The notes beneath the pieces were generated by a model. The model ran no database searches, had not been told where the DNA came from, and saw only the letters and a list, made by a program, of their open reading frames with translations. Below, one piece after another: positions 1-64,000 of a stretch of DNA of 64,000 nt (the first letter of the stretch is position 1; every line of letters starts with the position of its first letter). The DNA comes from Dipteris shenzhenensis (Eukaryota). The position numbers and the translations under genes were made by a program. The stretch lies in the NCBI GenBank assembly GCA_047967505.1, contig CM106538.1. The stretch is one strand, 5' to 3'.

Positions 1-189
1 TCCCATTGCTCTTGTGCGAAAACACATCTGCTACGTCTGAAGACATATCGTTGGGAACAAATTCAACTTTTGGACGTTGAATGCTTATTGGCTCACAGAT
101 TTATTGAGTCTAGCTGTATCATGAGAATGTCAATTATTGAGTCTACCTGGTTTTACCATGTCTATTCGCTAATGTCCTTTTAATGTTCT

Positions 190-1170
190 TGTTGGAATAG
201 TAGGCACCTGTGAGTCCCCATATGAGGAGGACAAAGGGGCTTGATACCTTGCATAGGCATGCTTGTGAATAGGTGTCATGTCGATCCACATGCGATTGGT
301 TTATGAAGCTGCCACATGGGCAGCAAGATATTATTCTTTGTAGGGGAGCCACATGGGCCACCCAGGCCAGCATATAAGGCTGGCATAGGCCCTGGTTTAG
401 GGCAGAGATGTGTGTTAGAAAGGTCACTGACCCACCTGTGAGCCCACATATGATGAGAACATATGTTTCAGTGAACCTAGGTAGGTGCAGGACTGCAGAA
501 TAGGGTGTAGGCTCAGCGTTAGGGCCGTGTATATGCTGCAGACATGTGGCAGTGCTGCAGGACAGCAGCAAGTACAGCAGGGCCTATTTATAGGCAGGTC
601 GGCCTGTTTCAGTTGGCTTGTCTGTGGGGTTCTTGAAGGGCCTCCACGCCTATGTAAGGCGAGGCTATTGAACCAGCTGCCTAGACCACTGAAGCCCTTC
701 TACTGAAGGCATGCAGGAATAGAATTATTGGCCATCTTCCATGCCTATACTTCTCAGAGTTTGAGCAGTCGTCTCTTAACTGTTTTGTGTCCAGCAGCTC
801 ACTGGATGTTTGTGGCTTCTTCTTGGAGCATTTTAACCACTACTATAATCTGAGTATTTTGCTGCTCCACTTTGTTAGCACTGCCTGTAGTTAGCACTGC
901 CCTACAGGCAGTGCTCTCCTTACACTTCTGACAAAAACTGTCCCTCCAGTCATTTTAGGCCACGTTTACTCCTCCTATTCTGAGTGATCTCTCTCTCTCT
1001 CTCTCTCTCTGCCCAAATCAACTCATCCCTCTGAGGGCAGTGCTCACGAGTACTTGTACTACTTGCTTGTTCATTTACAGTTTGTGGGTTCAGAAATCAT
1101 TGTGCATTGTAAAGTGTTTGAAAGAGTTTCCTAGATCTATCTGCTGCGTTAGAGGTTCAAGAATTCACTT
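190..1170. mobile_element. LTR-like sequence
   Basis: Begins TGTTGG at 190; TATA-like motif at about 584-592; CT microsatellite; start resembles the LTR at 60632-61400 (gtccccatatgaggag vs gccccccaaaatgaggag). No PBS or TSD found; right end approximate. Confidence 0.4.
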
Positions 1171-1179
1171 TGAAGGAAG

Positions 1180-4100
1180 AAGTCCCTCCAAGCTCGAAGG
1201 CGAGCCCGGTTCAAGAAAGGTTTATGTTTGTTTAATTGCTACAGCAAAGTCTATCTGTTTTGGTGATTTTGGCCACTCCCATGTCCATTCCAAACTTCGG
1301 AGATGCCTGAAGGCTGGATGCCCATTTGGAAGGTCAAGATGTGGAGCCACCTTGTGTCTAAAAGCTCTATAAGAGGGTGTAGTTAAAAGGTGCGAGGACA
1401 AAGATGTGCAAGCCCTATCAATGATCATAGGGATTCTAGTGGATTTTGTCATTTCATAAATCCATAGTGCGCAGAGCCTATCCCTCCAAAATGAATTGTT
1501 CTCAATGAACTGGATCAAGTACATGACCATCTCACGAATGTGAAGGTGGTGAAGGATGAGCTAGCTAGCAATGCTAGTGCTTCCAAGAAGTTTTAAAGGC
1601 TTGGCTACCAATGTGACAATAGGAGAGACTTACATTTAAGAGTTTGGACAAAGGGCAACTCTAGCAAGGAAAATACAAAGAAGAATCAAAGCCAATTTGT
1701 GGAAGACTAGATTAAAGAAAGTAGAACAGAAGAGAAAGAGGGAAGCTATGCCGAAGGAAGAGACTAAGTCTGAATCAGGTAGTGTAACAATTGGACAGCG
1801 TTGTTTTGCATGTACGTTGACTGAAAACAAATGTTGGAAGCGGGGCATCACGACACATACTAAACAAAAAAGTTGGTTCAAAGCTTGGAACCGGACGATT
1901 TGGACTCAAAGGTGATTGTGGGAGACCACTGGACATGTCTTGTGGAACAGCTTAGGGAGTAGTCGTTTCATTATTGACTCAAGAACGGATAAGGTAATAT
2001 GCAATGTACTCTATGTGCCTAATCTTTGCAAAAACATGCTTCTGTCAGTCAGATGACTAGGAACAGGATGAAGGTGTAGTATCGACGATTAGGAGGTCTT
2101 GGTCAAAAGAACGAGAAGTCGTCGAAGATGATTGGTATCCGATATCGTTCATGGGAACACAATAGCTCCGACCATGGCTTGAGAGGTTGGTCATGTCAAT
2201 TGTGGTACCTTGTCAGATATGCAAAAGGAAATGGTGGCTGGACTTCCACCAATAGTCGATTTGGAAGGAGTTTGCAAGGCAGGGCAAGCAACACTGAGAA
2301 CGAGACCCGAAGGATTTCACATCCAGGGCTAGTGCTTTGCAAGGGTTGGTTCATTCTGACACTTGCGGACCAATGTCTACTTAGTCATTCGCATAATCAC
2401 GCTATTTCTTGACCTTCATAGATGATTATAGCTTTACGATGTGGGCTTTTTGCTTGGCTAAAAAGTCACTAGTCTTTGACAAGTTTAAGGAATGGAAGCC
2501 AAGGTGAAAAAGGGTATGGGAAAGAAGTGAAGGCATTCCACACCGACACAGGGAGAGACTCACTTTCGGAAGCTTTTGATGCCTTTTATAAGAAGAATGG
2601 GATCGAGAGACAACTCACCGCAGCCCACACATCCCAACAAAACAGGGTTGCGAGGAGAAAGAACTGTGTGGTAGTGGAGATTGGGACGAAAACTTTCAAG
2701 CCCTACTGGGGTGAGGGAGGACATGCTATCGTATACATCCTAAACATGATGAAGACCAAGGTGGTTGAAAGATATGGCCCCACATGGAGCCTACTATGCA
2801 AGAAGCTTATTTCGATTTTGAAAGCTTTCAGTTCTAAAGCGTTTTGTTGATGTGCATAAAGATGAGAGGAAGAAGCTAACCAGAAACGCGTACTCATTGC
2901 GTATTGCGAGGATTCAAAACCTTATTGATTGTTTGACCCAAACGAGAAGTAGATTCTAATAAGGCCCTTTACACACCAAAGGGCGCCCAATGTTGGGCGG
3001 TCGTTTGGACCAATAGAAAGCCACCATTTAAGGTTTGGACGGGCACCTCTTTACACATACAGTGCCCACGCTTAGACCTTTTAATCTGACATGGAGTCCA
3101 CGTCATGCCCTGAGAAAGGCCTTTCTTGGGCAGCCAAGCTTGGTTGCCCACCGATGGGCAGGGTTGGATTCAGCCAATCACCATCACGATTTGGGTCCCC
3201 CAGCTCCACACCCATCCAGGCCCTCATTTTTACAAAAGGGGTTTGACTTGGGCGGTGTGTAAAAGGGGTGCCCATCCGTGGGCACCCATTTTTTAATGAT
3301 CTCACAATGGGTAGTCCGTGTGTGACAGGGGGTGCCCATTCCAACCCGCCCATGAATGTTTTTGGGTGCCCACACTTTGGGCACCCTTTGGCGATGTGTA
3401 AACAGCCTAAGTCGGGATGTTGTCTTTGAGGAAACGGTTTCTAGTCGGAGGGTGGCGGCACATGAAGGTAACTTCTATCCAAACCCAGATTGGTTATTAA
3501 GCAAAGAGAGGAGTAGTTGTGAGAGGAGTGAGAGTTGGCACTAGAATTTGTAAAGAAGACCCCATCAATGGAAAGGAACCTTCCACAATGGTACTTGAGT
3601 GACAGAGATTCCATAGCCAAGTTTGGAGATGAGAAGATCTGAATGAATGTCGAAGAATCCCATTACGAACTATGCAATGGTCTTTTGAAAAGGTTGTGGA
3701 GCAAAGGTCTTTTGAAGAGGCCAAAGATGCACTAGATGGGCGGGTTCCCATGGAGGTAGAGAAGATGGATGCTCTAAAGAATCACTTTGTGGATAGACCT
3801 CTCAAATGGAAGGTGATTGGTACCAAGCAGGTGTATAAAGCAAAGTGCAAGTCTAATTGCAATTCGGACAAGTACAAAGCTAAGCTAGTGGTCAAGGTTA
3901 TGCTCAAGCAGAGGGTCTTGAGATCTTTGTCCCAATAGCACCATATGAATGGTCGTAGCCTTGACTGCCCATTTCCTAGGTGGACATCAAGTTTACATTT
4001 CTAAATGGCAACCTGGAGGAAGAAGTTTACATGGATTAGGCGGAGGGATTCATGTTCTAGGTACGTGTACATAGGTTTGTAGACTGAAGAAATCTCTACA

Positions 4101-4210
4101 CGGGTTGAAACAGGCCCCAAGGGCATGGCACTAATGCATTGATGTCTTCTTCAATAAGCTGGGATTGTCCCAAAGTCCATCATATGCAAACTTGGACCTC
4201 TTTTGGGAGG
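1180..4210 (+). mobile_element. Degenerate Ty1/copia gag-pol remnant (integrase and RT)
   Basis: Broken frames encode NVLYVPNLCKN, LVHSDTCGPM, TFIDDYS, IERQLTAAHTSQQNRVARRKN, ISRDVVFEE, KVIGTKQVYKAK, FLNGNLEEEVYM and RLKKSLHGLKQAPRAW, in copia order (INT before RT). Confidence 0.9.
2963..3407. mobile_element. Tourist/PIF-Harbinger-like MITE inserted in the copia pol
   Basis: Imperfect TIRs of about 28 bp (ggccctttacacaccaaagggcgcccaa / ttgggcaccctttggcgatgtgtaaacagcc); TAA duplication at 2960-2962 and 3408-3410; removing the insert restores ILISRDVVFEE. Confidence 0.9.
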
Positions 4211-5194
4211 GAGAAGAGGATAATACTTAAGGTTGGCGCAAAGAGGGTGAAAGAAAAAGGGGAGTAACATGGTGCAAGACAGAGACAATGGTTATAATAT
4301 AGATGAAGATGGTTTCGAGGGAGGGCAAGAGATGACTAACACAATAGATTGAGTAGTCTTTTTGTAACCAAGTATATCAGCTTATACCCCATCATTGCTT
4401 AGCTCTCTCTCATTACGTCATCCCCTACATCACTCAAACTTGATCGTGTCCACTGTCAAAGGTCAATTGATCCTTTACTCATTCAAAACACACTATCTTT
4501 GACACATGTCTCAAACATATACAAATTGCATACAATACTTAGAGAAAATGAACAATTTAGCAAGACCTGGATCCCAACATTGCAATATGTTTCCTTAGCT
4601 TTTATTCCCTCAAGAGCATCTTTCTTGTTCCTTTTTCTAGGTTTGCTCGACTTGTAGACATTGGGCATATTTTTTAATTATTTGTTTTCTTGTGCACTCT
4701 TGTCTAAGTCAATGCACGATCAGGTGTAGCCAATTGCGAAACCACTTTTGGGGCACACTGCGACGTGTATGGTAGGGTGATTACAAAATTGACGGGCAGG
4801 TCACCATGATGTGGACTAGCGCACAAGCTCATCGGGTTTTCTTTTTGGTGTGAAATGGAGGGCCCCAATTCTCACCACAAATATTTTTTATGCAATCTCA
4901 TTGTTGCAGTCTTTTTTATTGCACCAATGTTGCTAGCATCATCATTAGATCTATTGTACGATGGCAGCATACACATGGACTTAAGCTACTACAACGTTGG
5001 TGCCTGCACGTGGCACTGCTCGCACATCTTCAAAGCCATAGACATGATTCTTCGTGGAGGACATATGATTATGCAAACCACCACAATTGTTGGAACACCA
5101 CCATGGCCACGCCAATGTGGAGCACGTGGCATCAACCAATGTGACGGCTAAGAATAAAGTGTAGGCATAGTGCCCAAGTCAACCTTCATAATGG

Positions 5195-5452
5195 CAGAAG
5201 CTAGCCACGCCTACCACTCTGATGGCTATAACCAACCAATTAAAACAATCACGTCAATCGAAGCCCTTAAATGCAAGGCAATCCTAAAGCTTAATTGCGG
5301 TGGTCGAAACTAGCCATGCCCACCTCAGCCACACCGTCATGGTTGAAACTAGCCACGCCCATCAATACGATGGTTATAACTAGCCAATTAAACCAATCAC
5401 GTTAACCTGCATGCAAAACATTTTTTGAAGCTCAAAAAATCCTAAAGCTTAA
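5195..5452 (+). repeat. Local degenerate direct duplication (~100-bp unit)
   Basis: ctagccacgcc...ccaattaaa.caatcacgt...atcctaaagcttaa occurs twice, plus a partial third copy. Confidence 0.6.
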
Positions 5453-7270
5453 CCGGGATTGTATCTTAATATTTTCCAAAAATCATATCAATATCGAGAT
5501 TTTCAAATAAGTGCTACGCTTTATTTGCCATCAGATCGATCACCTTCTATTGAGATGATGGGGCATAAGAACATACCATCTTAACACAAAAAGTACAGTA
5601 CATTGGGTTAAGACTTAGTTGATCAAATCGGTAGAATGAAATAGGTAGTTAGATTTAGCAAAGATACTAAAATCTTAGTACTCTAAGAGGTAGCCAGAGG
5701 CCACTTTTAAGACCAAAATTCATAACAAGTTTGTATATATAAGCACGTTTGTATTACAAAAAAGAGTGCTTTTGATACAAGAAAGTTGAGCATGTGCTTG
5801 AACTGCTCAACCTTTCTTTCTCTTAGTGAAAAAGGTCTACTAAAAAGTTGAGCTACTTGACTTTTCTTCTAATTAGAAATATAATTATCAAGTCGATCAA
5901 AAACTCTTGCAAGATGACTTTTATGGCCTGGTCAACCTAGGCATGTGGCCCATATAGAATATACAAATAAACTTTGCCAGCATTGGACTCATATGCACAA
6001 TTCACTTGGAATGAATTGGGCAGATTGACCATCCATGAAAGGTCTAGCAATATTTTGCCCAATCTCCTTTGGTGGGAGAGAACTGCCACCACTTGGTGAT
6101 AGTTAGGATCAAGAACGGAATATACTGGAGGTGAGACATAGTACCTAGTGGATCTAGAGGTTTGAGATGAGGGTGGAGTAGGAGATGAGGATGGTGGAAA
6201 TAAGGGTGGAGGAGTGTGAAGTTGATGAGAACTTGACTAGTTGCATGACACTTTAAATGCCAGTGCCCATCGAGCCACCGCACTGGAAGTCAATAAATTA
6301 AGTCATTCCACTTAATCTTAATCAAACTCCAAGGGCCTCACCGCACTATCATTTCACCTAGATAGTGCTCTCCGCTTGATCATTTTAAGCTAATGAGCTA
6401 GCCCTTTCCTGCCTACCATTACATTACATTACATAACTGATTCTATTGAGTTAAAGATAACATAAGTAATAAGGGTCTTAACGAAAACTAGTACTCACTA
6501 ACTACTAGTAACCGTCGTGGGAAAACTTAAAAGTCATACATGTACATTTATTCGCACATATCCCAATTAAGACAACTAAGCTAATTTCCTCCAAGACAAT
6601 GGATAGAATCATTGAATTAGATATGCACCATTAATATTATAAGTGCCCACATCCCAATTAGGCCAATTAAGTCACACATGTTAGCCATCCATGGCCATCA
6701 CGTAAGCCCGAATGGTTGTAATTGAATGCCAAAACCAAATAAGCAAGCTGATTTCCTCCACCGCAGTGGGTAGAATTAGAGATGTACCACCTTCAAATTG
6801 GCCATCTTGCCTCTCCTTGCAAGACTTGCTTCCTTTCCTGCTTATTCCTTGCACTCCCACTTACTCCTTGCAATCCTTGCACCTCGCAAGCCTTCTCACT
6901 GCAACTATTGTTTCTTGTATTGATCATGGAAGTCTCAGAGGCACACTCCAAGGTCCAATACACTCCAACTAGCTTCTTTGTGACATCAGTGGGCCCATTT
7001 TTCTAGCCAACCTTACAATCATGACATCCAATGTGTTCACTTCTCTCTCCATTAATATCTTTACGCAAGGTATGAGGAAAGTGAACATGAAGGAGAGATC
7101 TTTTGTCTATGGGAATACGAGCGACATCATCAAGGAGGATGCTGAAGCCAACTAGAGTGGGCACCATAATTTGAGGTAGATGTAGCACACACAGGGGAAT
7201 CGCAAGCATGACTACAAACTGAGGTAGCCAAGGAAAAAGGAAGCTAAAAAAATTGGCTATGGAGAACTCA

Positions 7271-7516
7271 GGGGGTGCGCTACTAAGAAACCCTAAGTAT
7301 CACGTGCATTCAAGGGGTATTTTAAAAAAACCCCTCAAACTTTTCCCACAATAACAGCACCCCTCTTTACTTATGGACTAATGGAAAATTTCCTAAAATT
7401 GAATTAAAAAACCTCTCATTATTGTAATATTGTTATTTTTTTTCCAAAAGTTACATTAAAATACCCCTCCTTTTGAATGCATGTGGTATACTAAAATTAT
7501 GTGAGGTGAACCCCCC
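7271..7516. mobile_element. MITE-like foldback element
   Basis: Left agtatcacgtgcattcaaggggtattttaa pairs with right ttaaaatacccctccttttgaatgcatgtggtatact; ggggg/ccccc ends; no TSD seen. Confidence 0.5.
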
Positions 7517-8249
7517 AAGATAAAGAAGAGGCAGAGAAGACAAGAAAAAGAGGAGCAGGCCACGTGCCTGAAGCAATAGCTAAAGGAAATTGAAATGGAG
7601 GTGGCATTAGGAAAAAACACAGCTCATTTTGGGGCCTTCTAGGTTGGATGGAAAAAAGAGATCCTCCAGTAAGATAGACGCCAACGTTACATTGGAAATT
7701 CTTAAAAAAAAAAACTTTGTCTCTCTAGAGATGCTTGATTGTTTGAAGTTCTCGCTTTATTTTTTTTATGTGTCATAAATGCTACGTCAAATTGTAAAAA
7801 AGATAAATTGACATTTTGAAGTTCCCGCTCTCGTTTTTTAGGACCCAATTGCACCCTATGTACTTCTTGTGAAGGCACCATGGACATGTAGATTGTGTAA
7901 AATATCTGTTGGCTAACACATGTATGCATCAGATGTTCCTACCTCATGAAACTATTAAGGAGGAGAAGGTGGAAGTTGTCCAGGAATCCGTGAAGAGATT
8001 TCTTATGAATCTTTGCCAATAAGAACATAAAGCTGGGGGAGCTAAGTTGTGGGTCTCCACTAAAAAATAAGGCAAAGAAGAGGGAGAAAAGTTGTAGATC
8101 TCGAACCAATAAGAAGGGAAAAAGAAGTAGTAGAAGTGAGGTTGTTTTGCTCAGTCTCATTGGCACACTCTTGGCATGTGACTCTGAGCCTTGTGACTTG
8201 AGCCTTTCAGCTCAATTATTGTCCTGATGTTTGTTTCATATTATTTTTG

Positions 8250-9600
8250 GGATTGATTTTGCCAAAAATCACTCATTTCAAGGATGAAATACAAAGTGCA
8301 CACTAGTACAACAAACAGATCACAATTTTGATCCATGTCACCTACATCCACCTGCTAGATTCTATGACTAATACCAGTCTTCCACTAGACTCCAAGGAGT
8401 TCAAGAAGGTGCAGCACACATACCATATCTATATTCTAGATGACAAAGAACATGATGCCTTGTTTTTCTAGCATGCTTTCATATTGCACTAGGATTGGTT
8501 AACCGAAGAATATCCCAATAAGGAAACGATAAAACAACATTGGGTGTGGTCAAATGGTGCATCCACTCAATTCAAATCATCCCATGAATTCTACTTTGTT
8601 GCAAGGTGTCAATTGTTGTGCAATTTGTTTGGATCCAGCCATGGCAAGGGGCGACATGACAAATGGGGCACCATTACTAAGTGAGCTATTTATCGCCATC
8701 AGTTAACATGCCATCAAGGTAAGTTGCAAAATGCCTTTGATGGAGCAACATGGCTTGCTTCTAACATCTCCACAAGGGGCACAGCCAAAATACAATAAAT
8801 AGAGATTCAACACCAGCTTAGTGCACAAAGTGTTCCATGAGGTAAAGCTAGCCTAAGCTTATGCTAGCGGATAGGGTATTATTAAATGGGGGGAGCCAAG
8901 CAAAGAGGATAGGGCAAAGTGGATGAAGTAGAAAGGAGGAGCATATATGATTGTAACAACATCGATGGGACACAAAGTTTTCATAGCCTTATGGGGCTTT
9001 TCAGACAATGGCCTTTGTCAAAAACATGATGGGTGAGCATGATTTTGCGGGAACCAAAAGCTTGCAGGTGAGTGCAATTCTAGAAAAAGCCTTCCTTGCT
9101 TTTCTAGTGCTTGCATCATGGGATATTTTGAGACGTGTGAGGACATTGCAACGTTGAAACAATTGGAGCTATGCCACATTTACCCTCTACATGATGACTG
9201 AGTTAAAGAGACAAATAGTGGACCATAGTTTGGGGGGGAATTTGATGACCTCACTGATGCATTGGAAGAGAGAGATAACTCTGCATTTGTTGTTGACTCT
9301 TAGGAGAATGAGGAAGATAACTCATACTTTGTGTTGCACTAAAACTATACATAAGGTGAAGGAATCCTTCAAGGACCATTGGGGACCAAGCTATGGGAAG
9401 TGGGAAGTAGTGGTTGGAGGTATTTGGCATAAGAAAGGCCATGGATACATAAGAAGCCACAAGCATTTGATTACTCCATTTAAGCGGAGCTATTGAGTTT
9501 CAATGCAAGTTGTGTCGGGAGGGAAGAAGTATACAAGGGTATTCAAAATGGATGTAGACGCTCATGAGCACATCATGGGGTGTCTAGCAGGCATCCACGT
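8250..9600 (+). pseudogene. Degenerate DNA-transposase relic (SDG..QFK / HGKG type, superfamily uncertain)
   Basis: Fragments DFAKNHSF, DEIQSAH*YNKQITILIHVTY, IYILDDKEHD, HWVWSNGASTQFKSSHEFYFVAR and FGSSHGKGRHD, with stops and frameshifts. Confidence 0.7.
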
Positions 9601-12034
9601 CTGATCTAGCTAGCTATTAAATGACCGAAAACCAGTAGGATGGGTGCCATCTAAGCAAGGCCATAGCAAGTTGCAAAATATTCATGAAAGATGCCCGATG
9701 TTCTTGTATGAAAGTGCCATCATAATTCAAAAATCTCTATCCTTGAGCAAATTTTGCCAAACCTCAATCTTGAAGGGTAGCCTTGAATTTTAGTTTGAAT
9801 GTTCATCCTTCTAGTTAAGATCTTTATTATCACTTTTATGGGCATTACAAGGAATTTTTTGCACTTATTTTTTAAGGTTCATTTCTCTCTCCCCCTTCTC
9901 AAGAAGGGAAAAATCCCTTTTGAGGGAATTATAATCTTCAAACACAAGGATTGAGCTTTGTTACATGAAAGATTATTGTATGGAGACAATGGACTCTAAT
10001 CTACAACCTACAAGTCACATCTCACTGCTCTTATGGTGAAGTGGTCTTGTGTGACAATAGCCATCTCTTCTTGTCAGATCCTATAAAGTCAACCATCCCC
10101 TCCACCTTACAATGATAGGGTTGTGTTCTTCTAAATTCATTTGCAGACAAATTGCTTTTGCTTTGCACTATCCTTCACACCACACCGTGGAAACTTTCCA
10201 TGAATGCAGTTAATTTGGTGCCACTCAGTATAACAAAGCTTTTGAATAGGCAGAACAGAGTATTAGAAAGTTATATTACTATGGAGAGGATGGCCCCCCT
10301 GTACTGTGTATCTTTATTGATTCCCTAGATAGAGAGTGAATTTCTCTCGATTGGAAATTTTCATGAGTGATCCCCTAGATAGGCTAACTAGGTCATTGTC
10401 ATTTTTTCTAAATACTCTAATTATAAAAAATCAAGCATTCCTACTTCACATGATCCTTGGTAACTACTCATTTTATATGTAGCAATTTGAGTTTTTTTTA
10501 CAAGTACCTAGAGCAATAGGTAACTATTTTTGTAATTGACTTAACTCAAATTATATAGATACTAAGATTCAACAAAAGCACAAAAAAGATTATAAAGTTC
10601 TCTTCTTTAATATTTCTATAAATCAATAAGTCATAAAAATCTTTTTCATTCTTCATTTAAACATCTAAAAGAAAAAGAAAAAAGCTTCTACCACACAATG
10701 TATGAGAGTTAAAGAGAGCTAAAAGAGGTCTAAATAACATGTTTGAATTGTTATTTGAATTTAGCTATATGCCTTAGCTAAAATATATAAATTCTCTAAA
10801 CTGAGTACATCAAACTGTTTCATTTTTGAATGAGCCAATTTATAATATCTCTTATCTCATAACTTTACATTCCTCGCATGTTTCTAGTGAGACAATGCAC
10901 ATAAAATGTCCTTAGATTGCCATCCTGGTAACAAACCGGTGAATGCTTACAGTCGTAATTGCATTTACATGTCCATAGGCTATCAAATTGTTACCATTTA
11001 AAATAAGGCACATGAAAACGTAAGGAAGAGGACACACATATACATAGAAACCATAACATATGTGCATATGAAGCATAGCATAAGTGCATAATATATAGAG
11101 ACAAAGTGTGACATATGTGCATAATTTATAAAAACAAAGAAAGCATAATAGAAGTGCATAACATATAAAAATGTAGGAAGGATAAAATAATTGCATATGG
11201 AGCATAGAGTGTGTTACGATGATTGATACCACTATTTGAAAATTCATTGTTTTTCACCATGATATGACAAGTTTGGGCTTGTGTTGTAAACTGTCCTTCT
11301 AAGTCAATTTCATAGAATCCTGTATGAAACAAGCAATGACATATGTGGTGATTGGAATCTAGGGGATAGGATCTTATATAGCATTCAACCTGTGCTCACG
11401 AGCTAGGATGTTGGCATGTAAAGGATACGGAGGAGCATCACAAGTCCAAGCACTAGTCATGGTTTTGAAACTTGTGAAGGCTACTAGGAAGTGTGCTCTT
11501 GGAGTTATGCTATAGAAGCACTTGGAGTTATGTTGTAGAAGCTCTTGGAGGCTTTGTATGTGAGAGATATAATCAATTGATTACTCTATTATTTAGCTAT
11601 CAAAGAGTAGGAAATGGTCCCTTCTTGGCTTGTACTAAACTCGTTCTACAAAAGGCATGCATGAGCACTTGCAGATGTTTTGCATTCACTCATCTCTTGA
11701 CTATTTGAATTCTTGCTTTGTGTTCCTTGTCGTCTTTGTTTCATTGTTCACTCTTATGCTCTTGTCGATTGCTAAATATAGGAGTTTCTTGGGATTGGGT
11801 CTAAGGGATTAGCTTGCTTAGCTCTCATTGAGGTAGGTGTGTCTCTCTTTTTTTATAGATCGATTATAAATTGCCTCAATTGTTGCTTTTCAATTCTTCT
11901 AGCTCTCCTTGTGAGCTTCCATGGCAGGCTCCCTACCTGTTGAACTCCTCCTCACTCTTCCCCTCCCTCCTTGCTCCTTACCTTCTCTCCTTTTATCCTT
12001 AGCAATTCGGATATCCTAGATTCTCTTTTGGCAA

Positions 12035-12222
12035 CTAGGGAATCTCCTTCATGAAGATTCTCGATCTAGGAAAATTCACTCCTTACTTAGTCTAACTCAA
12101 TAACAAATTTCTCCTATAGGAAAAGTTTCCTATAAAGAGAAATTTGTTATTAATTCCCTAGATAGGAAGTGTATTTTCTTAGAAAGGGAATTTTCATGAG
12201 TGATGTTCCATTTTCTCTAGTT
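12035..12222. repeat. Long imperfect inverted repeat (hairpin)
   Basis: Core aataacaaatttctc-ctataggaaa / tttcctata-aagagaaatttgttatt (12099-12151); arms continue to pair for about 60 bp; related arm copy at about 10320-10375. Confidence 0.8.
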
Positions 12223-12399
12223 TGGAGACTTCTTAGTTATTTTCATTTTTAGGCAATAATTGAAAGTTTGGAGACTTCCTTACAGTGGTAGCTCCGAGTG
12301 TCGTGCTCCCATTTGGTGCCAAGGTATAGATAATATCTTGCTAGGCAGTAACTAGCGTGGCTATTGGGGGAACCTTATGGCCTCCTATAAAAAATTGCA

Positions 12400-15330
12400 A
12401 TGGGACCCAAATGTTCTAAGATGTAATGTTGGATACTATCTCCATACAATATCCTTAAGTGAAGGCAAAGGGTGGAGGAAAGAGGGAGGATTCACCTCAT
12501 GTGCCCCTATCTTGATAGCATGCTAGCTTTGAATCCTATAGGATGATGTGGTTGGGTCATGGAGAAGGCATGGCTTCCCTCTGTTAGTCACATAGCCATC
12601 CCCTAGGAAAAGTCTTTTTGCATCCTTTGTGTGCTAGTGACAACAATGAAAAGGGCACCCATCTAGATCCTATGTACCATCGGCGAGCCACATAGACAAT
12701 GCAAAATTGTCTACCATCTACCCTTATCTGCTCTTACCTTAGTCCAATGGACAGGCCTCCATGTGCCATCGAGAAGAAATAGGATGTCTTCTAAGGCCTA
12801 TGGCTAGTCCATAGTCATGACCAACACTAGAAAATTACCTCCAAGGGAACCTATTGCTGCAACTAGCACTTCCAACTGCAAATTATCTAATTGTGTAAGA
12901 GAAAAAGAGAACCTCCTTCACTCTATCTAAGCACCCTATTTGAACTGCACATAACCACTCCCCAGATCTTGTTGAATCTATTTGAGAGGCCGGCCATCCC
13001 ACAAACAAAGTCCCATTCTTTCCAATCAAGAATAGAACCAAATAGAATTCAGTCAATGACCTAGCCCTTGCCCAAGAAGCATATTAATCTTGACTCTTTG
13101 CCACTCGAGTGTACCTAGAACTCCATCCTCTAGAAAGCTTCTTATAGTCTTGGTCTAGAGAAGCACCTAGGCCCTACTTTGTAGAGTCTACATAGTAAGA
13201 GCCACAAGAGTATTGCAAAAACTATATCTTGAGAAGCAGCCCAGTCCTTGATAATTGTCCATACTAGTGGTGGGGGGTTGAGGCACTATGAAATCTAACC
13301 TACCATGCCTTGGGGATCACTGCATAAATCTCTATAATCCAAGTGTGTGCCCCTCTCAAATGGGAAAGTGCTTTCCCTCATGCCTCAACCTCCAATGAAA
13401 GGATCTCCAAGTCCCAAAAGACCTAGTTGGGACACTATCCCGTTGTGCCCAACCAATGTGCATCCTCTGCCCTAGCATAAGTCCCTCTTGGTCTTGCATC
13501 TCGATGGGGAAGGAATCTAGAAGTCCCAAAAGACCTAGCTAGGCCACTATCCCACTGTGCCCAACCAATGTGTGTTCTCTACCCTAGCATAAGTCCCTCT
13601 TGGTCTTGCACCTCCGAGTGCTAAATGAGAAGATATCTATTAAAGTCCTCTAAGCATGTGGGGCTATCTTGAATGAGTCTACCAAACAACTACCACCACA
13701 CCTTGTAAAGGCTTTGCATGAAGGGCGATCCCTTGCCTATGAGTGGAACCTCTAAGAGAGTCCACCCATGGGACTACTACCATTGTCCTCCTATGTGAGG
13801 GATGTTCTTGAGAAGCTCTCCCCTAGAGCAAGAGCTTCTAGGGCTCAGAGCTTGGGTTGACACCTCATCCTAAAAGGATCTACTTTGCATTTGGGGTCAA
13901 TAATGAAAAGTCCTCCTTGTGGCTATTGAAGCATCACCATCTTCTAAGCAACCCTAGCTCTAGTGATCCTTGTACCCTTTGAACCTGCCCAAGAAATTAC
14001 TTACAAGGCACCCGAGTTGAACCATGCATCCTTTGAAAAAAATTAGCAAGAAGCTATGTATTAAATCATTTCCAAGAGCACCTAATTAACCATAAGGCCC
14101 CTACTTTTTGGAGAAAATTTGGTTGAGATCCATAACAATTCTTGCATTGCACACTCGCTAGCATTGGGGCAATCTACTGATTTGGTGCAATGTCATGCCA
14201 ACCCAACAACCTATGTATCTTTTTTATTTTTTTTCGTAGAGCTCTTGAGTTGAATATCTTCTAAATTCTAGTCAAAGGGGGGTGACGATGGCCTTTAAAG
14301 TTTCCCATCTCCACTTGCTAGCTCAAATTGTGGGCTACCACTAACTGTACATGGACCCACACTAACTCCTAGGTTGGAAAGATATAGCAAGACCCCTCTT
14401 TATATTGAAAAACAACTGTCAATAGAAGTTGATGGCCATCTCTCAAACCCTCTCAAACCTTCTAGGGGTTTGAATGCCTCTGACCACTCACATCCCTTGT
14501 CACTAGAGCTATGTCCATGTAGAACATGGGCCAATGATATGAATGACCTATCTAGTCATCTGGTTTGTTTATTGTACCCAACGAGTATGGGAAGAGTGAT
14601 ATGAGAACTCTACTTGTTGGAAATTTGTGTCTTGGGGATCAATGTTCACACTCTCATAGCATTCTATGAGCCATTGTGAGATTTGGTCCTACTTTCCAAG
14701 ATGCTCTATGGATGCCAGATCACGTCTCATGCTCTCTTGCACTCTCGTAGCAATATTTAAGCCAAGTCTTTCTCTATAAGACACTCTATGGATGCCAGAT
14801 CATGTCTCAATGCTCTCTTATGAGGAGTGTCGAGGTAGAGAGAAGCCTAGAATAGTAACTCCTCAGTGTTCCTCTACATTGCATGTGCCACCCATGAATC
14901 CCATCCACCTCAGGATGACTCTCTTGCCACTTCCAAATCTCAAGCACTACATGCTAAACTTAGTCCTCCTACAATAAAGCATATGGAATACAAACCCCTT
15001 TATAGGGGACTCCGCAATAGGGCTGCTCTTAGTGAATCAAAATTAGAAGTGATCTGACACCTTTGTACTTGCCGAAATACCCAATGAATCCCTCCCTAAG
15101 CATCACCCAATCCCCCACATAGAACCCGCCAAGGAACTCTAGTAGACCATCATGCCTTCGTTGGTCAAAGGAGAAGAGAAGGTTGCCAAGAAGTCTAGAG
15201 AAGTATGCCTCTCTCCATGGATCTCAACCCTTTATGAATATAAATTGCTCCTGTGTACTCCTCTCCCTTGTTGGTAACTCTGAGAAGGAAGCTCACCCCT
15301 ACTTGTCCTCTATAAATTGTTGTAACATCT
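12400..15330 (+). mobile_element. Possible highly decayed L1-like LINE (ORF1 region)
   Basis: Coding-like but stop-riddled, Pro/Ser-rich sequence; only weak motif hints. Confidence 0.25.
13409..13610 (+). repeat. Tandem duplication (~112-bp period, 2 copies)
   Basis: aagtcccaaaagacctag...ccctagcataagtccctcttggtcttgca repeated twice. Confidence 0.85.
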
Positions 15331-16181
15331 AATATCAGATGCTGAAAGTATATGCTCCTGAATACACGAAAAATTCATTGACTACCATGCCATATCCCTT
15401 TGCAACTCTTGACAATGTATCAACAAAAAACTACAGATATTAATGTGCACGATTGTGGAGCTCGTGCACATTCCAACTCATCATGGTCTAGCTGATGGGG
15501 ATGAGGGTGGGTGGTGCACAGGGCACTCTTATGAGTAGGAGCCAAAACAAAATCTCAAATTTATATGACATTTAACGATTCTTTGAAGGGAAGTAGTCCT
15601 TGTTTGTGCAATGATGCATATGAGGCATGATAGGCTCAATACCTATCTTTAATCAAGGCCCAGTCCATCATGAAGGAAGCCTCTACTTTGATCTAGCTAG
15701 CACACTGCTATGAGTGACTTGTGTAATGAAGAACCTCTAATCAAACCCAGAGTACAACTACTACTAGGCCAATCCTCATGTATCAGTAAGAAACCCAACT
15801 AATAAATAGCCATGTCCTCTTGATTACTCCACAATTAGGGTGGCTTTGGGGTATCAAAAGGGCATCCAATTAGTGGGGTGGGTAGGCATTTAGAGAGGCC
15901 CTATTGGATGTTACTTTTACACTAGGGACCACCCAAACCATTTCCCCCCTCAACCCATAATGCACCTTCACTAGATGAGTCCCCAATCACGTTCAAGACA
16001 TGGTGGGCCCTTTGGAGAGAATTTGGATTCTCTCCCCTCTCTATGTTTGGTCCAAAGCTCTAGTCTAGGTGTTTTCTCTCTCTATCTTTCAAAATTTGGT
16101 TTTACTTGTCCTCTTCCCCTGCTTTCTCTATCCCCTCCTACTCTATCCTCTCTTGCTCTATTACTCTCTCTGCTGTCTTTG

Positions 16182-16212
<31 letters not shown>

Positions 16213-16519
16213 ACATGTGTGTGTGTGTGTGCAGTGTGCATACACTAGTACGTACATCCTACTACTTGCTTTAACCCCCCCTGTATTTGCCCCTTATTCT
16301 ATTCTAGTATCTTCTGTGCCCACCCTCTCTCTCTCTTTATCTTTGTCTCTCTCTCTCTCTCCCTCTCCTCTGCTTTTTTTGGAGTTGCTCTCTCCCTCCA
16401 AGCTAGACTACCCTGTTTTGGAGTTCTACTCTTGTTATTGAGAATTCTATTTCTCCTATTACGATCTCTTCAAGCATGCTGACGAACAAGGCTAAAAATT
16501 CATGTAATATTGTGACCTC

Positions 16520-16805
16520 TTATGTGTTTCAAAACACCAAAAATGCATTAGATGAGTAGATCCTTTGCACCTACAGCTTGTATGATTGGATAGTCATGAA
16601 ACGATCAACCAAGGGTTCACATACGCTGCCCAAGAGCAAGAGAGGTGATATCTTGCATGAATGGAAGGGTTGCATCTTGCAGTTTGGGCTTGCAAAAGTG
16701 GAACACATGTACATGGGAAAAGACATGTACTTGCCTGCATCACTTAATCAATCTAGGATACCATCACACTGTGACTCTTTCTATCTATGTGCCTTTTTTA
16801 CTTGG
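16520..16805 (+). repeat. Dispersed repeat, copy 1 (copy 2 at 42650-42980)
   Basis: caaaacaccaaaaatgcattagatgagtagatcctttgcacc...aggataccatcaca shared with 42650-42980. Confidence 0.85.
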
Positions 16806-17639
16806 AAGTGTATAAGTCCATTTGGAAATTTTATGTTGATTTTAGAAGAGCTCTTATTCATGGCAAATGTATTCCCTTTGGACTCAGAGGAATGGCACCT
16901 TTCATTGGTAAGTTCACTATCATTCATGAGGATTTAGGTAAGCAAATGCATGCTATGGAGATGCCTCCTCTTTGCAAAAGAAGAGAGTGTATTGGTATTT
17001 AAATGCAACATACATTAATTCAAGAACCACATCAAGCCCTGGCCATCTTCAAATCATTGCACCACCACAACTTCAAGACATGGACTTCATCATGGTGGTG
17101 GAGTCAAGGACATTGTAATCGTACAAGGACAAGATCACAAAAGATGTGGGCATGACCATGAAGTTCACATTTGGATCCAAATGGGAAAGCTTATCTTGGT
17201 TTATACATCTATACATTTTTTTTTCTTACTTTCATAATATACAGATGCACATAACAGAAACTATGAGGTCTTGCAAGCATGTAGATGAGACTGTGCTCTT
17301 GAAGATTTGTTTGGGATTAATTAGGGAAACTAGTCAGGATAATGGAAGGGTGACTTATTTCAATGCCATGCATGTAGGGAAAATGTGGTTACTGGGTACC
17401 ACATATCATACCAAATGTTGTATTTTGCTTTCTAATAGAAGCACTAGAAGAAAACAAGTAGCCATTGGCATCCTCTTGAATCTATCAATGATGACAATAC
17501 AGGCGCAAGCTTGTTGATTGATGTTGATCAAGGAGATGACAAGAATGTGACCATTACCTCACAATGGACTCTAAGGGATGTGCAAGAACACCTGTTGGTC
17601 ATGGAGGATGGCATGTTGAGAGTCCTTCAGCTTTACCTT

Positions 17640-17800
17640 AAATGGTGAAAACGTAGGCAGGCATGTAGAGAAGTGCATGCATAGTATACCAACCTGAACA
17701 ACATCATTCTAATGCTGACTTTATATGCAGTTTGGATTGCCCATAATGTGAAATTTAATTTTGTGTCCCAATCTCCCTCCTGCAACATTGAGGATAGTAG
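17640..17800 (-). pseudogene. Ty3/gypsy integrase fragment
   Basis: GDWDTKLNFTLWAIQTAYKVSIRMMLFRLVY resembles the integrase motif W....ALWAYRTA....T..TPF.LVYG. Confidence 0.7.
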
Positions 17801-19304
17801 ACAATGTGTTTGACTAGTGCAGGCATTCAATTTTGGATTTTGGATAATGGCACTTACAAGTTCTAGCTTCAAGAATTGGAGGACACAAAAAATGTTGTGT
17901 AATTTATTTTAATTTATTTTAAAATGTGGTTTCATGTGTTTAAATAGAAATTGAGATCCAAGGTTTTGTTTTTAGGGTTTTTATTTAGAGGGTTTGGGTA
18001 TATAGGGTTTTTATTTATAGGTTTGGGGTAGATATAAATGTAAAATTCAATTTCATATTCATTATCACTTTTAGCCTTGATTTTCCTACTCTCAAAGCTC
18101 CCACACTCCCTCATCACTATTTTATTGCATCTTCCATGGATTTAGCAAGAGATGCCTTCCATGATGGGATGGTGGATAGAAAAAGTGGTGGTGGAGGAGA
18201 GGGGACGAATAGACAAAATGGTGGTAAAATTGTCCCAAAATTACTAAAGCAATCTTGAATGGCAAAAATGGAGGATGGATGGAACTTGGAGGTGGAGGTG
18301 GGATTCCAAAATAGAAGGGCTCGCAAAAGTGTATGGGAAGGTTATGAGGAATAGAGGTGTTGCTTTTATAGGATGTGGGGGGTTTAAAGGTTAATTTTAG
18401 TGATTAGTGGATTAATGTGCTTATGCAAGTCATCATTATTAGGATGAAAATCCCATAATTTTGTACAAATCCAAAGCATTTTTGCACTCTATTTCCTTGA
18501 GGGATGTATCTTGGATGGTTTTTTGAAGGGCATTTTTTCTCACACATGCAAACACATGCTCCGCTTTTGCTTTAGTTGCTAACCTCCCTGGCAATGGTGC
18601 CAAAATCTTGTCACTATTTCCCTCATGTCGAGATTTCGAGGGTGGTGGTCCCTATATTCAGGTCAATGCTCATTGTAGCATATGTGTTCACAAATGTAGC
18701 ATAGGTCCTTGGATTGTATTCTAGTGAGAGGTGTAGGCTAAAGTGTGAAAAACAATCCTAGTGTGTGCTTAGGTTAGAAAGAGGGATTGATCACAACGAT
18801 GGATATATGTTCTCACCTCCGTGGGAGCTCAAGAGTTTAGAAGGTGGTTGCAGGGCTTAGAAGGGATTAGAGGTAAGAAAACTAACTAGAAGATCTAGGG
18901 TTTAGAGAGGGCTATAGGGTTGGGAGGAGTTCAAGGTTAAGGAGTGGAGAGCTAAGCTACATTGATTCGCTTGAATTTCTTTAACTTTAAAAAATGAAAA
19001 AAAATGTGAAATTCTTGATTTAAAATGAATGCAACAAACTTTTGTAAGAATAAATTTTATTCATATGATTATAGCTTTTTGTACAAATACACCTTATAAA
19101 CCTTTTATTTGTAAGAATAAAATCTTATTTGTATGAATAAGCTTTATATATTTAAAAACAATGATTTTTTAAGTCATTTTCTATTCGGACGAATACACCT
19201 ACCTCCTCCCCACCTACCATCCCACTGTCCTGCGTGCCATCCTACCTACTAGTGTACTTGTGCATAATAATCACGTAAATTTTTTTGTTGAATTTTTCTT
19301 TTCC

Positions 19305-20085
19305 CCTCAGTCTGGCACTCATCTCTCTTTCAGAGTTGTGTGTTGCAGTCTAAGTTGTCTGTTTAATAAAATTTTTGTCTTTTGAGTTCCCCCCCCGCAC
19401 TCAAGCATTCATCTCTCTCAGAGAGTTATGTGTTGTAGTCCAACTTGTCTATTTAATATATATGCATGTTTGGATAGGTTTACTCTCAATCTAGCACTCA
19501 TCTCTCTCTGAGAGTTGGGTATTGCACAATTTGAGTTGTATGTTTGTATGTATAATATGTTTGCATGTTTATACGAGTTTAGTCTCAGCACTCATCTCTC
19601 TAATGAGAATTGTGTGATGCAGTTTGAGTTGTATGTTCCTACTACATAATATGTTGGCATGTTTAGATGTCTACATCTCACTCAGGCATCTCACTCAGGC
19701 ACTCATCTCTCTGATGAGAGTTGTGTGATGTAGTTTGAGTTATATGTTTAATATGTTTGCATGTCTAGATAGGTTTGCATCTCAGTTTGCTTGATGTAAT
19801 CTGAGTCTTATGTTTAGAAATTGTTTCTATCTCAATCTGGTGCTCATTTTCTGATGAGAGTTGTGTGATGCACTCTGAGGTTTGTGTTTAGGGTTGCTTC
19901 TAGTCTCAAGCTGGCACTCAGCTCTCTATTGAGAGTTTTATGATGTAGCTTGCATCTGCACAAATGCTAGTCTGGTACTCATCTCTCTCTTGAGAGTTGT
20001 GTGATGTAAGGCAAAGTTTAGGGTTTAGGGTTATTTGCTTAAGCGGTTAGCTTTTCACTCAAATGAAGACGCGTGATGCAATATG
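19305..20085 (+). repeat. Degenerate tandem array (about 9 units)
   Basis: Recurring core ggcactcatctctct..gagagttgtgtgatgcag separated by variable spacers. Confidence 0.85.
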
Positions 20086-21169
20086 AGCTTATGATATGGA
20101 GATATTTGCACAAATTTCTAGTGTAGCACTTGACTCCCTTGATAGCTATGCATTGCAGTATGAGTTTAGTGTTTGTTGCTTGTGTTTGCATACATGGTCA
20201 GATATTGGCACTGAATCTAATTTCATTTTTTTGCTTGCATATTACGTGGCTCACGTCGGCGAGAAGAGGAAGATTGATCACCCTGATCTTAGTAAACCCT
20301 AGAGGAAGATTGATCACCCTAATATTAGTAAACCCCAAAGGAAGGTCCTCAAGAACGTGAACTTCAAATTCTTGATGGCTGTCGATCAGGATGTCATCAC
20401 GAGACCACTTTTACCAATGGCAAAAGCGGCATGCAGTATCTCACGACCTCCATGGTGGATGGTGGAGTAAGTGACTTGTATGAAAAGTTTCCAAATGTCT
20501 TCAACCAAGAATCTGGAGTCCAAAACATGCATCACTTCATCTCGAAGAGTCGATGATTTCTCAGTCAAGTAGATCAAGACATCATTGCTTGTGATAAGAA
20601 GTGGGAGGGTCCAACTACTGATGCATGAGTTACATACATAAAGAATACATGGCATGCCTTCAAAGGCAAAGGAGATGCGTCTGCATTGATTCCACCTATT
20701 GATCCTTCAAAGGCAAAGGAGATGTGTCTGCCTCAATTCCACCTGTTCATCCATGGCCTCGACCACCACAAGCACCAATGCATCCACAAAACCCATCCTT
20801 CCACGTTTCCATCCTACTTTCCATGCTTCACATCCACCAGTCCTCCCTTTCATTACACATGCTCCCCCACATATTTAGCCACATGTACAACCCCCATACC
20901 TTGTACGTCTGCGATCACATACTCTAGCACATTGTCTCACACCTTACATTCCTCCCAATTTTGTACCATCACTTGCATGACCAGTTGTGCCACCTACCAC
21001 ATGTCCAGATCATTTTCCCTCACCACACACTCACCCACACCTACACCTACTGATGCCTCGCCTTCACCTTGTAGCATTAGAGAATACGTTGAAGTTGCCA
21101 TGCCATCACACCTGCTCATATGGTGAAATTGGTTAGTCTTGCCTACTCTAGTTTCTCCAATCATGAGAT

Positions 21170-21850
21170 GTGTGTTTCACACCACATGCAGTAGCAGGCA
21201 CATGCCAGTGCGCGAATGTAAGCTTGTGCAACATTTCCATTTGATCATAGAAAGTTGTATGCTTGCAAAGTGTTGAAGGGGGGGGGACAGAAATCTACTG
21301 AGTTCTAAGCAAGTGCTACAAATTAGGCAACATGTTTGCCTACTACAATCCAACATCAAGGCATCATTTGAGCCATTGGGCTCGTGCAAGACAAGGAACC
21401 ATTTGGACAAATATTTGATGTACATGGGCATGATGGAAAGAGACCTTCTCCAACAACTTACAAAGACAACCCAAAAATTCCTACTAGAGCTCCATGCATA
21501 CAAGAGCATGTTTTGTATCTCTTACATGCCCTTGTGCACACGGTCCGCTTCATACACCAACACAGTGTGCTATACAATGATTTGCACATGCAAAACCTTT
21601 TGTTGCATTTCTCTTAGTCAACCTTAGAGGTGTACTTAGACATTTGTGATTGGGGCATGTTGACATAAACGAGCACAAAGAAGCATTATCCAACACAAAG
21701 GAAGACTAGTCTAAGCAACACACAAGCTTTTCGACTCAAGTATTGCCACGTGGCATCGGAATGTTATAGCACATACTCTCCATCATTGTGTGTTGAGCAA
21801 GATGTGTATCCAATGTCGTATCACATCATTAAGATGATGGATGTATGTAT
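21170..21850 (+). pseudogene. Protein kinase-like pseudo-ORF
   Basis: Ordered motifs LAK (subdomain II), IHQHSVLYNDLHMQNLLL (VIb), ICDWG (VII), HVASE (VIII, APE-like), QDVY (IX); in-frame stops. Confidence 0.7.
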
Positions 21851-22269
21851 ACCACCAAGTGCTCATATTGGTAATGTGCAAGCTTTGTTGGATAGGCTTT
21901 TCTAATGAGCCCAGCATGGGAAGTCTGCAAATCCAAGAGAACGTCCTTCTGCATCATATTTGTGGTGTTTTTGATATAGCATGGAGAGTAGGTAGACAAC
22001 TTAGTCCTAACCAAGGTCTCAGACTTGTGGATGAGTGAATATTCATTATATATTGCCATATTTGAAGCATGACACTCTTTGTATCCATGATGAGCAATTT
22101 ATCGAATCTTAAATTTTAATTTCTTTGTGGAATTGTATTTTAAATTTTAATTGCAACGTTGTATTTAAATTTAAGGTTTCAATTTCTCAAATTTAATCTT
22201 AAAATTTAAATGCAATGTTCTATTTAATTGTTAATTTCAATTTGTCAAATTTTAATATGCAAAGTTCTG

Positions 22270-23995
22270 TTTAAATTGATAATGAAAGTGTTTCCTTGCT
22301 TAAAGGTTTGATTAAGCTATTTTTGTCAGCATGCTTGAATGTTACAATTAGTGTTGGAGTTGTCTGAATTTTGCCCAAGTCCATCATCGTTCCATTGGCA
22401 GATACAGGGGGTTGATTCGGGGATCGACGTGGGAACTGCAGTAGTACTGTCAAAATTTCTCCAGCTTTAAGAAGGGGAGGTGCCATCATGGTTATAGACT
22501 GACATCTGCATCCGTCGTTAGGACTGGAGCATCTAGGGCGAGGTTGTATCCACCACTTGTGTGCTTTGGATGCATGCATCGCCAGTCGTCAAAGGACTAG
22601 GTGATGAATTGTGTGAGGGGGCGCACCTCTAGGATTTTGTATAGATAGAGGTGGGAACCCTCGAGTTGGCGCTTCCAATGTTGCATAAGCGCACTGCCTG
22701 ACAGCTCTTAAAATGACTGCAAGTTGGGGCGCCATTGGACATCTTCAGGGGGGGAGGTAGGAGGAGCTCACAGAGCCTCATCATCTATAATGGGCATGGG
22801 TTTTGGCTCTATTGTGCTTGTTGGCATTGTCTCTTTGTCCACCTGGACAAAATTGGATGCTTTGAGCAACGTATTGAAGGCCAAGTCAAGAAGGTCGACC
22901 AGAGTTGTAGAGGAGATGGGGGAGGTCCCATGTTGTGCGGTGGTGGTGTTAGAGGCGTTAGAAGAATACTCATGTAGTGTTGTCTGAGGGAGGGGAGGTT
23001 GGGTGGCTTGTTGGGGGGGTTGGTGGGTGGGATCCAAAGGAGGTGGTGGTGGAATTTTGGCAGGTGGGGAATAAAATAGGGCAATGGCTTCTTGGCCTTC
23101 TTCCTCGATGAATTCCTCGAGGTATGGTACATGAATTGTTTTAAAATTACTCCACCATGGACTCAAGTGAGTCTTGGAGAGCTTGTAGCACCCTGTTGAA
23201 GAGTATTATTATGCTGAGGGGGTTGTATGTGTCAATTGGAATGCCACAAGGTGCTCTTGAGATTGGATTGTGGAGGCTCGGCCATAGGTTTGCATCTAGT
23301 TCATGTCTGATCCCATGTCTGATTGTAGACTTTCAAGGGTGCAGACCCCCCGTGTAAGTTCCTCGAGCTTTGCGATTTGCATCACTTCATCGTCCATTGG
23401 ATAATTAAGGGACTCCATGATGATGCGGCACCAGGCTTGGAAATTGAGAAGGATAGGTTGGGCATCTAGAGTCTAGAGGTCGGAGGGGAAGAGGAGAGAG
23501 ATGGGTTGGAGATCTAACAAAAAATATGACATGGCTAGGATGGGGCGGCAGTGGTCAGGGTTACGGCAGAGGATTGTTTGGAGGGTGTTAGGAGGAAGTG
23601 GAGTTGTGAGGTCTAGGTGGAAGATGAGGTTTTGTGCATGGAGTGCATCGAAGTGTACTTGTAGTGGTCGGGGGATGGTGCGTGGTGTGAGTGTGTAGGT
23701 GGCAAGTTGTGTAGAGACCTCCCTATACATCCGAAACTCTTGTTGCACTCAGTCTTCCAAACCTGACTCTTCTAATTGCTCGGGGGCACGCTGTTGTTCG
23801 TTCTCTTCTTGGAGGGACACCGCTAGTGCCTGTTCTTGCTCTAAGAGATCATGTAGAGATTGGATCTATCATTCTTGGTTCTCTTGTGTTCTGGCGTATT
23901 GGGCCTCTGCCTATGACTTTTGCTCCAATGTTGTTCGTAGGCCAGACTCCGCCTTGTCGACCTGGTCCATGAGAGTTTGGACTAGAGATTTGCTG
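22270..23995 (-). pseudogene. Decayed extra ORF(s) of a retroelement (coiled-coil and Pro-rich)
   Basis: Broken minus-strand ORFs (22768-23166, 23473-23748, Q/E-rich 23750-23990) directly downstream of the RT fragment; no recognisable domain. Confidence 0.4.
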
Positions 23996-24029
23996 GTGGG
24001 GCAAGGTCATCTTTGAGCTTCGTTAGGGC

Positions 24030-24830
24030 CAGCTCGAGCTCTTTAGCAAATGTTAGCAAGGTATATAAGAAATCTGCAGTGCCATTTAATTTGGCCTATA
24101 AATCTTTGAAGTCGCTTGATGTTTTTGGGGTGGTTTGGCATGTTGAATGGCTACAACTTTGTTTGGATCTATTTCCACTCCATTTTGTGACATGATGTGC
24201 CCTAGTAGAATTCCTCTACTTACAGCAAATGCACATTTGGCTGGGTTTACAGCCATTCTATACTTGGCAAAGCATAAACTGAGATGTTATAGATGCTCCA
24301 ATTTTTTCCCAAATACTGAAAAATCATCAAGGAAAACTTTTATGAAAGATGTAAGATACTTAGCAAAAATACCTCTTGGATGTATTTTTGAAATGTGGGG
24401 GGAGCATTCTTAAGACCAAATGTCATAATATTAGAAGCAAATACCCCCCATTCGATGACAAATGATGTCTTGTCTTTATCTTCAAGTGCCATTCTTATCT
24501 GGTTGTACCCACTGAAACCATCAAGAAAACTATAGATTTCATGACATGCTATAGGATCTAGTAAAGAATCACAAAATGGTAGAGGAAAAGGGTCAGTAAT
24601 TGTGGCAGCATTGAGCTTTCTGTAGTCCACACATATTTTGAGTTTTCCATTCTTTTTGGGCACAATCACAATAGGTGAAAGCCATGTAACATGGGTGAGA
24701 GGATAAATAAAACCAACTCTCAACATCTTGTTGATTTCCTCTTTAACTTGTTTTGCATAGTTGGGATTCATTCTGTACCTTCCCTATATCACTAGCACAA
24801 CATCGTGCTTTAAGTTGATTATGTGTTGAT
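24030..24830 (-). mobile_element. Ty3/gypsy reverse transcriptase fragment
   Basis: WLSPIVIVPKKNGKLKICVDYRKLN, SFLDGFSGYNQI, FGLKNAPPTFQ, then frameshifted KVFLDDFSVF and GILLGHIMS. Confidence 0.95.
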
Positions 24831-25209
24831 AGAACTTAGGGTCTACTCCTTTCATATCAATGTAATGCCAAGCAAAGGCTTTCTATACTCCGTCAATAAA
24901 TCTTTTAAAGCCATTTTGAAAGGTGGAGGGAGACCTATACTTACCAAAACTATTTTGGAAGAGAAGAGGGTGAACAAGGAAGAGAAGCAAGGGAGAAGAA
25001 GAAAGAGAAGTAGAGGGTGAACAAGAGAAGAAAGAGAAGCAACTTTAAAGAAGGACAAGAAGCTTCCATACCTCTATCCAAGGTAAGTCTCTTGACGGTT
25101 GATCTTCTTTGGAAGTTGCTCTCTTTGGATTCATCCTTTGTCGTATGCAGGTCGAACGGATGTTTTTTGTACTAGTGTGGTCAGATGCATGTCCTTTTCA
25201 ATTTCTTAG

Positions 25210-27337
25210 GAAAAGGCGTTTGTCAGAGTGCATCTATAGACGCGTCTGTCTTTTGGGAAAACAGATAGGCGTGCCTATAGACGCGCTGTTAGACGTGTGT
25301 ATAGACGTGCTCCGATAGTCTTAGCTGTTCTTCCCTTTCCCCTCCTTTTCCTTCTCTTTTCCCTCCCCCTTCCCCTTCCACTTCCACTTCCAAGAAAAGG
25401 ATTGCATATTGAATGATGGAAATAAGTGATTGCATGAATGAAGAAAGGGATTGCATGAATGATGGAAAGGGATTGCATGATTGAAGAAAGGAATTCCATT
25501 AATGATGGAAAGGGAAATCATGACTGAAGAAAGGGATTGCATTTGTGAGAAAATAAGGGATTGCGTTCTCTTTTTGTCTCTTTTCTCCTCTCTTTCCTTC
25601 TCTTTTCTCCTCTCTTTTTCTCTCTTATCTCCTTTCTTTTTTCTCCTCTCTTTTCCTCTCTTTTTCTCTCTTATCTCCTCTCTTTCCTTCTCTCTTTTTC
25701 CTCTATTTTCCTCTCTTTTATCCCCTCTTTCCTTCACCTTGTCTCTCTTTTTCCTACTCTCTTTTGTCCTCTCTTTCCTACTCTTTTTGTGGTAATCTTC
25801 CTCTCTTATCTCCTCTCTTTTTCTGTCTTTTTTTCTCCTCTCTTTTCCTCTGTTTTCCTCTCTTTTCTCCTGTCTTTCCTTCTCTCTATTTTCCTCTCTT
25901 TTATCCTCTCTTTCCTTCTCTTTTTCCTTCTCTCTTTTATCCTCTCTTTCCTGAATCTCTATTTTTTCTTTTGCATCTCGTGACAAGGGCATGCTCGATG
26001 GTAATCTTCTTCTTTTCTCTTCTTCAGTTCATCATGTGGCTAGGATATTTAGCCGAACTTGATCTTCGGCATGCCATATTTTGGGAGTTATATAACATTT
26101 TGGGGCACCCTCCCACTCTTGCAGAGTTATACACATACATGACGGGTACTACAAACACCCCCCAGGAGTCGGCAGTATAGGCTCCAAACCACCCCAATCC
26201 CACACCAATTGAGATTACCCCAGCAGAGTCGAGATAGCCCAGCCAACTCTAGAGCCCCTTCGGGGGATGCTTTTGGGGGAAAAGTGGTGGGGACAGGGAT
26301 GATTCAGATGATGCTGACGTGCCAGAGGGTGATGGTACGATTTACTATGACATCACTCAAACAGGAGGCATCTTGATGGATGCACAGGGGAAGGGCATCA
26401 TCGCCTTCATGTGCTCTGTGATTTGCTAACAACTACAGAGATTGCTTTATTCACTACAAAGACCATCTAAAAAAGTTGGCTGATGAGACCCTTGCTACTG
26501 TTTGCTCTAGGTATCCCAATCCCCCCAATGTTTAGTTCATAGATAAATGGGCCAAGTCAAAGATTGTTAAGATACTTGGCAATAAAAGATCTTCACTTAA
26601 GAGGTAGGCACTAGCCAAGATTGTCAGGATGGCTTCGTGCCTCTCTTGTATATACACTCCTCTTATTTTTTGTACTTGAAGCCACAGGATGTGGCTTGTG
26701 GCTTCATGCTATGTGTACATACAAGCACTATTTGAGCTATGAATTAATATACACTCCTTTATTTTTTTGGCTTTCAATTTCATTGTGCAACGTTCTATCA
26801 ATGAATGAACTAAATGTTTTGGAGTTGTAATGTTTTATTTGAAATTGTAATCGTCGGCTATAGACGCGCTTGCAATCGTGCTAATTAAAATGTGGTTGAC
26901 TGTAAGAATTAAATTGCACAATGTGGACATGGGATTCTTGTAACTACATAGCATACAAAACATACACAACATTCTATTCAACCACACAAAATTCTGCTAT
27001 TATAAAAAAAAAAGGATTCTGTAAAGCATCTATGAGCGTGTCTATAAATGCATTTATATATGCATCTGCCTATAGAGTGTCTATAAGAGCATCTATGAGA
27101 GTGTCGATAAGAGCGTCTATAAATGAGTCTATCTATTTTTTTTAAATTTCTAGCAGGGCATCTATTTACGCGTCTATTTGTGCATCTATTTGCATGCCTA
27201 TATGCATGTCTATCTATGATATAGATGCGAGTTTGTAGATGCACCGATAGACACACAAAATGACATGTCTGTAAGCTTTTTTTTTAATTAAGAAAATGTG
27301 TCTATGTGCACATCTATAGGTGCTTTGTCTTGTTGTG
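25210..27337 (+). mobile_element. CACTA/EnSpm-like element remnant 1 (subterminal repeats and 3' terminus)
   Basis: ctatagacgcg-type repeat clusters at 25230-25318 and 26858-27320; ends gctttgtcttgttgtg at 27337; matching 5' TIR not found. Confidence 0.7.
25325..25975 (+). repeat. CT-rich low-complexity/minisatellite tract
   Basis: Pyrimidine-dominated tract with units such as ttttcctctctttt and tttccttctct; purine-rich gaaagggattgcatgaat repeats at 25395-25560. Confidence 0.9.
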
Positions 27338-30007
27338 AAGGGTTTGTAACTATTATGTGCTATATTGAATGGAAATAAAGATTGCATGCTAACACCAGCT
27401 TTTGTTTAGATACTCCATCTTTTATCGACTACCATATTGGTCCCACCTGAAGATCAATCACCTGCTTGATCCCATGCATATCTTCAATAATGTGGCATCT
27501 ACCATTTGGGAACATTTGAATGGGACACAAAATGCCATAGGCATAAGGGAGGATCTACCCACCACAGGGAGGATGTGTGAAGCTTGGCCACAAGAGAGGC
27601 CAAATGGGCGTATCTTTTTACCTCATGCACCGTGGAGGTTATCAAAGCTAGAGATGGTGGAAGTGAAATGAGCTATCACTATAATTCATACTCCCAGTGG
27701 ATGCATGAGGTGTTTGAAGGGGGCCTTCACAAAGAGCAAGAAAAGAGGTGTAGAGTAATTATATGGCTTGAAATTTCATGATTGGCACAAGATACTCCAA
27801 TTAAGTATTTTATGTGCATAATATCTTTTTCCTTCCAAAATTGTGAGTGAATAAGAAGCAACTAATCAACCATTCCTCTTGTGTTCAGTTCATACTACCT
27901 ACTAGCATTTCTCATAGTGCATTGAAGGATGTGAAGGATTGTATTTACAAGATGGAAGAGCTTGTGAGGTACTTTACAGGATACAAAATGTGAAGCGTAT
28001 CAATGCTCCATGCAAGGTTTTCATATTGCTAATATGGTGTACTTTTTCCTTTCTAGGTATGTGAGCTCAAAGGAAATAGATCCCACCACGCTTGAGAATG
28101 CTCGAGTTATGTCAATGGAGGTTGTTTGTTAAGACATTTCCACGTTCTATTCTCACAAGCCAACTACATCTCATAGTGCATTTTGTGAATGAGATTGCTA
28201 TATGCAGTACTGTACATGCACAATGGTTGTTCTTCCTCGAGCACTTCATGAAGACCTTGAAGGGTTTCGTGAGACAAAATGCAAGGCCTGAAGGTAGCAT
28301 GCCTGAGGGTTGGTTAGTACAATAGTCACTTGTATATATTTCTAAGTTTCTTGTTCATGTGGATAGCTCTCTCCCACCACTATGGAGAGATGATGAAGAC
28401 CTAAGGATGACCCCTATTGTGCCTCAAGGGAAAGGATGGAGCAAAGTAATAGACACAAAGTTGCTTAATAATATCAACCTTTATTGTATGCTTAATAGTG
28501 ATGTGATGAAGAAGATGGGTGACAAGATACGAGGATGCAAATGCAAGAAGACAAGGAGAAAGGGCCCTCTTTTCTACACACCACAAATCTCGTGTGCCAT
28601 ACCCTCATCATCTAAGAGCACTTCCAAAGGATATTCATGTGGATTGGCTACTTGACGAAATGGAGAGAACAGAGACAGATGAGGGGATGCATATCACAAT
28701 GGAAGAATGGGAGTATGCTAGGGGATGCATGAGCAAGGTCGGTATATAGAATGTTATGCATAATTTAGGAGCTTCCAATAATTTAGATTGCTTATTTAAT
28801 TGATTTTGTCTTGGTGTAGTGTACTATGTTCAATGCTATATGGTGTGAGGGCAAGCATTTTTGAACATAATGGATTGATGATAAGAGAAACACAAAAGAT
28901 TATGGTGTCATTGCTAGCTTTGAGGGAGCCAATGGAGCCATGGATGATTATTGTAGCATAATCCAAGATTTCATTAAGCTTGACTTTCGACACTTCTTTG
29001 TGTATGTTAGTGGTTTAAGGACATGGTGGAAAGAGGCCCTAATGCAATAATCAAATGCCATGCAAGTGGCTTTGTAAGTATTGACTCTACAAAGTTTTGG
29101 CAAAGTAAGAAGGACACATGAGTACTACCGTAACAATGTATATAGGTATTGTATACACATATAAAAATACTCACTTTTAAATATTTGATACCTTTGATGC
29201 AAGGAAGATAACATGATTGTGTTTGTGTTTGAATTAAGTTGTCTATCAACCAATGGTGGATAATAATAGGTGGTGGCACGTCATACCTATTATGCCACAT
29301 TCCAAAGTGATCTATAGTACATTTACTAATATGGACCGTATGGAGGATGATCATGGCCATGGACGTGATGATGACCGTGATATGAGAGAGGAAGATGATC
29401 ATGAGATAGGAGATACAAATATTGAGGCCATTACCTGTGAGGATGAGCCTACCATTGGTGATGCTGATTTCAATGAGCACATGTAGTAGTGGGTTGAATG
29501 TATTTGTAAGTCTCAACACTAGTTTGGATTTCGAAGTAGATAATTTGGTAAGTGTTGATCTCATTGAGGATGAGAATGAACCCTAGCCCATCATTAATAT
29601 TGGCAAAACTATTTTACATATTGTCTCATTCTCCTCACCTCACTTAATTTTTGTATATGTGGGTTTGCAAAAAATCATTGATATTTTTATTAAAATTATG
29701 TGCTTTGGTAATCATGAGCAATGTTTGGAAAGCAGCGATGTACATTTATCAGTTTGCACCAAAATCTCACTTTTTGTATTCTCTATTTTGCAACTAAGTT
29801 TGTGTCTAAATCCGTGCCTAATTCGTAGTGCAGACACGCTAATAGATGCACTATTAGATGCGCAAATAGACGTGCTATTAGACACGCCCATATTTTCACT
29901 ATTCTAGTAGCACCTATAGACGTGCCACTATTCTAACAATGCCTATAGACACGCCCACTATTTTGCACATCTATCAAGTGCATCTATAGTTGCTTTGTCT
30001 TGTTGTG
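27338..30007 (+). mobile_element. CACTA/EnSpm-like element remnant 2
   Basis: Contains the transposase; subterminal tagacgcgc-type repeats at 29830-29990; same terminus gctttgtcttgttgtg at 30007. Confidence 0.85.
27402..29330 (+). pseudogene. CACTA TnpD-like transposase, C-terminal part, pseudogenised, with intron-like gaps
   Basis: SIFYRLPYW..HLLDPMHIFNNV, YGLKFHDWHKILQ, HLIVHFVNEI..WLFFLEHFMKTLKGFVRQNARPEGS (DUF4218-like), DYCSIIQDFIKLDF (DUF4216-like), WWHVI. Confidence 0.9.
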
Positions 30008-30541
30008 AATGCCTTCAAGCCTGATAAATTTATGTTGGACCTTGTTCTCTCTTGCCCCATCTTAGTTGTGAATATGGGAGATGGAATTTTTTACTTTGAG
30101 TACAACATGAAAATGGGCTTTGAATATCCCCTGAGACTAGAGTTTAATCTCGCAATGACTTCTCAGCCATAGATGGAGAAGGTAACACTTTGGACAGAGC
30201 CCGTATCAATTCAGGCTCCATCAAACCAAGTGAAGATGACAACGATCATGTTAAAAATCTAGACACTCATGGATTGTATGTCAAGGCATGTTTGATTTCA
30301 ATGCAAAAAAGATGAAGAATTGGTGTTGCCATTGATGTCGATACAAAGAAGCAATCTTCATAGTGGAGGGTGGAAGAAAAGACTGAACATCTCCATCTGC
30401 ATTATGGAAGGTCAAAGGACACGAGTTCTCCAATCTTTACAATGATGAATTTGTGAAGAAGGTGCAATCTTCATAGTGGAGGGTGGAAGAAAAGACGGTA
30501 CATCTCTAACTGGGTTTTGGAGGGTCAAAGAAGACAGGTAC

Positions 30542-31518
30542 TGTTATGGATAAATTTGTCTAAGGAAAAAGGCATTAATATGTGTGTGTGTTTGTACGTG
30601 TGGCAATAGTATAATAAAATATGGTGTGCATAGGGCCCAGGGTTGAGGTGGTAGGGCATGACCATGTGCCACCCTTCCATGTAAGAGGACCCATAAGGTG
30701 TGTTGTACATAATCCATGGTAGTAATATTATAAAATGTAAGGTGGCATGGCTCCTCCATGTGCCACCCCTCCACCTAGGCTGCATTTAGTGAGATATGGC
30801 CCAAAGTCTATGGGAGAAGCAATATAAAATAGGTGGAGATGGATATTATATTGGGTTATTCCCTCCATATAGGATAGGCCCATGTGGGGGAGGTATAGAA
30901 GGTCCAAGAGAGCAAGTTAAATAATGGGGAAAGTTGGCAAGATTCCTTGTGCCAACCCTCCACTTGTCCTCCTAGAGGTTTGAACATATTATAAAATTGG
31001 GAGAGACGAAGGGAGTATCATAGACTTGAGATATGAGGCTTGATTTATGTGGAAAAATGAGGCAAAGGGTTGTCGCACACCATTGAGAGTGCGTAACTGC
31101 CTAGCCCACATGGGAGACTTTTCCACACACCATGCATGTGGGAGGATGCATTTATTGGGAGAGACCCCCTCTCTTGGCTATAAAAGGAGGGGGCTATTCC
31201 TTGATGGGACACGCTCATTCTTGTAAAGCCACCTAGCTAGTACTTTGATTTCTCCCTTCCCTTCCTTTCAAAATAAAGCATGGTCCTCTTCCATTGATGT
31301 CTCCATCTTTACATTCCTCCTCCTATCATGTACACACTTCTCTTCCCTCTCTCCCTTTCCCCTTGTGTCATAGTCTCCCTCTTCATTCCCTCCCCTTCTA
31401 ATTCCTTTTCCCCTCCCATGATAACGTTTCGCCCTCACGTTCTCCTTTCCTCTATGGCCCTCGAGCGTCGCCATGCTTAGCCTCTAGCCTCTGGTCCTGA
31501 TTGCTTTTCAGGCTAACA
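30542..31518 (+). mobile_element. 5' LTR of a gypsy-like element
   Basis: TGTTA...TAACA termini, TATA box ctataaaagg at about 31179, followed 4 nt later by a PBS. Confidence 0.8.
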
Positions 31519-31522
31519 GAAA

Positions 31523-31540
31523 TGGTGTGGCTACTGGGAT
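31523..31540 (+). promoter_or_regulatory. Primer-binding site complementary to tRNA-His(GUG)
   Basis: TGGTGTGGCTACTGGGAT versus the recalled complement of the plant tRNA-His 3' end, TGGTGTGGCTGCTGGGAT (1 mismatch). Confidence 0.75.
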
Positions 31541-32627
31541 CGAAAATCCACGGCTAGTGGTGTAAACTTGTTACTCCTATGACTAGGTGCGGCTCTATAG
31601 CCTCTTCCGTGCACAGTTCTCTACTTTTGCACCTCCAAAATGTGTACCTTCCCTGTCCCTATGGCTGCAAAACCTCCCTGCTTCTGCACTTTCAGTCTGC
31701 CTGCTTTTTGCTCACTTTTCCTACATGTATTCTGGCTGGCAAATCTTCTGCTTATACCGGTCGCATTTGCAGAACTATAACATTTGTGCTCCTTTTGAGT
31801 TCCTACGTGCACATTCAATTCACGCGTCTACTGTGTTCACCTGCGTGACAGTTTTCTAGGCTCGTGTGTCTTCTGGTCGCGGACAGTTTTTTTGAGTTTC
31901 TGCAAAACTGTAACAACAGATCCCATGCCCCCCCCTCTCTCCTCTTCTCTTTCTCTTCTCCTTCTCCTCTCCTCTCCTCTCTTTTAATTAAAGAGTAGGA
32001 TTTGAACCGAAGACCTCCCCCTTCACAAAAGGGAGACTTATCATTGGGCCAACAAGTTGGAAGTGATGAAAATGTAATGATTTTTGTTTATATATTGAAA
32101 TCTCGAGAACTGTAACTCTCTAACCGTGGGGAGTTTACTCGATACATCGTGGTTGATTCAATGTGAAGAACTATTGATACGCTAGGAGAACTTTGATTTT
32201 AATTCTACTCATTGTGCGGTGATCGAGCTGCTTGCTGCTTCGGAGGTAATGAAAAGGGTGTCCTTCATCGAAGGGTGGGATGCTCCCCAAGCTTGGGGAG
32301 AGATTTGGCGCATCTGCTTGTTAATTCCTGTGGATAAGCTCATCTTGAATGGTTTATTCTCAATCTCACTACAAAGGTTTCTAGGCCTCAGCTATGGTTG
32401 GTAATGTTTCGACCAAGGAATCCATTTGTACCTAATCAACCTTTTGTGCCTCATTTTGAGCTTCAAGTTGTAATTCTTTTTGGTTTAAAGATAAACTATC
32501 AACAAAGGATTGCAAGTTTATTTGGTGCTGAACATTTGGCTCAAGTGTTGAATTCTCCCCACCCTCTCCTTCTACCTATCTTGGACTACTGAGAAACTTG
32601 GGATACCCGAATTTTAGTCTTGGTGTG

Positions 32628-33092
32628 ATGACATCTTGGATCCTTCAATTTGATGGAGCTTACAAACCTTCGACCAAGGCTGCTAGCGTGGGTGTGAAGC
32701 TCACTTCACCGGGTGGTGAGGAGTATTGTTATAGCAAGTCTGCACCTGCAAGTACTTGCAATCAAGCTGAGTACTCGGCACTCATTTTTGGGCTACAAAA
32801 GGCACAAGAACATCATGTCAAGCAACTTGAAGTGCAAGGAGATTCTCAACTAGTGTGTGAACAAGTTAGTGGAAAGTGGAAGGTGTAGAGCGAAGGCTTG
32901 GTTCCACGACATCAACAAGCATTGGAACTTTGCAACCAATTTGAAGAGGTAAAAATTCAGCATATCCCTCGAGCTCGAAATCTAGTTGCTGATTTCTTGG
33001 CACGTGAAGCTTGTACTTCAATCATGCATGACGCGAGTGGAAGCACCACCCCAACAAAGCTGCAAGCCATGAAGGAGGGTGATCATTTGTAA
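32628..33092 (+). pseudogene. Type-I (archaeal-like) RNase H with one internal stop
   Basis: WILQFDGA..., TCNQAEYSALIFGL, VQGDSQLV..Q..GKWKV*, IQHIPRARNLVADFLA: the D-E-D-D catalytic set plus the conserved Arg. Confidence 0.9.
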
Positions 33093-33597
33093 GGAATGTA
33101 AAGGTTGTGGTCATCATGAAACTAAGTGTTGGGCATACTTGATACGAGTTTACCGACTTCAAAAGATCATCAGAAAGGTCCTCAAGGACATTGCTCAAAA
33201 GAAGGATGCCAGACCACACACCCCTTGAAGAAATAGCATGGCGACTACAAGAACTGGAAGAAGCTGAAGGTGATGTGCAAGCTCTCCAACTGTTGACATT
33301 TGTCATGGCATTCTTGTTTGCCTTGATGAACAACCTCATGCAACGCCGTGTCTCTAACCCTCGCTTGTAAAGATGGATGTGATATCATGAGGGTTGGTCC
33401 TTTTGAGATTGTCTATGTGCTATTCTATGCTGAAGATTCTTCCCGTGTAGTATTTCACAATACATCAGTCACACCCTACCCTGCCTGTGTGTGCTTTGTG
33501 GATGTATCTTCACCCGATTTTCAGTTCAAGCTTCCTCTTTCTATTGTTTGTCCATAGATAAGCCTCGTCTTGCCTCTCTCTTTTCCATCTTCCAAGC

Positions 33598-34914
33598 ATG
33601 GCTGACATTCTCGTGTTTTGTGGACGGGTGGAAGAAAATCCAAATGAGTATCTTGTGGCCTTCAAGCGCCGTTGTGTTTCTCTCAACTTTCTTACTAAAG
33701 ACAGATGGTTGTTGGTTCTTCCCACATTTCTGGAGGGTTTGGCTCAAGTGTGGTATGAGAAGCAGGCTGAAGACGTTCACCAAAGTTGGCCAAGGTTGAC
33801 AGCAGCGATGATTGAGTACTTCGGCAAAGAAGAGCCGGAGAATGTGTACCTGCACATGGTAAAGTTGAAGCAGTTAGAAGGTGAGATGGCGTGTCGATAT
33901 GTGGATTGAGTAGCCATGCTCCTGGATCGTTTAATTGCCACGCAGGAGGACAATGCCGGATTTGGAGCTAGAATGACTCAACATGTGTTGGGCTACCTTG
34001 TAGTAGGAGCAAGTGACGAATTCTGCCTCAAGCTTAAATGGGAGGATTGGTGCTAGCACATGAGATTGCTCAAAAGTTTGATAAAGTTCAGTCTGACCCC
34101 GAGGACGATTGTCCCTCCGCAACCCCCTCAATCCTACAACAACAACCTAGGGGGTCTAACTCAGGGGCATACCCCCACCCCTCATCGGGGATGTATCCAC
34201 CGCCTCCACCTCAAATGTATGGTCCTCCCTTAGATGCTTACCCTCCAAGGTGTATATTCTCACCCTCCGCCTCGAAGATTTCCCTAGCCTCGCCCACGAG
34301 CCCCCCTCCTTTCTACTCCCTCGGCCCCTCCAGCTAAAGAGGCCCCCCCTGCAACAGAACCTGGAGTCAATGACCTAGACAAGGCCCTGAATGATCTTCG
34401 GCTTGAGATGGTAGGCATCAAAAATCAAGCCAACCGCCCTCCTAGAGACCGTGCTAATGTTGTATGCTACGAGTGCCACCAAAAGGGTCATTATCGCATG
34501 GAATGTCCCAATATTCCAAGGGTGAATCTTTTAAGTGATTCAGGCACTGAGGATTCTGACATAGAGATCCTTAACCTTGGGAAAAGAAGTCGTACCACCT
34601 CGGACCCCTCTCCAAACCATGGACCGGGCCACCCCAGGAAGAAGGTGTCCTTCTCAGAGCCCTCAGATGCTGAGATGGCAGATCCACCAACAGAGAAGAC
34701 TAAAAGATCCCACAGGAGTAAGTGGTCGCCCTCGGATTTTCCCATTGGCTCGGGGCAAGAAGACTATTCAGTCGTTCAGGACCTTGCTCATCATTCTTTG
34801 AGCATCACGCTCCCTCAACTAATAGCATTAAGCCCGAAGGTGAGACGTGAGTTGCAGCAAGGGCTCTCAACAAGGAGGAGCAAGAAAAAGGGAAAGGTAC
34901 GTGAGGTATCTTGA
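33598..34914 (+). pseudogene. Ty3/gypsy gag (capsid and CCHC zinc knuckle), disrupted
   Basis: FLEGLAQVWY...SWPRL; Pro-rich linker; CYECHQKGHYRMEC; DYSVVQDL..ITLPQLIALSP. Confidence 0.85.
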
Positions 34915-34919
34915 AGACT

Positions 34920-36130
34920 TTTATGCTCATTGACAAACGGTAGCTATGAATTAAGGTTCAGTTAGATTCTAAAGCTACAGTTCTTATTGCAATGATGAAA
35001 TGTGAAGAAGATTCACTTACTATTGCTTTGTCCTCATTGCGAGGGTCGTCAGCAATAATCAGTTGGTCATTCATGGAATTATTCGAGTGAACTTTGATGA
35101 TGACAAATGAAATTGTAGTGACAAGATTAAAAACATTGCCGAAACTTGTTCTCATCTGCTTAGAAACCCATGCAAAGTAGCAACCAATAGTAGTCTCACG
35201 TAGAAAAGTAAACACTAAGATTTTTCAAAACTATGTTGATGAACAAAAGACAATTCAGCTGCAGCTAAGGCAAGTATGGGAATTAACAGAAGACAAGAAA
35301 GCTACTTATGAATACATGCTGAAGCAGGCTGACATGCAGAAAAAGCTACATGCAACACAGTTGGAGCTCAAGGAGGTCAAGAGAGAATATGCACAGTATA
35401 GAACCATGCAGGAGAAATAAGTCTCCAAACTCACTGCCAAGGTGAGAGTCCAAAAAGAATGCTTACCTACTATCACGACTTAGTTGGATGAAATGAAGGT
35501 AGGGTTTTTCCCACGGTCGGATCAAATGAGTGAAGCCTGAACATTGAAAATCTATTACTCAAGGAATGCATAAATGCTTTAGAAGGGGTTGACCAAAAAC
35601 TCAGGGAAATGGCAGAGGAAGTTGATGGTATTTTCTTAAGCTCCTCTGACCTCATAGATATGAAGACACAGCTAGTCAAAACATCTCAGGACCTGTGGTC
35701 CAATCTTAAGAAACGCTTGTTTGTTATTGCACAATGACCTTATGAGGCATTTGCATCTGCTGCTTACGCCTATGAGATTATGGCACAGGAATTGGAAACC
35801 CTCAAAGCTACAACACAAACTGCTAAACAGAATCAGATGCCATTGGATGCTGACACAGAAATTTTTCAGCTAACAACAGAGCCTGGGAAGCCAGAGGAAA
35901 CAGAGCAAGGCCACTGCACACAGTTGTCTGCAAAGCATGCAACTTTCCAAAATGAAAAATATTAGGATATAGAATTTATAGCTACTCCCAATCAGGCCTT
36001 AGCCCCTACTACAGATTTTGAAGAGGCAAAGACAAAAATGGAGGAGGAACCAAAGTTGAATACAACTACAGGGAAGACACAGAGGAAGAAGACCCAATTG
36101 CTGCCAAGGCATTGCTGCCAAGGCAGTAGT
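34920..36130 (+). pseudogene. Decayed coiled-coil-rich ORF, probably a TE accessory ORF
   Basis: Q/E/K/L-rich broken frames (e.g. 35780-35965); no domain recognised. Confidence 0.3.
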
Positions 36131-37071
36131 AATTGATCTAAACTCAACACATACTATCAATGTCCACCCAATGGACTATTTTCTGTAAGGGTTCAAGTCT
36201 TCCACTTTTTGCAAAAGTTTACCACCGGGAGTGCCAGGTGTTGAGGGTGACCTCTCCACCCACGTGGACTTCACCCAAGGAGGGTTAGTACACCCCTCAT
36301 AAAGGGAAGTTACATTAGCAAGGCTGTATGAGTGTGTAGCATTGCGTACACCACTTACGCGATGACGGTATGTGTAGCATGTGTGCACCATCCATACAAT
36401 TTTATTCATGTGTAGCATCAGGTGCACCATGAGATGGTATGTGTCGTATGTGTGCACCATTCATCTGTGATTTATTGATTTTGCATTGCTATAATACTTA
36501 AAGGTTGATTGATTGTGGTGATTAATTCCAAGGTTATCTTATGCTTAAAATATTTCATTACTATTGATTGTGTGAACCCAGGGGAAGAGTAATTGATCGG
36601 GCCATGGCATCTGGCAAGCATGATCTGCCATATTTTGGGCACGTAGGTGCAACTCCAGTGATGCGGGGATGAATAAGGCTTATGCCTAATTTTTTATATT
36701 ACAAAAGCTTATGTACATATTTGAATTTTGGAATATTAGTGGCTTGGCTAAGTGTATAAACTAAAGTTAGAAAAAGCTTTATTTTTAGAAAAAGCCAGCT
36801 ATTCTAGAAGGTGGATGGGCGTTTTGTAAAAAGGGTGTATGGAGGAAAGCACAGGGGCTTTTTGTATGATTCTTGCTCAGAAGCTTTTTGGGGAATATAC
36901 ATAAATACATAGGAGGTGGAAGGAGAGCACCACACCTATGGGGGGAGATTGTACCCAGCACGCTTATTCTATCTCTTCCATTTGTGAGTTTTGAGAGTTT
37001 ATGCATATTTTTGAAAAGTGTTGCTATGTTTTTCAAGGATTTGCAGGTTCCATGAGCATTTCCCATTGCAA

Positions 37072-37084
37072 TGGTATCAGAGCC
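37072..37084 (+). promoter_or_regulatory. tRNA-iMet PBS after an LTR end (..TTGCA at 37070)
   Basis: TGGTATCAGAGCC; the upstream ~500 bp is LTR-like with a TATA-like cataaata at about 36900. Confidence 0.75.
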
Positions 37085-40000
37085 AGGTTTTGTCGCCCAC
37101 TATAATGGGAAACGCTCATGGATCTATTGTAAACTCACTATGATCAAGGCAGGTGTCTAGCACCCTGGTGAATGCATCATGCATGATCGCATTAGAGATG
37201 CTGATTCAAGCTCTGCAAAAATTTTCCACAGTGAGAATACAATACGATTTTCCTGTCTAAAAGATTTTGCCTGGGTCGATCACATAGAAATCCTGGGTGA
37301 GTTGAGCAAGGCCTTTGTCACGGCAATCACCATCTTCAGGGCCATAGCAGTTCTGTGCTCGCAAGGGGTTTGGCAAGGAGAGGAGGAGCATCATAAGGCT
37401 ACAAATCCAAGCGCTAGTCATGGGTGGCCCTGTGGAAGCTCTTGGAGGCTACTTAGAAGTGTGCTCTAATTAAGAGTGTGTTGTTTGCTTGAATGGGTGA
37501 GGGCCTTTTCACGAAGAGCGTCTTTGGACATACTCCGTATTGGATTCTTAGTCCACAAGCTCTCATCTTTGTATCACATACATCTTGGAAGCGAGCTCCT
37601 CAAGGCTTTGCGCTCATCAATAATCATTCTGTCATCTATGTATCACATCTCAGAAGCGAGCTCCTCCTGGATGCCTTTGTATTGGATTCTCAACTTTGGC
37701 TCCTCGAGGTTAGAGGATGCCTTTGTATTGGATTCTCAGCCCACAAGATTTTGCCTATGTGTTCACCGAGCTCCTCATGTCCTCATCGATAATAGTCTTT
37801 TCACCACCAAGCACATCAATAATAGTGTTTATTAGCTCCCCTTGGTTGTGTTTTTTCCACCAACTTCTAGGTAATAGTGTTATTAGAACCCCTCCTTAGA
37901 GTGGTGAAATGTTTTTTTTTCCTCTTCACCACCAAGGTAGTAGGGAAGCATCTCGAACATGGGCAGCCAACTCAAGTGGGCGAACACCCAACCCCCTGAG
38001 CTGTGCCGCTCAACACATAGTAGAGAAAAGTTGGCTCCTGTGTGAGTTTTTCAGTTAACTTGTGCCAAGTGTGGGGAGCCACATGCGGCAGGGGTTGAGG
38101 ACCGTCGACTGGGGGGGGGGATTAGATGGTGGAGGGGAGGTGAGGGGCCACATCTCAAGGCTGCAAGTTGGTTGATCTCTGTGTCATTGAAGCTCTTTTT
38201 GCAACTTTTGAAGCTTCTCTCTTCTTCTTTTCTGGTTTTCTTCATCCCTTTCTTGCTCTATCAAGGTCATCGACGATCGATGGAAGACCAGTCTACACAA
38301 TCCAATGAAAACCAATTTCAAAATCAATTGATCTTGAAAAGAAAATTGAAAAACTCAAAAAATACATTAAACACACACACATTCAATAAAGTGAAAAAAC
38401 AACCTCTAATCAAATTTTCAATGGACAACTAGTCACCACCTTGATTGGGGAAATTTATGGAGGTGACATGTAGTTTGCATGGTCTATGGCACCACGTGCA
38501 CCATTGATTATCATGGTGCAAATTCCAAGGCAGTGTGTTGCACCATGTAGGATAAAAAATGTGATTGGTATTTATGACTTTGACTTTGCAAAGCTTTCCT
38601 TCTTTCATTAAGGCCAGAAGTCCTTATGCACTCCCATTTTCCCTTGCATTTTGGTTCATCATCTTCAGTATCTTTGCTCTTCTGTCACTGCCACCAATAG
38701 CTTTTGTCTTGATCGCCATAGCAAACCCTGTCTCTTTTGACTCCGCTTTTGAGAAACCTGACTTGCAATTAGATGTCTAGCCAATGGCACCATCAAGCCT
38801 TAGACAACAAATCTTGTTTCCTCAAGCAAAATCACCTTTATAAGTTTGGAAAACTACCATGGATGGAAGTCTGGGATGCCAATATCGCAAATGACGTAAT
38901 GGTTGGATAGCTATAGTGTAGTGGATCATAGCTTAAATTTTGATGGTTGGTATGTTCTCTTGATGTGAGAGTTGTATCAAGCTATTTATGTTCTTCCCCT
39001 AGGTCTCAAAAGTCTACCACTCCCTAGCAATGAGCATTGCAACAACTTCTTCTAGTAAGGTAGCTACTCTTCTTCTTAAGGGTTTCTAATAAGTAAGACA
39101 ATAGACATAAAGCTACAACCATTTTTTAAATTTCTTTTTGAGTTTATTAAGTTAAATAAAAACCTTGGAAACATTCCCTAGTCATATGTTGCCTTGGCTA
39201 TAGCAAGGAGGGAAGATAATTAGTAGGTGGATTGGTTGGGTGTGTTCATGAAAAGTTTTGATGCACAGCTATAGCATGCTGCCCAAAGGTCAAGCCCATT
39301 GCAAGCTTGGATCTCACTTGTGGATGCTACACTATTGACTCACCTTTGGACAAATTCCATGGCATGCACTTTTGACTTGAGCCCTTTCTTGCTTGCCCTT
39401 GCTGCCTGTACCTATTCTTCAAATAGCCTTGACTTGAGAAGGGTCTGTTGCTTTGTCTCCCTATCCTTAACTTGTTCCCCAATCTACTACTATTTCCAAA
39501 TCACAATCTCCTCTTCTTAACCCATCACTGTGGAAACATTAATTTACAAAGAACCACTCTCCAGCCATCCAAACCGAAGCCCTGAGCTGATAAGTCCTTC
39601 CCCGTCCCATACTCCTTCCCACGATCTAATAGAATACCTACATGAAAAAGTCTAGGGCATCCAAGCATGGTGACAAAGAGTCGATTGCCACCATTGGGTA
39701 GCAAGACAAGAATGAAGAGCACATTGCATTTCTTAGCAACATGGTGAGGAGTGCATGATCTCAAAATACAATGTGGAGGAACAGGCTACATCCAAGAAGC
39801 TATAACTTAAGAAGGTGGGATTCCTCCCACAGGTTTTCAAGAGGACCCTAGCAAACAACTTGCATGTGGAGAGTCCTCATTACCTAAGCCTCAAACCGAG
39901 TAACCCCCTCTTGAAGTAGCTCTAATCCCACCAGCTAGTGCTCCAAATTGTGTGGCAGTCCCAGATGTATTTTTCTTTAATGAAGCATGGTTGCCTCTTG

Positions 40001-42649
40001 TAGAGCTAGACATTAAAAAATGCACACTACACACTATAAGACAAAGGAGGCATGGCCCTTCATGTCCTACACCATGTAGTGAAGCACTGGGTGCCCTCAG
40101 ATAGATGCTAAGAGTGCCTACTAACAATATTCGTCCTAGGATATTGCAAATCAAGCAACCTTGAATTAGATACAAGTGTAGCATGATTCATTGAAGGTGG
40201 CATTCACATCACTCACAAAGAGCAATGAGAAATTATAGGCAGCTCGCACATAGCTTTGGTTATCCAGCTTTAGGAAAATCAAGTGTCTATAAGGACTTCA
40301 GACATGGAGCTTGCTTAAGTTTGCAAAGTTGAGTGCACAACGGCAAAGTATCATGGAAGCCTCCATTATAGTAAAAGCTTTGGCCTCCATGGACGAACTT
40401 GCTTGGTTGCAGGTCGATAATGTAAGGTTGATGCACGACTAGTTGTGAACTTTAGAACAGATTGAAAGGTTGATGCGAACACGCTCGGCTCTTGATGAAA
40501 CCCAAGAGACCACACCAATGTTTTTCTAATGGCAAGGACGACCTATCTAGCCAAGGAATCCCCGGCCTATCTCACAGAAACCTTCTAATGTTTACTCATC
40601 GGCAACATCAACCAAGACAATCGGACCAAAGACTGCGACCTCCAAAGGCACCAAACAACCCCCACGCTATTGATGTAGTAGTTTGAGCCTTGCCTCTCCT
40701 AGGTTGTGCTTGGCCTAACCCATTTAGAATCTCCGACAGAGTCTTTGTTACTTGGTTGGCCCCATCCTCTTTTTCCATTCATCGAGCCTCTATCTTTTGC
40801 TTCTAAGATTTTGCCCATGTCCTTTTTTGTTCCAACCAAGACTCCGTGCACCGTTCCTGGCAAAAAAGACTTTGACAAAGCGTCCTATCCCACAAAATCA
40901 GTGTGCTCGTCAATGACAAAGCCGCATTTTCAGTAACTTCCCTCCTAAAAAAGTTGCTCCATGAGCACTTTCTCAGCTACCGACCACCGATCATTTTTTC
41001 AATGGTTTCTTGATTAAAAAATGTGATCGAAGCACTTTCTTGGCTGTTAAGAGCTGGAAGGAGATGGTTTGACATGCGGGCATGACTAATGTGGTGGTGG
41101 TAGCTGACATGGCAGTGATGTGTGTGACACGTGTGACACATGGTTGATGAGACACCACTAAGCAAACGTGTAGACCAAGAACATGTAGAAAAAGAAGATG
41201 CAAACATCATTAATCATCATTAAGGCCAGACATTTGATGTGGACTCTGATGAGGTGCGCAAGCACTAGCCACTATAACTAGGCAACCTTGGCCTAGTAAC
41301 GCTTTACTTATCTACCATTGAAGACCTCAGGAAGAGCTTGTCCCTGCAAATCAAACAATTTTTCTCTTGTTGTGAAACACTTCAATTAGCCTATATGGTC
41401 CATTCCAACCAAGATTTAGATTAGGCTTGAGAGGACCTAGTTTGGTATTATATAGTAGGATTAGCATGCCTTTTTTCCAGTGCTTTGGTATTATATAGTA
41501 GGATTAGCTTGGTATTATACAAGAGTCAGGGATTTAGAATTTCTCATTGCATGATCAAGAGGCATATAGTTGGAGAAAGTATATGAATTTGAATATAACG
41601 TTGCATTTTAATGTTCCCATAAGAATTATGATTTCAAAAGTGCAATGTCTCGATATTTGTTTGCAATAAAAGAGTAAATGTCACACTACATCTGTTTGAA
41701 AGAATTTATATTCAACATGATCTTTACATTACAACCAAAAAGTCAATACACTACTTGAAGATCTCAATAGAATGTTTCTAAAAGAACATGCTTGCTTGCA
41801 TGCTTGGTGTCGCATTTTGGCTTTCTATAGTGCCTTGGGTGCTAGGTGGTGCATCTTGACGACCCGAATTAATCAATGAAACAACATTGAATGAGCCAAA
41901 TGGCTCGTCCATGTCTATATCTCCAAAAAATGCCTGTATCTTGCGAGCTAAGCTTCCAACCTTTAGGTGTCCACTTGCAAGGTCCCTATCTCTTTGTCAT
42001 GGGATATAATTCAAGCCTATAGATATTTTGTGGTGATACCCTATTGATGGAGAGGTAGGCTGACTGTGGCTAGGTCAAACAAACCATTATGTGACAGTGG
42101 AGCTAGCACATAAGGTTTCTGCGACACTCCCTCTCTTTTTTTAAGATCTTTCCCTCTTTTGCTCAGCTGGTCGCACCTTTCCTATTCCTCACAAATGGTG
42201 TTTATCCATCCAATTGACACATCAGCCCAATATGTCATGTACATACACCTACTGAATAAAGTGTATGGGGATTGGCTAATTGTTGTGCATGTTTCCTTCT
42301 ACCTCAATAAAGCACTACAATAGAATGTGGGCCAGGGTTTTGTGTCTCAAGCCTGCAAGCTTCGGTTGTGCATACCCTTTGTGTGCATTTTGAATCAAAG
42401 AAATAACGTGTTTCTTATGAACTCAGATGGGCAAATCTTGGCCATGCCCTGACGGCTAAGTGGCTCCCCTGTCATGGTGTTGTCATCTACAAGTCCCACT
42501 GTCAACCATCCAAGAGACTCCTTTCCACCAAGAAGCTCTCTCTACTCAATGAGGATCGCTTGTGCCTCTGCATGATTTTAGCTAGTAATCTAACTCTGCC
42601 TCTTGAAGTACAAAAGCATGTTTGGCATGTCCTCAGCGGGCTGTTCATT

Positions 42650-42980
42650 CTTGTGTGTTCCAAAACACCAAAAATGCATTAGATGAGTAGATCCTTTGCA
42701 CCTATAGCTTATATGATTGGATAGTCATGAAACGATCGGCCAAGGGTTCACATAAGCTGCCTAGGAGCAAGAGAGGTGATATCTTGCATGAATGGAAGGG
42801 TTGCATCTTGAATTTTAAGAATAGTAAGAAAGGATGGGAATTTTAAGAATAGTAAGAAAGGATGGCTTGCAAAAGTGCAACACATGTACATGGGAAAAGA
42901 CATGTACTCGCCTACATCACTCAATCAATTAGGATACCATCACAATGTAAGTCTCTCTATTTAAGTGCTTTTATTACTTG
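42650..42980 (+). repeat. Dispersed repeat, copy 2, with an internal 28-bp tandem insertion
   Basis: Matches 16520-16805; contains aattttaagaatagtaagaaaggatgg twice. Confidence 0.85.
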
Positions 42981-42989
42981 CAAACACAT

Positions 42990-45900
42990 TGCATACAGAG
43001 ATCACAGAGACGCCACCTCCCACCACAGTGAGAGACGACTCCATAGATGCAAATACGAGACATCTTTGTATCTCATCAAAGAGCCATCGTGGCGCCTGGA
43101 TATGTAGTTGGAACTCGAGCTTTGCATGTTTGAGTTTTGAGATGACTAGCCAAGAAAGAAAGAAAGAAAGAAAGTTTATTAAAGTCTTCGGAAGACCGAT
43201 GGGTCTATGAGACTGTGAAAAACCTGGTACAAACGAGAGTGGGGTTAGCACACCTTGGTACACATGCATATCCAGATAGTTTGATAGGGTATTCAGATGG
43301 ATTGCCTTCCCCCCCTTTAGTACAACTTGGATGCCCTAAATCTGCAAATGCCTTGGGTGGGAACCAAGAGTTTCCCACCGAGATCGAGTGCTACCATGAT
43401 CACTTCCAAAGAGTATTAGGGGATGGAGTGATTATTGGCCCCAGTATCTAGAGGACAGACAAGTCTCACACACCCTGAGGATTTCCATCGGACAAGTGCG
43501 GGTCTCGTCCTACTGGCTGAAGATCTAGGCAAGGAGAGCCACAGCCATACCTAGAGAGCAACAGATCTACAAGCTATGCACATTCGCAGAGGTGGAAAAA
43601 GAGGAGCGCTTCCTATGTACTTGCCCCCGTCTACTATGAGATCCGACCACTATCTCTTTCAAGAGGGACACGGGTTCAAGCCACTCTCTTGACTGATCCA
43701 CATCCATGAAGAGATGCAACAACATAGAGAGCCCTTACTGCCAGACAGTGGGAGGTGATAGTACCATAGGAGAGAGGTCGAGCATGGCAACACATCACCG
43801 ACATCTATGCCTTAGAGTCAACCCTAAGAACTATTGGGGTAGAGAAAAAGGAGATAGCCAACATGATGGCACCAAGGATCAGCAAGAAGAGACAATGCAG
43901 AATGGTGGAGCTAGAGACAGAGATGCTGACCAGAGCACGCACCATAGAGATCCATCCCATCACAGTCTACTCAAAGGAGACCATCGACGTTGACATGTCA
44001 CTCTTGATATGGCCCACCAAATACAAAGATCATAGAGACCACGCACTCCACCACAGTGAGATGGCTCAAGAGACGCAGATACAAGACATCTCATGTCTCA
44101 TTGGAGAGCCATATGTATTTGAAGCACTAGCTTTAAATGTCTTAGTTTTAAGACGACTAGCCAAGAGAAGGGTTAGCACATCCTTGAAAGCAGGCATATC
44201 TAGATGGTTTGATAGCCAGGGTATTTAGATGGGCGGCATCCCCCCCTTTCGGTACAGCTTGGATGCCCTGTCTCTCAAGATCCCACGAGAGGAGAACAAC
44301 CATAGCATAAAGTTGGATCTACGCCAGCTCTACAAATACAGACTTGGGGTGGGAACCGAAAATTCCCCAACAACCATGGTCACTACCTGTGTTCGCCTCT
44401 TTTTGAGGGATGTGGTGACACAGACAAACCTTGTTGCAGCAGATCAAACAACAAGAGGTGATAGTACCACAGGAGACAGATCGAGCACAATGATATTTCA
44501 CTGATTTTTATGCCTTTGAGTCCGCGCCAAGATACATTGCGGTAGAGGAGCAAGACGGCAACATAAATCAACGGGAAGAGACGGCATGTGAAGCCACCGA
44601 CACACAGGCTGGCTAGAGCACGCTCAATAGAGGTCTAGCCCATCGCTGCTCTAATCAAAGGAGATCCTTTGAGCCGCGGTGTCACTCTTGATTCAGCCCA
44701 CCGGATGCAGAGATCACATAGACCACGCCCCCCGCCACATAGCGAGACTGTTCGACAAATGCAAATACATAACATCTTTCCGTGTCATAGGAGAGCCACC
44801 ATAGCACCAGGATATGTATTTGGAGCATTACCTTTGCATGTCTAAGTTTTGAGACGACTAACCAAAAGTGGCGTTAGCACAGCCTCGTGTGCACGCATAT
44901 CCAAATAATTTAATAGTCAGGGTATTCTCATGGACTGCCTTTCAAGCTTTCGGTACAGCTTGGATGCCCTGTCTCTCGAAATCCCACTAGAGAAGATCAA
45001 CCGTATCATAGGGTTGGATCTACTCCAGCACTATACAATACGAACTTGGGGTGGGAACCAAGAGTTCCCCCCCAAGATCCAGTTCTACCATGGTCACTTC
45101 CTGAGAGGATTATCAGGCCCCAGATCTAGAGGATAGATGGGTTTCACACGCACTGAGGATTGCCGTCGGGGACAGATGCGAGTCTTGTCCCATCAACTGA
45201 GTATCGAGGCAGAGAGCCACATGCACAACTAGAGAGCAGCGGATCTACAGGCTATGCACATTAACACAAGTGGAGACAAAGGCGCACCTTCTATATACTT
45301 GCCCCGCCTACTATGAGATCCGAGGATAGTACTACCTTCTCTTTCAGGAGGGATACGGGTTCCAGGGGCCACTCTCTCGGATGATCCACTTCCATGACCA
45401 AGTCCGCATTGGACTCTTTTTGATGGAGATGCGGCCACACACAGAGACCTTATTGCAACAGATCAGACAACAGGAAGCAACAGTACCACAGGAGACAGAC
45501 AGAGCACAGCTACACGTCACCGACTTCTATGCCTTCTAGTCAGCCCCGACACATTGGGGTAGAGGAGGAGGAGATAGCCAACATGAGGGCACCATTGATC
45601 AACAGGAAGAGATGGAATAGAGTAATGGAGTGAGCAAAACAAAGGTTGACCACAACTTGCACTATAGAGGTCTAGTCCATCACTATTCTACTCGGAGGAG
45701 ACCATCTAAACCAAGGTGTCACTCTTTATATGGCCCACTGAATACGGAGATCACGGAGACCATGCCCCCTGCCACAAATAGAGATGGCTCGACAAACGCA
45801 AATAGTACCACAAGAGACAGATAGAGCACAGCTACACGTCATCAACTTCTATGCCTTCTAGTCAGCCCCGACACATTGGGATAGAGGAGGAGGAGATAGC

Positions 45901-46930
45901 CGACATGAGGGCACAATGAATCGATAGGAAGAGATGGCACGGAGCGAGGGAGCGAGCGACACAAAGGCTGACCATAGCTTGCACTATAGAGGTCTAGTCC
46001 ATCACTATTCTAATTAGATGAGACCGTCCGAACCAAGGTGTCATTCTTCATATGGCCCACCAGATACGGAGATCACGGAGGCCATGCCCCCTGCCACAGA
46101 TAGAGATGGCTTGACAAACGCAATCTTTGCATCTCATTAGAGAGCCACCATAGCCCTTGGATGTGTATTCGGAGCACTACCTTTGCATGTCTGAGTTTTG
46201 AGACGACTAAGCGTGAGTCAAGTTAGCACACATCCTGGTACACACTCATATCCAGATGGTTTGACATCAGGATATTCAGATGGACCGCCTTCTCCCCTTT
46301 CAAGATGCTCTGTCTCTCTAGATCCCACGAGAGGAGATCAACTGTAGCAAACGATTACATCTACTCCATCTATATAAATCACAGACTCCAGGTGGGAACC
46401 ACGAGTTCCCCATCAAGCCCCAGTATCTAGAGGACAGACGGTCTCAGACGCACTGAAATTGCCATCGGACACATGTGCGTCTCGCCTCATCAACTGACAA
46501 TTGACGTAGGGAGAGCACAGGCACACATACAGAGCATCGGATCTACAAGCTATGCACTTGGTAAGGTGGAGACAGTGGAGCACTTCCTATGTACTTGCCC
46601 TACCTACTATGAGATGCAAGGACGGCACCACTGCCTCTTTCAAGAGGGACACAGGTTAGGGACACTCTCCCAGCTGATCCACTTCCAAGACAAGGTTTGC
46701 ATTGAGGTCCAGCCCATCACTACTCTACTCAACGGAGAGCATATGAGCCAAGGTGTCATTTTGATATGGCCAACCGAATATAGTGATCACGCAAACCACA
46801 CCCCACACCAGAGCGAGAGATGGCTCGCCATATGCCAATATGAGACATCTTTGTGTCTCATCAGAGAGCCACCATGGCACCCGGATATGTATTTGGAGCA
46901 CTAGCTTTGCATGTCTGAGTTTTGCGATTA
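42990..46930 (+). mobile_element. Array of rearranged LINE ORF2 3'-end fragments
   Basis: Three copies of the C-terminal Cys/His region (VSPHQL..GR, ETVEHFLCTCPTYYEM.GRHHCLF) at about 43490, 45170 and 46470; four copies of WFDSQGI..PPFRYSLDA; ~321-bp tandem pair at 45481-46122. Confidence 0.75.
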
Positions 46931-47115
46931 TTAGCTTAGTACTCAATAAGCACCTTAATGAGCCCTTTGCTTGAGCCAACAATGGCCTGTGTGAATTCCT
47001 TTATTTGATTGTACTTTGTCTCATAGGCCCGTGAGGCCTCCCAAAGTCGTTAATACAACTTTCTTTTTTGTTTTCTCCTTTGATACATGTTTTCGCTTCA
47101 ACGATGTTTCGGTCT

Positions 47116-47450
47116 ATATACCTAGATGAATCCAGGAATATTCCCAAACTCATCCTCTAAAAACACAACATAGTGCAGTTTCAATCTCACGATAGTCACT
47201 CATAAGATTGAAAACCATGAACTCCATCACGCATAGCAGGAACTAGCTACTATGACATCCCCACTGACGTCACCAGCGCCCAATAGTGGGTGTAGACCAT
47301 CGTATAAAAATATGCTCTCACACATACAAATCCACACACCCACACATACTTGAGCATCCATTTATACAAAGTCTTCGTATTGAGTTTCTGTCAGCACTCC
47401 GGAGGTGAAGGGCAGACTCGGCCATGACGAAGGCTAGCACTAAAGGAGAA
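47116..47450 (-). repeat. ~330-bp repeat unit, copy 1 (downstream of the gene)
   Basis: atacctagatgaatccagg...gcactaaaggagaa; closely similar to the intronic copies. Confidence 0.9.
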
Positions 47451-48160
47451 ATAAAACAAAACAACCCCCATAAGATGAAGCTGACAGACGGACTGACACG
47501 TACTCTCTCTCTCTCTCTCTCTCTCTCTCCCTTTGATACATGTTTTTGAATCAACGATGTTTTGAAAAACAACTCCCATAAGGTGAAGCAAAGACATAGA
47601 AGGAACCATAGTCTTTGCGCTATAGATACAGGTCTTAGGGACTTCAAAACAAATACAGTTTGGACACCTTTGCAGCATAAGCTACTGTTGAACCAGGACA
47701 TGCACATGCTTTACCACACCAAAAATAAGGACAAAAACTTATGAGTACATGGCCGAGTAAACAGAGGAATGGGTGCATCCCTGTTATTGGACCACAGTCA
47801 TGAAACAGCTTTCTCTCAACAGATCTCAAGCATTGACATTTGTAGCAAGACCCAAACACCACCATAACTCACTCCCCCCCCCCCCCGGGCCCACAAATTG
47901 ATATACTACTACTATCTCGATAAAAAGAATAGCACAAACTCCATTCAGAGCTATTTCCTTCATTCAAATTGCTTGCTGATAGTGAACATATAGATAAACT
48001 TAACTTCGATTTTACAAATCTTATAAGAAAGTGATGTACTTCATAAATCTTCAATTTGTTTCTTCTTTTTTTAAAGCACCTCTTTTAGCAACTCAGCAAC
48101 AGCAGTAATATCTCAACCCACCCTATGACTATTAAAGGAGAAATGGCAGGACCGTATGTA

Positions 48161-48734
48161 TCAAAACTGAAAGAAGCCACTCTGGAATCGCTCATCATAA
48201 AGCTGCCAATGGCCATACCTTGTGTTACTAAGTTGATTTATAATGGGTGGTCTAGCCTGCAGAAACACTCTCAAGTTTTTGAGCTTTTCCTCAGCCTCAT
48301 CTAAAGCTCTCCTCGTCAAATTGGAACATCCAATCAAATCCAGGTGTTCTAAATCGACACAACCATCTGCTATCGATGCCAACCCCTGATCTGATAGCTT
48401 TGAGTACCTCAACTCCAAGTGCTTTAAGTTTGGCATCAGCTTTGAAATTACTTTAACCTCTCCATCAGCTGCTGCTGGCAATATATTTTGCGAGTGTCCC
48501 TGAGGTAGCAAGCTCTTTCTTGCAGGATCATATTCTCCAATAAACCTGTTCCTCTTTAAAACAGTCACAAACTTACAATTTAGACCAATCTGTTCCAGTG
48601 AGAACCACGTCAGGTTTTGGCATTCACTCACATCCAGATGCTCCAGATGTGGGCAGGATTTTGCAATTTGACAGGCAGAGAGATCCGTGAGTCCACTAGA
48701 AGATGCCACTGAGATGCTTCGAATAAAAGGACAC
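48161..48734 (-). CDS. SKIP1: F-box/LRR protein SKIP1-like, last coding exon
   Basis: AG acceptor at 48736-48735; LRRs (CPHLEHLDVSEC, LEHLDLIGC); C-terminal RYGHWQLYDERF signature; TGA at 48163-48161. Confidence 0.92.
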
Positions 48735-49231
48735 CTGTATTTTTTCAAAAAGCATCACATTTAATTTTGCTGAACTCAAACTTCTGCTGTTTCCTTCCTT
48801 TTGTAAATATATACGTAAATATGCATGCATGTAGGGATGTACATATGTAAGTATGTATGTATGTAAAAGAGACAGAATAACACTATGCAAATAAAACATG
48901 CAAGTCCTTTAGCTCCTCTCTCAGCAAGAGGTGAGGGATTTAATGATGCAATTAGCAGCCCGAATTCAAGTTCTTGAAGGACCTGGCAAGCAAGCAGTAA
49001 TTGATGAGGTAGTAAAGTCTTGCAAAGCTTCCCCTCCTACCCCTCAGTTAGTCTCTATGATTGAAGATCTAGTTCATACTGGAGTACAAACTATCAAAAA
49101 GTAAATAATTATAGAGTTTGATGCAAACATAAATAAAGCTGACATCCAAGAAGAGATCAATGAGAATGCAGCTCACGTGATAATGCTTTGAAGATCAGAA
49201 TTGGGGGACTCCCTGAAGGAACTTGATATAC

Positions 49232-50211
49232 ATACCTAGATGAATCCAGGAACATTCCCAAACTCATCCTCTATAAAAGTGAAGTTCAATCTCGTGATAG
49301 TCACTCATAAGGTTGAAAACCATAAACTCCATCACGCATAGCAAGGACTAGCTACTATGACATCCCCACTGATGTCATCAGCGCCCAACAGTGGGTGTAT
49401 ACCATAGTATAAAAATATGCTGTCACACATACAAATCCACACACCCACACATACTTGAGCATCCATTTATACAAAGTCTTCGTATTGAGTTTCTTTCGGC
49501 ACTCCAGAGGTGAAGGGCAAACTCAGCCATGATGAAGGCCAGCACTAAAGGAGAAGGCTAATTAAAAAGTAGTCCAAAATCTCTTCATTCAAGCTACAAC
49601 TGCTTGTGAATTCTAAACAATTTCATTTTAGTCTCTCCTAAACAAGCATCTAAATCTAGCCGATAGGGCAACACACCATTTAAGATAGAAAGAATTAACG
49701 CAATATCAGCATGGTTGAATAACTTCACAAGGTGAAATTTGCATGTTTGCTAATAGGGCAGAAGCATATACCTAGATGAATCTAGGAACATTTCCAAACT
49801 CATCCTTTAAAAACACAGCATAGTGTAGTTTCAATCTCATGATAGTCACTCATAAGGTCGAAAACCATCACGCATAGCAGGGACTAGCTACTATGACATC
49901 CCCACTGACGTCATCAGCGCCCAACAGTGGGTGTAGACCATAGTATAAAAATATGCTCTCGCACATACAAATCCACACACCCACACATACTTGGGCATCC
50001 ATTTATACAAAGTCTTCATACTGAGTTTTTGTTGACACTGCAGAGGTGAAGGTGCAGAGGTGAAGGGCAGACTCAGCCATGACGAAGGCTAGCACTAAAG
50101 GAGAAGGCTAATAAAAAAGCAATCACTCGTAAGGTTGAAAACCATAAACTTCATCACGCATAGCAGGGACTAGCTACTATGACATCCCCACTAATGTCAT
50201 CAGTGCCCAAC
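49232..50211 (-). repeat. ~330-bp repeat unit, intronic copies (49232-49555, 49766-50105, partial 50123-50211)
   Basis: Same unit as 47116-47450. Confidence 0.9.
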
Positions 50212-50756
50212 AAACCAATAAGGAGCTCATTGCCATAGAGCTCAAATCCAAGTTCTTGAAGGACCCGGCAAGCAAGCAGTAATCTACAAGGTAATACAGA
50301 CTTGCAAGGATACTATCAATACAAAGGCAAATAAAACTGACATTGAGAATGAGATCAAGGAATATGAAGCCAAACGCAAAAATGCACTGAAGATTAGGAG
50401 GTCTTCCTAAAGCGTGGTTCAAAGAGGAGGATACATACCATGAGACTTAAGGAAAAATCAAAGGCAACAGAATCGGTCAAGGTCAAGGATGCTAGGAAGG
50501 ATAGAAATGGGCAGTATATAGTGAGGGCGTGACCCTCATCAAGGAGTTTAAATCCAAACCAAAAGACCCTCAATCTTAAACTGATGCATTGTTGTTTATT
50601 GTCTTAATTTTCAGTCTATAATGTATGTACCTTATAATAACTTTCAATCTATAATGTATGTACCTTATAATAACTTTATGTACTCCCTGAACGGGTATAT
50701 TAGCTGGGTTTTTTTTTTGTCCCATAGACTTGTTGGTCTCACGTGGACATTAATAG

Positions 50757-50758
50757 AT

Positions 50759-50814
<56 letters not shown>
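50757..50814 (+). repeat. Compound (CT)n(CA)n microsatellite
   Basis: Seen directly. Confidence 0.95.
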
Positions 50815-50816
<2 letters not shown>

Positions 50817-50995
50817 CACCATCCCCCCTCCTAGTTGGGAAAGGAAGGGGAGGGCACACGCTTTCCAATCAATGCAAATGAACCAGGCTTCTTAAAAATG
50901 GCAGATACTTTGAATTATTAATAGCTTTGAGGGACAACAAGAAAGATAAAAGAATTCAAGTACGTTTATGGTCCAGAGCTAATTGGAGCACTAAA

Positions 50996-53900
50996 TGTTA
51001 TGCTCTAGCCGAGATAGCATGACCTCGGAAAGATCGGTGGGCATTTTCCCTTAGAGGACCGACTTCAGTAATATTTCATGTGCGTAAATTAAATGGTCAA
51101 GGGACGTAACTGCCAAGGTCCTAGGTGAGGGTGTATTGGCATCGACTAGGTGGTTCTGAGTGCTCAGGCCTAGGTGCACCTAAATGTGTAAGAATGCCAA
51201 GGGGCAAATGTTTTAATTGTGCCCCAAGAGAGGGGTAAATGGTGTACCAAGCTAAAGGTCTAAAATGATGAAATGTGGCAGGAGGGAACCATCTAGGGAT
51301 TTGTGGGCTTGTGGATAGGCATGAAGAAAATGAATTACGTATCTTGTGGGCATGCAATCCATGAGATAGGCTGGGAGGAAAATCAGATGCTATCACCTGT
51401 GATTCGACGGAAAGGACGAGAGATTAGTATTGAGTGTCTCATTTGGTATCAGAGCGCAAAATGTTTGGGATGTGTGATGACGGACAATACGGAGGTGATG
51501 GCGCAGCTTGATGGTCACGGACGTCATCGCAGGCGTGGGATTTCTTGGAGGGAGGACCTGGCTTCTCGGTAGAATCCATATACTGTTCGTGGGCTCAACA
51601 AAGTTGGTCGGTACTGTGCTACCATCCCTAGCTTAATTCGCAGAATCAAGGGAGCTTTTTACAAGGCTGTAATCGGGAGGCACACGACGGGAAGTCCGAC
51701 GGATAAGCGGACGTCGTTACAGCTGTACCATGTGGTGTTTTCAAAACTCCTTGGCTTCGTGGGTGTGCAAGCTGTGTAATAGTTGGGTAGATTGATGAGC
51801 AGCGCCGAAGATGCGTGGAAGAGTTACGCATCTGGCATGTGGTCACGCAAATAGCCCATTAGCGAGGTGATCGTCTGAGCGCGGGTACGGTTACGTGCGC
51901 AGTGCCTTGGTTGGTGGCAGTGAATCCTGAAGCTACTGTATGGTCACGGGACTTGCTTCGTGATATTCCGTCAACTACATGGGAATGGGTTCAAATAACT
52001 CTACGAAGTCTGAGAGACGGAGGAGTGGCGCAGATTTTCGAGGCTTGCAAAGGCTTTGACAGAAGAAATAAGTTCGGGACATCTGCGTTACGTGGAGCTT
52101 CCAGAGGGCATCTTTTTTCCCTTCTATACAAAATTTCAGTTTTCAGTTTGCAGTCTATTATTCCTGTACAGCAAAGGGGAATTTGAAGTGTAATATACTT
52201 TTGGAGTTTTGGCGTACGGAAAGAAGTGAAAAATAAAAATAAAAAATCTATTTTCCCTTTTGAAAGAATGGAGGCAGAGGGACAAGATTCTAGGGTAAAT
52301 CCTGGTGAATCTAGAGCGTGATCTACGCAACAAGTGTCCCATCACACAACACCTACTCTGGTGGGTAGGATTTCTGTACTAGAAGATGCCTTACAACAGA
52401 TCATGAACCAGCAGCTTCAAGTGAACGCTGGTCAAAATGAAATTAGAGAGATGGTGCAAGCCTTGTCGGCTAGACCATCTAGAAATGAAAAGGGCAAAGC
52501 TCCAGCAGAGCCAGAGCCCAGTATACACTCGTCGGAACATGCGAAGGTCAAGGTACCTAATATTGCCAATTATAGACCGGAAAAGTACGCTGGTCGGATG
52601 ACCGAGCGCAGTTCTGATGTGATCGAGGTTTGGTTACACAAGTGGGAAGAAGCCTTCGCCATTTGTGAAATCAGATCTGATCTAAAGAAAATCCGTGAGA
52701 CCACTCACCTGTTTATCGAGGCAGCAGATAGGCGGTGGATAAAACAACAGAAAGATCAGGTTGCCCCTACCACCTGGGAAGGGTTTAAGGCTGAATTTAA
52801 GAAACACTTTCTTCCACCTGACGAAGAGTCCCAAGCTTGGTATGCTTACAGAAACCTTCGCCAGAGGAATTTATCAGTGGCAGAGTACACTGGCAAGTTC
52901 AGGGAATGTGTTATGAAAATAACGGACCCTCTCCCTATGTCGGTTCAGTTGAAAGACTATATCTATGGACTGAACGACAAGATTAAAATGGAAGTTCGGG
53001 CTAAATATGTGACTACATTAGATGAATCTATTGCAGTAGCCCTGAACTATGAGGATGCCAGAGGCAGACCTAGTGGGTTTGTGCAGGCAGGGACTCAGCA
53101 TGAGTATCCAAGAAAAGGGGGATTTCAGAGGAAATGGACTTCAAAGGCCAGTGTCTTGCAGCCAAGTGGCCAAACCAAGCAGGTGAAGCCGGTTGAGGGA
53201 TAAGCAAAAACAAGTACCACCGTTGGGGTGAAAAGAAAAGTAACTCCAATGGCAGCCCGGGCTTGGTCAACGTCCTCGTTGACCCCTGAGCAAAAAGAAA
53301 AACTAGAAAAGAAGGATTGTGCTTCGGCTGCCTTCAGCAACAACAGTGGAAAGATTGTCCACTAAACAAAGACCGTCACACGGCCAATATGATAATATCT
53401 GAATGCGACGCGAAAATGCAAGAGAGTCCCAATGCGGAACCTATGCAGATGCAATTGGCGGGACCTTCTCAGAAGTTAGTATCTGTGTTGTTAAGTGTGT
53501 CTGTTACTAAGTTAGTAAGCGGTGCACCCGATAACATCCTTTCAAAGCCCGCAGCAACGGGGTATACGGTTTTCGATGAGCCCAAGTTGATTAAAATGAA
53601 AGGGCAAGTAGCTAATCATGATGTAATTGTATTGTTTGACTCAGCATCAACGCACAATGTAATTAACTCAAAGCTTATTAAGAGGCTCAAGTTGAAAACT
53701 AGTCCGTCTGACTATGCTTATGCGGTCAGGATGGCGGATGGAAGTTCAACTGAAGTATGGGACCAGAGGGTTACCCAGTTGGAACTTTGAATTCAGGACT
53801 ATGTTGAGAAGCTAGACTTTGAGTTGACCAGGCTTGCTCACGCAGATATAGCCCTAGGCATGGCTTGGCATTTTTGGAAAAAACCAGCCATTGATTGGAA

Positions 53901-54838
53901 AAAGTGTATTTACGAGTTCAAGATGAACGGGGTAGAACATGTTTTGCGAGGTGAAAAGGATTTACCTCGAGGACCATTGATTTCAGCCATGGAAATTCGG
54001 AAGACTCCGAAAGAGTTTCTCTGTCTGTGTATAGCATCGATAGAGTCGATTGATGATGCATCGGCTAGCACAAAGGCTACCGAAGATGGGGAAATGGGGC
54101 CTAGTTGGCTAAAGAGATATCGGAGTTCTCTGATTGTTTTAGGGATGAGTTACCTCCAAAGCGGAATGTTCAACATAAATTTGAGCTTATCCCGGGGGCA
54201 GAACCTGTAAATAGACCTCCCTATAGATTAAGCTTTACAGAAGAAGCTGAGTTGCGAAGACAACTGGAAGAATACCTCAAGCTGGGACAAATTCAACCCA
54301 GTTTTTCACCTTTTTCTTCGCCAGTGATATTAAAGAAGAAGAAAGATATACTTTTCGTCTCTGTATAGATTACAGAGCATTGAATAATATCACTATTAAG
54401 CACAGGTATCCGATGGCTCGGATCAATTATTTGCTCGATGCATTACATGGGGCTGTAATTTTCAGTGCGTGAATTAAATGGTCAAGGGAAGTAACTGCCA
54501 AGGTCCTAGGTGAGGGTGTATTGGCATTGACTAGGTGGTTTTGAGTGCTCAGGCCTAGGTGCACCTAAATGTGTAAGAATGCCAAGGGGCAAATGTTTTA
54601 ATTGTGCCCCAAGAGAGGGGTAAATGGTGTACCAAGCTAAAGGTCTAAAATGATGACATGTGGCAGGAGGAAACCATCTAGGGATTTGTGGGCTTTTGGA
54701 TAGGCATGAAGAAAATGAATTACGTATCTTGTGTGCATGCAATCCATGAGATAGGATGGGAGGAAAATCGGATGCTATCGCCTGTGATTTTGCCTGTGAT
54801 TCGACGGAAAGGACGAGAGATTAGTATTGAGTGTTTCA
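50996..54838 (+). mobile_element. Ty3/gypsy element A, internally deleted
   Basis: 5' LTR 50996-51441 (TG..CA); Met PBS 51444-51455; gag, protease (VLFDSASTHN) and start of RT; 5'-truncated 3' LTR at about 54455-54838; TSD CTAAA at 50991-50995 and 54839-54843. Confidence 0.95.
52334..54466 (+). pseudogene. gag-protease-partial RT of element A (frameshifted)
   Basis: [75 protein letters not shown]. Confidence 0.9.
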
Positions 54839-55381
54839 CTAAATCCGTTAGAGGACTGAGGACATGAATTTCGAGCTCCATATAAGTTGCTTCAGGCCTA
54901 AACACTCAATGAGTGGTCATAAGAGCAATAGCTAATAAAAAGACAATGCACAATTCAAGAAACTAAGTCTTTGCAATGTTGTTAATCTCCCGCTATGCTT
55001 CCACAGAAGAAACCTGAATGCAGCCCCTCAAGGTCAAAAGCTTAGGCTAACATGGAAAGATTGTAGCTGCAATAGAGTGCCCACTTTGACAAAATAACTT
55101 TAAAAGCACTACATAGGCTAAACAAGGCAGCCCACAATTATAAAATTGCTATAGGCTGATGGTATCTTCCATGATCCACCCTCCCCCTCCTCCCCTCCTC
55201 TTCCTTCACCTCACCCTACCTCTAATCCCCTCACCTCTAATTAGACTAGTTTCATGTGAGCCTCACGTTGCAGGGAAACCCCATAATAGAATCAAGATAC
55301 TACTATTTAAGGCATCAAGTATTCTTACTCCAGGTCACCACGTCAAAGATTGACAATTGTTGTTCTCAAGACACCCACAAT

Positions 55382-58300
55382 TGTGACCACTGAAACCGGC
55401 CTTCAGTTTCCTGAAGGGCAGTAGACCATAACTTGCATTGCATATTCATTATTCACAGCCACATTGCATCATTTCCAACTACTTAACTTTAAACAATACC
55501 ACTTAGAAACAACTTGAGAAATAACTAGATGGAGGCTAGAGTGCCCCTGCTCAATGGAACCAAGTACAAGACACCACACTGGCCCCAAACACTTGGCGCC
55601 CCTTCCGGTATTTATTTATTTCTTTAGGCATGAAATTGGTACATACAACAAGGGCTCTCCCTTGTGCTCTTCCCCACGGGCAATTCCATTGTCCAAGCCA
55701 AACCTTGGCTATAAACTGCATTCCATCCTAGTGCACACACTAGCACCCAAGTGCCAAGGCAAAGCTAAGGCATTCACCATTTGTCCATGACCAACTGTAA
55801 AAGTATCCAAGCATTCCACAAAGACTGTAACCAACTTTGAATGACCAGGCATCCAGACACTTCCCGAAATGCTCAAGCAGCCTCAAGGATTCCAAATGCA
55901 ATACACTACCCCTCTGGCACTCTCCCAGGCACACCCTCTGTAACTGAGTGTCTACTTAAGCCTGTAAGGTCCAAAGGAAACTCCAAACAACAAACGGAAC
56001 AACAACAAGCTTCCAAAAATCACCAAATGCAATCACATGAAAGGGATAGTGACAAGAGAACTCAAACCAGCTTCAGACAACTTCAATCCAGCCCCAGATC
56101 AGCTCCAAGGAACTCCAATCCGGTCTAGAAAACCTCCATGGGCAACAGATCCAATGTGGAGGCTAATAGGAGGCAATGACAGCTTGGAGAGGGGAGGGTA
56201 GAGAGAGAAAGAGCAAGAAGATCACGGTTAGGAAAGAGAAGCTGAGCAGCTAGCCATGAGTGTTGGGGAGTCTAAATGGGCCGTACAAACAGCCAAAACT
56301 GCCTTGGGCTGTGTGAAAACAGTCCGTACAGCAATAGCCACACCTTGGAATGCGTACTAACTGATCCGTACAGCAGGCCCGTTCCGTACAGCAGCCATGA
56401 CTGTTCCATACAATCAGCCTTGGGATGTGTACCTCTCCCTTACAGCCAGCAATGAATGCAATTCAGCCACCTTGGCTCACATGCCAATCAAAAGTTCTGT
56501 CCGTACAGCAGGCTAGCAATCCGTACAGCAGCGTTGAAAGCACCGTACAGCAGCACTTATGGAATCCGTGCAGCAGCCTGTACACTTGCAGCCAGCCTCG
56601 ATCAGCAGCCTGTACAGCAGTACGGCTGCTTCAAATCACCAGCAGCAGGTCCACAGCCGTACGGTGACCTCGAGGAGCGTGCAATATCCATACAGCATGC
56701 AGCGTGCGTAAGGACTCCGTACAGTCCGCTCCTTCAATGCAGTTTCTGCAGTACGTACAGCCGTACGGGCTGCCTCGAGATGTGTGCAGGCCAAGAAATG
56801 CAAGGAGTTAAGTCTTCCTTGGACTTCGTACGGCGTGCCCTCTTCACCTTGGGATGCGTGGAAAAAAAAAAGAGAGAAAGAACCCACGTCCCAAAACTCG
56901 CTTTTTGCCTTGGAAGGAGAGGAAGAGGGTAGGTATGCATGAGGAAATGCCACGTGGCCCCCTCATTAAAGCTCTAACCCTTGCAAACCAATGGAACATT
57001 GGTTTGCCCCTCACATTAAAATCCTAACCCCTTCTAACCAATGAAACATTGGTTTCCTTGGGCCTAACTTTAAGACCCCTCTAAAGCTTGCCTTACCCCT
57101 AGCAAGTAGGCCTAGTGACCTAGGGACTTCTGGGAAGTGTCTCTTCCCCTGGGCTAGCCCCCAAAGCCAAAGTTAGTCACGGTTCATAAGTTCAAGTCCC
57201 CGTGACATACCCTCCTCTTGAAACAGCAAACTATCACGTTTGTTGCTATAAACATAAACCACCAGCAATGATGATATGGTCTAGGAAAGCGCGCGTGTCC
57301 ATCCATATATCAATGCATCATCCGTGTGGAGTGACTAGTACACTCATCATGGAAGTCTCGTAGCAGATGTATTGTCAGCAAACAATACCTCGGGTGAGAC
57401 ATACAGTGTCACCAAGCGACTTCTAGATACCGTGAGCCTGTCTGTTGACAAGGGGGTGGAGGAACTACCCCCCTCTTGAGCATCAGGCAATGCTCTAGAC
57501 CTATGCTCTGCTGAGCCTAAAGGAGCTACAACCGAAGTCAGCTCAAAGCACAACAACTGAGTGGACTACACCACTTTGAGTGAAATCTGCTAGTTCACTC
57601 GCCTCCAATAACTTGAACCACACACACATGGCAATAATGGATCCTAGGAACATAGATCCTGGTACTCGATATCCTTTCAGACTTGCATCACCGCAAGCTG
57701 AATCGGTTCAGCCGATCTATGCTAGACTTGGATCCTTGTCTCATGGTTCAAATAAAAAACCAACTAGCATGTACTAAATGGATTTACTGCTCGAGCCATG
57801 CCGGGCAACAAGAGCATCCAAAATAGGCATGTGATACATGGATGTGCTGCTCTAGCCATGCCGGGCAACAAGAGCAATCCAACAAGAACAAGGACTACTT
57901 ATTCTGCAATTTACCATTCAGCCATCAACAAAACTAGCAGGGAAGAACCATCCTCCAAATTAGAAAGCAGCCTAGAAAGAGGAAACTCTCCAATTTCTGG
58001 CTGTTACAAATATTCATACCAATATTACTGTTTTTTTTTTAAAACCAAAGGAAAACAAATCTCCTAGCGCGCGTGGCTGTCCTTTTTCGCTTCGTGTGCT
58101 CCCATAGGTTGTTTCCGTTTACGATTGGGGCAATCTTTGGCCTGATGGCCCTCTTCTTTGCAAAGGAAACACTTTCCAGCTTCAAATAGGGCTTGCCGTT
58201 CCTCATGAGACAATCTCTCTTTGGTACTTGGCTTACTATTAGGTCGCTGGTCCACATCAAACTTGACTTTGGTTGTCTTGACAAATTTCCTTTTCGTGAA

Positions 58301-59405
58301 AGAGTCATCCTGCTGCTTACCTTTGAATCCTGGAGTCATCCCTTGCATGAGAGCATAGGCTGTAGTAGCATTCTCAATCAGTTGAGATATGTTGGAGACC
58401 TTTGTCTTGGTGCAATAGTCACGAAGCTCCTTTGGCAGTCCACAACAATACTTTTCCACCTGCTCACACAATGATACGGTCCTATACGAGCTGACTGGCA
58501 ATAAGGCCTCCCAAAACTTTTTGTTATACTCTTCAAGATTCTTACAGTGTGCGGCATCCAGCTTATGCCATGTTGTCATGCAGCGATGACTGTTCTGTAC
58601 AATCAGCCTTGGGATGCATACCTCTCCCGTACAGCCAGCAATGAATGCAATTCAGCCACCTTGGCTCACGTGCCAATCAAAAGTTCTGTCCGTACAGCAG
58701 GCTAGCAATCCGTACAGCAGCGTTGAAAGCACCGTACAGCAGCACTTATGGAATCCGTGCAGCAGCCTGTACACTTGCAGCCAGCCTCGATCAGCAGCCT
58801 GTACAGCAGTACGGCTGCTTCAAATCACCAGCAGCAGGTCCGTACAGCCGTACGGTGACCTCGAGGAGCGTGCAATATCCGTACAGCATGCAGCGTGCGT
58901 AAGGACTCCATACAGTCCGCTCCTTCAATGCAGTTTCTGCAGTCCGTACAGCCGTACGGGCTGCCTCGAGATGTGTGCAGGCCAAGAAATGCAAGGAGTC
59001 AAGTCTTCCTTGGACTTCGTACGGCGTGCCCTCTTCACCTTGGGATGTGTGGAAAAAAAAAAGAGAGAGAGAACCCACGTCCAAAAACTCACTTTTTGCC
59101 TTGGAAGGAGAGGAAGAGGGTAGGTATGCATGAGGAAATGCCACGTGGCCCCCTCATTAAAGCTCTAACCCTTGCAAACCAATGGAACATTGGTTTGCCC
59201 CTCACATTAAAATCCTAACCCCTTCTAACCAATGAAACATTGGTTTCCTTGGGCCTAACTTTAAGACCCCTCTAAACCTTGCCTTGCTGCCCTAGCAAGT
59301 AGGCCTAGTGTGTGCACCTAGGGACTTCTGGGAAGTGTCTCTTCCCCTGGGCTAGCCCCCAAAGCCAAAGTTAGTCACGGTTCATAACTTCACGTCCCCG
59401 TGACA
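55382..59405 (-). mobile_element. LTR element B, non-autonomous (partial gag only)
   Basis: Closely matching LTR segments 56391-57207 and 58580-59405, both starting TGTCACGGG on the minus strand; PPT aagaggagggta at 57208-57219; 3' LTR probably ends ..GGTCACA at 55382. Confidence 0.9.
58064..58579 (-). pseudogene. Partial gag of element B with CCHC zinc knuckle
   Basis: LEEYNKKFW, YCCGLPKEL, CFLCKEEGHQAKDC. Confidence 0.85.
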
Positions 59406-61400
59406 CCATAGTCCTTATGAGAGGAGGAGCCCGAGTCGCCCCTGCCAAAGCCCATTGAGGAGAGCTTGAATGGAGCTGAGCTTCAAACTGGTGCCACCAT
59501 CGTGTCCCCAATATCGTTGCCTGAGTAGGTGCGACCTGGAGTGGCCAACTGTCTACTGACCTTGAGATCTTCAGAGTGGCTAAAGAGACCTGCATGTTCT
59601 CTCTATCTGCTGCCTCGTAAATGCGCCATTCAAGGCAATGGAATCCATTAGTGTAAGAGTCAACTGGGCCTTCTTAGCTGCTTTGGTGGAAATGATGTTG
59701 TCGGAGCTCTCTGAATCTGCCAAGATGAGGACCTTCTGACCACCAATCTTGCCATAAAACTGAAACATGTTGGGGAACTGACGAGGCTCCCCCTTGTGCT
59801 GATCTACAGCTCCTTGATGACCACTGAGGTTGTCCTCATAGGAGTTGAAGCTGTGGATGAACCACTTGATGTGGCTCCTTCTGCTCGAAGCTTTGGGTAA
59901 TGCGGACCATCTTCTTTCTTATGACCTGGCACAAGACAATAAAAGCATCGGTTCTCTTTGGCATAGGCTGCTCGTGTCGCTGCATCCAAGTACCCACCAT
60001 AGCTGTTGCTATCCTTCGCCATCCAGCTATGAGGAGTTGACGGTCTCGTTCTTGCTTCTCCTCCCAAAAGGTTTGCTCCCATTCTTCCTTCTCTCCTGAG
60101 CGGTACACTCTCTGAGCTCTCTGGCCTCCCGAGCCTCGCGTTCTCTGGCCACCTGCTCCCGATCTCGACATTCCCTAGCTTCCTGGGCCTAGAGCAGTCG
60201 GAGCTCCTGGGCGTCCTAAGCCTCAAGATCTCGGCATTCTTTTGCTTCCAAAGCCTCTCGATCTCTGAGTTCTTTTGCTTTCAAAGCCTCGCAATCGCGT
60301 TCTTCTTTTGCCTCCCGAGCTGCTCTCTTGCATTCTCCGGCGGCCTGCTCACGATTTTCCCGCATCTCCTAGAGCTGAACCATGTAGTTAAATAGACTCT
60401 TGGGCTGTTGTTGCTACATCTACATCATGGCCATCATGGCAAACATCGGAGCCTCTACAAAATTCTGTAGTGGTAGGGCTTGGGAAGCCGATCCTTCATC
60501 CCCACTGGCGTTGGACTTCTCACTTGTACTCATGCTGTCCTTTCCAAATCTTGTTTATACCATAACAGTGGGGATGTCCCTAAACTGACCCTCCCTATCT
60601 CAGGAAAGAAAATCTGAAACTCTGATACCAATGTATTAGGGAGATAGCCTAGCTCACTTGAGGGGGTGTCAAAATAATAGGGTAACCTCCCTGTTTGTAA
60701 GCCCCCCAAAATGAGGAGAGCATGGGGGAGTGACCTGTAGAGGAATAGGGGGCAGGAAGAGGGAGAGGGAGGCTGCCATGTGGGAAGCACACAAAAATGT
60801 TCCTTGTATTTAATGGAGATCAACCCTTTACGGAAGATCTGTCCTAGAGGGGATAACGATAGTGTTGGCCACACATGGGCCCTGACATAGGGCAGGATTG
60901 CAGCCAGGGAAAAGACTCTGGGCCTGCATATAGCCAAGCAGAAGGCCCTTATGGGCAGAAATGGTGCAGGGTTTATAAGCCCCCAAAGCCTGGCCTGGTC
61001 AGTCCACAGACTGGGCTGGCCAGATTTATAGACAAGTTTGTCTGTTCGGCCAGCCCGTGAGGGCACATAGGCGTTCTAGAGCAGCCCTCTGCAGGCTGCA
61101 GAACAGTCCTCTAGACGTGCACAGTAGGCACTAGAGGAGGCAGTGAGGTGGCAGCAAGGCAGGGAATCCAGTTCTCTTCCAGTGCATCAGAGCCCCAGAG
61201 AAAGTGGAGATCAAGGCATCAACAGGGTGCACTGGCAGATCCAGCAGCCCTTAGCCATTGTGAAGAGCTCAACCAGTGATCAGATCACTTAAGGTAGAAA
61301 GGATGCTAACACGTGGAGAGTTTTGAGCTCCTCCCATAGCCACAGAAGACCTCATTGAGAGGATTGCAGCAGAAACAGTCAGCAGCAGATTAGGGTAACA
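59406..61400 (-). mobile_element. Ty3/gypsy element C, 5' half (LTR, PBS, gag, protease)
   Basis: LTR 60632-61400 (TGTTA..ATACA on minus); Met PBS tggtatcagag at 60630-60620; CFYCLVPGHKKED; protease LILADSESSDNII..ILGTRW; interrupted by element B. Confidence 0.85.
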
Positions 61401-61713
61401 ATTGTGGCGTCAGTTCCAGCACTAGTGGGCAGCACCCCCCTCTCCACGTAATGTGGTTTGTGAGTGCACCTTTTTGTACATTTCTATGTATGTGTGCACA
61501 ATCTAGAGTTTTTAAGAGTGATCTTGTGGATGATTCATTTTCTGCTGTGCATTCTAACACGGTACAAAAAACTAGGACTTGAGCTAGAAGTAACATGTCG
61601 AGATGCTTTCCAACAGACCCTGGCTGGAGTACGTAATGTCTGCAATAGAGTAACCTGCTTCATGACTCTTTCCTCCCCTTTATCACAGCTCATAACCATC
61701 AATATACTACTCT

Positions 61714-61935
61714 CATGCGTACTGCTCATTGTAAGAATATAAACATAGGTGTAACTTAGGTACCTTGTACAGTGCAAACTCTGTAGAAATGAAGCATGTG
61801 ACAGATCCCCAAAACAAAGGAAGCCATGCGTGCTGCTCATTGTAAGAGTATAAACATAGGTGTAACTTGGGTACCTTGCACCGTGCAACTTTGTAGGAAT
61901 GAAGCATGTGACAGATTCCCAAACAAAGAAAGCCT
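61714..61935 (+). repeat. Tandem duplication (~111 bp x2)
   Basis: catgcgt.ctgctcattgtaaga.tataaacataggtgtaactt...gaagcatgtgacagat repeated twice. Confidence 0.9.
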
Positions 61936-63164
61936 TCCTCAGCAAGAATTGCTATGCTAAAAAGCAATAGACACAGGACAGCAAGCCTTTTTAACTTTAT
62001 CATTCTGCATCCAACAAGGATCCCAAACCAGCCTGTGTGCACCGCAGACGAGTTCTCTCTCAATTCTATTTTGTGCAGAACTGAGCTAAACCGTGAGACG
62101 TAATCTTAAAAAATAGGACAACAGATACAGATCCCCTTGCACATGAAAGTACAACCTCATTTTCAATGACCTCCTTCCTTGTAATATGTATACCACTCTT
62201 AAATCTCATTCAAATCTTTTAGGAGATAAGCCTTGTACTTCGCATATCTGTATAGAAGTTATACCAGAACATAGCCTGCTATTCGAAAGTTCCCTCCTCC
62301 ATGTTTCTTTGTGGAGGCTTCAAATACATCGATGGGTCCCAAAAGGTGGGGATTAGTAATCATAACTTTCTTTCATCCTATCCCATATATATACCTTTAA
62401 AAGACTCGAATAGATTCAATCTTATAAATCACAATTTTTTTATAGAACAAGCAAAAGAAAGCGACTTTAGACAAACTTAGGAGTAAATGAGAAAAATAAA
62501 AATAAGGATAACTTAGTCAGCAAAGCTACGCTTATGTTTACATCAGTACCCAAGCAAAAACTGCCATCTGGGTTTTGAAAGATTCCGGAATCCCTTGGGT
62601 AAAATCCTATCCCATATGCCTAGACCCTAGGGACTTCATAAAATCAATCCTTCAGGGCCAGAAATCGTTAGATAACCAAAGGACAACAGAGACTTACAAA
62701 GCTCTTCGAGATAACAGAAGCAAGAACATGTGCAAGATAAGAAGGCCCATAAATGCATCAAGCCTCTCTGCGATTGATTGTACATGCATTTAGAGATGCT
62801 ACCGAAGCGCTAGCGTAAGACTCGAGGCAGGTACAACCTTCTTTAAGAATCCAACGCCAATAATGCGCAGCTATTGCGTAGAGATAAAATTGCAGCCCAT
62901 AAATTATGCTTAAACATAGCGAGGGTAAGAGCTCTACAGTCATGACCGTCGAAAATAAGACGGAGCGAATTGGGAAAGACGTGGGGCAAGACCCTGTAAC
63001 AAAGGTCAAGTCGGAGTGAGGTAGTGTAGAAGAGCACTATGCGACCTCTGCAGAAGGATGAATGAGCGAGCGAGACTGTCCTTCGTTATACTTTTCATAT
63101 AGATGCACCTTTCCTAAATTTAGAGTAACAAATAACACTGGTAAAGGAGAGAGAATAGGCGCAC

Positions 63165-63484
63165 CTTGAAGCCAGGTAACACAGCGCTGCATTGGAGCAA
63201 TGACGAGTGGAAAGCTCGCGCATATTCCCACAGCTCCGATCGACTACCAATTTGATAATATAATCAATTTTCTTCTCGAAAGACGGCTGCCACCACATGG
63301 AAGTCTCCTCTCTCTTCCGGAAGGAATCTTCCATATTCACGCACTCCCAACAAGCAGAATCGGCGGACGCTCTTCTCCAAGTCTTGCAAACCAGCGGCAC
63401 GGAGAGGTAGAGGTCCTCGAAGCCCACTCTCTTGAAAATCTCCACAAGGGCTTCGTGGGTGAGGTCGGCCCAGGAAGCATCCAT
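63165..63484 (-). CDS. SKIP1: F-box/LRR protein SKIP1-like, F-box exon
   Basis: MDASWADLTHEALVEIFKRV..VCKTWRRA..FEKKID..VVDRS..RHCSNAAL; donor AG|GTGCGC at 63164; phase-2 splice gives YLASRCPF and an 894-nt CDS. Confidence 0.92.
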
Positions 63485-63869
63485 ACCCACAAAGCGGGAA
63501 GGCTCTCTTTGGGATCGGAATGAGCAAGAGAAACTTGGAAATTGAATACGATGGACAGATGAAGAGCTTGAGACAATTTGCGAGGTTACTGACAGCTACA
63601 ATTTGCCGTTTTTTTCAGCCATATCCAGTAACAGAAGGTCGGAGCCAACGGAGAGAGCTTACAAATTACTGTCTTTGCAGTGTAGAGCAGCTGTCAACGT
63701 GCAATTCCAAAAGTCCAAAGGGAAAATTCCATCACCCACAAACTTCCAACAGAAGAACAACCAAAACAAAAATTCCCGCGAGATCCGATGCTCTTATCGA
63801 TGTTTAGAATGCTTTACAATACTCCCTATGCATCTCTTTCTTCTTCTCTGCCCAACAATTCTCTTTCAC

Positions 63870-63950
63870 GCCGCCGCCGCTGCTGCTGCTGCTGCTGCTT
63901 CTTCTTCTTCTTCTTCTCTGTCCACTGATTCTCTCTCTCTCTTCTTCTTA
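63870..63950. repeat. Compound (GCC)(GCT)(CTT)(CT) simple repeats in the gene's 5' region
   Basis: Seen directly. Confidence 0.85.
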
Positions 63951-63951
63951 C

Positions 63952-63995
63952 CCAACGACTTCCTCTTCTTCTTCACAATTCTCCCTGCCCACCAT
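63952..63995 (-). CDS. Possible short upstream coding exon (or uORF) of the SKIP1-like gene
   Basis: ATG at 63995 encodes MVGRENCEEEEEVV and is followed by donor GG|GTAAGA; in frame with exon starts at 63506 or 63533. Confidence 0.45.
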
Positions 63996-64000
63996 AATCT

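Follow-up and report, generated by a model that had tools for sequence, protein, structure and literature searches.

Evidence for a stand-alone RNase H reading frame upstream of gag in a probable Ty3/gypsy-like retrotransposon family

The DNA analysed here, a 64-kb stretch from Dipteris shenzhenensis that we refer to as the window, holds a copy of an LTR retrotransposon in which an RNase H is encoded by a reading frame of its own, between the 5′ LTR and gag (Table 1). The evidence supports the view that this stand-alone 5′ ORF belongs to the element family, and is neither a chance neighbour nor a private nested insert, because the RNase H, the spacer behind it and gag are contiguous in other copies, and because there are intact ORFs of 154 aa that start and end alike. 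The window copy itself is probably old, CpG-decayed and 3′-truncated. It probably belongs to a multi-copy Ty3/gypsy-like family of plants, whose place is most likely within Tat and whose layout is the one known as 'structure #4' or 'pre-capsid'. The first-pass annotation had taken this architecture to be a distinct one. The separate 5′ RNase H ORF is indeed real and family-wide, but the arrangement is not new: a pre-gag archaeal-like RNase H (aRH) was described in 2023 from Tat elements found in mosses and in a single clubmoss (Biryukov and Ustyantsev, PMC10508981), where the layout is named 'structure #4', and it appears as 'pre-capsid' in Prokopeva et al. (PMC13468544). Excerpts of these papers, and of the others cited below, are the basis for what we say of them.

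The order LTR, PBS, leader, RNase H, spacer and gag on a single strand, proposed earlier from a reading of the sequence, is borne out, all parts being found on the plus strand at or near the places assigned to them. The reported absence of pol and a 3′ LTR also holds, since neither these nor a second copy of the element occurs within the 64-kb window, and the 3′ end of the copy falls just short of the protease. The PBS-like 22-mer appears to resemble the 3′ end of plant tRNA-His; the window has no tRNA genes with which it could be compared (ARAGORN). For the 9-bp direct repeat that flanks a possible insert in the leader, the chance of such a match was estimated at ~0.2. A minus-strand segment of the leader (~31994-32060) has a tRNA-like look that found support from neither ARAGORN nor Rfam, and it was set aside. 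Rfam gave no family above gathering scores in the whole window, and just two hits, both at chance level, in 30000-35500. The surroundings of the element are a transposon-rich region, and an atlas search with the F-box ORF resolved the taxon no further than Streptophyta.

Table 1. Features of the retrotransposon copy, in window coordinates.
Feature	Coordinates	Strand	Basis or remark
Whole decayed copy	30542-34912	+	order: 5′ LTR, PBS-like site, leader, RNase H ORF, spacer, gag
5′ LTR, 977 bp, TG...CA ends	30542-31518	+	sequence reading
TATA-like motif in LTR (candidate)	31179-31186	+	by eye
PBS-like 22-mer, TGG-led, 4 nt past LTR end	31523-31544	+	sequence reading
Leader, 1109 bp	31519-32627	+	between LTR and RNase H ATG
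Possible 193-bp insert in leader, flanked by 9-bp direct repeat	31915-32107	+	repeat copies at 31906 and 32108
CT-rich tract in leader	31927-31993	+	
RNase H (aRNH) ORF, 154 codons plus stop, pseudogene in window copy	32628-33092	+	Pfam, catalytic residues
+1-frame zinc-knuckle codons, CX2CX3GHX4C (CKECKGCGHHETKC)	33088-33129	+	overlap the RNase H stop codon
Donor-like GTAAG (putative)	33089-33093	+	motif scan
RNase H-gag spacer, 505 bp	33093-33597	+	
Acceptor-like pyrimidine tract and AG (putative)	AG 33556-33557	+	by eye
gag pseudogene, ATG 33598, single frame	33598-34911	+	Pfam, relatives, knuckle
gag capsid part	33598-34040	+	
gag proline-rich linker, frame broken	about 34040-34290	+	
gag nucleocapsid CCHC knuckle	34465-34506	+	motif scan
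gag pre-protease part	34650-34911	+	
3′ truncation point of window copy	34912-34914	+	contigs of other copies continue beyond

The RNase H ORF opens with the ATG at 32628, closes with the stop at 33090-33092 and is broken in this copy by a lone in-frame stop at 32886-32888. It had been described as a complete type-I RNase H with its own ATG, its catalytic residues and one stop, a description confirmed by the Pfam match to RVT_3 (E 4.8e-26; RNase_H, E 2.9e-07) and by the DEDD core, which is kept as D9, E48, D72 and D122 in an alignment that includes a solved RNase H. Intact counterparts exist: P0039 and P0040, from clusters of 25 and 8 members respectively, are 154 aa long, agree with the window ORF in their first and last residues and are 81-82% identical to it at 100% query coverage. 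The stop at 32886-32888 is moreover a sense codon in the covering contigs of three public sequencing runs, X1, X2 and X3. Among solved structures, the best relatives of P0039 are the archaeal and actinobacterial type-1 RNases H 4e19, 3hst and 2ehg/3aly (E 2.8e-17 to 2.5e-11), with which its catalytic residues align; these are cellular enzymes, some of them with extra domains, whereas the enzyme of this family is a minimal 154-aa domain borne by a retrotransposon. Judged by its sequence, the RNase H is of the archaeal-like type known from Tat elements.

Evidence from other copies comes from contigs of four public runs aligned to the window (X1, 337 contigs; X2, 72; X3, 388; X9, 7); the run search had found nine runs matching part of the stretch, each with less than half of its words (best share 0.26). 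Contig cover is restricted to about 30540-34912. By 200-bp bins, X1 and X3 have depth over all of 31810-35025 and X2 from 30403, and depth falls to 0 from 35227 in X1 and X3; the uncovered intervals (30202-30402, 35227 onward and, in X1, 31609-31809) and small shares were not counted as absence. X2 contig 13 (1027 nt, 31 differences) covers 32488-33514, spacer included, and contigs of X1, X3 and X9 together tile 32177-33948; the spacer is likewise present in X1 contig 6 (33071-33361) and X3 contig 22 (33349-33562). The first-pass annotation had named two findings that would speak against the RNase H as a family feature: other copies without it, and an origin by unrelated nested insertion. As to the first, RNase H, spacer and gag follow one another without interruption in the contigs, and no joint deleting the entire RNase H is among those listed for them, although data of this kind are unable to prove that RH-less copies do not exist.

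Could the RNase H instead be a piece of some unrelated element, for instance a 5′-truncated LINE, nested in the window copy only? In plant LINEs, ORF2 ends in an RNase H of the RVT_3 type, which would fit such a fragment, and the window copy is decayed and sits in transposon-rich DNA. A private insertion is, however, contradicted by the bridging contigs, which in all four runs join leader, RNase H, spacer and gag in other copies, and by the existence of intact RNase H ORFs of exactly equal length. The plus strand, besides, shows no similarity to RT upstream of 32613 and none to zf-RVT upstream of the RNase H ATG, and the 38 longer proteins matched by the RNase H include no LINE-type protein. 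The plant LINE (L1) arrangement, with RT and zf-RVT before the RNase H in one ORF, a poly(A) tail and no LTR, is not what is seen here, where gag follows the RNase H. We consider a nested fragment very improbable.

At the left edge of the LTR, the match of X2 contig 9 sets in at 30540, the 307 letters ahead of it in the contig being unlike the window; at the right edge, X2 contig 11 stops at 31516. LTR bins are the deepest in X1, with a summed contig depth of 117-373 against 51-105 inside the element, a weak measure. The leader between about 31609 and 32140 is poorly represented in other copies: the depth of X1 drops to 0 over 31609-31809, matches of X1 and X9 contigs begin only at ~32143-32177, and two contigs of X2 part from the window sequence behind 32140. 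The CT-rich tract was excluded from the contig alignment as a repeat. This gap in the cover, together with the 9-bp direct repeat that lies within it, would suit an LTR/PBS block and an RNase H-spacer-gag block derived from two families, or a recombinant, in which case the linkage of RNase H to gag would still be a true family feature. Against such a composite stands the presence of both blocks in four of four runs, even in X9, whose seven contigs comprise one from the LTR, five from leader, RNase H and gag and one outside the element (35555-35649). X3 contig 17 (31432-31924; 55 differences, 34 gaps) also links the LTR end to the leader, and the two blocks share a strand, with the PBS-like site directly after the LTR. 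A composite origin thus weighed is unlikely, and a single family carrying both blocks is the reading that we prefer.

A gag had been claimed 3′ of the spacer. It is present there, but it is more broken than the label implied, its frame having four internal stops, and other copies differ from it by small insertions at 34044-34245. In place of one of these stops, 33907-33909, the X1, X3 and X9 contigs that cover it have a sense codon. The Pfam family Retrotrans_gag, weak in the window copy (E 0.018), is clear in the 57% identical P0086 (E 2.1e-07), and the gag family fragments P0086-P0090 show 54-68% identity. Contigs of X1 and X2 pass 34912 into one common 30-letter continuation that is not present in the window, and P0088 has 34 residues past its last aligned residue, toward the protease position of relatives such as P0103 and P0107; other copies thus appear to continue toward the protease. 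A DUF4100 assignment for the C-terminal end of gag was rejected, with E 0.14 in the window copy and none of 22 relatives matching at E up to 0.1, and a literature search for DUF4100 returned no paper with the term. Metagenome and virus collections yielded no full-length copy: the RNase H and gag alignments gave 163 and 139 pattern matches in JGI metagenome contigs and the IMG/VR scan gave 113, with 0 confirmed in each case.

To which lineage does the family belong? The C-terminal end of gag matches P0116 (protease, RT_RNaseH and RVT_3; 41% identity, E 5.2e-07) and P0186 (RVT_3), and it also matches P0161, P0169 and P0174, gypsy pol proteins that have no RVT_3. Because RVT_3 is absent from these three of the five distant gag relatives with pol domains, gag similarity alone cannot single out Tat; a search with the C-terminal half of gag for longer proteins gave 858 candidates, none of them significant. 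Of 38 longer proteins that the RNase H matches, 27 are LTR-type pol proteins (RT_RNaseH, RVT_1, rve and Integrase_H2C2, with RVT_3 inside pol), three have SAP and eight have RVT_3 alone or with other domains, while LINE-type marks occur in none. The nearest are Tat-type Ty3/gypsy pol proteins. Of the general traits of an LTR retrotransposon, namely paired LTRs, a target-site duplication, a PBS and a polypurine tract, the copy shows only the 5′ LTR and the PBS-like site, its 3′ half being missing; the Tat trait of an extra archaeal-like type-1 RNase H with intact DEDD is present.

A convergent second origin, in which a non-Tat gypsy family took up an RNase H independently from a host gene, a LINE or a microbe, has to be weighed here. 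The RNase H is about equally distant, at 35-42% identity, from the aRH of Tat pol proteins and from free-standing RNase H proteins. In a quick-search tree of 75 rows, in which the named pol-embedded rows come from flowering plants only and Tat B/C, LINE and named archaeal rows are absent, the family forms a long branch of its own outside both main sides, one of 47 rows that includes all 29 pol-embedded sequences (support 91) and one of 23 free-standing or SAP rows (support 90). This isolation would be compatible with independent uptake, but the Tat B/C sequences of mosses and clubmosses, the expected kin of the window RNase H, lie outside the tree sample. The lack of LINE-type proteins among the 38 longer relatives also argues against it, as does the report that in 92 green plant species all aRH-bearing LTR retrotransposons fell in Tat (PMC10508981). 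We regard independent uptake as quite unlikely. From the LTR, RNase H and gag of the family we infer that it most likely belongs to Tat.

The closest published counterpart is Tat 'structure #4', or pre-capsid, with which the family shares an archaeal-like aRH with full DEDD, encoded as an independent ORF in the interval between 5′ LTR and gag and on the strand of gag (PMC10508981, PMC13468544). The likeness is one of layout and of aRH. In 'structure #1', the dual RNase H arrangement of flowering-plant Tat/Retand-type proteins such as P0005, P0013 and P0018, the aRH is of the same RVT_3 family but lies inside pol, between native RH and integrase, whereas that of the window is a free ORF before gag. 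Tat/Ogre-type elements resemble the present one in having an extra ORF in a long leader before gag, and in their Tat lineage; their pre-gag ORFs, however, encode PMD or transposase-28 domains of unknown role, and not an RNase H (PMC4408406).

How might an RNase H outside pol work? Genomic RNA would start in the LTR. Its first long ORF, that of the 154-aa RNase H, would be made as a free protein that would supply the catalytic activity for reverse transcription in trans. Such a supply is proposed because all aRH-bearing Tat structures, wherever the aRH lies, are reported to have a degraded native RH in pol (PMC10508981); the mode of action of an aRH placed outside pol has been called unclear in print. 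Gag(-Pol) would then be made from a start further downstream, reached by reinitiation or by internal entry, or else carried on a transcript with a splice across the spacer. The spacer contains 14 ATGs. A coding role for it was discarded, the gag frame having seven stops in ~157 codons, close to what random sequence would hold, and none of the family proteins reaching meaningfully into it.

Two sets of signals may bear on this question. The zinc-knuckle codons at the RNase H stop lie in the +1 frame, which is the frame of gag, and are one of only three CX2CX3GHX4C motifs in the six frames of the window, the other two being gag nucleocapsids; 200 block shuffles gave a mean of 0.005. Pfam has no match to the encoded peptide at E up to 1, the 85 RNase H relatives (P0001-P0085) all lack such a motif, and the excerpted descriptions of structure #4 and pre-capsid elements make no mention of one. 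A +1 shift at the stop may append this RNA-binding knuckle to the RNase H and so tether the enzyme to genomic RNA. Alternatively, a splice between the donor-like motif at the stop codon and the acceptor-like AG, which lies 40 nt ahead of the gag ATG, may bring gag near enough for reinitiation. That the family both represents a host of the reported pre-capsid layout beyond mosses and one clubmoss, and couples its free RNase H to the particle through a +1-shift knuckle tether or through splicing nearer to gag, is a doubtful proposition.

Since the layout is already in print, the main value of this locus lies in confirmation: for one family, a solo RNase H ORF is seen between a 5′ LTR with its PBS-like site and gag, with intact versions in other copies. 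Two papers differ on the structure of the moss elements, with the aRH placed upstream of gag in 2023 (PMC10508981) and after the integrase in a 2026 paper (section 2.4), and because the published structures disagree, a locus with visible LTR borders is useful evidence. The knuckle that straddles the stop codon offers a lead on how an aRH outside pol might work, as do the splice-like signals, and the coupling that they suggest, if true, would be the first mechanistic handle on how such an enzyme serves reverse transcription.

The 3′-truncated Ty3/gypsy-like copy at 30542-34912 of the window carries on one strand, in this order, an LTR, a primer-binding-site (PBS)-like 22-mer, a leader of about 1.1 kb, an RNase H ORF, a spacer of about 500 bp and gag. 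The observation of the first-pass annotation is confirmed as real and well made. The RNase H is a complete type-1 domain with its own ATG at 32628 and one internal stop, as had been described, and Pfam assigns it to RVT_3 (E 4.8e-26) and RNase_H (E 2.9e-07). Its catalytic residues D9, E48, D72 and D122 are all kept, and match those of solved archaeal and actinobacterial type-1 enzymes (4e19, E 2.8e-17; 3hst; 2ehg). The gag of this copy is weak in Pfam (Retrotrans_gag, E 0.018; zinc knuckle, E 0.016-0.036), and P0086, a family fragment 57% identical to it, lies above the Pfam cut-off (E 2.1e-07). The copy was also said to lack pol and a 3′ LTR; neither of these, nor any second copy, was found within the 64-kb window.

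Features of the truncated element and its candidate expression signals (window coordinates)
Feature	Position	Strand	Remarks
5′ LTR	30542-31518	+	977 bp, TG start, CA end
TATA-like motif in LTR	31179-31186	+	by eye
PBS-like 22-mer	31523-31544	+	TGG-led, 4 bases past LTR
Leader	directly before RNase H ORF	+	1109 bp
RNase H ORF	ATG 32628, stop 33090-33092	+	154 codons, one interruption at 32886-32888
CX2CX3GHX4C zinc-knuckle motif CKECKGCGHHETKC	33088-33129	+	+1 frame relative to RNase H, same frame as gag
GTAAG donor-like motif	33089-33093	+	overlaps RNase H stop codon
Spacer, RNase H to gag		+	505 bp
Pyrimidine tract plus AG	33540-33558	+	ends 40 nt before gag ATG
gag frame	ATG 33598 to 34911	+	single frame, four internal stops
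Canonical nucleocapsid knuckle of gag	34465-34506	+	motif scan

Is the RNase H a property of the family, or was it brought into this one copy by an unrelated nested insertion? A search of public sequencing runs returned nine with part of the stretch and none with half its words (top share 0.26). Contigs of four runs, coded X1, X2, X3 and X9, were aligned on 29800-35800 at 80% likeness, which placed 337, 72, 388 and 7 contigs, respectively; cover is limited to about 30540-34912. On the left, X2 contig 9 agrees with the window from 30540 onwards and is unlike it in the 307 letters before. On the right, X1 and X2 contigs extend beyond 34912 into one common 30-letter continuation, absent from the window, which by eye codes for the residues by which the family fragment P0088 continues towards the protease position of relatives such as P0103 and P0107. 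The window copy is thus cut at 34912, and other copies extend into pol.

Within these borders the RNase H is contiguous with its surroundings. X2 contig 13 (1027 nt, 31 differences) covers 32488-33514 and so takes in the end of the leader, the RNase H and most of the spacer, and pieces from X1 (32458-32680, 32832-32976, 33071-33361, 33488-33641 and 33631-33764), X3 (33349-33562) and X9 (32177-32530, 32553-32959 and 33659-33948) form a tiling path over the RNase H, the spacer and gag. X1 and X3 show depth throughout 31810-35025, with no empty bin, and X2 does so from 30403 on. The joints listed, all in X3, are small internal deletions and one gag deletion; none among those listed for the four runs deletes the whole RNase H. 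A word-index protein search added nine RNase H family members at 72-85% identity, among them two clusters of intact ORFs, P0039 (25 member sequences) and P0040 (8), which match the window ORF in length (154 residues) and in their first and last residue. A nested insertion as the source of the RNase H therefore fails, and the proposal of a separate 5′ ORF holds: the tiling contigs and the intact ORFs establish it as a conserved ORF that stands on its own in a multi-copy family. Scans of metagenome and viral contigs yielded no confirmed match. The two stops that could be checked, at 32886 and 33907, are sense codons in the covering contigs. The window copy is set apart from the others mainly by transitions and has a CpG observed/expected ratio of 0.22-0.50, both consistent with an old methylated copy.

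The leader is less uniform. The region of about 31609-32140 is poorly common to other copies: X1 depth is 0 at 31609-31809, two X2 contigs part from the window sequence behind 32140, and X1 and X9 contigs start matching at about 32143-32177. X3 contig 17 runs from the end of the LTR as far as 31924 (55 differences, 34 gaps); a CT-rich tract (31927-31993) was left out of the comparison. A 9-bp direct repeat at 31906 and 32108 (31906-32116, plus strand; chance of occurrence estimated at about 0.2) brackets 193 bp that may be a small nested insertion. These 193 bp contain the CT-rich tract and, on the minus strand, a weakly tRNA-like piece, unsupported as a tRNA by ARAGORN and Rfam. No molecule from another copy bridges the LTR/PBS block and the RNase H-gag block among the contigs of the four runs; their linkage rests on the one locus, on co-occurrence (both blocks in 4/4 runs) and on the logic of strand and PBS.

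The neighbourhood is rich in other repeats. Two tandem 84-bp units, 113 bp apart and 82-88% alike, finish exactly at the LTR start (30346-30542, plus strand). The stretch at 29800-30000, with a summed X3 contig depth of about 1400 and numerous contigs that branch off near 29958 and 30007, is another high-copy repeat. Just upstream, a transposase-associated DUF4218 fragment with an in-frame stop (28080-28655, plus strand; E 1.3e-16) is probably a decayed CACTA-type DNA transposon. A Ty3/gypsy reverse transcriptase fragment separate from the element (24125-24918, minus strand; RVT_1, E 9.1e-12) shares 56% identity over 68 residues with the RVT_3-bearing P0186. Another gypsy-like element occupies 51073-59405, with gag (Ty3_capsid, E 2.4e-12), protease and a short RT piece at 52322-54466 (plus strand), a second gag knuckle at 58130-58171 (minus strand) and direct repeat pairs at 51073/54458 (96%) and 56391-56952/58580-59143 (97%). 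The only host-gene-like pieces seen are F-box and LRR ORFs at 63098-63595 and 48164-48754 (both minus strand), whose closest atlas clusters are Streptophyta F-box proteins.

To which lineage does the family belong? The RNase H protein search gave 38 longer matches among 301 candidates. Of these, 27 are LTR-type pol proteins, 35-42% identical, in which RVT_3 is embedded next to RT_RNaseH, RVT_1 and integrase domains, as in the Tat elements of flowering plants; three carry a SAP domain, eight have RVT_3 alone or with other domains, and LINE marks occur in none of the 38. Searched exhaustively, the gag frame had 152 matches at E up to 0.001. Five of the 37 scanned with Pfam have pol domains: the additional archaeal-like RNase H (aRH) is present in P0116 (protease, RT_RNaseH, RVT_3) and P0186 (RVT_3), and P0161, P0169 and P0174 are without it. 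A quick maximum-likelihood tree built from 75 RNase H segments puts the family on a separate long branch (support 100) between a pol-embedded side (47 rows, including all 29 pol-embedded; support 91) and a free-standing/SAP side (23 rows, support 90); with the expected kin, moss and clubmoss Tat aRHs, missing from it, the tree favours no lineage. Tat membership is the best reading, favoured in part because every LTR retrotransposon with an aRH from 92 green plants was placed within Tat by the 2023 survey (PMC10508981, section 5).

The architecture, which the first-pass annotation had thought distinct, is a published one and not new. Structure #4 of PMC10508981 has a solo aRH ORF between 5′ LTR and gag, and Prokopeva et al. 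(2026; PMC13468544) name the identical layout 'pre-capsid', attributing it to the 2023 paper (PMC10508981) and Wang et al. Ustyantsev et al. 2015 (PMC4408406) already mention Tat elements with further ORFs ahead of gag. For mosses (Tat B), the solo aRH stands upstream of gag in the 2023 paper; the 2026 paper gives the moss structure as post-integrase in its section 2.4 and speaks of conflicting reports on solo-ORF positions in section 2.1. The element is most probably a decayed, truncated member of this known kind.

How might such an element be expressed? Transcription would start in the LTR, where the TATA-like motif lies. On the genomic RNA the RNase H would be the first long ORF, translated into a free protein, about 17 kDa in size, that would lend its RNase H activity in trans to a pol with a degenerate native RNase H, as PMC10508981 notes for all aRH-bearing structures, whatever the aRH position. 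Simple leaky scanning to gag is unlikely because the spacer contains 14 ATGs; reinitiation, internal entry or splicing would be likelier routes from the same RNA. Splicing from the donor-like to the acceptor-like signal would leave the RNase H protein unaltered and remove the 14-ATG spacer. The +1-frame knuckle is a perfect match that straddles the RNase H stop codon. Only three such motifs occur in six frames of the window (shuffle mean 0.005, 200 shuffles), the other two being gag nucleocapsids; its peptide has no Pfam match, and the 85 RNase H relatives P0001-P0085 all lack a motif of this kind. Either a frameshift extension or the remnant of an earlier fused layout could explain it, and, like the splice-like signals, it may bear on gag expression. 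A host other than a moss or Selaginella, or conservation of the knuckle or the splice signals, would make the finding more interesting.
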